Source: Octopus vulgaris
Lineage: Eukaryota
NCBI GenBank assembly: GCA_951406725.2
Contig: OX597814.1
Location: 50,220,001-50,284,000 of the forward strand
Direction: 5' to 3'
Length of the DNA stretch: 64,000 nt
Part shown: piece by piece, positions 1 through 64,000 of the stretch
How the letters are laid out: every line of letters starts with the position of its first letter
How positions within the stretch are numbered: the first letter of the stretch is position 1
The notes under the pieces: model-generated
Database searches by the model: none
The model's input: only the letters and a program-made list of their open reading frames with translations
Told to the model about the DNA's origin: nothing
Program-made: the position numbers and the translations under genes

Positions 1-9
1 TGGGATGTG

Positions 10-60
10 ATGTGTTATTGAATGTCATCTGCGTAGAATGTATCTCTGTGTAGTTCGCTT
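10..60 (-). pseudogene. Possible non-LTR retrotransposon RT relic (YADD motif) at window edge
   Basis: Minus strand reads SELHRDTFYADDIQ*; flanking frame has stops and no other RT motif is clear. Confidence 0.3.
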
Positions 61-473
61 TATAGTATGGGATTTAAGAATATGCTGTGTGGTAATATAG
101 GTTGGTTACTGTTTTGAGTATTTGCAGTGTGAGTTGTTTTATACTGTTTGGTGTCGATTTTCTGGAGTATATTATGGAATGGGTGATAATTGTATAAGGT
201 ATGTGTTCTGTGTAGGATACTGCGAGTATAATATGTGTTGTGCTATCGAATATAAGGAGCCTTGAATGGCATGTGATCTGTACCAACAAGGGTATATTTC
301 TTTTAACTATATGGAAAGTTATGAACTCTGCTATGGTTTTCATTTCTCTCTTCATCTGAAAGGGCGAAAGCCAAAGACGATGTTGACGATATTTGAATAC
401 AGAACAAATGTAAATTGAGATTTTAGCCAACGTTCTAATGACCGTGCGTTTTGATGCCTCACTTAAAATCACA

Positions 474-476
<3 letters not shown>

Positions 477-522
<46 letters not shown>
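477..522. repeat. (GT)n microsatellite
   Basis: Direct reading. Confidence 0.95.
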
Positions 523-527
<5 letters not shown>

Positions 528-715
528 TTTTCTTACTTGTTACAGTCATTGAACTATGGTCAAGCTGGGACACTGTCTTCAAGTATTTTTGTCGAACAGT
601 TTAACCCCAGAATTTAATATTTTTAAAATTTGGTACTCATTTTATCGAACCACTGAGTTAGGGGTGTATGAACAAACCAACACCAGTTGTCAAGCGGACA
701 ACACAGACATAAAGG

Positions 716-720
<5 letters not shown>
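528..720 (-). mobile_element. 3' part of tRNA-derived SINE (same family as 26060-26468)
   Basis: Shares cttgtt.cagtcatt, gtcgaacag and accagttgtcaagc blocks with the copy at about 26075-26240. Confidence 0.65.
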
Positions 721-790
<70 letters not shown>

Positions 791-831
791 GCACACACAC
801 ACACACACACGCACACACACACACACACACA
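718..831. repeat. (CA)n microsatellite
   Basis: Direct reading. Confidence 0.95.
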
Positions 832-1759
832 CTCAGTCACATATTCATATAATCATTTTATGTAATTAAAAAAGATTAACATGTTTTAATATACTGCTTA
901 ACACCTCTGCTCTTACCTCGTTAAAACATTTTTATACGTATATCAACACATTTTGTAACAGCTCTGTATGCATTTTTTATTAACAAAATTGTATCTTGTA
1001 GCAGAAAAAATGAAAAAAATTGTAATTATTATTACTGATTATGTTGTTTTTGATGGTTTGGTTATTGTTATTGTTCGTGATGGTGATGATGATGATGATT
1101 ATGATGATATTATTGTTTGTATTCATAATTCTTCCCTGTTTTCGCGAACTCCGAAGACTTCGATTATTATCATAAAGTTATTGAATGAAATGTGTTACCT
1201 TTTCGGGTTATTTCACAATGGAAGCCTATTCAGAATGCCCACCGGACTCTCTAAATGGGCTTTAGCCGGCAAAAATAATTAGGTTGGTTTTCTTAAACAT
1301 AATAAATTTTTGCGAACCTTCTTGACGCAGCGTAGCAAAACAACGTCCACAGCAATAAATAAAGAACATTCAACAAATGAATAACAGGACACGACTTATA
1401 AAGAAACAACACGAAAATAAAGAAATTGAAGTAGCAGTTTTAAATGCATAGACGTGCATATCTCAAAAAAACCTAAAACCTTGATTACTATTCCATTGAT
1501 ATTATTAACGGAAAGACACAAAATGAGGACTGGGCGATATTGCAAGTAATAAATATTATGATTCTGGGTGCACACAGACTGAGCGAAAATAGAAACAGAA
1601 ATATTTCTGAAGGCGATTGTTCTGTTTGTATTGCTAGGCCAACTGAAAACTGGACATGACAAACTAACGCGTAAGCAAGTAGCATAAAAAGGATAAAGAT
1701 CCTTCCTGAGTGATGGAGACTCATAAAGCCGACTTCCCGTATTCTCTCGTGTATATATT

Positions 1760-2397
1760 ACGCACCCTGAACGGGACGCCGGTCCGTCGCAGTAATACTC
1801 ATTCTTGCCAACTGGAGTAACATGAAATGAAGTGTTGGATCTTTTCGGTTTGAACGGCAGTTTTTTCTAGCGGTGTCATATGAAATTGTCACCCATAATT
1901 ATGACCCTAGTATCGATCTGTTGCATTTCAATCTGTTTTAGGGTTAAGGTTAGTTAGGGTTAGGGGTGGGGGAAGAGTATCTTTTTTTTCTTCAGAAATG
2001 TAAATAAACCCAATCTGTTTCTTAAAGAGGGACATATTCATACGGCACAGAATGTTTTCACCTCAATAAACGTCATTGATTGGTTGAAATTGCAGAAATT
2101 GAAGAAAAAACAACAAATATCTTACAAACTATAGAATTTTCTCAATAAAGCCAAGAGAAAAATATGTTTTATAAACACATTCTACCAGTATACGAAGTTT
2201 AAAAGGGTTTAGTACGTGGAAATTATTTTAAAAAACTGCCGGTCAAACCGAAAAGATCCGAAGTGTTTTACTCAGGATCATGAAATGAAGTGTTTTACTC
2301 GAGATCAAGAACACAACGCAGAGTCCGGTCCAGAAATCGAAACCACAGTCTTACGACCATGAGTTCTACACTATTCTCACTAAGCCATGCGCCTCCA
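1760..2397 (-). mobile_element. tRNA-derived SINE interrupted by a MITE
   Basis: ccctgaacgggacgccggtccgtcgcag...gaaatgaagtgtt | MITE | caagaacacaacgca...gaaatcgaaacc...cactaagccatgcgcct; reverse-strand A/B-box-like head near 2335-2395. Confidence 0.65.
1837..2259. mobile_element. MITE with 30-bp TIRs and 8-bp TSD (Merlin-like)
   Basis: TIRs ggatcttttcggtttgaacggcagtttttt / aaaaaactgccggtcaaaccgaaaagatcc; TSD gaagtgtt at 1829-1836 and 2260-2267; internal gggttaaggttagttagggttaggg. GG-starting TIR plus 8-bp TSD fits Merlin, but the superfamily call is inference. Confidence 0.85.
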
Positions 2398-3994
2398 CCA
2401 TAAGCAAGTAGTATGACAGCGTTATTTGAAACTAGGCAGCCCCTCGTGATTTGAACAGTATACAAACGAATATCAGTTGCATTCACTATTCTATATTATG
2501 AAGAAGAATAATTTATAATTAATCAATCTGAATACTGAATATTTTGCTGATAAACTTCAGGTTTTTATTTTAGTTTTTGGTTTTTTTTATAATGTCTAAT
2601 TACAGGCTAGGTAAAAACCGAAGGAAATGTTGAAAACCTTACCTTAAAGGTGTTAGGAGTGATTCTTGTTTGAAGTAAAGGATAACTTTTTAACGCAAGC
2701 ATATTTGTAAAAGTAACTGTTGTTTTGAAAATTCCCATATAATATGTTTACTAACTTTTATATAAACAATTTATTTTATTATTTTATCTATATATTTTAT
2801 TGTATTTATTTATTTATTTGGATATTGCTTGTATACATTTGTCGAAATTTTCATTAATTTATATTTTCTAGGCTCATCAGCAAAGTTTTTACAAATAGGA
2901 ACAAACATGTAATCTATTCAATGCTGGAACTGTTTATATTTTCGATAAAATTCTTGTAAATGTTTTCTTTTAAATATTTTCACAATATTTCTGAGAATTC
3001 TCCTGAGGAATATAATGAGAAACGTATCTTCGTTACGAGAGAAAATCGGGAATTTAAAGATTAAACAAGAAGTGCAGTAGTTGAAGGAACAGCTTCTAAC
3101 CCTATCCTCACAAAAACAGTGGGAAGAACAAAGCGATATGTAGCACGAGCAGTAATTGACAATGCTGCTTGTCAAGCAGACCAGCAAAACGATCAGTGTC
3201 GGCACAACTGTGGAAGTAACTCAAGCAGCGGTACCACATGCAGCAACAACCACTTTGGTACTAAAAGATAAAGCAACACCGCAGATATCTCTGGAAAACA
3301 GGCGAGCTAACAAATTATCCTCTTGGCGTTTAATCGAACTTTCTAGGAATAACAGCCAAATTTCTCTCAAATCGCATTTCTCTCAAATAGTAAAATTAAC
3401 AAATACTTCATTTTTAATGGGCATTAAATGTATATTGGATGCTTAAATCTACAAAATATATGTTAGTTACTTGTTACTTTTTTTGTCATTTTTCGCTTAT
3501 TAAATACTTAAAACACATGACATATGAAGTGGCCGTAAAATCATAGCTATATAGGCCTTAAATCACCCACCAACATTATTTTGTTTAGTTTGTGCATAAT
3601 CGTTTGAATTCCTATGTGTAGAATACAAATTCGCAAAAATTTTCTGAAAATTCTTCAAAATAATTTATATGTCGTGCGTAAAGCAGAATTTCACCAATAT
3701 TTCATTTGTTTACAGTTTCATATTAAAACACGTGTTAATTTCGGAATATTGATAACACATGCTGTCACATACAAAATGATAGCTTTCAAATCCTGTTTTG
3801 TGGATGAGTAAAATGTACCTGTAACTATTTTAAAAAAATTTCAGAAAATATTGAGATTCAGCATGGAAAATTACATCAATACACAAAGTTTTAAAATTGT
3901 CACTATATTTTAAAATTTCCGCAGGTGCAGCCAACCAGAAAAGATTAAAAAATGAAAAAAGAATTTGACAGGGAATAATATACCATGTTAATGC

Positions 3995-4562
3995 AATCGT
4001 TGCTAAAAATAATTCTATTAATTTTATTAATTGAAATAATAACCTGTAGAATCTACACAATTTTGTAAACAAGAACCAAGGTTCATTATTCCGACAGTGT
4101 AGAATTCTGGAGTCCTAAAATCAACGAAATCTTCGAAAATATTTTGAGCTGCTACTTCGTTGTTGAAGACCTTTGTCATTATGACACTTGGGAAAGCGGT
4201 AGCTTCTTGGAGAAAGGTGTGAGACGTAAACCTGGTGAGGTAGATAGCGTGGTCCAGTTAGTTCAATTTCTGGACAGTCAATTGTAAAATGCATGGTCAG
4301 ATGTTGTCACAGAAAAGAACTAGTTGTCTTCAAATGACCATTGTTCGATGTAAATGTGGTTTTTGATGCATTTCCTCAAATTTCTGGCAATGCATCACTA
4401 TTGTGGTAGTTTTGTTAGGTTCTAACAAATAATAATAGACGTTTACACTTGCCAGCCCCCAAACAGTGGCCATCAGATTCTTTTGATGCAGCTTTGGTTT
4501 AGGAAAGTATTTCGGTGCTATAACTTTATCCCGTAACTGCGCAGTACATTGGATATTGTATG
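3995..4562 (-). pseudogene. Decayed mariner (cecropia/Hsmar1-like) transposase C-terminal half
   Basis: APKYFPKPKLHQKNLMATVW, LFCDNI*P (HDNARPH), LPHQVYVSHLSPRSY (HPPYSPDLSPTDY), FNNEVAAQNIFEDFV...LQNCVDSTGYYFN*; stops and frameshifts. Confidence 0.9.
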
Positions 4563-5824
4563 TGTAGAAAAGAAACAACAAACAAAACAAAGGACTGACC
4601 CCTGTATATCACTAAAGCTATGCTTACCGACTCCAAAAGAGTAAAATGTTAAACGTTGACTTCAGTACAATATGAACTGAAGCAAGGCAGAGCTGAAACG
4701 AATACTGCAAGGTATTATAAACGACACCTTATCGGACTCTTTAATTCGGTGAAAGACACGAAAAAGAACATAACGTATAACACTTGGTACAGAACCTGTC
4801 GTATTTATGTGTGTGTGTGTGCATATATGTGCACATTTACATACATACACACGCACTCACATACATGCATACGCACTTGTACATATGTACGTTTGCGTCT
4901 GTGTGCATGAGCGTATATGCATGTAAATACGTATATATACATGTGTACCTGCATGAGTCTGTGCGCGCGCTCGTTCATTTGTGCTTGCTTTTCACTTCTT
5001 GGCAACAGATGATGGTTTGTTACTTAGCTGTCCGGCAAAAAGATGGGATAAAATAAGTGCCCAACTTACAAACGGAAAGAAGAAAAAGTTAAAGAGTAAA
5101 AGAATAAGATTAAAACCAAGCGCTTTGTCCTTGAATGAGTTTGTGCTCTATTATATTTTCATTGTCGCTATTGCAGATGCAGTTTTCTACAAGTTTATAC
5201 AGTTGAACATGCTACGCATGCACCGAGAGTCCGTTCATTCCGCCAACATGTCGATATCTGGGAGTCATAAAAAAAGAGTAATTTTCCATGGCTGTCTTTT
5301 GACTTATGAGTGACTTGACACACAGGCATTAAGTATGCAAGCACCCTTGCCTTGTGTGTATATATGTGTGTGTGTGTCTGTGTTTTCTTGTCTTTCTTTT
5401 AAGTTATTTTATCTCATAGTGTCCGTTACTAAAACACTATAGATCCTTAATCATACTAAGCTCAATCAGTCACAGTTAAACTATGTCACACTGATGCAGT
5501 TAAATGAGACCGAATCAACACCGAAGTCATCACAGTTTCGATAAAGATCAGAATCATTCTCCAATGCTTTCTTAGTTCGTGTTTTTTTATCCTCATGCTG
5601 CTCTGTATTAGTTGCTTGCAAAATGTGAGTTCCGGCAAATAATTTCATAATTGTTATAAATTACTATTTCTTTAATAAATCAAATTTTATTTATAAATTA
5701 ATAAAAGAATACTTTGATAAATTAAACTTACACTACCAAATATACTAGTGCACATGTGATCTAATTAGAAAGAAGTTGCACAAAGGTTTCCGAGTAGCAT
5801 TTTGCAGTCATTACACACACATTG

Positions 5825-6218
5825 CTGCAGGCGTGGCTGTGTGGTTAAGAAGTTTGTTTCGCAACCAAATGTTTTCAAGTTCAGTCCTACAGCACGGTCC
5901 CTCAGGTCTTCTAGTCTCAGGCCGATCAGTGTCTTATGAATTAATTTGGTTGACGGAAACTGTATGCATGGACGCGAGTGTATGTGTGTGTGTGTGTGTG
6001 AGCGCGCATCTTTGTGTTTGTATTCTCACTGTTTAACCACCGGTGTTGGTTTGTTTAGATCCTTGTAAATTAGTAGTCTTGCCGAAAACGTAAATGGAAT
6101 GAGTACCAAACTTTTAAAAAAAGAAGTGCTGGGATCGATTTGCTCGGCACCCTTCAAGACGACGGTTCAGTATGAACGTAGTCTTCTGACAAGTGAAACA
6201 AGTAAAAAAATAAAAGAC
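5825..6218 (+). mobile_element. Diverged tRNA-derived SINE
   Basis: gcaggcgtggctgtgtggttaagaagtttg head, internal (TG)n, aaacaagtaaaa tail; parallels 26060-26468. Confidence 0.75.
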
Positions 6219-6354
6219 TATGTAGGTATATGCATAAATTACTAATTCACACTAAATAATAGATAAGTTAACAATTAAAATATGGTTTCAGTGGCTACTT
6301 GGCTATATAGACAATGTTTCTCATGCATTTGATTGACTATATATTTCGTTGATA

Positions 6355-6745
6355 AGGCGGCGAGCTGGCAGAAACGTTAGCACGCCGGGCGAAATGCTTA
6401 GCGGTATTTCGTCTGCCGTTACGTTCTAAGTTCAAATTCCGCTGAGTTCGACTTTGCCTTTCATCCTTTCGAGGTCGATTAAATTAGTACCAGTTACGCA
6501 CTGGGGTCGATATAATCAACTTAATCCGTTTGTCAGTCATTGTTTGTCCTCCCTGTGTTTAGCTCCTTGCGGGTAGTAAAGAAATAGGTATTTCTTTTGT
6601 CTTCATGTTCTGAATTAAAATTCCGCCGAAGTCGACTTTCATACTTTCGGTGTCGATAAATTAAGTACCAGTTGCGTACTAGGGTCAATCTGATCGACTG
6701 CCCTCCTCTCTCAAAATTTCCGGCCTTGTGCCTAGAGTAGAAAAG
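6355..6745 (+). mobile_element. Two tandem copies of a second tRNA-derived SINE family
   Basis: ggcggcgagctggcagaaacgttagc...gttcaaattcc (B box)...gtaccagttacgcactggggtcga; body repeated from about 6590. Confidence 0.85.
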
Positions 6746-6939
6746 GATATGTTTCATTGATACAAATACATTTGACCAAATCAGCAATTAAGAAATGTTC
6801 AAAAATATAACTGATATGACTGAATTAATGTTCCAAATAAAAGAAATATGTAAATGAAGCTAAAATGGTAAATAAAGCTGACAAAGTTAAGATGCCATGT
6901 TAGGTACGCACACATGTACAATACATACACGTATATATA

Positions 6940-6974
<35 letters not shown>

Positions 6975-8213
6975 CACACAACGTATGTATACATATATGT
7001 ATATACACATACAGCCATGTATGTATATCTGCGTGTTATGGGAGTCTTTGTGTATGTGACATATATATAACAGGCAAGTTTTTTTTTTCGTGAAATTTAC
7101 AATGTTGCTGCACCCCTACATGCTGCATAACCTTCGTAGTAAAACCTTCTCAGCCTTTGATTGAAGTCTATAACGTCTGCAATGACTCCGAAATGGGTTT
7201 GGTGATGGGAATGACAACAATAACAATTACATTCTTGTTGTGAAGGATTTTTAGCATTTTGTTCGACTGAGTAACACCAGTGTTTTTATCTAAGCCTATC
7301 TTTACCGCACCTCTAAAATAATTAAAAAATAATATATAAATAAAATAAATAGAAGAAAAAAGAATAGAAAGAGAACGTATATATATATAAACCGACGAAA
7401 CTGGCTAGTCGTCTAAAGCCCCCAAAAGCCAGCGTGTGACTGAAATGAAATGCCATGGAAGGCTTCTCTACTGCCAAAATGGCATCGTTATAAATATATA
7501 AAAGTATAAATGAATGAATGAATGAATATATGAATACATTAATATATAAGCGAGTAAATAAATAAATAAATCGATAAAGAAATCGAAAAATACATTCAAA
7601 AATTAAAGTAGACTAATGATACTATACACCCAGACGTACACAGATTTTTTTTTTAATTAGACTCATACGAGTATATATCTCTATATATGCACACACACAA
7701 CACAGATTACTCACCTAGACATTGAGAAACAGAAAAATCACATTTACTCACACACAGACAGACATAACATACATTCATATGCAAAAGAAAAAACAGAACA
7801 CATGATTCCTGGCACACGTTTGCATTGAACAATATAGATGCACACGTGTAAACATATTTTCCAATAGGCATGCACAAATGCAGGCAAAAATAACAATGGC
7901 AGGCATAAACACGTATCCACCTTATCATGTGGAGATGCATTCGTGCGTTGTCGCTGCAATCTACTGAACGAGTATCAGCCACTCATTGCGTCAAGTTTGT
8001 GTGAGCGTGTAGATGAGAATTGCCAAATCTTCTTAAAATCACTCTCTACCGTCTTATAAAAGGAAGAATATACATCACATAAGATGATCCTACATAAACG
8101 ATGTTTCAACAGAAATTGGAGGAGTGATCGTATGTGAAGGTCCTTTCATCAACGGTATGCTCCATCAGGTTTTACCAGATATCATAACGAAAACGATAGG
8201 ACTGATAAAAAGC

Positions 8214-8423
8214 AAGTTATCTCAAAGAACCCCAGATGATTTCAAAATTAATGTGTAACTTGATACTTTTACACTGTCAAGAAAACCAGGTATCTGAACC
8301 AGGTCAGCAATGGAAATGATCTCTACATTTTCAGCTATCATTTCAGATACCTGGTTTTCTTTAACTGTAAAAGTACAAACCATACATTACTTTTGAAATC
8401 ACTGGGGTTCATTGACAGAACTT
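8214..8423. repeat. Diverged foldback / MITE-like inverted repeat
   Basis: gaaccccagatgatttcaaaa...tacttttaca...aagaaaaccaggtatctgaa versus ttcagatacctggttttctt...tgtaaaagta...ttttgaaatcactggggttc. Confidence 0.75.
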
Positions 8424-8479
8424 ATTATTTAGTTCTATCGTTTTCGTTTTCTCTCTCTCTCCACATACATACGTGTATG

Positions 8480-8513
<34 letters not shown>

Positions 8514-8596
8514 TGTATGTATGTATGTATGTATGTATGTATGTATGTATGTATTATGTAGGTATGTATGTATGTATTATGTATGTATGTATATGC

Positions 8597-8762
8597 GATG
8601 GCGTGGCTGTGTGGTAAGGAGTTTGCTTCTCAATCACATGATTTCCGGTTCATTCTCACTGCGTAGCACATTGGGCAAGTGTTTTCTACTATTGCCCAAT
8701 GTGCCAAACAAAGCCTTGTGAATGGATCAAATAGGTGGGAACTGAAAGAAACCCATCGTATG
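8597..8762 (+). mobile_element. SINE 5' part
   Basis: ggcgtggctgtgtggtaag...ggttcattctcactgcgtagcacattgggcaagtgt...aaagccttgtg, matching the 26060-26468 family. Confidence 0.75.
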
Positions 8763-9840
8763 AAAGCCAGAGCGAATGGATGTTTAGGACACACAGTGAA
8801 TATTCGAGGAGATATCTATGTATCTGTCTGCCTGTCTGTCTTATAGAAGTGACGAACTGTAACAGAGAAGAGAGAAAGTTTCTCGAATAAAGCAAAAAAG
8901 GATGAAAAGTTATCAGCTCACGATTGTGGGTTTCTATGAAGTGAAGCCAGAGATAGCGGTGTACATGCTTGCGCCAGATTATGTTTTGCTTCATATTAGA
9001 CATGAGACGACGGACGTTGGTACATGCATTTGGTTGGGTGATCGGCGGAAGTTATCGGGAAAACACTGCAGTAAATCTGTACCCGCTTATGAATTTTCAT
9101 ATTTATGTACACACACACGCACACACCTACGCATGCACGCATACACACACACACACTCACACGTACACATACACGAACATGCACCCCCCCATCCACAGAC
9201 GCATAAATATGAATATATACATATCTTTTATCTTTTACTTGTTTCATGAATATATACATATCTTTTATTTGTTTCAGTTATTAGACTGCGGCCAGGCTGG
9301 AGCGCTGCTTCGAAGACTTTTCAGTCGAATGAATCGACCCCAGTATTTATATTTTATGTCTTGTACTTAGTTTATTGGAATCTTGTATTGAACTGCTAAG
9401 TTAAGGAGACATAAACACCCCAACACCGGTTATATATATATATAAAGCTTGCGTCAGTTTGAAACAGTTTAAATATATTTTTATTGAATTGATAAATGCA
9501 TTGTGTCAAAAACGTTTTTCTTCATTTTTCTATATTTTTTACATATGTATGCATGTGTGAAGGTGTGTAGAACGGTGCCTACAGTGTTGCACTCACAATT
9601 GCGAATTCGTGATTTCGAATGCCGGACCGTGAGCTGTGTTCTTCAGTAAAATAAAACTTCATTTCACGCTGCTCCAGTTCACTCAGTTGTAAATGAGTAA
9701 AATGAGTAACCCTGCGACGCCATGCTGTCTTGTCCAGTGCGAATAATTTGATTTCAGTTACTTATACATCACGGGAACCCGGGAACCGGCCCTAAGACAC
9801 GAGATTAGAATGGCTTATATATATATATATATATATATAT

Positions 9841-10102
9841 TGGTAAAAATGGTAAGACAACAAAAGAAAGAAAGAGACCTCGATATTATGTAAATAGAGG
9901 AATTTATCTGTAAATGTAATATGTGATAATTATTCGGTAGCCATGATAATACTCCGAGTTTCGGATGAAAAAAATGTTTTCATAGCATTTTTCCGATAGC
10001 CGGATAACTGAAAAGATGGCGGCGTGTATTTCCACTTCGGCATCGGAAACTCGGAGTTTTATCATGGCTACCGAATAATTGTCACATATTACATTTACAG
10101 AT
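9841..10102. mobile_element. (TA)n-flanked non-coding cassette with 62-bp inverted repeat and decayed hammerhead (PLE-derived, inferred)
   Basis: Arms 9906-9967 and 10041-10102 (3 mismatches); plus strand gataa-CTGAAAA-gatg...catc-g-GAAA-ctcggagtt-ttatc. Confidence 0.7.
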
Positions 10103-12426
10103 ATATATATGTATATATGTATATATAAACATAGGCTATGAGTCTCTGTGTGTATACTTTTTTGTCAGTAACATTTTAGCATTTCAAGCTGTTGAATTTG
10201 TTCCACTCCATAAGATTTACTTTCTTACTACAAGAGCTTCCTTATTTATATATTTCGTTTGTCTTTTGTAATTGAAAGTTCATTCTACTTTCTTAATACT
10301 TAACTAATATCTTAATAATCATAAATTTTGACGACTTGCCGTGCATCACAACATTTATAAGAGGTTTCGTGATCTTTATTTTAGCACGAGCAGGTAAGTT
10401 GCTTCCATACTATAGAACAATGACACTTAAGTTTGACTTGATTGTTTTTTCCACTAAGACCACTATCTCTCTAAATTTTCATACAAGGTCTCCACTTACT
10501 TGCTGGAGTTGTTCTATTTATCTTTTGTATTCAGAACTTCATTCCTCTACCTTCATTGTTTCATAATATTTTAATGTTCATAAATTCAGATGATTTGTCC
10601 GGCATCGCAACAGTCATAATTCTTATTTCTATGCTACTTTAGCGTGCGCTTTACCGCAGTATCTGTCGTCCGCGCTGTGAAATGACCTGATATGGGTTAG
10701 GATTAGGATGGGGAACATTTTGAATTTTCAGAATCAAAATTCAGAATGCTAAGGGTGTTAGTGCCTCCTCATCTTTACACAAGAAATGTAGTTCTTTATG
10801 AATTTCAGCAGTGAATCATATCCGTATAGTATTTTGGGAGTGATAAACATCATATTCTTATTTTCCTGTTATTTCGGCATTTTTGTTTTTTTCATCATCT
10901 ACTAATTATCAACTTTTATCGGGTTACTTTTACCTCCATCAAGTCCGTCATTATTGACGTCTCGAGTACTCTCACATATATATAAGAAATACATAGGTAT
11001 ATATATACATGACTTCAAAAATGTAACTGCCAGTGATTGTTGGCAATCTTTTTCTCCTTCGTCTTGGACCTTCCTGTTTCTTCCTGTTTCCGAAGAAGCG
11101 CTATGCTCGAAACGTAAAACTTCTACTATTTTCCTTCTATCGTCTTAGTAATACCTTGCTTGTGCCACGTCCAAACATTTGCTTGACTAAAGCCTTACAT
11201 AGAGCCTTTTTTGTATGTTAGAAGTAAGTAAAAATTCTTGTTGAATTGGCGGTGTTGGGAACACCAATAGACAACCAGCTTTCGTTCCAGTGGTTTATGG
11301 TCAATAGTTCAAACGAGAAATTTACTTTTTTAGAACCAAAGAAAAATAATTCAATCAATAACCTACCATAAATTATCTATGTACCTATATCGAATTTATC
11401 CTTCCTTTTTAATACTGTACAGTGTGATTTAATAGAAAATTTGGTTGCAGTTTCTAGCAGGTTAGCCAACTACATAGCATGCGTTATGTGATTTGGCCAT
11501 CTGGGGTAATTGATTACGAACTATCAATCTCTCGGTTAGACTATCATACTCTCTCTTAAGGATGCGGCTACTCATGTTTTCTAAGAAATTGCAGGACGAC
11601 GGAGAATTAAAACTGACATATAATTTAGTATATGAAATATCTGGGTTTGTATCGGCTGTAGTTTCATCCTTTCTGTATAGATTTTTCCATAATCTCCGTC
11701 TTCATAAAATATTCTTATTCAGGAACTTACGTGCAAGTTAGGTATTTCGAAAAAACATCATAAATATATGCCTGTTCTGTAATTATATTAAATGAATTTT
11801 CTTTATTTTTGCAGTTATTCAGTATTTTTTAATAATTTACAGAATTTAAAAAAAATAAAGTATGTACGTTACAGTGTTTAGTGTCTATCTAGTTAAAATT
11901 TCACTAATGACTACACTGATCTTTCATAAATTTGATAAAGTAACTAACGTTGCAATCGTTTGTCCATTTCCCTTTTCTATCTTTCTATTATATATCAGTA
12001 TGTTACTGCGGCTTTGTGCCTAAGAATGACATCAATATGCAAAAGAATGAATATCTGAATGTGATAGTCTGACAAAAGCAAATTTATTAAGAAAATTAAA
12101 GCATATTCTTATTATTTTAGTTACCCAAAAATCTAACTTTTTCTTTCAAATTCAAAACAAGAAGAAAAAAATCGTTTCCAATTTTCAAATTCAACAAAAC
12201 TGATATTAAATAAACATAGAAAACAGCAGTGACAAATAACGAAGTCTACATTTTGTTGTGCGTTTAAATTTCCTTGGAGATTTAATTGGCATTCTTTCAA
12301 GGCGGCGACCAACGATTTCAGGCTGTTTCTCTGCTGAATATATTAGGAAAATTCCTATTTTTAAAACAATACGTAAATTATAAACAAATAAACACTTCGT
12401 TTTCATATATATATATACACACATAC

Positions 12427-12475
<49 letters not shown>

Positions 12476-12494
12476 AGAGAGAGAGAGAGAGAGA

Positions 12495-12513
12495 GATAGA
12501 CAGATAGACAGAC

Positions 12514-12561
<48 letters not shown>

Positions 12562-12587
12562 TGATAGATAGATAGATTGATAGATAA

Positions 12588-12666
<79 letters not shown>

Positions 12667-12682
12667 CATACATACATACATA
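12495..12682. repeat. (GATA)n/(TACA)n compound microsatellite
   Basis: Direct reading. Confidence 0.95.
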
Positions 12683-12789
12683 CAAAAATATTTCAAAACT
12701 CTATGCACAAAAGCAGGAGAGCCTCAGTGCTGAACCGTAGAAAATCCACAGAGCATGTACACACAAACACACGCACAAACACAGACACA

Positions 12790-12876
<87 letters not shown>

Positions 12877-12993
12877 GTACATATATATATATTTTTTCTG
12901 TGTGTGCATGGTGTCTATATGTTTATGCATTATGTATGTGTGTGTATATATATATATAGATTTACATATATATAGATATATGAACGTATGTAT

Positions 12994-13028
<35 letters not shown>

Positions 13029-13404
13029 CTGTGTATGTATATCTTTGTATATATGTATTAATGTATTTATACACACACACACACATGTATGTATGTATGC
13101 ATGCATACGTATTTTATACATACATACGCTTTCGTAATGATATTCCTAGTATGCATCTCTTTCTACATCGTAGTTAATCGATGTTATTCCCTCTTCATAG
13201 TAGTCCACGTCTCATTTGCATATAATAGCACAAATAGAACGGTGCCATTGAAGAGACTAGCACACAAGCTCTTCTTCAGGTTAACGTTGAGCACATATTT
13301 TATCGAGTTAAACGCCTTCCGTTTTGTTCTATCCCCCACGAAATTTCAATGGCCATGTTTCCGCGGATAATTAACGAGTGGCCCAAACAGACTTATTCCT
13401 TTAC

Positions 13405-13700
13405 CTTCCGACATGGAAGTAATTCAGGAACGGTGCGGAATGAACGACGCAATCGCAGAATACGGTAAGTACAACTTCCGCTGGGTTATACATGCCAGAA
13501 GGTTCACAGCTAACAGGTAGATTTGTTCTGTTGTCGATTGGTGTCCAAGAGATCGGAAAATGTAACTCGGAAGACCTCCACAACAATGGAAGACAAATTA
13601 AACAATTTGGGACTAGATGATAAAGATGAATTTGATCATGAAGACATTGGAAGGGCATTGAAACCATTGGAGCATAGCAATACACGATACTCCGGTCGAT
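13405..13700 (+). pseudogene. RTE-clade LINE 3' ORF relic
   Basis: EVIQERCGMNDAI...FRWVIHARRFTANR*ICSVVDWCPRDRKM*LGRPPQQW matches the RTE C-terminal RWAGH..R...W.PR..KR..GRP..RW pattern. Confidence 0.8.
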
Positions 13701-13727
13701 AGAGGTGATGATATAAATATAATATAG

Positions 13728-13768
<41 letters not shown>

Positions 13769-13769
<1 letters not shown>

Positions 13770-14234
13770 TAGCAGTATCGCCCGGCGTTGCTCGGGTTTG
13801 TAAGGGAAATAACTATATAAGCATTTTTAGAGAGTTACTTCCTTATAGATGCCAATTCGGGCTTTCTTAGCCATTTCTGTTTTGGTGTCTTCAAGCCATG
13901 AAGTCGTTGTTCTAAAGAACGCTGGTCTCCTTGACAACGCTTTACGACGTTGATTTTCTTACACTCCCTTCCCCACAGCTTCACGAGGGAGGGAAGAAGG
14001 GAGAAGCAAACATGTGCAGATGTGAGCGTGGACGCCAACTCCGACGCCATCGACACACGAAAAATTATGCATTAAAATGGAATAAAAATAAATTATATAA
14101 AATCGTAGACTCATCGTAGACGCGCAATACCCAGACGGGCTCGATATGAATCACGACTATAAGATACCCGAATTTGGTTATATAGTAGTTAGGAATCTAA
14201 ATACACTCATACAATACAGTTTTATATATATAGA
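13769..14234 (-). mobile_element. Non-autonomous Helitron
   Basis: Minus strand begins TC (tctatatatataaaactg) and ends CTAG, with a GC hairpin cccgagcaacgccggg just upstream; inserted between A and T in a (TA)n tract. Confidence 0.8.
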
Positions 14235-14248
14235 TATATACATACATA

Positions 14249-14303
<55 letters not shown>

Positions 14304-16754
14304 TTATTTTGTATGTATATATACATATATGTGTATGTATATATGTATATATGTATATACACACACATGTATATATGCATCATACGAATACACACACTTG
14401 CAAAATTGAGGTTATATATGTTAATAAATTTAAAAGTAACGAAGCATATGTTGATAAGCTAACGGGGAACTCAATACTGAGAGTAGAGCCAAATTTATAA
14501 AGCATACTAGTGCTGATTGTAAGTTTTACTGACAACGCAGGCTATATGCAGAATACGTCGTTCACGAAACTCGAAATTCTGCTCAAACGATATATATTAT
14601 ATATCATGTTATATTATGTTATATTATATTATATTATATTATATTATATTATTATAAAATCACCACTAATTGCATTGAACTTTACTTGGGTTGTACCTTC
14701 AAGTTGTTTTACTTTGAAAATGTTCGCTCTCCTAAAGACGAAGCAAATCGCTCCTAGAGAGAGAAATACCTTTTGCAGCTGCATTGTCGAAACTCAATTT
14801 TTATTCTCAGAAGTACTTTTAATAATGTCGTTTGATTTTCGGTTATAGCCTGTGATATTTTTGCTCTTTTCCTGGAAATGATCTAGGTGCATTTAACTGA
14901 GAGCATTGACCGATTTTTGGTTATCGACCCTAGACACAGGTAACTTCGCTACTGTCTTAAGACACCTGACCAGTGACTTTTAGAGTGTCATCTGTGAAAT
15001 CTGTTCAGTCAGTGAGAGTAAACAGCTAACAACTGAAACAATTAAACATGTAGCGCTCGTCATTTGGTCGCCTCTATATGTTTTGGTACCCGAGCACTTG
15101 AGGAAGAGGTTGAATGTTACTGATAATCATCTCGCTTGAACTGGGTCATAGCGTCTGCGTAGTCAGGTAACAATAACTATAGTGTCATACATCTAGAAAT
15201 CAATATAACCATCGCACGAAACTAGAAAGATATGAAGTTGTTAAGAATGAAATCGGTGAGATTGTGCATGCCTGCTACTCATGCTGCTGGACTGTGCATC
15301 CGTACAAAGTCCTTGAGTTTGGGCTCAGACCGACAGGACCTGAGATGCAGTGATAATGTGGTAGATAATAACACTAAAAAAAAACCAATAGAAGAGCTGA
15401 GAAGAACCTGTTCCATAGATGTTGGGTGGAGGAGTGAAAATCCAACAACCTTTTAATTCTGTATTGTCGACTGACCGCATAACATATCTAAAGAATATTT
15501 TTGTCAATCAGAGGAGGTAGGATAACGGCCATAAATTTTATGCAGAAATTTTAAGCGTAAAGGATAAAAAGAGAAAGAAACTTCGACTCAGAGGCATTCT
15601 TTAGGCGAAATATTTTAACGTGTTCAACGGGAGACCTTGTTTAACTCGTTATAAGTAACTATGGTGGTGGTGCTAAGCAGGACAACGGATGAAGTTTGTC
15701 ACTGAAGGAGAGGTGCAATCCTAGAGATAGCCTTCTGAATTGTTTCCATATGTCCAATTTTACTCACTAAGTTCGGGTCGAGCTGTGGCCAAACCTTGTG
15801 AGTTTTATGCATTACCGTATATAGTAGTGTAAAGATACTTGTTCATAATCACAAAGTTGAGCAGACCATGTGCCCAGAGCCAGAGATTGCTTGATGGCAC
15901 AAAAACACATTATAAAAAAACCTACCTAGCTGCGTTTTTTCACATCAAGAAGCTATTATTAGCTCTTATCTTTATACTGTGTACATTAAATCATAAATAT
16001 ATATAGATATATATTCGTTCCAAGCTCAGAATCATTTTACCTGAACAAGAAATTCACTTACCATGGAATTCCGCGAAGTGATGGCGTGAATGATCAACTT
16101 CGAAAGAATAGATAAAATTTACACCTTACACCAAAATGTTAATATATATGTGTGTGTGTGTGTGTTTCTACATGTGTGTGCCAAAGTGTGTATGTAGGTG
16201 TATGCGTGTGTGCTGTGTGTATTTGTTTAACTTTAGGTGTATTTAATTTGTACTCTGTCATTTAAGAATTTGATAACTTTTCTATAATTTTATGTCTTGT
16301 GTTTGTTGGTTTTCATTTGTGCCGGCCTTCTGGCAAATAAAGAAACCGTTGCCTTCTTCGTCGTCGTCATCACCTCCTTGCACCACCACCACCACCACCG
16401 CCACCATGGTTATATTCTATCATCATAGCCACCATGGTAATATTCTATTTTCTTTTCCTTGCCAATTGTTTTTATTTCAATTCCAACACTAAATGTGTAT
16501 TGTGATTGGAAGCAGAAATCTCGCTACATTAAATGAATCTCTTTAGATCGACCCGTGCCCTTTGATTGGTAGGATCAAGTCTGATAGAATTACTTATCAC
16601 AGGACTCTGGGGTAATATCTTCTTGTTGTCTGTCTAACCTTTACAGACAGTGAGCAGAGTGAAGGGTTGGGGTAGGCGGAAAGACTATATGTTGTAAAAT
16701 GTGTACTGTTGGACATTACGGTGACTCTCTACATCTCTCTCTTTCTTTTTATTC

Positions 16755-16796
<42 letters not shown>

Positions 16797-16829
16797 CTCT
16801 CTCCCTCTCTCTCTCTCCCCCTTGATGGG

Positions 16830-17580
16830 GATGCTTGTGATAGTGTTGGTGATGGTGATGGTGATTGCTGTAATAGCTGTAGTGGGATAATAGTGGTGGC
16901 AGTAATGATGGTACGAATGTCGTGAGTAATCATAGGGGTGATGAAACCAATGTCTATTATCTTATGTTTAAAGTGAAGGTAGTAGGTAGTAGTAGTAGTA
17001 GTAGTTGGAGTAGGAGTAGCAGCAGCAGCGATTTTACATACAACGGTTATGGTGAAGATGCTGCCAGTGATGAGAAAGACACAATTATGTTGGTCGTGAT
17101 GATCATTCGACGACTACGCGACACCACGATGACGGCGATAACGACCACGACGTCTATGACATCTAAGATGATGATGATGATGAAAACGATGACTGGGACA
17201 ATGATGATAATTATGATGATGATGATGATGATGATAAGGAGGAGAAGGGAAAGGAGGAGGTTGAGGGTGACGAAGACGACGAGGAGCAGGAGGATGGTAG
17301 TGATGATGATGGCGATGAAGATAATGATGATGATGCTGATGGTGATGATGATGATGAAAACGATGACTGTGACAATGATGATAATTATGATGATGATAAG
17401 GAGGAGGTTGGGGGTGACGACGACGACGAAGAACAGGAGGATGGTAGTAATGATGATGATGATGATGATGATGATGAAGACGATGACGATGACGATGATG
17501 ATGATTATGAAAATAATGACGATGACAGCTATGATTGTGGCGTGCGTCGATGGATGATGATGACGATGATCTACATCGAC
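16830..17580. repeat. Degenerate (GAT/GAC/GAG)n low-complexity tract with internal duplication
   Basis: gaaaacgatgactg.gacaatgatgataattatgatgat...caggaggatggtagt block occurs at about 17180-17300 and 17355-17450. Confidence 0.9.
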
Positions 17581-18467
17581 GTCACGAATGTCTACTACAA
17601 AGTTTGAGATGATATTTGATACTGCAATATTAACGATGCCAAGATTAATGATGCAAGAGACTAATATAAAATTGGTGGAGACACGAAAAAAAGCAGCGAT
17701 CAGAGAATATATATTTAATTGCGCAAGCAGACAAAACTGTCCCATAATATAGATAAGTTAGTCGTTGTACCTATAATAAATTCTTTTTTGTGACTTCATC
17801 GTTATTTTGTAATTATATTTGCTTCATTTTTAGTTATTTAAAAAAATATATTTCTATCAATTATATTACTATATAATCCCAGTTTCTCACTTGCAATGCA
17901 ACGTCTTAACATTGAAACGAAACCCTCTTGATCGGGAGCATGTGTGAATTTGTGTATTCCAAAGATAAAATTAGGAAAATTTCAGAGAGTAAAAAACACA
18001 AAAGAAATAAGCAAAGCTAAAGCAAAAACAGATAAGATAATATAAACAGAGAGATATAAGCCACAAAAAAAACAAAACAAAAAAGAAATATCTATTTTGA
18101 AAGAAACAGTTATCCCTGGCGAAACATAACGAAAGAACTAAAAGTAAAAAGAGCAAGAGAAAATGAAACAACGTAATTATAGCATTAAAACAATTTTAGG
18201 TATTTATTACTTGGAATAGCTTGTAGAAATTTTGTACACTTCATTGAATTTCTTCCATTAAGAACCTCACCACTATCATACCAACAAGATGTTGTTAGCT
18301 TGAAGCGAGATTTTCCATGAAGCTTGATTCACAAATGCAATTTCGGGAACGTATGGCTAAAAGCATAGCATAAAACGGTCAGGGTAAGAAGGCTGTAAGG
18401 AGTATAAGTATGTATCTCTCTCTATTTCTTTCTCGTTCTCTGTCATATATATGTGTGTATGTGTGCG

Positions 18468-18546
<79 letters not shown>

Positions 18547-18606
18547 ATATACATATATATAATATATATATATATATATGTGTATATATATATGTATATA
18601 TATATG

Positions 18607-18644
<38 letters not shown>

Positions 18645-18825
18645 TATATATGTATGTATGTCTATATGTATGTATGTTTGTATATATATTTGATATATAT
18701 GGCGAAACACACTTCAACCACAATAACAATAGCAAAAATAACCAAGACCGCAACAATTATATGATTGAATACTAACTACCAACACCATCATAGCGCTAGC
18801 TTCAGCAACAACGTTAACTACTAGA

Positions 18826-18975
<150 letters not shown>

Positions 18976-19279
18976 GTTATCACCAAAAGACAATAGTAGC
19001 GTTCATTAACAACTACAACTGTTCTAACAAATTGGAGAAAATATAATTTTTCAGGCAGGTATCAGTTGCTTAGAATGTCATTTTATATGTAGGTCGACTG
19101 AGACTTTACCATTGAAATAAATCCGGCTATTAGAGAATAATGTTATTCCTGCTAATTCCGTTTATTATTTGAGACATTCAGTCAAATCTCATGAGCCTAG
19201 CAATGATGGAAGTTATGTTTATCAATGAAACCAGCATGAGAAAGAAAGGGTAAATAGAGAGATAGAGAGATAGACAGAC

Positions 19280-19366
<87 letters not shown>

Positions 19367-19872
19367 AAGTGGGGAAGAAGAGAAGGTGGAAGGAATCAGG
19401 AGACTCTGGGCGTGCTAGAAATTGGTCCGACTATATTCTGTAGTAAGTCCCTAAAGAGTTTCCCTCCCAATAAACTGTCGTTGGCTGGCTGCCTTCTCCA
19501 CACTTTCCTTCATGTTTACTTTCTATCTTCCTTTCTAAATAACCTTCCACATTTTCTTTCATTTTTTTTTCGTTCTCTTTCAAACATTTGTTATGTTTAC
19601 TTCTTCAGTGCTTGCCATAATTTTATAGCTCTTTCTTTTAACATTACTTTCCGTGCTTCTTTTATTATTTTTATCATACTCACATATTGAGCATACGTAC
19701 ATACATACATAAAATATATGCACACACATACATATGAATACATATAGCTAAACATATATATATATGTGTGTGTATGCATAAATGCATCTCTCTCTATATA
19801 TATATGTATATAGATATATGTATATACATGTATATATATATGTATATGTATATATATATATGTATATATATG

Positions 19873-19936
<64 letters not shown>

Positions 19937-20685
19937 CGTATCTCGGTACATATGCATACATATAATTATACAGACACGCACGCACACAAGCAACATACAC
20001 ACCCAGACACGCACACACACACACACATACACACACACACACAAACACACACACAGATGTATATAATGAATTTTGATTTATTCTTTTGGCTTGTTACAAA
20101 TTTAATAGAATCTGAAATCTTTTGTAATCAACGAACTCCTTCGAGTATTGCATTACCAGTCCGGGTGAGAAGATCTCCAGGGGGTTGAAATGAGGGAATA
20201 CATTAATACTTCTATCATGGGACTGCTTACTGAACTCTATTGTATGTATGCATGGATGTATGTATGTATGTCTCTATATCTATCTAGCTATCTATGTGCA
20301 TGTATGTATGCATGTGTTTGTATGATTGTATGATTGTATGTATGCATATAAGTTGTATGCGTTTATGCATGTATTTACACATAGTTGTACGAATGAATGT
20401 GTACATGCATGAAAGATTATCAATGCCTGATTGTGTGTGCCTGCATGCATATATATATATATATATTTCTGTATGTATGTAGGTGCATATATGTGTGTGT
20501 GTGTGTGAATGCATGTGTGCGTGCGCATGTGTATGCACATATATATATATGCATGTGTGTGTACGTGTGTGTATATATATATATGTGTGTATATATGTGT
20601 ATATATATATACATATATGCATATAATTCATACACATGTATGTATTTATGTATGTATATATGTATATATACATGTATATATATAC

Positions 20686-20764
<79 letters not shown>

Positions 20765-21698
20765 GTACGTATATGAATTCACCGTGAGGCGCGATTTCTA
20801 ATATGTTTGATATTACATTATATTTGAATCTCATTGCCAGACTTATGAAAGCGTCTTTCAAGGATGAAAACATTATTGCGAGTTGCGAGTTACTATAATT
20901 TGCTTAATGGAAAAACATGCATTGGTTTAACACTCACTCATTTTGCTGAATTCTGCCGCATCGCTAATCCAGCTTTTTGATCCTCGCCCATGATACACGC
21001 TCCTCGAATGATATTTACATCAAGCAGCGCTCACTGATTTCCATTACAATTTTAAAGCGCAAACAAAATCGCTGTATTTGATGAAAGGGTATATTAATTG
21101 TTAAATCATATTTGTTATTGTTACAGGTCATCTTTTTTTAATGCTTTAATGGACTTTATTTGTACGCGAATAACATTCTTCTTAATATTAAATAATGATG
21201 TGACTGCTAACTGCTGAACTGTGTATTTATGTGTGTTATGTGTGTATATATACGTATACAAATATGCATGCATGGGTATATATGGATATATGCATGTACA
21301 TTTATGTACATACATATATGTATGTATGCATGCATGCATGTATGTATGTATTATATATGAAGTGAGAGAGGGGAGTAAAAGCATATTCTAATCTCTTTCA
21401 AATGACTATTAAATAATGATTGCTTTGTTGAATTATTATATAGTTATTATATTCAAGTCTGACTATATTTAAAGGTCACTAGCAAGCAATAAGCGATTTC
21501 TGGTTACCTTTCAATGAATCATCTTCATGATTAGCCAATGAGTGAACTTCTACACGGTTGTGTAAGCCGCTAAAAATAGTAGCTATATTTCCCCAAAATT
21601 ACAATAATTATATACAAATTTTTTGAAGAAAGAATTAGGTGGCGTTAATAGTTTTCTGCTATATTTTCTGAATCTCGAGGTGGCCTAAACCTTATCGT

Positions 21699-21755
21699 TA
21701 CTAGCTAATATAATCGTACTAGCTAATATAATCGTACTAGCTAATATAATCGTAC
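21699..21755. repeat. 18-bp tandem repeat x3
   Basis: tactagctaatataatcg repeated three times. Confidence 0.9.
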
Positions 21756-23389
21756 AGTAATCTGCTTCATTCAGATGTGATATGTTTTGCTGTTGCTTAC
21801 TCTTTTTTTCTTTTAGCTAATTCCAATGGGTCAAGAAACCACGTGGAATCTTCTACGTTACACACAAAATGAAACGCTTTTAACCCATCGAAACCTTTTT
21901 TGACTAGATTAGGTAATAAACTTGAAACTCACCATACATTGATAAGAGCGAAATGCGAACGAAATGACTGTGTGCTTAAGAAATTTAGTTCTCAATTAAA
22001 TGGTTCTGGGGTCGGTCTCACTCCGTGGCGTCTTGAGCAAGAGACGTCTACCATATTCTGTGTACGGGAGACTGTTAAATACAAATGTACACACCACTAC
22101 ATTGACCATCGCCGCTATAGGAGAAACTGTGTACATATATCCTTGCTTATCACTGATTCATTCACCACTGATCCGGGATAACACGCTAATTATTTCGCTT
22201 ATCTCGAACTGATCTTTGATCGGTGATTAGTCAAAGATTCTGCTTGAACCGCAAAAGCGCGCTCCACCGACCATCGACAATGCTCACGACACCTTTAGAT
22301 CTCAGAACGAAATCTATATTTCCCAAATGCTTTATTATTTATTATTTCCTGATTCATTGTTTTTTTTAACCTTACACCCGTGATAGACGAGGGTAGATGT
22401 ATCGTTGCTTGTTTTTTTAAATCTGTGATCTTTGTATGAGTTCGATTATACATTTTTTTAATATCAATTATCAATTTCATAACTGTAATGCAAGGTCTCA
22501 AATTTGGCGAGACAGTATAATCAAACTGATCACAGTATTTCACTAACGCTATAAATTTATTGACCCGAAGAATGAAAGGCGAAGTTGATCCCAGAACATA
22601 AGCGATTATGACAAAATACAGAAAGGCATTTGTCTGACTGTCCGATTCCCTATAATTTTGCGACAACAACGATCTTATTTATCAAATAAAACTTAGTGAT
22701 GCCCATTGCTTCGGAATTCCTAATAATTTTTTAAACATATTTTTCATTACTGGACATTTTTTGCTAACATATATTTTCTGCCAAATTATATTCTACCCTA
22801 ATAATGTTGTCTCATATTTGAAGCCTCAGCCAAGACTCACGTTCACAGGACTAAATTTGTACTCACAATTGCGTGCCGCAAGCAACATTACAATTAAATG
22901 TTTTCAATATATTTGTTTTGGGTGTTCCTTTGCGGCAAAAAAATTGTGAATTGATTTTTAAAATGTGAAAACAGGATTGATCATGCGAATCTAGTTTACT
23001 GCAGGGCTAATTCAAGAAAGTTCCCCCCGCCACACACACACACACAAACAAACAAACACATACATACATAAACAAATACCTACGTGCGTGAAGGTATGCA
23101 TAGCATACTTAGCTGCACACACACATATATATATACATACATATATATATATGTATAATATGTATATATATATATATATATAATACATATTCGAGTACAT
23201 GTGAGTACATAAATATATGATACATATGTGAGTACATAAGGTAGAAAAATTGTACTCGAATAGCAATGATAGGTTAAAATGATAGTTTAATGAAGGAGCT
23301 ATATATACATGCACAGTCTATGAAGCTTTATCTTTTAATTTTTACTGGCTTCAGCTAAAGGCTGAGGCCATGCTGGGGCGGTGCCTTTA

Positions 23390-24440
23390 GTGGGATTGGT
23401 TTTCTTACCGGAATTGTTTCCGGTCAAATGGAGAGTTGGACAGAACTGTTCTTGTTTGTGTTTCCTGCTGCGATATAGGTTCATCCAGTACCTTAGATAA
23501 AAATTTGTTCAAACGTTCTTTGAAAACCTGTACATCTACAACTCGCAGTTCTCTGAGGTAGTTTGGCAGAATACTGAAAATCTGTGGGCCCTTGAACTCT
23601 AAGCTGTCTCAGTACTGGGTCCTTATTCTAGATGGGGATGGGTACTATGCTGTGCCGTCGAGTTCGGATGTTGGTATAGCTTTTAATCTCGAAGGCGGGA
23701 GCTAGACTTTCCAGAAATTTCCATATGTGTACTTCTTCATATCTTCCGCCTCTTTTCTCTAGAAAATAAAGCCTCATTTCCTTTAGCCTTTCTCAATACC
23801 TCATCTGTTACACCGAGTCAATCTTCTTTGCTTAGTGACTTTGGATTGCCTCGACTTCACAGTTGAGAACACTAATCTGGGTGTCTGAAAACGAGTTTTT
23901 TCCATACAAGTGGTATAGTATCCTTCTTTTCTAATTCTGAGTGATCTCATTCGCCTGCACAGTGTTGCCATTTTGGTGATATGCACATGGAACGTTGCAT
24001 CATCACTTATCTGGATTCGTAGGTAACGCACCGATTCTGACTCTGGGATCGCCCTACCATCTGGTCCTGTGTAATCCGTCTGTAGTCTCTTTGTGAGTCG
24101 CTAATAGTGAGTCGCTTGAAACTTCTCAGCATTGAACTGCATGCTTTTTTCACCAACGCACATGTATATTGCATTCATGTCTATTTCTAGTTTCAGGGTA
24201 TCATCAAGGTTCTCGACCGCCTGCGATAATTTTATATCATCAACATAGCTTGTGGTTGAATGTACGGCCGAGGGCATGTATGAGAGAGCCGCCACAAGTA
24301 CAGTTCCTAAGATATTTCCCTGAGAACATATGTCTCCTGAGAGAGAGCAGCATTGCTTGCAACTGTTTACTTCTGCCCTTTAAAAAGTCTTCTAACCACT
24401 CTCGTAGTTTCTGGCCGTAACTAAGGCCACACAGCTTCTG
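23390..24440 (-). pseudogene. Decayed CR1/L2-group LINE RT 3' region
   Basis: SYVDDIKLSQAV (YADD), MQFNAEKFQ, RYLRIQISDDATFHVHI, and C-terminal GPQIFSILPNYLREL...FKERLNKFLSKVLDEP. Confidence 0.85.
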
Positions 24441-25237
24441 ACATATATGTATGTGTGTGTGTGTGTGTGTGTGTTGGGGGGTGGGTGCGTGCGTACATTA
24501 ATGCGCTAAATTTATATAATACTGGTGAGAACAACACTTCCAAATTGATTACAAACCCATTTGAGGAAATAAACGAGCGAAGAAAGTTAAATTGTAAGAA
24601 TTAAGATTGTATATAATGTCATTTGTTGATTAACGCCAGTCAGTTAATGACGGAGTTATGGCGGAGATACTAAACATAGTTACAGGTTTTAATATATAAC
24701 ATAACAACTAAAATTACTTCCGTTAAGTACTAATTACTAATGCCAGGTGCGACATATGGAAAGCAACATCGAAATATATAATATAACGTTACATGCAACG
24801 CCATATATGTATTTACTGTTGAAGGCATATAACGTAAGATTTATGTTTAATTATTATTAAGTGTATGACGATGACTAATTAGTTACAATTTATTGCTAAG
24901 GGATTAATCCGTAGTATTTGCGTGCTACTTTATGCAATAGTTTAATGTCTATTTATGTGATTTGTCAGCCAGATATCCAATGTTCTCTTTGCAGTAATAT
25001 ATAATTTACATACAAATATGAGCTCGACGCTTCAAATACCAGTTTAGACATGCGGAAAGCGATGTGAACTGATATGCGAAAGTATCATTTACATAAAATC
25101 TTTCACACTAGACTATTAGGTTTTATAGCAAGCACTTAATACAAGCCTCCTCCGCACTCATGCACGCACAGAGAAAGAGAAACAGAGACAGACAGAGACA
25201 CGCAGACAGAAGCGCTATAATATATAATAAATGCACA

Positions 25238-25323
<86 letters not shown>

Positions 25324-25750
25324 CACTTTTTTCTTGTACTTAATTCAGGCATTGGATTGCAGACATGCAACGAACCGCCTTGAAAAGTTTAATTGAACAA
25401 ATCGCCCCCAGTAATATTCGCTTTAAAGGTTTGGTAATTTGTTGATTTTTTTATACCGAGCCGCTAGGTTACGGGGACGTAGACATACCAACAACGTTTG
25501 TCAAGCGTTAGTCGGACAAATACTACACAAACACACTCACACACATACACACGCATACTCACACACACGCGCACAACCATCCGTCCATTATCACTGCACA
25601 TCTTCAGTCCACTGGCGGACGAAGACCTAGCATGTTCTTTACATTAAACCTGGCGTGATGTTTTCCATATCCATGTTCGGATACCAAAGAATTTAACAAA
25701 ATCTTCATTCCAGCTTCTGCATGGTCTTCTCCTTTTTTCTGTCAATTTGG

Positions 25751-25799
<49 letters not shown>

Positions 25800-26059
25800 T
25801 ACACACAAAGTACATTACGTATAATGTACACATATAAAGTACATTACGAACGCAGTATAAAAAGTTGCCAGCATGCAACTTTTTACCTGGAGTCAAACTC
25901 CGTAACCCTCAGATAGCAGCCGAGCGCTCGAACCATTAACCTAAAGGTTAAACATCCAATCACTCTCTGCTATTTTCATAGCTATACTGTGCTCGAAATT
26001 TACTTTCTCGTCTGTAAAATACCAACACTTTCAGCGCTCCCAAAGTTTGTTTATCATAT

Positions 26060-26468
26060 ACTCTTTTACTCTTTTACTTGTTTCAGTCATTTGACTGCGG
26101 CCATGCTGGAGCACCGCCTTTAATCGAGTAACTCGACCCCGGGACTTATTCTTTTGTAAGCCCAGTACTTATTCTATCGGTCTCTTTTGCCGAACCGCTA
26201 AGTAACGGGGACATAAACACACCAGCATCGGTTGTCAAGCAATGCTAGGGAGACAGACACAGACACACAAACGCACACACGCACATATATATATATACAT
26301 ATATACGACAGGCTTTTTTCAGTTTCCGTCTACCAAATCCACTCACAAGGCTTTGGTCGGCCCGAGGCTATAGTAGAAGACACTTGCCCAAGGTGCCACG
26401 CAGTGGGACTAAACCCGGAACCATGTGGCTGGTAAACAAGCTACTTACCACACAGCCACTCCTGCGCC
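26060..26468 (-). mobile_element. Near-complete tRNA-derived SINE
   Basis: Minus strand ggcgcaggagtggctgtgtggtaagtagc (A box), ccgggtttagtccc (B box), ccttgggcaagtg core, internal (TA)/(TG) tract and (aaaagagt)n tail. Confidence 0.9.
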
Positions 26469-26489
26469 TATATATATATAAATATATAT

Positions 26490-26730
26490 ATATAATCTGT
26501 ATTAAATTAAGAGAAGAAAATGAAGATTTAGTGGTTAATAATTTTTTATTAATAAATAATTATTAATCACTAACTCTCCATTTTCTTCTATTAATTTAAT
26601 ACGGATTATATATTATACCAATTGATTTAGGGAAATTTTATTTCCCAAACATATAAGGTATAGAACCAGTGTTTTCTTGGATGTAATCATTCCTTCATGA
26701 GGTTAATACATTCCCTAATTAACTTAAATA
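26490..26730. mobile_element. TA-flanked cassette with ~55-bp inverted repeat and decayed hammerhead-like motif
   Basis: Hairpin about 26490-26611; minus strand gtattaac-CTCATGA-aggaatgattacatcc-aa-GAAAAC-actggttctatac at about 26658-26709. Confidence 0.5.
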
Positions 26731-26895
26731 TATACACATACACACACACACATACAGACACACATATATATTTAAATGTATGCATGTATGTATGTATGTA
26801 CGTGTGTGTGTGTACGCTTGCATAAATAAATAGAGTTTTTAATCAGTTGGACCCATTAATATAATTTTCTCAAATTCTCTCTCTTTATGTATATA

Positions 26896-26993
<98 letters not shown>

Positions 26994-27039
26994 TGTATGT
27001 ATGTATGTATGTATGTATGTATGCACGCATGCATGTATG

Positions 27040-28290
27040 AGGAGAGAACCAGGAATAAATACCTCAGAAGAGTAAAGAAAATATTATCATCAGAGCTCTC
27101 TGCTTACAATAAACATATCGCCCAAAATACCTTTGCAGTGTCTGTTCTCACGCCTACGTTTGGCCTTCACACGTGGTCACGACAAGAATTCAATGCGATA
27201 GATGTTAGTGTTATAGGAAACTTCGACATCAAGGGAGATGTAGACAGGATATATATAAATTCACACAAGAATGGTGGTCGTAGCCTCAAATCTGTATAGA
27301 TATCATATGAAGCACGTATTGTAACGCGGAAACATTTGCAGCAGTAGAAAGAGACATGTAACCGTCTTTTCCAAGTTTGTGACCATGAAATCAAAAACAT
27401 AATTAGGATTGCTAGTGAACTTGAGGAGCGGTATAAATGAAGAGCTAAGACAGATCTTTTCCCCGGGTGCATTGGTAAAATCTATTTAGCAGAACAACGG
27501 AATGAAAAAATGGAACAGTTCACTGACAAAATAGTGCAACGGTACACGTCACGTAAAACACAATCCATAGAATAGATTAATCATGTCAAAAGCCTGGCAT
27601 GGAGTACCGACAAGTCTATGACATCCCTCGTTTTAAGGCTACATCCATATAATCCAAGAACAAGAGATCACCACAAGTACCTACAGTATATCAGGCAGAA
27701 AACATTTACATACAATAAATGCAGGCTGTGCAAGTCCGAGATTGAAGACATCAATCACGTTATTGCCAACTGCGAGAGATTGTCTTCTAGATATTATTGT
27801 AGGACCACAAAGGAAAGATATCTTGCCTTGGTAACAAAATAGAAAACATTTACAAACGAAGTTCATCATATGGAGACCAATAGGTCAAAAGAATATTGGT
27901 GGAACTTAGAAATTAAAACAGCCACTAAGTTAAAACACAACCCGTCAGATATTGTTGCGTAGGACCACAAAGGAAAGATATATTCTGTCGCGGAAATCTG
28001 CTGTCCTCTGGGTTCCAATGTGGTTAGAAAAATACAAGAGAAATAGGACATCTATAGATCATTGATAAGGAGCTTGCAAATCCAGTATCCAATATAAACT
28101 CCACTATTATTAGTGGAGCAACAGAGTACATATTAACCATCTGCAGCAAAATGTAACTGGATTTCGAATACTGCGGAGATAACGCGAATTCATACGCTAC
28201 AAATGACCACGATATCTGGGATTACAAAATATTGTAAGGCCTTAAGGTTTAAAGAGTGATAAACAAAGCAAGATGATTTTCTTCACAACA
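27040..28290 (+). pseudogene. R4/Dong-clade LINE relic (RT thumb, CCHC knuckle, RLE endonuclease)
   Basis: [18 protein letters not shown]...FAVSVLTPTFG, DVDRIYI...GGRSL, CRLCKSEIEDINHVIANC, KHNPSDIV; many stops. Confidence 0.85.
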
Positions 28291-28439
28291 TTGCTACCAA
28301 GTAGGTGGCCGGTCAAGATTTACTCTAAATTAGAAAGAGAAAGAGAAGAGCAAACATACATACATACATACATACATACATACATACATACATACATACA
28401 TACATACATACATACATACTTAAATACATACATACAGCA

Positions 28440-29140
28440 GCATTACTTGTCTGATAAACTTAAATACATGTCCAAAGAAGTCACATGACTCTACCGTATC
28501 ATCAGATGAAAGGATGTGCGTATATGAGCAGAAGACTATGCATGGATATGTTAGTAGAAAGCTCTGAAATGATAGTAACATTGATCATCAAAGCATTCTA
28601 TCATCAAAGCATTCTATCATAGACTAACAACCGGATTACTACCTGCCACTTTGAAGGGTATGCGTTTATAATCCAGGAACAGCAAATTTCAATCAAATAC
28701 TTAGTGTACGAAAGGGACAGAGATGCAGGAAAAGCAGCACTAAAATGTGACAACCGATGCAGATTTTGTGAAGTTAACACCGACGTTATCAACCACATCA
28801 TAAGCAGTTGTCCGAAAAAGTCATCACGATTTTATCTACCAATGAAGCATACTGTTGCTGGAACACTGTATAACGAGATCCGTCGAAAAGATAACCCAGA
28901 GGACAAAGACATAAGAACCCACAGTATGGTAGAAGCCATAGCCACTCATTATGAAAAGGAGTACTGATGAAATGTCTCAGTGAAGACCTCAATAAAATGT
29001 AAGCACAACAGACCTGATATAATGATTTGGGACAGAGGAGAGAAACTGTGTACAGTTGTGGAAATTAGCTGCCCAGCAGAAGTTAACATAAAGCTGAAGA
29101 ACAGTGGAAAAGTGAGTGCCTACACTGAATTATTGAAATA
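28440..29140 (+). pseudogene. Second R4/Dong-clade LINE relic
   Basis: EGYAFIIQEQQISIKYL, CRFCEVNTDVINHIISSC, KHNRPDIMIWD, VVEISCP; flanked by (ATAC)n. Confidence 0.85.
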
Positions 29141-29192
29141 AAACTGAAAAATGACACACATACATACATACATACATACATACATACATACA

Positions 29193-29224
<32 letters not shown>

Positions 29225-29716
29225 CAGGAACACAAGTTTTTGAATGATAAAATTATAATACAAAATACATTTCAGTTTATATTCAAGCCACATGCAATTA
29301 ATTAATTCGTGGCATATTAATTAATTAATTCCAGCGTGACAAAGTTTAGCACACATCATCAAATGTTTTATTTGCTATTTAAAAGTTACAAAATGTGTGT
29401 AGTGTTAGCAGGTTAAAAGTTAAAAATATGAATGTACGTATAGATATAAAATTTACACGATAAACATGAGTAAAATTAAAGGCATATAAGAATCACGTAA
29501 AGAATAAATACCGTGTGGAGACAAAGAGTGTGTCTGAAAATCGTATAAATATAAAGCAAGAAAACAAAGGAGTGTATAACGGAGCTCAATACGCCAAATG
29601 TGAAAACAAAAGAGGTGACGTTTCGGGCAATACTGTTTATCAGAGATAAGAAAGGAGTAGAGAAAGTGAGGAACAATAGAAGGAGAAAGAGAGTACGTTA
29701 CCAACTAATAATAATG

Positions 29717-30462
<746 letters not shown>

Positions 30463-30498
30463 AAGAAGAAGAAGAAGAAGAAGAAGAAGAAGAAGAAA

Positions 30499-31040
30499 TG
30501 CCCTGATGCAGAACCAAGCAGGGCTCTCATGGCTTCTGATCTTAAATAATTGGAAGTGTTATCATGTACACTGTTTTGTCTTGCTATAAAAGCAAATATT
30601 CTGCTCAATATCACAGATTTGCTTGTCAGCTGTCTGAGCTTAACCAGTTGAGCATATCCCTTAGTGCCTGACGATATGTGCATCTCTGATCACAAGCAGA
30701 AGTAGTGGGGGAGCAGCCTAGCCACGTGTTGAAAGGAATTCTTTGGGGTTTGGATAACTGACCTTTGGAAACATGGGTGTTTCATTCAACGTCCTTAAAC
30801 AACCTTTATTCAGGGACCTTTGAGCAGGATGGGCTACTCGACCTGAAGAAAATTCTAACTGGGCCCCACTTTCAAGGTCATATGTTGTTTATCTTAATAT
30901 GAGATCACCACGTTACGCACATATGGTTGTGATGCACGTGCCTGGCGTACCTTTACCACACGAGTAGTCATGATGGGTATACTGGGCTTCGTATATTTTA
31001 CCCCAGTGTCACTTTGATGCCATCACTGCTCTCTCACTCA
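30499..31040 (+). mobile_element. Retroelement 3' segment with (TAA)n tail, copy 1
   Basis: Ends ctgctctctcactca-ataataataa; reverse-complement match to 31108-31602. Confidence 0.8.
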
Positions 31041-31060
31041 ATAATAATAACAGCAATATT

Positions 31061-31107
<47 letters not shown>

Positions 31108-31108
<1 letters not shown>

Positions 31109-31601
31109 GAGTGAGAGAGCAGTTCATGCCATCAAAGTGACACTGGGGTAAAATATACGAAGCCCAATATACCCATCATGACTACCCGTCTGATAAGGGC
31201 ACACCAGGCACATGCATCACAACCATATGTGCGCGGCATAGTGATCTCATATCAAGATAAACTGCACATGACCTTGCAGGTGGGACCCAGTTAGAATTTT
31301 CTTCAGGTTGAGTAGCCCATCCCGCTCAAACGGTCCCTGAATAAGGGTTGTTTAAGGATGTTGAAAAACCCACCCATGTCTCCAGAGGTGAATTATTCAA
31401 ACCCCAAAGAATCCCTCTCAACACATGGCTATGATGCTCCCCCACTACTTCTGCTCGTGATCAGAGATGCACATATCGTAAGCCACTAAGGGACATGCTC
31501 AACTGGTTAAGGTCAAACAACTGACAAGCAAATCTGTGGTATTGAGCAGAATATTTGCTGTAGCCCATCTTTTATACCAAGACAGAACAATGTACATGAT
31601 A

Positions 31602-31602
<1 letters not shown>
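31108..31602 (-). mobile_element. Same retroelement segment, copy 2, inverted
   Basis: Reverse complement aligns to 30557-31040 (about 85-90% by eye); a third short 3' end lies at 31685-31732. Confidence 0.8.
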
Positions 31603-31640
<38 letters not shown>

Positions 31641-31729
31641 GTTATTATTATTATTGTTATTATTATTATTACTATTATTATTATTGAGTGAGAAAGCAGT
31701 TCATGCTATCAAAGTGACACTGGGGTAAA

Positions 31730-31809
<80 letters not shown>

Positions 31810-32261
31810 GGTCTCAAGTAGAGATGCAAAAATATTTGTGTATGTGTTAGGTCGTATGTATTTATATATGTACGTGTATATATACGTGTATATATACATT
31901 ATATATGTATTTAGTTTCTGTTCTCCGAACAAGAGACACACAAACACATAAGCAAACACACACAAAAACACACACACACACACACACATTGTATGTACGT
32001 TTTTCTTATTATTATTTGTCAACTAATTGTCTAATTAATAAATTGTTGCAGCTGTTCCCACACATAATCTTACATCAAGAATTTTGTCAAAGTAAAAGAT
32101 ACAAACACCAATGTTTGAATGTGTGTGTGCGCGCGTACTTGTGTCTGTGAGTGTATACCGAGAAAGCTACATAAATTGAGAGATAGGTACACATACGTGT
32201 ATGTGCGCGTGCATACGTGCACGTGTCCATGTCTGTTTGTATATATATAAATATCCTTTAA

Positions 32262-32341
<80 letters not shown>

Positions 32342-32600
32342 GTACAGAAAGAGAGAGAGAGAGAGCGAGTTACATGGGGCTGTGAATTGTATGATCGTTA
32401 GAGTGTCGAACAAAATGCTCAGTGGTATTTCTCTTGATACATAATATTCTCGGTTCGTAATTTCACCAAATCAACGTCACCGTTTCTCCCTTCCAGGACG
32501 TTAAAATATAGTACCAGTAACGTTCTTGGGTTGATGCAATTAATTCCCCCCCACTTCCCTCAAAATCGTTGCCTTTGTGCCAAAATTAGAAAACTAGCAA

Positions 32601-32657
<57 letters not shown>

Positions 32658-32673
32658 ATATACGTACATACAT

Positions 32674-32754
<81 letters not shown>

Positions 32755-33154
32755 GCAATATTGCATTTGTGTGTATATGTTTAAGTAAGTTAATAAATGC
32801 ATTTTTCGCCTTTCTGTATGTGTGTGTATGTGTGCGTATATAGTTACATATCCGTACATACATTTAGTGTGATGTATATTCGGAAAGAGCTTTCATCTCT
32901 CAGTCTGCGTATTTATTTTCCAATTTATGTGGCAGCTTATCTATGTATATTTTTCATTATATCTTTGCGTGAATTTTATGTATGAATGCCTGTGTGCGTA
33001 TATGTGTGTGTGAGTGTGTGTGTGTGTGTGTGTGTATGTATGTGTGTGTGTGTCTTTATAAATATACATATACAGCCACATGCACATACATATATTCATA
33101 TGCACATGCATTCATAAACTTATTCATACGTACAGATATATATATATGTATGTT

Positions 33155-33221
<67 letters not shown>

Positions 33222-33283
33222 ACATATGTATATATTATATATATATGTATATATGTGTGTGTGTATGTGTATGTATGTATATG

Positions 33284-33317
<34 letters not shown>

Positions 33318-33334
33318 CATATATATATACATAC

Positions 33335-33400
<66 letters not shown>

Positions 33401-33599
33401 CATATACATATATATACATGAATTTGCGTTAGTTTGTTCTGTCACAAGTCAAATGGTAACTATCAATGCCGCGAGGGATTTCAGAAGCTATTTGGACCGC
33501 AGAACACATTGTATTCTGGAGATTAATGAAATTCAGAAATTCAGAGGTCAGGTCATATGGAGTCTGACTGAGATGACAACGAAAGCCAATTTCTTGGAT

Positions 33600-33900
33600 A
33601 TTAATAATTTCACGATTGGGTGTCGTGATGCCAACGGCTTTGACTCTTTAGACCACTGTCCTTTTACTTAATACATTGTCAAGACCACTCGCAGTTACAC
33701 TAAGCGGACGTTTAGATTGCCCCTCAGAACATATTTCTCACCGCTGGGCAAGAAAGAATTGAAAAAATAATTGTAAAACAATGTGAAAATGCATAAAGAA
33801 TGGTCAATTACTTACTGCACTGGTCTCCGAATTGATTGAACTAGTCTTCACTCGTAAATCTGTCAATAGATGATTGTACTCTGGCACAGGGGAGTCTAAA
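33600..33900 (-). pseudogene. Possible LINE APE-endonuclease relic
   Basis: EKYVLRGNLNVRL resembles the ILLGDFNAR motif; single motif only. Confidence 0.3.
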
Positions 33901-34949
33901 AGTGTAGAATAAAGTGAGAAATTATTAGAGAAAGGAAGAAAAACACTAAATCCAACTGTTCGATATTTATCTTATCTTTGAGGCGTCGTAAGTGGCGAGG
34001 TACTGTAACTGGAAAATAACCTTGCGGAGTTGTTTTAAGACTACGCAGGAAATGATGCTTCGACAACACAATCAATGTCTTGATTAATTTAAGTTTTTAT
34101 ATAGTTTTGTATAACATTTGAAGTGGGTTCAAATCGTGTCCATTTAAAGTGAGTATGCTTAACAGGTTCGCTTTGCGATCACATCTTTCTGAGTTCGATC
34201 CCACTATTCGTCACTTAATGAAGTATCTTCTGCCTTAGTCACTCCGTTGGCCCAAACTTTTCCAAGGAAATTAGTTAGACAGAAGCTGTAATTGTTCTTG
34301 AGTTGTAAACTCCAGCCAACATCCGGTGTAATCCCAGGAACCGGCCCTTGGAGACTTTTAGTAGATGCGGCTATTTGTACGAGCATGCATCCGTGCAGAT
34401 CTTCCGTGTGAGAATATTTTCATGCGTTTCTCGGGGTCATTACAAAGAAAAGGAAGAAACTTGAAGCGTTGCATAACTAATAGGAAAGATAAAAGAAGAC
34501 GCTAGAACACTTGATATAGCGAACCAAGAAGTTGAAAATATTTATATTTCGTTTTTAATGATGAGAGGAAATCATCCCCTAAGTAATTAATACTGGTCAT
34601 GTATAGTAACAGGGATACTTCTAAATATCAATTAAACAAAATCAATTAAATATTAAATGGAGGGACAATTTTGGGCAGGGCTTGTTTCCGAGTTATTACA
34701 CATCATTAGCAAAGCATCACCTAACTATTAACGCTGTGCTAGAAAGACCCAACTCTGCCTCTATTACAATCTATATTAAACCAACTTCATTTACTCCACA
34801 TTATTTTATCAATTTTGAATCTTAAATTATATTCAGAAACGAATTTTATGTGTGCGTAATATACGCATACGCAAAATATACATACCTATATATGTGTATA
34901 TGATATATACACATATATGTGTGAATGTGCGTGTGTATTTACTCACACG

Positions 34950-34999
<50 letters not shown>

Positions 35000-35079
35000 C
35001 ACACACACACACACACATAGTTCATGGATGAGATTCAGATATTCTCAGTATAGAAGACAGTAGCGCTCAAAAGATTCAA

Positions 35080-36015
35080 ACTTAAACACCGATTTCTTTA
35101 CAGGGGATCAATCCACGAGGTAAAGAAAGATTATAAGAGTGATCAGGTTGAGTGGGTTTAGAAACAATTATGGGGATAAGCAAATTAGAGACATCAAATA
35201 TATTGAACATATTAAATACATCAAATACAAAATATGTATATATGTATGCATGCGTGACGGGAGAAAGCAAAAGGTAGAAACTTTCAGATGACGAATTTGT
35301 TTGTGTAAATATATATTCATATGAATAGGTCCAATTTACACAGAGTGCAAACACAGAGTGCAAACGACATAGAAAATTAAAGGGGTGGAAGAAAGATGTT
35401 ATAAGTGCAACAGTTGCTTCTGGGGAATCGGTGAACCATAATACTGTTGGTAGATTTAGTCCATCACAAAATGCGTCTATGTGGATGCATTTAACATAAA
35501 ATGGTACGAACCTCCGTCATCAGGGTGGAGAAGATCTTACATTTCAGATCTTAATGCATAAAAGTTCAATGATGGAATGATTACATGTGGAGAGCTAAGG
35601 GTATTGGAGTGGGGTCTGAAGGTATTTAGACAGGGAATGACGAGGAGAGAAAAGATAGTTCAAGAAGAATGAGACTAGTAAGGGAGTTGTAGGAGTGGAG
35701 TGTAGGCAGGTTGACAGGAGGGTGGGGTAGATATTATATGAATGGTAGTTTATTGTGTTGAGCTTGTTAACGTTTTTAGGGAAGTCAGTTATAAGATTAT
35801 TGGTTGAGATAGTGAGAAAAGGAATGACAATTATTTGAGGGAAGTAAAGTGTCTAGTTCAGTGGCAGAGGGAGATTACTAAGGTACATATAAATTTATCA
35901 TCTGAAAGTTTCCACTTTTTGCTTTCTCTGGTCTTGAATGTATACATGTGTACATATTTCGTATATAATGTATTCGATGCATTTGATGTGTCTAATTTTC
36001 TTATTCCCATAACTG
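35080..36015 (-). mobile_element. Decayed PLE-like segment with inverted arms
   Basis: Arms about 35165-35310 and 35885-36015; CTGATGA core at 35516-35524 (minus); PRGLIPCK peptide at about 35095-35120. Confidence 0.45.
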
Positions 36016-36118
36016 CATCTATATACATATCTGTGTGTGTGTGTCAGTGTGTGTGTGTCTGTGTCAGTGTGTGTGAGTGTGTATGTGCGTGTGTACTTCT
36101 GTGTGTGTGAGCGTGTGT

Positions 36119-36168
<50 letters not shown>

Positions 36169-36537
36169 CGGCATCTGGAGGACGCCTCGAGATTCTCAAT
36201 GCGATGTACCAGCATGGCTGTAGTTAAATAACTGAAAGAAGTAATAGAATAATAGAATGTGTGTGTGTGTGTATATACACACACACACACTAGTAATGCA
36301 TCCAGGCGTTGCCCGAATGTCATGACCTACAAGCACGTCGTATTATTTGCTCCTTTCTTATGGGCAGAATCGGCACTGCTGATATATAGTTAATAGAATA
36401 ATGGAACTTATTGTGTATTTAATAGTGAAGGGTGAGGGTACAATTTGCATGAAAGTGCTTTCTGTCTTAACAAGGATCAAAAACTATGTTTTGTTTTATC
36501 ATATAAAAGGGGGTTAATCCAATTTTGTCCAGAAATC

Positions 36538-37099
36538 ACGTTTTTAGTATCTAAATTTTCCCCTGTTCCCACCGGAATTTCTTAATTTGTAACTTTTCAT
36601 CGAATTTTTCGTTATTTACGTAGAAAAATACAGAGATTACGAATCTGGGAAATATATATATATATGTACACACATTTTTTATAGTTTAATTTTTCTTAAA
36701 GAAACACTCAGTGCCCCTTCCTCCATCTCACTCACCCATCACTTATCAGCATTCAAAAAGCTAGAATCTCCCAATCTTTTATTTTTGCTGGTGTTTCCCG
36801 CATGCGTAGAATTCTACTTAAATAGTAAACTTAAAAATACCAAACCACCACCAGAAAAGCCGTAATGCTAAAAACAGCAAGTAAACGACATTATTTCTGA
36901 AGAAACTTCCCCGTTTTCCAAAAAGCTAAAAATGAAACGTTATGAGTGTGTGGCTTTTGGAAAGTGGTGATGTAATGGGTAAAAATCTTAAAAATTCGTA
37001 CTCTCTGTTTTTCTCCATGTATTACCAAGAATAAAAATGTTAAAAAAGTAAGAAATGAATGTGGTGTAGAAAAGGAGAAAATTAAAATATTAAGAACGT
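36538..37099. mobile_element. Old long-TIR foldback MITE
   Basis: acgtttttagtatctaaattttcccc...aaaatacagagattacgaat versus attcgtactctctgtttttc...ggagaaaattaaaatattaagaacgt. Confidence 0.55.
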
Positions 37100-37772
37100 A
37101 TTTTGTGGGTGAAATCTCCTGTATCGCAAATCGGAAGAAATTTAGGTAAAATAATAAGGTGGAGGCAGAAATGTTACCTTGGACATGCTACAAAGAGGAG
37201 ATAAAGGACAAGATTTCTGAGAAAACTTCCTTTTAAGTTTGTATCAAAGATCAGGATTTTAAATATGCTCAAAACAAATTACACAATAGAAAAAGATCGT
37301 TTCAATTGGATTTGAGCTGTAAATTTCCGCGCGCACACTGCAAGAAATAACATAATTCGCACAGACGTTTTACCTAGCGTGTGTGCATGTGTGTCAAAGG
37401 AATTTATTTTATGGCCTTCTTTCGTTTGAAGAAGCAAAGTTGTGAACTCGACATATATGTGATCATATGATTTTTCGTTGAATTCCTTAAGATTGTTTTA
37501 ATTTCTATATGCTTTGAAGGGAGCAGAATTTGAAAGAGAGGATAAAGTGAAAAGGTGACATTTGCTTTGAAGTGAGAGGAGAAAGTGTAAGGTGTACGTG
37601 TATATGAAATGGAAGTGTGTGAGAGAGAGAGGTAGAGAAAGTGAGAGTGAATGAGTGAAGGTGTGTGTTGTGATGTATGAATTTTTTGCATCTATGTGTA
37701 AGTGGCACTCCCTCACTCTTTCTCTCTCTGTCACACACACACACACATTATCTTTCATACACACGTACATAA

Positions 37773-37856
37773 CGGAGGAAAAGAATACGCACACCACCCG
37801 TTTTCGGCCTAACCCTAAACCTAAACACCGGGAGTGCGTATTCTTTACATTCGCCC
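37773..37856. mobile_element. Tiny MITE-like hairpin with telomere-like core
   Basis: aaagaatacgcac / gtgcgtattcttt around cctaaccctaaacctaa. Confidence 0.5.
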
Positions 37857-38878
37857 ATAAATACATATGCATGCATCTTTTTTGTGCGTGAGAAAGTGAG
37901 AGAGAGAGTGTGTGTGTGTATATGTGTGCCTGTATGGGTGACTGTATTTCCTCATAACATATAGAAAATGGTTGTCATTTAATGCAATTCTTGTAGTTGT
38001 GGCTTATTTTAATACAGTGTTTATGTGTACGTTTCATGACAAGAAGGATGAGTCTGTGAAACACGTTTAAGATTGTTATCTCGAACACGAATAAGAATAT
38101 CATGATTTTCATGGGGAATACTAGCCATAAAAATGGCTATTTCATTAGATGTGGGTTCATTAAAACAGCGTAAAATGTTCTTTACTATAGTTTACTATAA
38201 ACGTAAGGCACGCAGAAACACACTCATAGAATTTGATAATATTGACAACAGTAAAATGTACACATACGAAGTTGAATCAAAACGAAATGGAGTCAATATA
38301 GGTGCAAAAACATACTTTCTTTAGCATAATTATGTTATACAAAAATGGAAAGTCACCAATTTACAAAAGTTGCTATGTGTCACCAATGTAACAAAGTACA
38401 GAACGTCAATATTTATTTGGAATATGCACTAAATCTTATAAAATTCACGATTAAATAGCATGGGGAAGAAAGTGAAAGTCCAAGAAAATTCAGAAGGTAT
38501 AATTCAATTTTTCCTACAGAAATAATTTATTTTACAATTTTGAAACGAATGCTGAACCAAGGAAGATGCTGTTGTTGCAACGTTAATTAAAAATATTTAC
38601 TGAAGGATGCATGTAGCAAGATATAAATTAATTTGACATTACTACATATTTTTTTGACTGTGTAGAATAAACACTGACTAATGCAGTAAAAAGGTTGTGC
38701 GACGTTGATGCAGTGATGAATGATATAAGGACTGTTAAGAAAATATTATCTTGAAACTGGTTAAAAGAAGTGGAATAACATTTCTGTAATTATATTGAAA
38801 GGGTTGCGGAGGCTGTCTACTTTGCCAGGTTTCCGAAAGAGTTTTTTTCAGATTTATTTGCGAGTATTGTGAATGGTG

Positions 38879-38990
38879 TTAAATCAGCCAAATCTTCATG
38901 TTGGTAGTACTTGAAAGCGAACGCTGTTGTTCGTTTAAAGTCCGGGCTGCAGCTAACCTTTCAATATCGGCGCATTTCACTGCCGGGCGG
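38879..38990 (-). pseudogene. Possible hAT dimerisation-domain relic
   Basis: PAVKCADIERLAAARTLNEQQRSLSSTTNMKIWL loosely resembles PASSA.VER.FS.A..IL..RR.SLS. Confidence 0.3.
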
Positions 38991-39525
38991 GAGAAAGTTA
39001 CATAAACTAAGACACACACGCATACATTAACGCACTCCTGAAGCCTAACTCTGTCTCTGTGTGTGTCAGTCGTCACAAAAATGTATGTATACTGACAGTG
39101 ACATATTTGTCGGTCATCGGCCTAACGTAGGTAACGAATGCGCGAACACACTCATATAGAAAATGTGACGGCATTGACGTTGTAGTGTTGATATAAAATG
39201 TTTACGATAGGTGACTAAAAGAAAATGACAATGTTAAATTTTTGTAATGCAAATATGTGAGGGAAAATATAGTTTAGCTTGTAGCCAAAAGCCTACTGAA
39301 CCTTTTGATACCCCATATATCAAAAGTGGCAACTCGGCTTTAGAATGCATAAGGAACATACGCACACACATATACACATACAAACTCTCTTTTATATATA
39401 TGACATATACATACATACATACATATATATATGTATATGTATATGGGTAAATATGTATATATGTATATATACGTGCATAATTATATATATATATGTATTA
39501 TATGTATAAATGTATATACATATGT

Positions 39526-39578
<53 letters not shown>

Positions 39579-39673
39579 GACAGTTTGTGCCCTGCTTACC
39601 CAAAAAATGTCCCCCACCACCACCCCATTGAATCTGCCTAAATGTATAAATGACAGAACTTATTTTGACAGCA

Positions 39674-39724
39674 AGCTTCCTGATGATTTCATTTGAATGA
39701 AACAGTTCTAGTCCTGTAGAAGCT
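39674..39724 (+). ncRNA. Type I hammerhead ribozyme motif, near-canonical
   Basis: agcttc-CTGATGA-tttc attt gaat-GAA-acag ttctagtc ctgt-A-gaagct: 6-bp stem I, 4-bp stem III, GUA site; U.U mismatch at base of stem II. Confidence 0.8.
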
Positions 39725-39745
39725 CCTTCTATAAAATAAAATAAA

Positions 39746-39803
<58 letters not shown>

Positions 39804-40479
39804 GTGTGTATGTGTGTGTGTGAGTATCGAATCATGGAGATGAGTGCTCAACATCATACTGAGGGGATAAACAGTGTGCACTTGTAGATTAACAAAAGTA
39901 TCGATGGTTTCATCCACAGTACTTGAAATGCTTTACTCAAAATGCGGGGAAGCGCCTGCATTTATATAAAACTAGACGGAGTTACACGAAATAGTGCAGA
40001 CTTCAATTTGAATACACTGGTCAGGGTTGAGTAACTTACATAGATTTCCTCATCGTTATCTCACATGCATTGGCCTTGGATTTTTGTAGAATATTGCGTT
40101 CACCACACTTAATTCCTGAATTGCCTTATGTGAGAACGTTCATGAACACCTATATTTATGACTAAATATATGTACTCAATATGCGTTTAGCTGGACTTTG
40201 AACATGTGCATCTTATTATTTATGAGGTTTCACTGGTTTCAAACGCAAATTAGCTCATGAAGTTGTAAGTTGTTGAAAATATTTATGACTTTATATACAT
40301 ATATTTTTGTGAATTGTGTGATGTCATGAATATATGTTATGTGCATTTTATGCTTATCTGTATAGTTTAGAATTCCAGTATCAGTTCCTGAGAATATGCG
40401 TCTGTAATGCATATTGTATATGTAATCGATAACCAAACGTTTATGCAGGTTAGATAAAGTGGATGAGAAGTCATGCTTG

Positions 40480-41385
40480 AAATGTCGTTGTTTAAACAAT
40501 TTTTTGCGCATGCATGGGGAAAAGGTTATTCCCTAATGTTCAAAATGTTCATTGTTTATGTTATGATATTTACATTCTGTGATGCAGAGGTTACATCTGC
40601 TGTCTTATCCTCGATATTTTCTGGTCTTAGCTATAATGCTCAATTTATATAGGAGTTGTCTAAACTCCTTATTTTAAGGTTTCATCTCTAATGGATAAAG
40701 AAGTTGCATGCCTTTTGTTCTTATGTCTAAACGGAGTCAAGTGCTGCATGTATATTTCCAGTCATTCTAATGTAAATTGGAATGACTGGAAATAACATGT
40801 CAGTGATGTTGTACTTGTGCACTAATTCTTCTTCAAGGGTCAAATTGTTCAGGAGATAGTTATCAGGGAATTTATAATTACAATATCTATGAGGGGTGCT
40901 TCTAATATTATCATACTTATTGTGATTGAAATTCAGCCATTATGTATTGAGAATGAAACTATAGCTAACTGTAACTGTATTTCTATTGAAAATCTTGTGA
41001 TATTCATTTGAGTATGGGAAGTGGATATGTATGAGTTTCAGAGATTGTCTAGCTATAAGTATATGTGCCAATAATTTAGTATGTTTTTTCCATAAGCTGT
41101 CTGCAAGCAAAATGGCTCTTGTACTTCTGAAGTAGGAATGACAAATTTCAATGCAGTATTTAATTTATTGCAATTATTCTCATATAGGAGAGTTGTTGCT
41201 ATACCCTGTAATACATATGTCTACAGTTACATTACCTTTATCTGTTCATAGAACAATAATACAGTTGTGAAACTGTGAAGTCTTAATGACATTCCTTTAT
41301 CCTCGGGAGATGTTTACTTTTGGAGGCTTGGCCTCTATCCTCTAGCTGAATATGGAATCCTTCAGCAAAAAGTAAATTTAAATAA
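40480..41385 (-). pseudogene. Penelope-like element relic: post-RT linker and GIY-YIG endonuclease
   Basis: LKLIHIHFPYSNEYHKIFNRNTVTVSYS (40958-41041), CNYKFPDNY, LVHKYNI, YIRMTGN, HLTPFRHKNKRHATSLS, RCNLCITE in the expected order; many disablements. Confidence 0.85.
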
Positions 41386-44300
41386 CCTAAAAATATAACA
41401 CATAGTATCGTAGCATCCAAGCGTAGTAGGAAGGTAGATCGTACTCTTGCTTTATAGTTATAGTTTTCAATTTCGAATTCACTGCCGAATTTTTAGTGAC
41501 GCCAAACCTAACGATAAACATAAATATTTCATTTCTAATGAAGGTAATAGTCCGGAAAATTATTGTCGTATTAATTAATAGCTCACACCAGACATCAAAT
41601 AACTTAGAAATAGTCAAGATAAAATTCTCATTAACTACTTATCACATTACCGTATTGAAAAGTCATTGAAATATTATGGCTATAACTTAGCCTGATGTAA
41701 GTAACTTTATTAAAAAGTGTCGATTTAAAAGAGACTTTCCATCGAAGCACTTTGATTACATAAATTTTATTGAATATAAATCAATATTGATATGCTTAAT
41801 TATATAAGTTTTATCGAAATTTGATGAGTATTGATATTTCTAGGGAGGTTTAATTAGAAAATGTATTATTGAAACGCTTCTGTCATCATCGATTTTATCA
41901 ATATGTAATACATGAGATGGGTGATTGTAAGACGTGAGCCGAAAAGTAGAATATCAAACGATCACATTATTTCATAACAACTTTGAAAGAACGTGTTTTT
42001 GTTTCTAATTTCTTACTTGTTTACAACTGCTTATATACATACTATTCTAATAAAATTCTCGTTTCTGTTTCAACCGGTTTGTATTTCTAATACAAATTAC
42101 ATCTACAATCATTACGTCTAATATGTTGCTCTGTGCAAAGTTTTATGATCTGAACGACTTCTCATTCTTTTCTCCACTTCAGTGCATTCCAGCCAGACTA
42201 TTATCTTTTATGGTGTAATGTGGAGATCAAGAGATTTGAACTCTCCTCAGCTCTTTCATTCCCCCTGAGTCTAATGTCTCTCGTGTGGCACAACATTAAA
42301 GTGCTATACATGTTTTGCAATATATTTCCATTTCTTCGGACATCAAGTCGTGTTCACTAAATATTGATCTCACATTCTCTTTCATCTCTTATCTACACAC
42401 CAGACATAGCTATATTATTGGTACATCTCCCAATAGACTGTAGCTGAAACCAACGAAATTTACCATTATGCTACAAACTAGAGATATATAGTAAGTCACA
42501 GATGTTTCTCTATATCTTTACCCTGATTTTCTGTTGGCATGTTTGAAAATCTCAAATACCAAACCCTGTTGGGCTGTTTATAATAAAATTTATCAATTGT
42601 AAATATAGCTCTTTGTTTTCTTTAACATAATTGTATTAGATCAAAGTCTATAATGAAAAATGATAACTTGAAGAGATAACCACAACTCATTGAAAAATAT
42701 TTTCTTGTTAAAAAGCAACCGATAAAGAAAAACGCTACAGAAAGTTTTGGTGTTAGTAACTATTAAAGTAGTAAGGCTCTTCAACAATTTTTTTAAAAAT
42801 CACAATTAGTATAATAAATTAGTATAATAAATTATATGTATCACGCATAAAGTATGATATATTGTATAACGATAAATCTGTATCGTAATTATATCATGAT
42901 ATGTTGGTTAGTGAATTCGATCGATATTATAAAAGGTCATCACTTCAATCGTAATATCTGTTTTTCCCTTATATCAAATGCTTAGTTTGTAAAAACAGGT
43001 TGAGTTCAAGATCGATCACCAAAAAGAAAATAAAGTTAAGTTGTTAACTTTAAGTAATTTCAATTACCTAGGGATTGTCTTTCGAAATTTTTCAATAAAT
43101 ATCATAGCAATTCACTCAAGTAGTTAAATAATTCTCAGTGCTGCAGAGACATGAAACTTATGTCATTTACAATAAATGATTCATCACTGAACTATTCGGT
43201 GACTAAATGAATAATGTAAAAAAAGTAACTGTCATGATTATAGAAATTGTATGTAATTTTGGTGTAAGGCCAACAGTTTTAGGGGTAAGGGTTATTCGAT
43301 TACAATACCTCCCAGTATTTGGCTGGAGTTTATTTTACTGACCCCCAAAAGACAAAATGCAAAGTTAGTGGGTGGATTTAAACAAGAAGAAATGCTGCTA
43401 AGCATTTTGTACGACGCGCTAACGAGTCTGCCAGCTCAAGCATAAAATATGTAGTAATGCTTATCTCCAGCTAAAATCTAAATATTACTAATAAACTGAA
43501 GTCGTAAACTGAATTAGTTTGTTTAATTCCATATGTATATATTTGGGAATTCTTCCTCCATATTTAATTCGTATACTATAAAGATATACAACTTATAAAT
43601 ATTTCTATAGTAACAATACTTTAAATTTTAAAGAATGTTTATTTTGAAGAGTTTATTGAATTTGCTGACTACAGATCTATGATACAGCAACCTTAAATGG
43701 TCTTATCGGTCTGAGTTAAAGACAGAAAACAATTTGAATGATTTTGTGCAAAAAATAACTAATCTAATTTTCTGATCAAGCAGCGGAGATCAAATACTAG
43801 ACTAAATTTGGTCCTTTCCTATAAATAAATATATTCTTAAATAGAATTTCTTAATCTCGGACATGAATATTTTTGCAAAACGAATGTATGATCCAATTAT
43901 CCGTTTGAATAACCTTCATATTTTACTGTAAAACCTCGAGGATTTCGAAAAATGATTGCAGCATCATGCAGCAACATACAACATAGAACAAATACTAAAG
44001 AAACACATTTCGAGCAGCTGTTCGATGAAACAATGACGAACAGACTGTTCCGAATGCGTGTCTGACAGTAAGAGTCCCTCCATAAGTCAAACTGGTTGTA
44101 TATAAAACGGTGGTGCACCTTACTCTTACCTATTACCGTAAAACATGGAAACTATACAGGAGACACAGAACGTAGTTCGATATCTACTTAAAAAGACTAC
44201 AATAGATGTGAAGGAGCAAATAGAAAGACTGAGTGAAAAGGATTAGACCCTGCTGCAAATAAAGAAAGCCTGCATCGAATAGATGGTAATCAAAGTACAA

Positions 44301-44739
44301 CTGAAATAGGTGAAGCAACTGACATGCATGCGCCACGCCTGATTTACTAAGGTAATCATTTATTCCGAGTTTCATACACGTGAGCGATGATACGGAGATC
44401 AAAAAAGGAGACACACGGTTAAACGGTAAGAGATAAAATTCAAATTGGAAACTAGCGAAAGACTGCGCTGTCTGTACAATACATATAAGCGCACTGGCTA
44501 CAAGTGACAAATTGCCGAAGTTCGGGGTATGCTGCTGAAAACCAGCAAGAACTACCAACCGCCTTGACTACCATCTATGCGTCCCACGCATGTGGGAGAA
44601 CAAGGATACCGAATCAGTTTACACGAGTATAAACGGGCTTGCTATCGAATGACAGTACCCAAAGGATCAATGCCAGAAATGATGGTCGGTTAAGAAATAT
44701 GTTTAGGAATGTATCTGTATATATATATACGTGTGCGTG

Positions 44740-44821
<82 letters not shown>

Positions 44822-45457
44822 TATATTGTGTGTGAGTGTGTATGTATAGATATGTGTGTGGGGGTGTAGCGACAAAGTGAAGAAGAGGATGAGAGACAAA
44901 AAGATAGAGATAGGAGGAGAGGCATAATAATGACATAGGTAACAAGAGACGGACATACATAAAGAAATGAAGTTATGCAAACGCACCCGCCTTTACAATT
45001 CAACAGTTCGCTGAAAAGAACAAGAAACTGAATTAAAGAGTGTGAAGACAAATGAAGAAAAAAAAAATAAAGAAAGAGCAGCGTTGATGTACGAGCGTTT
45101 AGTTTCCAATGCTCTTTTAGAGTTAGATGTGTCTTGAAATGCTCTTATTAAAAGTGTTCCCAATGTTATTTTTTCTTGTTCTTTTTTAACGTTTTTTTTT
45201 TCTTCTCTTCACTTGTTGCATATTTTCAAGAGCTTTTCCCCTAATTTATCCATCTATCGTTTTTCATTTTCATTTTCCAGCTTTCCCCCCTCTCCATTTC
45301 AGCTACCTTGGCTATCTTATTATTTATAAGCACACAAGAGGCTTGAACTTTGAGCATTATGTGCTTTATAGACTGAAGATGGCTGCTGCACATTTGCTTC
45401 ATTTATAACAGAGCAATGTACCATCTTGGGAGAGAGAGACTTACTACATGCGAAATC

Positions 45458-45519
<62 letters not shown>

Positions 45520-45555
45520 CATACATGTAAATATGCTTGTATACATACACCTGCT

Positions 45556-45588
<33 letters not shown>

Positions 45589-45632
45589 TTGTATATATGC
45601 ATGCACAAATATATCCATACATATATATATAC

Positions 45633-45674
<42 letters not shown>

Positions 45675-45682
45675 GTATATTC

Positions 45683-45791
<109 letters not shown>

Positions 45792-46027
45792 CATACGTTT
45801 ATGTATGTGTCTATGTATGATTGTATGTATGCATATATGTTTGGTCTTTTTGTCCTTAATCTTAGAATTTTGCATTAACTTTTTGACTCATAGATTTTTA
45901 CGATTCACCAAAGTAATACTGTTGCAGAAAATAGATGTTTATGCTTTTAGGATTTTTGCCAGTTTTTACTATTTCTATGCTTTTTTATTATTATTACCAT
46001 ATATTATTATTATTATTGTCGTCGTTG

Positions 46028-46079
<52 letters not shown>

Positions 46080-46259
46080 TATTATTATTATTATTATTAC
46101 TTTTGTTGTTGATGTTATCCTGCTGAGTGCCAAGTTGGTCTGTAGAAAAGATGGTCGTTAATAACAGAAGCAAAACACCAAGTAAATTCCCTAACTTCAC
46201 AAATATACAGATACAACTCAATGCTCACGCACACACAAATGTACACACATGCACAAAAT

Positions 46260-46293
<34 letters not shown>

Positions 46294-46677
46294 ACATATA
46301 CATACACACACAGAGTCATCCATAGATTCAATCATGTACAGGGACACTTATAAACGAGAAAACAGGATATCGTATATTGAAACAGAAGCATATGGACATT
46401 AAAAAGAAAAAAAGGAAAAAGAAATGAAAATGATAAAGAATCACATATTCACAACTAGCCTTACATGCTTACACAATCTCTCTGAAATACAAAAATGCTC
46501 ATCCATACACGAAGAGACATACTCAGAGGTAATTGTAGACACAGAAATACGCAATCACCGCCGACACATAAAACATTGTTACGCCCTGACTTACATCGAC
46601 TCAGGCTCACAGATGAACATATGAAAGCAGGGGCACATACACACATGTATGCATATGTATGCATGCGTGCGTGTGTG

Positions 46678-46725
<48 letters not shown>

Positions 46726-47046
46726 CACATGTTTATATGTATATATGTATATATGTATAGGTGTATATATATATATACGCATATATGTTTATATGTATAC
46801 ATGTATATATATATGTATGTATATATCTATATATATATCATATGTATACATACATACATGCATACAGACGTATATATATATAGTTATGGGCATACAAATA
46901 CGCATACACACTGGCACATATGCATATAAATACATAGATACATATGTACATTCATACATACATACATATATACATACATATATACATACATACATATATA
47001 CATACATACATACATGCATACATACATACATACATACATACATACA

Positions 47047-47078
<32 letters not shown>

Positions 47079-47756
47079 CACATACATATATATACATAAA
47101 TGCATACATATATTGTGACTGTCGGTTCGCTATCGAATGTGACAGTCGTTTACCCTCTCCTCTTTACTTATTAGATCAGTTCCTCCCCATTATGGCTCTT
47201 ATGGTGAAGAAAACGTATGCCAGTATGGCATCGCTTCATATTCACCGACTGGAGTTGAGTTGAGGATACTAAGGCACAGGTTAGTGTATATCACAACTGC
47301 TCCTACTTACACTACACCTCCCGTGTAGTCCCCATGAGCCAGGATCCCATAAGCCACAACATTGCGAAGGTAGTAGTAATTCACTGTCGCAAACCTACCA
47401 GATATTCCGACTACCGCCGAAGAAAGGTAGATCTGTTGTTGTCTGTTGATTCAAGAGGTTCGAGTAATTCCTAGTACTGCAAAAATTTGGATACAAAAAT
47501 TACCAACATATCAAATGTTCTAGTAACAAACGTTAGTGCGATGTATGTACTGCTTCTAATTGTTTGAAGATATTAAACAAGCAGCAGGTAAAAAAAGAAT
47601 TTAAGAAAAAAAAAGAACAGAGAAAGAACGATACCCAAAAGAAAGTAATATGACAGGTTTCATGTAAGCGCGTCCTTTTCCTGTGTGGATATACAAACAT
47701 ACATACATATATGTTTATGCATACGTACATGTGTGTTCATATATATGTGTGAATTG

Positions 47757-48119
47757 CAACGGCCCAGTGGTTAGGGCAGCGGACTCGCGGTCGTGGGATC
47801 GCAGTTTCGATTCCCAGACCTGGTGTGGTGAGTGTTTATTGAGTGGAAACACCTAACAGCTCCGGCAGGGGATGGTGGCGAACCCTGCTGTACTGTTTCA
47901 TCACAACTTTCTCTCACTCTTTCTTCCTGTTTCTGTTGTACCTGTATTTCAAAGGGCCAGCCTTGCCACACTCTGTGTCACTCTGAATCTCCCCGAGAAT
48001 TACGATAAGGGTACACGTGTCTATGGAGTACTCAGCCACTTGCACGTTAATTTCACGAGCAGGCTGTTCCGCTGATTGGCTCAACTGGAACCCTTGTGGT
48101 TGTAACCGATGGAGTGCCA
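47757..48119 (+). mobile_element. tRNA-derived SINE, third family
   Basis: Head ggcccagtggttagg (A box) and gtttcgattccc (B box) with tRNA-like spacing, followed by a ~300-nt body. Confidence 0.75.
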
Positions 48120-48158
<39 letters not shown>

Positions 48159-48466
48159 ACAAGGAAAGATGAGAGAAGTAGTTACTAGGGTAGCCAAATG
48201 TCACATAAGCACTTTAAGATGTTACTAAGAAAACATACATGGGTAATAATTCCAAAGAGAAGTGAGACGTGTTTTGGAGAACTTAAGAGAAATGGAATAA
48301 TATTATTAATAATAATCACACCTTAAATAATAATATTAATAGAAATATTACATGTAATTGTAATCCGAACAGAACATGTTTTCCTTCTCTTCCTCTCGCG
48401 TCTTATGAAGTCTAATTTCTGAACGGTATTTTTATAATTACTAGCGTTCTCTATCCACCTTTTGTT

Positions 48467-49200
48467 TTGCTAGAACTTCTCAGTCTGGGCCCTAAATTTA
48501 TCTTGAGCCAACAGCCAAATGAAAAAATCTTAATCGACCTGGAAGCCAACTTTTGTCGAATAGCCTGCCAACTCAAATGGCTATCGATGATAAAGAAGAA
48601 GAACACACTCGGCAAATTTCCCACGTACCAACTAGACCACCCACTCCACTCACTCTCAACCAACCAAGAACTTAACCACAAACTATCCAGATTGAAACAG
48701 TCTATCTCCAACATCTTAAGGAAGGAATCGAAAATAAGTTCAAATTTAACCAAGGCGCAACAAAACATTGACTAAAAAGCAAAAACCTTGTATAATTACC
48801 ATCAGTTAAAGGAAAAGAAATCTGCATGATTTCTTGTGAAATATATAATAGACTGGCACTAGAACATTTAAGCAATGACAGGCTATATTCTGAAGTGATA
48901 GATATAACTGCGACCAGGATTGAGGACCGAATTAACACCGCATGGACGGACATCTGTAGACGGAGACAGATACATAATAAATTCAAGAACAACTTCATCA
49001 TAAAGAACAGAAGATTACTCAGATTTTATCACCTCATTAAAACACACAAGAATAGCAACACGATCCAGATTAGACCCATCGTCTCCAGCGTGGAAGGGCT
49101 TCTATATAAAATATCCTGGTTACTTTCTCACATCCTGAAACCCACACTCTCCACCTTTCCTGGACACGTCAAGAACTCCGACGAAGTGGTTTAGCAACCT
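48467..49200 (+). pseudogene. Penelope-like element RT N-terminal relic
   Basis: ELLSLGPKF; RFYHLIKTHK...IRPIVSSVEGLLYKISWLLSHILKP...HVKNS (PLE RT motifs 1-2); split by a stop/frameshift and truncated. Confidence 0.9.
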
Positions 49201-49845
49201 TCCTAATGCTAAATTGCCTAGTGTGCAGAGTCCGCAAACATCGTACCTACTGATCAACGGTCGACCCTGACTTTCTTTACACTTGCTCAGCACCCCACCA
49301 CTACCGATGACACGAATGATTGAAACCTTGTAGTTCCTCACAACAAATATCTATTTTTAGTTTTATTCAAGTATGGAGTGACCAATTCACTTCTGGTTTT
49401 ATATGGTTTTGTATCAAGATGAACATTTTCAAGAAAGGGCTAAAACACGTTAGTTCAATTGATCGTCTTTTGAATATGTTGTTTCGGTATACGTTGCGCC
49501 GGTTAAGTGAAAGAGTTCTTCTTGGGGATTACATATGTGTGGTGTAGTTTTGTGAGGTTGTATACATGGGTGTCATTCGATTCAGCTATGCATGGAAAAG
49601 CCTTCAAGGTGTTTGCTCTCTGGCGGCCAGGTAATCACGACAGAGGCTGAGCAAATTGGCACGAAACTGAATCGGTCTAGCGATGCTGTCGTCTGCTGAA
49701 GGATGCTATGCGTTCGCTCCCCTCCTGGCAATACATATGTTACAGGGTACAGGCTGCACTTATAACCAACTGGTGGAAGATCTGCTTGGGGTTGAACTAC
49801 TAGTAACATTGAACAGCGATATTGATATGGCAATTAACTTTCCTC

Positions 49846-49960
<115 letters not shown>

Positions 49961-51332
49961 CATGTATGTATTTATGTATGTATATATGTATGTATGTGTA
50001 TATATATATATATATATATACACATACATACATATATACATATTGTTCTATTTCTGGATGGTCATTTTATTTAGTTATTTATTTATCTATGTATTTTGCC
50101 GAATTGATAAACATATATATATATATAAAGGATATGTTATAATACTATTCCACAGCCATACCAACCAACAATCCAACACACCTCCATCATCAGCTGCCCC
50201 ACGGATATCATTATAGTTTCGACACCTGGGCAGTACCATTCAATCTGGTGGTGTCAACAGCACTAAACTAAGTGTTGTTTGAGAACAAACAAACCAAAGA
50301 GACCACAACTTTCAAACACATTTACCCAATGTACAGTCATATCGATAAATCCATAAGTAAATTACAACCCCTCCTAAATACGTAACTAAACAGCGACAAC
50401 TCTATTAAGTCAGAAAAAATTATAATCCCTACCGATTTCCGTAGTATAATATAAAAGTAAAGCTTAATAGACGCATTATTTCAATGAATCAATATATAGG
50501 CAGGATTAAATACTAACCTTACTAAAACTACAACAAGAGACATTTAAACCAATGTACATTGTATCGGTATTAATAGTAAGCTGCAATAACTAAGTTATAT
50601 GCTAAATTGCGATCCATCTTTAAGTTCATATAAATAATAATCCCACCGGTCTTCCATAGATACTACTGTAATGAAAGTTCAAACTTTATAAAATTTTTTC
50701 CAAAACAAAAATTAATTTAATATTTTTATGAGTGAAATACATTATTTCATCATTTAAAAGTTAATAATAAAGCACTACATACTCATTAGTATATCACCAC
50801 TACAAGTTATAATATCAAATTACCAGTAACTAATATGCACTTAAATTTCATTAAATAGGAACGTACTTGTAATAAACTAATATTATAAACCTTGCTACGT
50901 TTAAAGCTAATTAAACTGTTTAAAAGACAATAAAACAGTTTAAAAGACAATTAAAAGACAACAAAACTACAAGTATTAACACGTTTTATCAGGCACGCAG
51001 TTCCCTCACCAAGAATTTAAAGAGCAACAAAATATTGATGACGTAGTGCGTAATTATCACTTTCTCAATTGTCTCAATACTGGTGACGTAGTAAACAAAT
51101 AAAAGAAGGAATTTTACTATTGAACCATGGCAGGATAGGGCATGAGTGTACGTAAACAACATAAAAAGAAGGAAAGTCACCAACAAAAGCTTATAACAAT
51201 TTATATATATATATGAATTAAAACTGAAATTCGTGAGTCAACTCTCAGCTTCTGTTTTAATTAAAAATAAAAATAAATATTTTTCGACATGTATTGAGCA
51301 GTAATTTTTCCCATTCATTCGACATTAAATGA

Positions 51333-51392
<60 letters not shown>

Positions 51393-51399
<7 letters not shown>

Positions 51400-51740
51400 A
51401 ATATTAGGGAATAAATCCAAATTTACAGGGAAAAATCAGATTTAGGATTAAATCCAATTTTATAGTAAAATATTATATAATATAATTCGAGACAAAACCA
51501 CTATTTTGCAAAACAAACAAGGAAAGACTTAATCAATACATAAAAATTTTTAATATAAAGAAATAAACCGCCACTACAATCGTTTCATGTCTTCAATGAC
51601 ATTCGTCAGGTGGATTTTCGATCTCCTAATCTGTTTTAATTTATGAAGTAGTGGCGGTTTATTTCTTTATATTAAAAATTTTTATGTATTGATTAAGTCT
51701 TTCCTTGTTTGTTTTGCAAAATAGTGGTTTTGTCTCGAAT

Positions 51741-51751
<11 letters not shown>
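51393..51751 (-). mobile_element. (TA)n-flanked non-autonomous PLE/retrozyme-like cassette with perfect 104-bp inverted repeat
   Basis: Arms 51474-51577 and 51648-51751 are exact reverse complements; the 70-nt spacer holds the hammerhead core. Confidence 0.85.
51571..51613 (-). ncRNA. Type I minimal hammerhead ribozyme, canonical core
   Basis: CCAC-CUGACGA-AUGUC auugaa GACAU-GAA-AC gauu GU-A-GUGG; all core positions present, GUA site between 51575 and 51574. Confidence 0.9.
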
Positions 51752-51792
<41 letters not shown>

Positions 51793-52261
51793 TATATCAT
51801 TCAACCACGGTACAGGTTGAATATATTCTTAAGTCTACCATTTCGTCAATCGCAGCAGCTTCCAAGCTTCACCACTAATTCAGTTCTCAACTAAATTGCA
51901 AACTGTTAATTGTTTTAAAGGAGGTCACCTCCTCAGCTATACTTTGGCATAAATAGTTTGAGATTTGGTTCAGTTGAAAAAAAGTTACATCAAAATATCT
52001 ACGACCTCAAGGGGTCAGTAAGGCAGATATTCATCTTCATTTTAAATAATTTCTTTTTTAATTTCAAATTTCTTAAGCTTAAATGATAGAAAAATGCATA
52101 AGAAATTCAAAATCTCTCGTCGCATTCAACAGAAACTAGCAGAAAAAGAGTTATGAGGTAACATGTTACGAAATTTCGTCTCTGCAAGTAAGGAAGTAGG
52201 GGAGTAACGCTTCAGCAATAAGAATATAGAATATATTTCTAAAATGAATACTTACATTCTC

Positions 52262-52715
52262 AGGCGACGAGCTGGCAGAAACGCTAGCGCGCTGGTAGAA
52301 GAGATAGCATGCCAGGCCAAATGCATATCGATATTTCTTCTGTCTTTACGATTTGTAGTTCAAATTTCCAAGAGGTCGACTTTGACGTACATATTATTTC
52401 ATTTTTTTAACTAAACACTTTCAAACTTCCGATACTGGTAGAATATGTCACATAGAACAGGGTTTACTCTTAACGTTTTTGACAAAATTTCGTATTTTAG
52501 AAGCGGTATTTCCTCTGTCTTTATGTTCTGAGTTCAAATTCCGCCGAGGTCGACATTGCTTTTCATCCATTTTGGAGCTATTCAGTTAGACACACAGATT
52601 ATTTAATTAATTTTTTTTAAACTAAACACTTTAAAACTTCCGATACTGGTAGAATGTGTCACGTAGAACAGGGTTTACTCTTAGCGTTTTTGACAAAATT
52701 TTGTATTTTAGAAGT
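52262..52715 (+). repeat. SINE fragment fused to a second segment, tandemly duplicated
   Basis: tatttc.tctgtcttta...gaggtcgac plus actaaacacttt.aaacttccgatactggtagaat...gtattttagaag at about 52332-52503 and 52507-52713. Confidence 0.8.
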
Positions 52716-53554
52716 TATTCCGTCAAAAGTTACAGAGTGACAACGGATCAAATTCGTGTTTGATAAGTGCCAATAGACGAAACTCAGCTTTTGACTTACT
52801 CTCTAACTTCTGCCGATGATATATATATACATATTACATATATGTGTAAAAAAATCTCATCACTCAATCGAACCAATGAAAGAGCCTCTACCTGGTCGCT
52901 CGACACGCTAAAAATAGCAGCCAAAGTATCCCCCTATCTAAATCACATGCCTATTGTATGTAATGTCCTAGATTATCCCTAAAACGACGGTTTGCTGAAG
53001 GCTGGAATGTCTTTGATGATACATTTGCAGTATCAGGGTTTATTTGCGGATAAGTAACAACATTATGGTCAAATTTTATGTGAACACCTGTACAAGTTTC
53101 ACTAAGAAAAAAGAGAATTTGTTTGATTTTTTTGCGTGGAATCAACTACCCTGACCTCCTAATATGCTGGAAATCCCTTATTTTGGTTTGGAAAAAATGA
53201 TGGGGGGGGCACCAATCCCGGAATCATTGAAATTTTTTTTTCGTTGAATGAATTCTTGTGACCTGTGATTGCAAAATTAGGTTACTTAAGGTGAGCCTGG
53301 TAACTGATGGTTTTGTAACTTTTGGTGAGGTATGGTGCAACCAACAACATGTTAAAAATTCCTGCCATTAATTTGGGATGGATGGGTAGTATCAAATAAT
53401 TCAATCACTTTGAATATCATCACTTTGCAATACCATCGCTTACATGGAAAAATTGAAACATTATCTTTCAGTAGTTTATAAGGTAAAGCCTTAAATTATT
53501 AATTGACACATTATTAATTATCTTATAACAGCAATGCCTGGAAAAATCATGGAT

Positions 53555-54052
53555 TACATGGAAAAATGCGAGCGTGAAAAGTCATATTCTTAAGATTATA
53601 ACAATGGAAAAGTACAGGACAATTTATAACACCTGTAAAAGTATAGGACAAGCTATTCTAGTAAATTAAATACAAGAAACTTTTTACTTTAAATATTGGA
53701 GCAAAGAATGCCAGTTCTTCTAATTTATCACTCTTTACAGCTCTTTTAAATTTATTGTATAAAACTGTTCAGCTAATTTGTTTATTTAGTCATTTTTTTC
53801 TTTATTTAAGATAGTAAATTAGCCAAATTCTACTTAAATAAGTATAGTGTTATTTGTAAACTATAATAAAATAAGTTTTAATATTCAAATTTTAATTTTA
53901 GCTGCAATATTTTAAGTAAAAAGCTTCTTATTCTTTATTTACTAGAAGTAATAGCTTGCCCTATACTTTTACAGGTGTAATAACTTGTCCTGTACTTTTC
54001 CATGATTATAATCTTAAGAATATGACTTTTTATGATCGCATATTTACATGTG
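53555..54052. mobile_element. MITE with ~110-bp TIRs
   Basis: aaaagtcatattcttaagattataa...aaaagtacaggacaa...acacctgtaaaagtatagg versus the reverse complement at 53938-54052. Confidence 0.85.
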
Positions 54053-54172
54053 TATATATATATATATACACACACGCACACTACTTTGATACTTTTTCAT
54101 AACCTTTCCCATGAATATATTAATTTTTTTTTACTCCCAACTGGAAGAAGTTATTTTTCTATATGTAAACAC

Positions 54173-54224
<52 letters not shown>

Positions 54225-55959
54225 GGGGAGAGAGGTAAGAGAGAAAGAGAGAGAGAGATGACTATTATACGTTCCTGACCATCAGAATGGATACAATGCG
54301 CATCGTGTCAAGTTTGATCATCAGAAATATAAACTTCGAATAACCACATTTGAACGGCCAGCTGTATTAAACGTGAACAACTCTTGCCTGCCTACGTACA
54401 CTATAAACACAGAGATACACATAGATGGCGTATGAGTGTACAATATAAAAAGAAGGAAAGTCACCAACAAAGGCTTATAACAATACATTCACTGTTGAGG
54501 TTGTTTTATTTTTGCCAATTTTGTTACTATTATTGTCATTACTATTGTCGTTGCTACCGAGTCAAGATAGCCCTGGGATATTATTTGATATTGTCATACA
54601 GTTCAGTGGGTGTAGAGATGCGTGGTTTAGCATCCCTAGAGGTAACTTTTCCTAGTTCATGTTATTTTGTACCCCATTGCTCTGTGATCAAATGCATTCC
54701 AGCTGCGACCATTCCATCTTATTTTGAGAAATATTTTATCTAATATTTTATCGGAATACATATATACATACAAACATACATACAAGTATACATGCATACA
54801 TATGTACATGTATGTGTGTGTTGGCATGTATATATACATATCCATATATATACACATGTATATACATATATGTATATATGCATATATACAAACATATATA
54901 TACACACACACACATATGTATATATATACATATGAATATAAATGTATGTATATAATTGTGTGTGTGTGAGAGAGAGAGAGTATGTGCATGTGTGTATGTA
55001 GCAGATTATTTGTATCTAATCATAACAGTGCATAGACACGTTGCAGCTAGATACTACTTCAGTAAGGTAACACAAGAACCAATGAATTCACACATTAAAG
55101 CTGCCCCTCTATCCTTATATCCCCTTTGAAAGAGAAGGGCGTCACAGAGATATATAATCGATTGATTACTAGAATTTCCTTGATCGGACATAAGGTTCCA
55201 CAAGAGAAGTGAAAGATGGATAACCATTATCACACTAAAGATTAAAATTCTGAAAGGAGATCAAAGACGAATTCGATGAGACATACTTTCTATCGCTTAT
55301 TTGCTATGATCCTACTTTGAAGGATCAACATTTATGCTAATATTTATCTCTTTCATATGATAAATCATTGGCATTTATTGATAAAATCCCCAGGTATAGG
55401 TTTAGTATTTGTTCCTATGAGAGGAAGCACTTTACAAGATGGATGTTACATGATACACATTATAATTTGTGGTTTTATTTCATCAAAATCAGTTAGATGA
55501 GATGGTTTACCTCTCTCACTTGCAATGTTTTCTTCAATATTTGACTCAAAAACTTTTCAGTCAGAAATATGACATAGGTTAATGCAAAGACGCCGATGTT
55601 TTTGTTAGGGAGAGATATATTACTGGCATTTAAAGATTATAAGGCAATGGGATTTGAATTCAGATCCAAGAGGACTGAAGCTAAATACTTTTAATTTAGT
55701 GGTATATCGTTACCTGATTCTTCTCCATAAATTTCATACCATTCCCAATAGCTTTGCAAGCTTGAGAGAAGAAAAGAAAAACACGTCGCGGTTTCAGACA
55801 CTATTTCACCAAAATATTAACAGTACGCTGTATACAATATTCTAGTTAACCTGAACCTGTGTTTATGAAATCGCTCTCCAGTCACGTAAGTTTCTTCCAA
55901 AAATTCTCTATTCATCTGTTTTCTATAGTCAGTTGTAAAAATATCATTTCCTCAATTTG

Positions 55960-56150
55960 TCTCACCGAATTAATAGAGTTGTTAGTGCGTCGGATAGAAT
56001 ATCTTGGGGGTATTTGTTCTAACTGACTGTACTATAATTTCAAAATTTGTCAAAGTCATATTTGATTTTAATTCTTTCAAAGCAAATGAGCAAATGCCAG
56101 CCCACTACGATGTCTTGTTGGAATTGTTAGTGCGTCGGATATGTTCTGAA
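55960..56150 (-). pseudogene. Possible MULE transposase C-terminal relic
   Basis: Duplicated ttgttagtgcgtcggata encodes RRTNNS twice, one followed (frameshifted) by VGWH, resembling RTNN..EGWH. Confidence 0.3.
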
Positions 56151-57499
56151 ATTTCTGTTCCGGTTCTTTGCTTTTTGACATGTCCATGCCTTTCCTTTGA
56201 ACATTATCACTGGTGTAACTTTCACAAGCAAAAATACCTTAAAAGGTCTGCTCTTTGGAAAGAAATGCAGATCCATAGTCTCTCAAGATATGCCGGCCTT
56301 TTTTCCTCCGATATTATTTCTGAACGGCATTCCAGATGAAATAAGATAACAAAAATATATGCCGGCATACGCATTTTCCTTTAAATATTATTCCTATGCA
56401 AAGCTTCATTCATAAAAATGTATTTTAGTATTGCAAACTGACTGATTGCTTTCTGTGAAATATAAACAGTCAAGTGAAGATGCTCCTGCAGTTCTTATAA
56501 TCTCATAATAAAGATTTCGTTTACCCAAATCTCTCGTAATATTCAATCCTAATCTTCTCTATAACATCTCTATCCATTGCTGACAAGTCTGTCTCACTTA
56601 AAACAGCGGTTGAATGATTTTCACAAAAGTCCGTTTCATTTAAGTACATAATTCATTTAAGTCATATCAATTTTTGTTGTAAACAATTCATACAAAAAGT
56701 ATAAAAGATTGTTGCACAAAGAATGTACTTTACATATTTTACATGGTTACGTAATTTATTCGGTAACAGAGAAAGCAATTGCATCTCTTGCAAACTTGTA
56801 AGAAGAAGCCTATTCATACCCAAATTAAATAATCGGCATCGATTGAGTTCAACACAACAAAATGACGGATATTAGTTTAATTGTGGTGGCTGCTCCGCTA
56901 ACACTGATCAACTGTAATGAAACATTGTACTAATGAACTGAGCTTAGGAAAAGTTTGTCTTCGACAAGGCTACAACTCAACAACACTGATGGGGTAAAAA
57001 CCAATGTCCCTTTCACTCGAAGACCAACACTACAGTAAGTCGTATCATCTCATTAATTTAATTTTACAAGACACATGTCCCCTTTCTCACACCTATTTAA
57101 AACCTTCATATTCATTTATAATATCATTAACAGATCCTAAATACAATACAGCGATAAGCAAAGTGATGATACCATAGGTTTCTTTTAGTCCACAGCAGCA
57201 TCACTAGCAGCAGTAACGGTAGTGGTAGTAACAGCAGCAGCAGCAGCAGCAGCATTAGTAGTGGTGGTGGTGTTTAACCTCGGTCACATTCTACTCAACA
57301 GACCCCTGGTTAAAGGTACTATCCCTCCTTTTTTTCTTTCTAGCACAGCATACTTTGGACTGTAATCTGTTCTTTTGCTTTAAAACGACAGGGCTTCGTT
57401 TGATATAGATTTTGGTTGCTAAATGTAGCAAATCGAGTGACTATGTAGAAGCTACCTAGAGTCAATGAGCTCGGATTTCCTTCATTGATACATATTTTA

Positions 57500-58020
<521 letters not shown>

Positions 58021-58311
58021 TGTATGAGTGTATTTTATCAGTGTTCCGTCATTACTTCGAAGGACAGCATACAAAGGTTTTCACCCATTCATTAGACTAC
58101 ACCATGTTTATCTTTTACACCTATTGATTAGATGTTGAAAACGGGTACGTAATGTGGTCTTTTGTGATATCAATTTTGCAGGTTTGGTACAACCCCGGTA
58201 CATTACAGTTATTTACTCTATTGAACATGTGAATGACAAAGTGAATCACGATGAGACTTGCATTCACAACGTAAAAAACGCATAATTAAATGTCTTGTGG
58301 CATCGTATCTA

Positions 58312-58357
58312 GTTCCCTGCTCCGCAGTCAGTCCCTGCTCCGCAGTCAGTCCCTGCT
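58312..58357. repeat. 18-bp tandem repeat x2.5
   Basis: tccctgctccgcagtcag repeated. Confidence 0.85.
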
Positions 58358-58575
58358 ACTCCAGTCCCCTATTTTGTGTGATAATAATTAGCAATCGTTT
58401 GGAATGGCATACATTCTTGGAGAAGTGTTTTCCCCCGTTTTTTTTTTCCATTTTTTTCTTTTTTTGTTCGAATTTCATAAAGGCACACAAATATCTGTTC
58501 ATAAAAGATGTGAGAGAACATATTTTTTTAAATTTTTACCAGACTATAGAACATGTGTATCAATACATCATATAA

Positions 58576-58612
<37 letters not shown>

Positions 58613-59208
58613 ACAGAAATACATATAAGTACATAGAAACATACACTAATTTATAAAGCTTTATTTAGGCCTGCAACAACATCAAAAAAACAAAAAAAAA
58701 AAACACAAACAAGCAAAGAAAAAGACTAACAAATCAAATTCCCCGCAATATACAAGCTTTCAGATGTGTATCCTAGCTAAATTTCTACATTGAGAATTAT
58801 GCCTGTTGGGAAACTGCTCGACATAGACCTGTTGGAAGACTAATTTCATCAAAATCAGAATAGCGGAACATAAAATTAAGTTGTTATTATTGCCATTATT
58901 ATTGTTGTTATTATTTCTATATAGCTTTTTCCCCTCAATCTCTTTTATATTAGAAACTGTTAATTCCCTTTCGTTCTAATGTACAGTTTCGCCGTTAGGG
59001 AATATGTATAAAACTTTTTTCCGTTTTTTTTTTTCTTTTCCTATCGTTTTGCTTATAAAACTTACTTGTGCATATGTGGTCACCTCCTTCTCTCATTCTT
59101 TCGTTCTATGTCATTCCCCACTCCACCATCATAAAATCTTTCCTCCTACTCTTTGACTCTTTGTATACGTACATCATGCATACATACATACGTATACATA
59201 CATACTAC

Positions 59209-59239
<31 letters not shown>

Positions 59240-59703
59240 TATATATATACATATACATATATATATACATATAAATGTATATATATATACATACATACAT
59301 ACAAACATACATACATACATACATACATACATACATACATACATGCGTACATACATACATACACACACATACTATGTATATATGTATTCAGAGAACGAGA
59401 GAAGAGTTAGGTGAAAGACAAAAAGAAAGTGAAACGAATATGTGTGTATGTATACAAGTATATATGCACATACACATACCCACATACATACATACATACA
59501 TACATACATACATACATACATACATACATTACATACATACATACATATATACATGCATATATATATTTATATTTGTTAATATATGTATGTGTATGTGTGT
59601 GTAAGCAAATACATGCATATATGTATATATACATATATTTATATATATACATATATTTATATATACATATATTTATATATATACATATATTTATATATGT
59701 GCG

Positions 59704-59736
<33 letters not shown>

Positions 59737-59795
59737 GTATGCATGTGTGTGTACGTGTATAAGTATGTATGTATATATGTATGTATGTATGTATG

Positions 59796-59826
<31 letters not shown>

Positions 59827-60356
59827 ATGTGTGTGTGAGTATGTGTAATTGCACTTACTTATATGTATACGTATATAAGTGTGTACTGAGTGAAAGTGAG
59901 TGAGTTAATAAAGATATAGCGCTCCTATTTATCACTATGTTTAACTTTGTATCTATATATCGTTCTATCTATCCAACTATTCTGTAACCTGTACGTCCAT
60001 TTATCAATTTATCTACATCTTTAGTATCATTTATATCTATTTATGCGTTCATTTATATATCCCTCTTATAACCATCGTTCTTTCTGTGAATCTATCTATC
60101 TATCTATCTATCTATCTACATCTTTCCTTATCCTTCTCCCTTCCTCTCTGTCTATGTACATGCATACATCCGTACACACATAGACACACGTATATTTGTA
60201 CATATTTATGCATCTGTATAAACACGCGCACGCGCAAACGCACGCATATTTATACACTCACATGCATACATACATTCAATCTTATATATATTTATCTAAT
60301 TTATCAATTTATCTATCTCCGCATCTGTTCGCTTATTTGTGTATCTATCTATTATG

Positions 60357-60451
<95 letters not shown>

Positions 60452-60563
60452 GTCTGTCTGTCTGTCTATATATCTAACTTCCTGTCTATTTATCTATCTC
60501 TGTCGGTCTGTCTGTATGTCTGTCTATATTTATCTAGTTATCCATCTAGCTTTCTAATATACA

Positions 60564-60629
<66 letters not shown>

Positions 60630-60685
60630 TAGATTTAGATAATTATGTATCTATGATATTTATCCATCCATCTATCTATCTATCA

Positions 60686-60762
<77 letters not shown>

Positions 60763-60775
60763 GCTAGCTAGCTAG

Positions 60776-60843
<68 letters not shown>

Positions 60844-60869
60844 TTTTGTCTCTATCCATGCTTCATTTT

Positions 60870-61180
60870 TGACCTTGGTGAACATAAATGGCTAATTCCA
60901 AAACTTACGTTCTTCAACATACTCAACCTTTACCTTTTTTATGCTTTAATTTAGCCGCGGCCAATCCCCTACACACTCTTCATGTTAGCATACTTTTCCG
61001 TTATCAAACATTTCCTTAGTTTTCTCTGATTTAATCTAAAATACCCGATGTTCTCCCTGAAGATACAAAATGCTTCCATACACTTTCCATCTTTCCCTAC
61101 AATGCAATCATTTAGTAGACACCCCATTTAACCTATGGTCAGAATCACAAATATATTCTCATCCTTACTTTCCTTGAAAT
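60870..61180 (-). pseudogene. Possible LINE RT relic (domains 6-7)
   Basis: F*IKSEKTKEMF followed by KVEYVEE resembles L.IN..KTKEM...IE.V. Confidence 0.35.
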
Positions 61181-61462
61181 TTTGTTAGGTCCAAGGGTCA
61201 CACATCATTAATATCTTTTTTTTTTTTTTTTTTCCATTTCTGTCGTCATCAAGATTACTTGCCTTGTCGTTGATGTTACTGCCTGCCACCTCTTCCTAAC
61301 TCTTTATCCTGAGCAATGCTTGATGTGTGTGTATGTGTGTGTATGTGTGTGTGTGTGCGTGTGCATGTGTTTGTGTGTGTGTGAGCGTGTGTTTGTCTTT
61401 GTGAGTGTTTTTGTGTATGAGTGCGTGTTTGTGAGTGCATGCGTGTGTCTGTGCTTACAATA

Positions 61463-61518
<56 letters not shown>

Positions 61519-61615
61519 GTGTGTTTATGTATGTATACATGTGTGTGTGTGTGTGTATACATATATACATATGCATGTATATGCGTATATATATTTATAA
61601 GTATGCATATATATG

Positions 61616-61661
<46 letters not shown>

Positions 61662-62013
61662 TACATATATACATATATATATGTATATACATATATATAA
61701 ATTTATGTATGCGTTGAGTATATATGTATGTGAACATATGTATATTTGTATGTATATCCTCTCACAGCACACAAATTTACATTCATACACACACGCGTGT
61801 GTGTATGCAGGTGAACATGTGAGTGTGGGCAGAAATGTTCAAAAACTAGTTGGGAAATGTCTGTCATACAGCATGAATATAATCATTTTAGCTGATCGAT
61901 ATTAACATATATATGAAAAATTGCTATACATATATTCACATTCTCATGCACGCACATATGTACATATACAATCATATATATATATATATACATTTATAAA
62001 TGAGTTCGTGTGA

Positions 62014-62083
<70 letters not shown>

Positions 62084-62265
62084 CTGTATGTATGTATACG
62101 CATATGTATACATACATATATATATATATATAAAATAAATACATATATATATATACATATACATATATATATATGCATGTATATATATATATATATGTGT
62201 GTATATGTATATACATATATATATGTATATGTGTATATGGATGTACACACACACATACACACACA

Positions 62266-62329
<64 letters not shown>

Positions 62330-62902
62330 CGCACACATATATATATAACTATACACGTATAAATATATATATATATACCACACTCACATACACACTCACA
62401 AGCACACGCACTATCACACACATACGCATCACATACAAACATACACACATAGCTAATCTTATAACTATGTTCATAAATGCAAACACTCACATGAGATTGT
62501 TGCACAGCTTTATTTTGCGATAAGTTCAACCTCTCCCATCTAACCACCCGAATGGACAGCACAGTTGTAACGTCTAGAGATTTCTTTAACTATTGGCAAC
62601 GGCGTCTTTCCAGTGCTGTCATTTCTGCTGCTGTTGGTGTTGTAGCTGCTGCTGCTGCTGCTGGCGTTGTGGTTGTTGCTGTAGTTGTTGCTGTATTGCT
62701 CCAACTACATCTGCTACTTCTGATGCTGTTTAATCTGGCTGCTGTTGTAGCTGCCACTGCTGCTGTTGGCCTTAACCTTAACCGACATGGTTGTCGACAT
62801 CGTTGCTGGTGTCGCTCCTAAAATTGTCTGAGTGCTGTTTGAATTGTGGTGTTTCTCTTTTGTACATCTGACTATGAGACTGATTCTCTCATTCCATGCA
62901 CG

Positions 62903-63400
62903 CATGTATGTATGTGTGTATGTATGTATGTATGTATGTATGTATGTATGTATGTATGTATGTATGTATGTATGTATGTATGTATGTATGTATGTATGTA
63001 TGTATGTATGTATGTATGTATGTATGTATGTATGTATGTATGTATGTATGTATGTATGTATGTATGTATGTATGTATGCATGCACGTATGTATGTATGTA
63101 TGCATGTATGCATGTATGTATGTGTGTATGTATGTGTGTATGTATGTATGAATGTGTGTATGTATGTGTGTATGTATGTATGTGTGTATGTATGTATGTG
63201 TGTATGTATGTGTGTATGTATGTATGTGTGTATGTATGTATGTGTGTATGTATGTATGTATGTATGTATGTATGTGTTGTGTATGTATGTATGTATGTAC
63301 TTATGTACGTACGTACATAAGTATGTGTGTACGTAAGTATGTATGTATGTATGTATGTACGTATGTATGTATGTATGTATGTATGAGTGTATGTATATAT
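62903..63400. repeat. Long (TATG)n microsatellite
   Basis: Direct reading. Confidence 0.95.
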
Positions 63401-64000
63401 GTACAAATTTTCATATAAATGTACATGTTTTCCTTGTTTTATTCTTTGAATTTCTTACCGATGGTAAAAGAACAGGTTTCTAGCCTAGAAACAAGACTTT
63501 TATTGAAATTTAGAGCGCATAATGGATTAGTCTTGTGTATATGTAGGTATGGCTGTATGTATGTACGTATATATATATGCATGTACCAGTATGCACGTAC
63601 ATAAGCACATGTAAACGCACCCAGGGAAGCAGTCGTGGATGCCATTGCATAAATAGATCTTATTACAGGCTAAATTTTCGTGAATGATTCACATATTTTG
63701 ACAGTGCTTTTGATAGGCTTCTAGCAGTAATGTCTTGATTAGGCACGCCTTTTCTGATTTTGTGAAACACAGATTCACGCGATTCGTACTGCGGTATTTT
63801 GTCACATCAGCATTTGCTCCCATAATTATTGGTAGAAACCGAAAACTATAGTTTTCAGTACATATGTTTTAATGTAATAAGTTCATATTCGGGTATACAC
63901 CTTGTAGTATGTCATTTAAAGCCCATTCACATTATTCGACTACTTGATGTCAACAACAGTGTAGAGGTATATGCCACTGGATTTACTTCAGGAATTCCTT

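Follow-up and report, generated by a model that had tools for sequence, protein, structure and literature searches.

Two copies of a non-coding, very high-copy repeat lie head to head in a TA-rich site of the window (the whole 64,000-nucleotide stretch of Octopus vulgaris DNA that was analysed). The most probable explanation, which we put at roughly 60%, is that a Penelope-type enzyme primed from both target strands and that the two resulting copies were joined through a shared GTA microhomology. The observation is real, and the layout is one more example of the known Penelope insertion layout. The locus comprises the following features, in window coordinates:

51337-51394, no strand: left (TA)n tract of 58 nt, the probable insertion target
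51395-51650, minus (ribozyme sense): main copy of the non-coding, very high-copy repeat, delimited by contig alignments and loose ends
51395-51473, minus: 3' extension of ~80 nt found in the main copy only, a putative Penelope-type tail delimited by family contig ends
51474-51577, minus: left arm, the section of the main copy between the triplet and the no-tail end, delimited by arm alignment
51571-51613, minus: putative minimal type I hammerhead motif with a 4-bp stem I, CUGACGA core, 5-bp stem II and 2-bp helix III
51578-51647, minus: single-copy spacer of 70 nt, containing the hammerhead core and its upstream sequence
51648-51650, plus: the junction GTA, a 3-nt microhomology assignable to either copy from family contig alignments
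51648-51751, plus: right arm, an inverted 5'-truncated copy without the tail and without the ribozyme core
51746-51785, no strand: right (TA)n tract of 40 nt, perfect; the last 6 nt of the right arm lie inside it

An inverted-repeat search of the 64-kb window found arms 51474-51577 and 51648-51751 complementary at 104 of 104 bases, which bears out the perfect 104-bp inverted repeat described by the first-pass annotation. The two arms are 70 nt apart, and a position-by-position check showed that pairing extends over exactly 104 positions, the next inner positions being unpaired. On the minus strand, the region of arm, spacer and arm is predicted to fold at -177.6 kcal/mol (z -23.5), and 0 of 100 shuffles folded equally well. 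The whole insert measures ~357 nt. A check for target-site duplication found TA repeats on both of its flanks, and the window sequence is AT-rich with many microsatellites. We found no second copy of the family within the 64-kb window, and pattern scans of metagenomes gave no match.

We sampled the family from contigs of four public runs (X1 to X4), not from a whole-genome copy map. The searched stretch was present in 20 of the 24 runs listed (nine studies, three organism labels); X1 to X4 were filtered and read to 76-100%, with eight junction pieces listed per run. From 1373 to 9153 contigs per run aligned to 51395-51647, and in X1 only 1345 of 9153 contigs were at least 99% alike. The family is very abundant and heterogeneous. 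Two identical arms within such a heterogeneous family point to one template and one event. The arms differ at 0 of 104 positions, which places a 95% upper bound of 2.8% on their divergence. The head-to-head insertion is probably a single, young event, in line with the recent origin first proposed for it, although zero mismatches give no date.

The family has two 3' ends ~80 nt apart, each adjoining TA or TAA repeats. Among the 24 of 222 loose ends listed, (TA)n stands before 51474 in at least 33 contigs of X1 and at least 15 of X3, and before 51483 in at least 23 contigs of X1 and at least 11 of X2. The second 3' end lies near 51400; in the same 24 of 222, three runs show it in 11 to 19 contigs, and its flanks include both TA and TAA. 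The inverted arm uses the 51474 end, and the main copy uses the end near 51400. The arm does end in the TA tract, as had been noted from its merging with the flanking repeat, but this terminus is family-wide among the loose ends listed and not local. Upstream, 11 of the loose ends listed fall at 51639-51650, ~30-40 nt upstream of the core. None of these 11 (among 24 of 41 loose ends listed) has a shared high-copy continuation beyond this point, a pattern that suggests that 51639-51650 is the usual upstream end of the copied RNA.

Several other observations concern the family. A hairpin of 13 bp is predicted in the tail at 51395-51473, where the region folds at -13.0 kcal/mol, and the tail is a candidate RT-binding element. 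Behind 51644, a 591-nt contig occurs in both X3 and X4, and a flank is common to X1 and X4. Common flanks across organism labels suggest one shared insertion, and part of the family may therefore be older. A tenfold drop in depth near 51548 was considered as a 5' truncation and rejected, because copies of the family differ from one another at this point and depth of contigs gives no ranking of parts. None of the listed runs that contain the stretch is on record as RNA, which is evidence neither for nor against transcription. The window holds one core only, and no tandem joint occurs among the loose ends listed, a weak negative given that the contigs are short. A circular or tandem unit closing via an A/T-rich linker was raised from the loose ends, which fall short of showing it.

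How would two such copies come to be joined? In the Penelope-type insertion that we favor, the enzyme would nick both strands of the TA tract. One cDNA would start at the tail end (~51395) and run to the family's usual upstream end (~51650), and a second would start at the no-tail end (51474). The 3' ends of the two cDNAs would anneal at GTA/TAC, possibly aided by ATGAA/TTCAT, and would then be filled in. The coincidence of the arm with the ribozyme triplet would arise because GTA was also where the first copy ended, and the predicted blocking of the ribozyme would be a geometric side effect of the joining. The term twin priming comes from LINE-1 work. The two 3' ends ~80 nt apart, of which each copy at the locus uses one, argue for this mechanism.

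The ribozyme motif matters here because of where its cut would fall. Along the minus strand, CCAC (51613-51610, the 5' strand of stem I) is followed by the CUGACGA core (51609-51603), stem II, GAAAC and a loop, then by the GUA triplet (51577-51575) and GUGG (51574-51571, the 3' strand of stem I); the CUGANGA and GAAA core, stems I and II and the NUH triplet are all present. Hammerhead cleavage occurs 3' of the triplet, and the predicted cut site lies between 51575 and 51574. Rfam hammerhead models gave no match at gathering score, nor up to E 10, and the motif is therefore assigned by sequence alone. The Rfam E-value matches that did appear were miRNA hairpin models far under threshold; they are caused by the inverted repeat and were discarded. 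In a local fold, stem I has P 0.76-0.92 and stem II P 0.83-0.87; in a fold of the whole single copy, these values are 0.05 and 0.14. Folding of the monomer does not predict helix III (P ~0.007 or less). This helix is self-complementary, with a predicted 8-bp self-duplex of -5.8 kcal/mol, and the variant C51581T, found in 15-22 contigs per run, turns it into a perfect palindrome. Judged from these contigs, a self-complementary helix III is kept by the family and is typical of motifs needing a dimer. The closing pair of stem II is A-U, so that G10.1-C11.1 is lacking, and the extra base after A9 is absent; both are frequent traits that lie outside the descriptor in the portions of Cervera and de la Pena 2014 (PMC4209133) available to us. 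In run X2, a loose end before 51651 belongs to a family variant with a GUC triplet, an altered loop II and a palindromic loop III, in which stem II is retained.

The right arm opens with GTA-GTGG, and the first-pass annotation had accordingly started it exactly at the triplet. This start holds in part. Cleavage 3' of the triplet would yield a product opening with GTGG, which begins 3 nt into the arm as annotated, and the GTA itself may belong to either copy because family copies read GT(A) at 51648-51650. The first position of the arm is either the triplet (51577) or precisely the predicted cut (51574). The family letters come, among the pieces listed, from three contigs that continue past 51647 and align to 51649 (X2 records 9 and 10 and X4 record 25) and from two X2 contigs that align to 51650 and then run into A and TA repeats. 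These few contigs are a point against the microhomology as well as its basis, since the TA tract that follows could itself provide the last two letters of GTA. Only two TAC sites exist in the range of the arm, which favors the microhomology. Among 68 sites, the one used comes 2nd or 3rd in end-anchored pairing, although the anchored duplex is weak (~-3 kcal/mol) and the site is not the best one. ATGAA (51643-51647), adjoining the GTA, can also pair with 51584-51588. The exact junction is absent from the eight pieces listed per run for X1 to X4, where at ~57 nt it would be expected among the longest. This absence counts against the Penelope-type insertion; however, the runs were filtered and read to 76-100% and the insertion may be polymorphic, so a missing junction proves nothing.

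Six further head-to-head junctions were found among the loose ends listed, here positioned by arm start in main-copy coordinates:

51496, run X1: no microhomology
~51548, run X4, two contigs: 5 nt shared
51636-51639, run X1: palindrome
51638-51641, runs X2 and X3: palindrome
51569-51570, run X1: palindrome
spanning the 51648 junction, X2 record 11: 4 gap letters and 1 other letter

Four of the six carry 2-5 nt of microhomology or a palindrome, palindromes being called by comparing the loose ends with the locus sequence, and this again argues for joining through short homologies. Measured from the cut, four lie at least 25 nt away and two within ~8 nt, and none is demonstrated to fall exactly on it; the coordinates of X2 record 11 best fit an arm that begins ~5 nt ahead of the triplet, though it may begin at the cut. 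Among the junctions listed, breakpoints are therefore not fixed at the triplet. There may be a mild preference for the cut site. The two junctions within ~8 nt, together with one further X2 loose end (two contigs) that starts at the triplet and adjoins A-rich sequence, weigh against the GTA microhomology. Most junctions are represented by one contig, and the second searched stretch (51600-51700) was centered on the locus junction, which favors near-cut junctions. The joint 51600/51648 is an ordinary colinear copy cut by the chosen stretch and was excluded from the count; the joint 51452/51546 was left out since its orientation cannot be told.

Could the arm be a germline fossil of ribozyme cleavage? 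Here, within the same two-sided Penelope-type insertion, run-off cDNA from a cleaved RNA would stop at the cut (GTGG) and be joined to cDNA of an uncut RNA, which would supply the GTA. We regard this as a tentative alternative, with odds of perhaps one in five. The scissile bond lies within the interval over which the junction is ambiguous, and a uniform null gives such a hit a chance of 2.3-2.7%. The two listed junctions within ~8 nt are also consistent with it, as is the self-complementary helix III kept by the family, which would suit cleavage in a dimer. However, under a null that requires a 3-nt match, the used site is simply one of two. None of the 12 left-side loose ends listed (among 24 of 41) has a foreign or inverted junction at 51651, the cut itself, and the listed junctions do not pile up there. 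Moreover, in Anolis, RNA ends at the cut were not found and cleavage was dispensable for insertion, according to the available portions of PMC11167929. The proposal that a cleaved RNA end and TA microhomology shaped the insertion keeps its AT/TA target, but the GTA microhomology accounts equally well for an arm start at the triplet, and a part played by the cleaved RNA end is no more than possible.

Because the junction is ambiguous by three letters, the locus alone cannot decide the role of cleavage. It is nevertheless a data point for whether Penelope hammerheads, whose function is called unclear in the parts of PMC8557442 at hand, cut in vivo. A very high-copy family with many two-armed insertions offers a direct test by junction counts. 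If the arm were a cleavage fossil, the family junction tables would reveal in vivo cutting by minimal PLE hammerheads.

A somewhat less likely alternative is fold-back self-priming, in which a cDNA ending in GTA would have annealed back on its own TAC, extended over 101 nt with itself as template and met the TA tract by way of an internal TA-like stretch of the element. This would account for the identical arms, and the junction is able to form a bulged stem of 8 bp. The family includes three junctions that are perfect palindromes, and for palindromes of this kind self-priming has been proposed (PMC3846280, in the portions available). Against it, the arm stops at the family-wide no-tail end, which corresponds to an RT start site in Anolis (PMC11167929, likewise in part).

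An assembly or library fold-back artefact is very improbable. Perfectly identical arms, and an exact junction missing from the pieces listed for all four runs, would fit one. Nevertheless, the arm ends at a family-typical terminus, and independent runs contain six similar junctions, one shared by two runs and one nearly the same as at the locus, which makes an artefact unlikely; the fraction of each run that was read (76-100%), the eight pieces listed for each and possible polymorphism may account for the missing junction.

Least credible of all is that the arm was selected as an antisense lock that guards a host pre-mRNA from self-cleavage. The blocking that suggested this idea is indeed predicted: the arm lies upstream in the minus transcript, the active fold costs 18.2 kcal/mol with the arm versus 3.8 without it, and with the arm stem I has P = 0, so that stem I should be blocked in a minus read-through. 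A read-through transcript of either strand would also form a 104-bp duplex. The host-sparing part of the claim is unsupported. Any arm start at 51571 or above blocks the motif, which covers 45-55% of possible starts, and blocking is expected for three of the six other listed junctions, matching chance. Since roughly half of arm starts block anyway, a lock needs no design. In addition, monomeric minimal hammerheads showed no in vitro cleavage in the available parts of Cervera and de la Pena 2014 (PMC4209133), and the monomer, as given above, has no predicted helix III. The arm lacks the core and therefore cannot serve as a cleavage partner. No host exon or minus-strand gene was found in the frames scanned, from which short exons could escape. 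A suspected host exon near 44.2-44.6 kb proved to be a frame full of stops, and a sigma-70 scan was irrelevant to an animal locus. Blocking of the motif is likely a by-product of how the two copies joined, not a built-in lock.

The window contains other mobile-element remains. The nearest Penelope-type RT fragment (48416-49191, plus) lies 2.2 kb away on the opposite strand and has no sequence in common with the hammerhead family. It is broken, and its best relative is 61% identical; it is classed as Penelope-type because a relative, P0009, carries RT and GIY-YIG. At 30559-31734, an inverted pair of a different family has arms of ~430 nt at 89% that meet in an (AAT)n/(ATT)n tract, with a short third piece at 31634-31734. 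Fragments at 26865-30269 (plus) presumably derive from something like a non-LTR retrotransposon with a restriction-like endonuclease; they end near (AAT)n and (AAG)n tracts, and their Pfam matches are sub-threshold only. A stop-riddled frame at 43900-44690 (plus) has no Pfam match and ends in a motif that we take to resemble a GIY-YIG endonuclease. Other imperfect inverted repeats (72-90%) lie at 53556-54051, 8186-8448, 9902-10106 and 26483-26617.

How does the octopus repeat compare with known systems? We found no literature on this family, on an antisense lock or on arm starts at the cut site; supplements may hold a PLE consensus that includes the family. The comparisons below draw on the portions of each source that were available. 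Like non-LTR retrozymes (Cervera and de la Pena 2020, PMC7229834; Li et al. 2026, 10.64898/2026.07.22.740005), the octopus repeat is non-coding, low in GC and PLE-related, with a ~260-nt unit that bears a type I hammerhead. Unlike them, it has no tandem unit at the locus, no tandem joint among the loose ends listed and no circular RNA evidence. It shares with the minimal type I hammerheads of metazoan PLEs (PMC4209133) a 4-bp stem I, a short self-complementary helix III and many dispersed single copies, and opposite-strand pairs are reported there as well. In contrast to those hammerheads, its 5-bp stem II is closed by A-U, where G-C is usual, and lacks the extra unpaired base; its triplet is GUA, with one GUC variant found.

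The Poseidon element of the green anole (PAc; Frangieh et al. 2024, PMC11167929) offers the closest view of the enzyme, again as far as the available text goes. Two RT start sites flank its tail, nicking and extension in vitro affect both strands of the target, and hammerhead mutants still insert; no RNA ends were found at the cut site. As in PAc, two fixed ends flank the octopus tail, the target is AT-rich and the hammerhead lies upstream of the ends. PAc, however, is autonomous and tested in vitro, whereas the octopus family is known here only through its sequences.

Finally, insertions of EN+ Penelope-like elements, as described in the available parts of Craig et al. 2021 (PMC8557442), contain a 5'-truncated copy in inverted orientation, carry a tail on one side only and show a (TA)n bias, and head-to-head junctions with palindromes are reported in Penelope-like elements in those of Arkhipova et al. 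2013 (PMC3846280). The octopus insertion differs in that it is only ~357 nt long and in that its tail is ~80 nt versus the published 30-40 nt (PMC8557442), which counts against the Penelope-type reading. So does the lack of an RT plus GIY-YIG ORF: none was found at the locus, and none of the 24 of 41 loose ends listed has a conserved upstream continuation that would link one to the family. The shared traits are nonetheless many: a head-to-head inverted and truncated copy, a tail at one end, a hammerhead in the repeat, a TA microsatellite target, and short homologies or palindromes at the junctions. On these traits, we do not assign the octopus repeat to an autonomous PLE, but it appears to work like a PLE terminal repeat.

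What the first reader, a model, noticed from the sequence alone, without database searches (positions are those of the whole stretch)
51571..51613. Canonical minimal hammerhead predicted to work as a dimer
All catalytic nucleotides are present with 4-bp stem I, 5-bp stem II and a GUA site. Stem III has only 2 bp, but ACGAUUGU is fully self-complementary when G.U pairs are allowed, so two copies could form an 8-bp intermolecular helix. That is the established behaviour of PLE and retrozyme minimal hammerheads. This is the best candidate for an active ribozyme in the window.
Basis: partly seen in the sequence, partly recalled or inferred. Interest (0 to 1): 0.8.

Follow-up and report, generated by a model that had tools for sequence, protein, structure and literature searches.

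The report
Hammerhead in spliced Penelope leader copy
The hammerhead ribozyme motif is real but is not a free-standing gene: it sits in a short, intron-less copy of the front end of a Penelope-type jumping element, likely pasted in from a spliced RNA that had not cut itself, and thousands of such copies may help explain why these elements keep their introns.

Summary
The type I hammerhead at 51613-51571 (minus strand) is there as described, with the scissile bond at 51575/51574, and is not a chance match. It is one of 298 identical copies in the genome and belongs to the 5' leader (pLTR) of a Hydra-clade Penelope-like retrotransposon that has intact RT + GIY-YIG ORFs elsewhere. The window insertion is a 254-nt leader copy (exon 1 joined to exon 2, intron missing) plus a perfect 104-nt inverted partial copy, inside (TA)n. 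It holds one hammerhead core only, and the inverted arm is predicted to sequester stem I, so this locus is unlikely to be active. Two leaders can fold as a double hammerhead, but dimer action is not 'established' for PLE motifs: published dimers cleave weakly and one is protein-assisted. The more informative result is family-wide: most short copies are spliced, start near one site and run uncut through the hammerhead, whereas 31 of 31 leaders in ORF-bearing loci keep the intron. A minor class ends 7-14 nt past the cut site, a possible but unproven trace of cleavage. No RNA data could be laid.

The parts
51571..51613 (-). Type I hammerhead motif (stem I 4 bp, stem II 5 bp, stem III 2 bp with self-complementary loop); predicted scissile bond 51575/51574
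   Evidence: 298 exact copies in G000
51623..51649 (-). Exon 1 of the element's leader; its 5' end (51649) lies at the family's common 5' end, inferred to be the transcription start
   Evidence: in intron-bearing copies this 27-nt piece is followed by a GT donor; 5' ends of copies pile up at -79..-63 from the cut site
51622..51623 (-). Exon 1/exon 2 junction; a 1.1-1.6 kb GT-AG intron is missing here, 9 nt upstream of stem I
   Evidence: subfamily E shows two alternative GT donors joined to one AG acceptor
51474..51622 (-). Exon 2 of the leader up to the 'short' 3' end (first inferred RT start site)
51396..51473 (-). About 78-nt 'tail' up to the 'long' 3' end (second inferred RT start site); about 70 nt further on, the ORF starts in full-length elements
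   Evidence: 34 of 34 pairs have one long and one short end
51648..51751 (+). Inverted, 5'-truncated second copy (short end), 100% identical over 104 nt; it begins 0-3 nt from the scissile bond, junction ambiguous by microhomology
51336..51394 (.). (TA)n target microsatellite, left
51741..51797 (.). (TA)n target microsatellite, right

Best explanation
The motif is the pLTR hammerhead of a Hydra-clade Penelope-like retrotransposon, and the window holds a short, intron-less leader copy of that element paired head-to-head with a truncated inverted copy in a (TA)n tract, likely made by reverse transcription of spliced RNA that had not self-cleaved and predicted to be inactive at this locus. Shown by sequence: family membership, intact RT-GIY-YIG ORFs elsewhere, the exon junction, the two fixed 3' ends, the (TA)n target, and that most short copies run through the cut site to a common 5' end. 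Inferred, by analogy with PMC11167929: the endonuclease cuts both strands of (TA)n, each end primes reverse transcription at one of two internal sites about 100 and 175 nt downstream of the hammerhead, each cDNA runs to the RNA's 5' end or stops early, and host repair joins the two. On spliced RNA this can give only a dead-end leader; long and full-length copies come from unspliced, more-than-unit-length RNA. The hammerhead likely cleaves slowly and conditionally in the parent RNA (as a double hammerhead and/or helped by the element's protein), and cleavage is not needed for insertion.
For: 298 exact copies of the 43-mer; 1794 and 2101 exact matches to 3'-end anchors of subfamilies A-D and E. 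The same leader precedes an RT ORF in L031; 12 of 141 protein matches lie in open frames of 820 codons or more at 92% identity or more. The 837-aa ORF has KWK, DKT, YRDD, CxCx5C, a GIY-YIG variant with a single Cys inside, CxxC and CxH, the Hydra-clade diagnostics of PMC8557442 section 11. Of 93 copies used (106 found on contig C1, 13 dropped), 46 end at -79..-63 and 65 pass the cut site; 50 of 57 that cross the junction are spliced. Subfamily E, 60 of 62 rows used: 27 end at -75..-50, spliced; 16 longer, all unspliced; two GT donors are used with one acceptor, which points to spliceosomal splicing of sense RNA. 31 of 32 matches in 16 ORF-bearing loci are unspliced leaders, the other is not a family leader. 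34 of 34 pairs are long+short and 33 of 34 same-subfamily. Window read-through: stem I probability 0.00. No other part of the element is in the window.
Against: No RNA evidence: no run on record as RNA was listed and no reads could be laid, so the start site, splicing and cleavage are read from DNA copies only. A cleaved and re-ligated (circular) RNA would also give copies that cross the cut site, though it would not stop at exon 1. No intact ORF with the window's own subfamily-A leader was seen among 19 fetched regions; L031 is broken. Clade assignment rests on motifs, no tree was built, and Pfam scans of the ORF found no RT or GIY-YIG family. Folding penalties assume equilibrium; a transcript starting at 51649 would lack the inverted arm, although the whole 248-nt unit also disfavours stem I (probability 0.02).
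Confidence: 0.82

Rival explanations
1. The family hammerhead cleaves a sizeable minority of parent RNAs in vivo, and copies ending 7-14 nt past the cut site are cDNAs that ran off the cleaved 5' end and were trimmed of the GC-rich tip during joining. (Compatible with the best explanation; it concerns the minor class.)
For: 18 of 93 ends fall at +7..+14 against 7 in -49..-1 and 10 in +15..+55 (binomial p 2e-7 and 2e-5; per insertion 15 v 6 and 8 of 59). Repeats in subfamily E, whose sequence differs there: 8 of 60 at +1..+14 (p about 0.002). Genome-wide for subfamilies C/D: 580 matches reach +8, 430 reach +1, 376 reach -5. Single copies end at or next to the bond: L249 at +1, L210 both arms and L213, a filler starting at +1 in L150, and the window's own arm.
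Against: 0 of 18 ends lie within 6 nt of the bond, whereas 24 of 45 start-site ends lie within about 6 nt of the inferred start (Fisher p 3e-5). The class is commonest in subfamily C (11 of 38), whose hammerhead looks weakest (U.U at the stem II base, no dimer gain), against 4 of 35 in A. 5 of 13 inspected '+8 but not +1' loci were point variants, so the genome-wide drop is inflated. PMC11167929 found no RNA ends at the cut site in the anole element.
Confidence: 0.35
2. The +7..+14 class comes from reverse transcriptase stalling and slipping where a U-rich run meets the GC-rich 3' strand of stem I; the hammerhead rarely or never cleaves and is kept mainly as a structure.
For: Ends sit just 3' of GUGGCGG with TTTAT stutter fillers; other small end clusters follow local microhomology (E, -44..-46); only 1 of 11 pairs covaries across 9 variants and shuffles match it; copying crosses the site uncut in 65 of 83 and 49 of 57 cases.
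Against: Core positions are invariant across five subfamilies while N7, loop II and loop III vary; stem II, a similar hairpin, causes no pile-up on its 3' side (2 ends at -12..-1).
Confidence: 0.45
3. One reading: this locus encodes an active ribozyme that works as a dimer, as in tandem retrozymes.
For: Intact core; spontaneous double-hammerhead co-fold; loop III is self-complementary in subfamilies A, B, D, E.
Against: One core only; not a tandem array (among the first 100 listed exact copies, 19 opposite-strand pairs and 1 same-strand pair); inverted arm sequesters stem I; GAUU ranks only 77 of 256 loops for dimer gain and subfamily C's AUUU has none; sequences upstream of exon 1 are absent; transcription unknown.
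Confidence: 0.08
4. The short unit is a self-propagating non-autonomous family (retrozyme- or SINE-like) copied from other short copies rather than from the full element's RNA.
For: Very high copy number and a fixed 5' end; animal retrozymes are proposed to derive from pLTRs (bioRxiv 10.64898/2026.07.22.740005).
Against: Each short-copy subfamily checked (A, B, C, E) has matching intron-bearing copies; two donors and donor variants track the parents; no head-to-tail arrays of the unit were seen in the sampled loci; short copies are usually trimmed at the start site.
Confidence: 0.1

Closest known systems
Hydra-clade Penelope-like elements (PMC8557442)
   Same: C-terminal GIY-YIG, DKT, R/KWK, CxCx5C linker, no CCHH, CxxC and CxH, hammerhead in pLTR, (TA)n targets, inverted 5'-truncated copy, tail on one end
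   Different: Unit about 6.0-6.8 kb in most full elements against <3 kb described; Asn-rich insert (42% N at residues 495-600); tail about 78 nt against 30-40; thousands of spliced leader-only copies, not mentioned in the passages read
Poseidon_Ac of the green anole (PMC11167929)
   Same: Two internal RT start sites delimiting the tail, both target strands used, uncleaved RNA as main template
   Different: Other clade; there the hammerhead overlaps the ORF start and priming is at a non-homologous AC-rich loop, here it lies about 270 nt upstream of the ATG and both ends are AU-rich like the target
Penelope of Drosophila virilis (PMC2377424, PMC4209133)
   Same: Internal promoter, short first exon, leader intron ending next to helix I, small palindromic helix III
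   Different: Intron 75 nt against 1.1-1.9 kb here; genomic copies are described as keeping the intron, here most short copies have lost it
Non-LTR retrozymes (PMC7229834)
   Same: About 250-nt non-coding unit with a type I hammerhead and short stem III
   Different: Retrozymes are head-to-tail arrays with canonical hammerheads giving circular RNA; this is a dispersed inverted pair with one core

Membership tests
Type I hammerhead | Conserved core CUGANGA, GAAA, NUH and three helices | tested here: met
   core invariant in 9 variants
Type I hammerhead | Site-specific, core-dependent self-cleavage | not testable with these tools
   no assay; genomic end class inconclusive
Type I hammerhead | Covariation of helices | tested here: inconclusive
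   1 of 11 pairs with a two-sided change (A-U to U-A), not above shuffles
Canonical or minimal PLE hammerhead consensus (PMC4209133) | G10.1-C11.1 pair and extra nucleotide between 9 and 10.1 | tested here: not met
   A-U, U.U, A.G or U-A at that pair and no extra base
PLE hammerhead with small palindromic helix III | Palindromic 15.2-16.2 and loop 3 | tested here: met
   8 of 8 positions pair in A, B, D, E; 6 of 8 in C
Penelope-like element | Single RT + GIY-YIG ORF between pLTRs that carry the motif | tested here: met
   homologues carry PF26215; domains called by motif, Pfam scan blank
Penelope-like element | Inverted 5'-truncated copy and tail at one end | tested here: met
Hydra clade | RWK, DKT, CxCx5C, no CCHH, CxxC and CxH | tested here: met
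   against PMC8557442 section 11; KWK here, RWK in homologue P0003
Hydra clade | Insertion into (TA)n | tested here: met
Hydra clade | Phylogenetic placement of the RT | not tested
   no labelled reference set in hand
Non-LTR retrozyme | Two or more head-to-tail units each with a complete hammerhead | tested here: not met
   single core in window; pairs are inverted

The most novel reading that the evidence does not exclude
This family keeps a genomic record of its RNA processing. Splicing of the leader intron is a fate switch: spliced sense RNA is reverse-transcribed often but yields only dead-end leaders, while only unspliced (possibly hammerhead-cut and circularised) RNA yields full elements, which explains intron retention in Penelope elements without an antisense template; and the copies ending just past the hammerhead are fossils of its cleavage in the germ line.
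Probability: 0.3. Interest if true: 0.7.

Novelty: new variant of a known kind. Interest (0 to 1): 0.45.

Why it matters
The hammerhead alone is one more PLE motif. What matters is the pattern around it. Why Penelope elements keep introns is called unexplained in PMC8557442, and PMC3846280 proposed an antisense template. Here intron-less copies are the commonest short insertions, which needs a spliced sense template, yet every ORF-linked leader examined keeps the intron. With at least 12 long open frames in the genome and a mapped pair of priming sites, the family is a ready test system for how splicing and hammerhead cleavage steer PLE copying, and gives genomic support for the in vitro result that uncut RNA is the main template.

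Tried and rejected
Rfam: no hammerhead family matched; the MIR1435 hit is the AT-rich inverted repeat. Pfam and PDB sequence searches of the ORF were blank. Neptune clade, my first guess from the Cys linker, was dropped after reading the Hydra diagnostics. Sequencing runs: no RNA holder listed; no reads could be laid, so expression, splicing and RNA ends are untested. A splice-dependent extension of helix I is predicted for subfamily A, but an equally good extension forms in the unspliced context, so it was dropped. Same-template copying of both pLTRs: within-element differences are 0-2 of 170 nt, but sister elements can be as close; inconclusive. The -91 ends for L141 are an artefact of using that locus as its own reference. 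A link to the RT-like fragment at 48796-49194 was rejected: no match to the family ORF. Earlier scan findings: none returned. Literature searches for spliced genomic pLTR copies showed none in listings or passages read; key subscription papers on PLE introns (2003, 2005, 2006) were not available, and no supplements were opened.

Full report
Observation. The minus strand at 51613-51571 carries a complete type I hammerhead: 4-bp stem I, CUGACGA, 5-bp stem II, GAAA, 2-bp stem III with loop GAUU and a GUA triplet; the bond to be cut is 51575/51574. It is the only descriptor hit in the window, and 200 locally shuffled windows gave 1 hit in all. The 8-mer spanning stem III is self-complementary. Rfam does not match it. 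The stem II base pair is A-U and there is no extra base after A9, so it is not canonical by the criteria in PMC4209133 (sections read: parts 1-2 of 4).

Surroundings. The motif lies in a 254-nt unit (51649-51396, minus strand) preceded by a perfect 104-nt inverted partial copy, the whole set between two (TA)n tracts. The genome, 2.8 Gb, holds 298 exact copies of the 43-mer and 1794 plus 2101 exact matches to two versions of the unit's 3' end. The host looks like a cephalopod, an inference from named homologues in Argonauta and Octopus.

Parent element. In L031 the same sequence precedes a broken RT ORF and recurs downstream. A protein search found 141 matches, 12 of them in open frames of 820 codons or more at 92% identity or more. 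The 837-aa ORF shows KWK, DKT, YRDD, an Asn-rich insert, CxCx5C, a GIY-YIG variant without CCHH, CxxC and CxH. These match the Hydra-clade diagnostics in PMC8557442 (passages and section 11 read). Pfam and PDB scans were blank and no tree was built. The intact ORFs I fetched carry subfamily E or C leaders; none of 19 regions showed an intact ORF with the window's subfamily A leader.

The window copy is spliced. In long copies the first 27 nt of the unit are followed by a GT donor, 1.1-1.6 kb of intron in subfamily A, and an AG acceptor 9 nt before stem I; in the window the two exons are joined at 51623/51622. In subfamily E two GT donors 4 nt apart are both found joined to the same acceptor, which argues for RNA splicing over DNA deletion. 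I sampled the first hits on contig C1 (96 exact of the first 100 listed plus 10 partner arms; 13 rows dropped as anchor-only, an internally deleted tandem, or an old fragment). Of 93, 46 end at -79..-63 relative to the cut site and 50 of 57 that cross the junction are spliced. In an E sample (60 of 62 rows), 27 end at -75..-50 and are spliced, and the 16 longer ones are all unspliced. Five spliced copies among 17 exon-1 matches reach 16-75 nt further upstream. In 16 ORF-bearing loci, 31 of 32 matches are unspliced leaders, 10 directly before the ATG; the last is not a family leader. Some upstream pLTRs reach beyond exon 1, which needs a more-than-unit-length template.

How the insertion likely formed. 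All 34 inverted pairs have one short and one long 3' end, and 33 are from one subfamily. PMC11167929 (parts 1-3 of 4 read) shows for an anole PLE that both target strands are cut and extended, that reverse transcription starts at two internal sites that delimit the tail, that its hammerhead cleaves only with the protein, and that uncut RNA is the main template. The same scheme on a spliced RNA gives exactly these leader-only pairs. That step is inferred.

Is the hammerhead active? Two leaders co-fold into the double hammerhead (-28.4 against 2 x -11.6 kcal/mol) and monomer stem III is unpaired, so a dimer is plausible. But the gain for GAUU ranks 77 of 256 loops, subfamily C has none and is still abundant, and only one pair covaries, although the core is invariant across five subfamilies. 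PMC4209133 reports low activity for PLE dimers; efficient dimers are shown for axolotl retrozymes (PMC7229834, passages). At this locus there is one core, and the inverted arm pairs with the triplet and stem I, a 17.8 kcal/mol penalty. Family-wide, 65 of 83 and 49 of 57 copies that reach the site run through it, so most templates were uncut.

A second class of ends. 18 of 93 ends lie at +7..+14 and 8 of 60 in E at +1..+14, both above neighbouring stretches; genome-wide counts drop from 580 to 430 between +8 and +1 and to 376 at -5, but 5 of 13 inspected losses were point variants, and 6 of 8 in the second step. A few copies end at the bond itself (L249, L210, L213, and the window's inverted arm, whose junction is ambiguous). 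Against cleavage: none of 18 ends is within 6 nt of the bond whereas 24 of 45 start-site ends are that close to the start, and the class is richest in the weakest-looking subfamily. Stalling at stem I explains it about as well.

Comparison and novelty. It is a member of the Penelope-like elements, Hydra clade by motifs, and works like the anole element. It fails the retrozyme test (no tandem units; definition from the bioRxiv preprint, part 1 of 5 read). The leader intron beside helix I echoes D. virilis Penelope (PMC2377424, passages). PMC8557442 calls intron retention unexplained and PMC3846280 (passages) proposed an antisense template. My searches and passages of PMC12910113 and PMC13282606 showed no account of spliced genomic leader copies, but older subscription papers and all supplements were unseen.

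Verdict. Interest comes from the spliced-leader pattern: 0.45. No RNA data were obtained.

Noticed in passing
window 29838-30269 (+): 143-aa frame resembling the restriction-like endonuclease end of a non-LTR retrotransposon (motif recalled; Pfam gave no real hit).
   Followed up: partly
window 48796-49194 (+): Decayed RT-like fragment that looks like the N-terminal part of another Penelope-type element (recalled motif); no match to the Hydra-family ORF or to the PLE ORF of L075.
   Followed up: partly
window 52329-52650: Imperfect direct repeat with a period of about 175 nt, unexplained.
   Followed up: no
L188 2992-3030 (+): Another hammerhead, of a different family, with no loop III (CGUA), about 225 nt upstream of a 954-aa ORF that is 55% identical to the family RT over the matched part; a (TA)n tract lies between them, so the link is uncertain.
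   Followed up: no
L207, L208, L209, L212: A subfamily C variant has GUU at the triplet and a perfect AAUU palindrome.
   Followed up: no
L145 / L172: Three copies of an internally deleted unit that lacks the hammerhead and joins the ORF start back to the leader, two in tandem.
   Followed up: no
L165 residues 495-600: Asn-rich insert (42% N) between RT and endonuclease, like the inserts reported for rotifer Penelope elements in PMC3846280.
   Followed up: partly
C1 sample, 34 pairs: The two arms of a pair tend to have similar lengths (16 both long, 9 both ending past the cut site), hinting at one shared template.
   Followed up: partly
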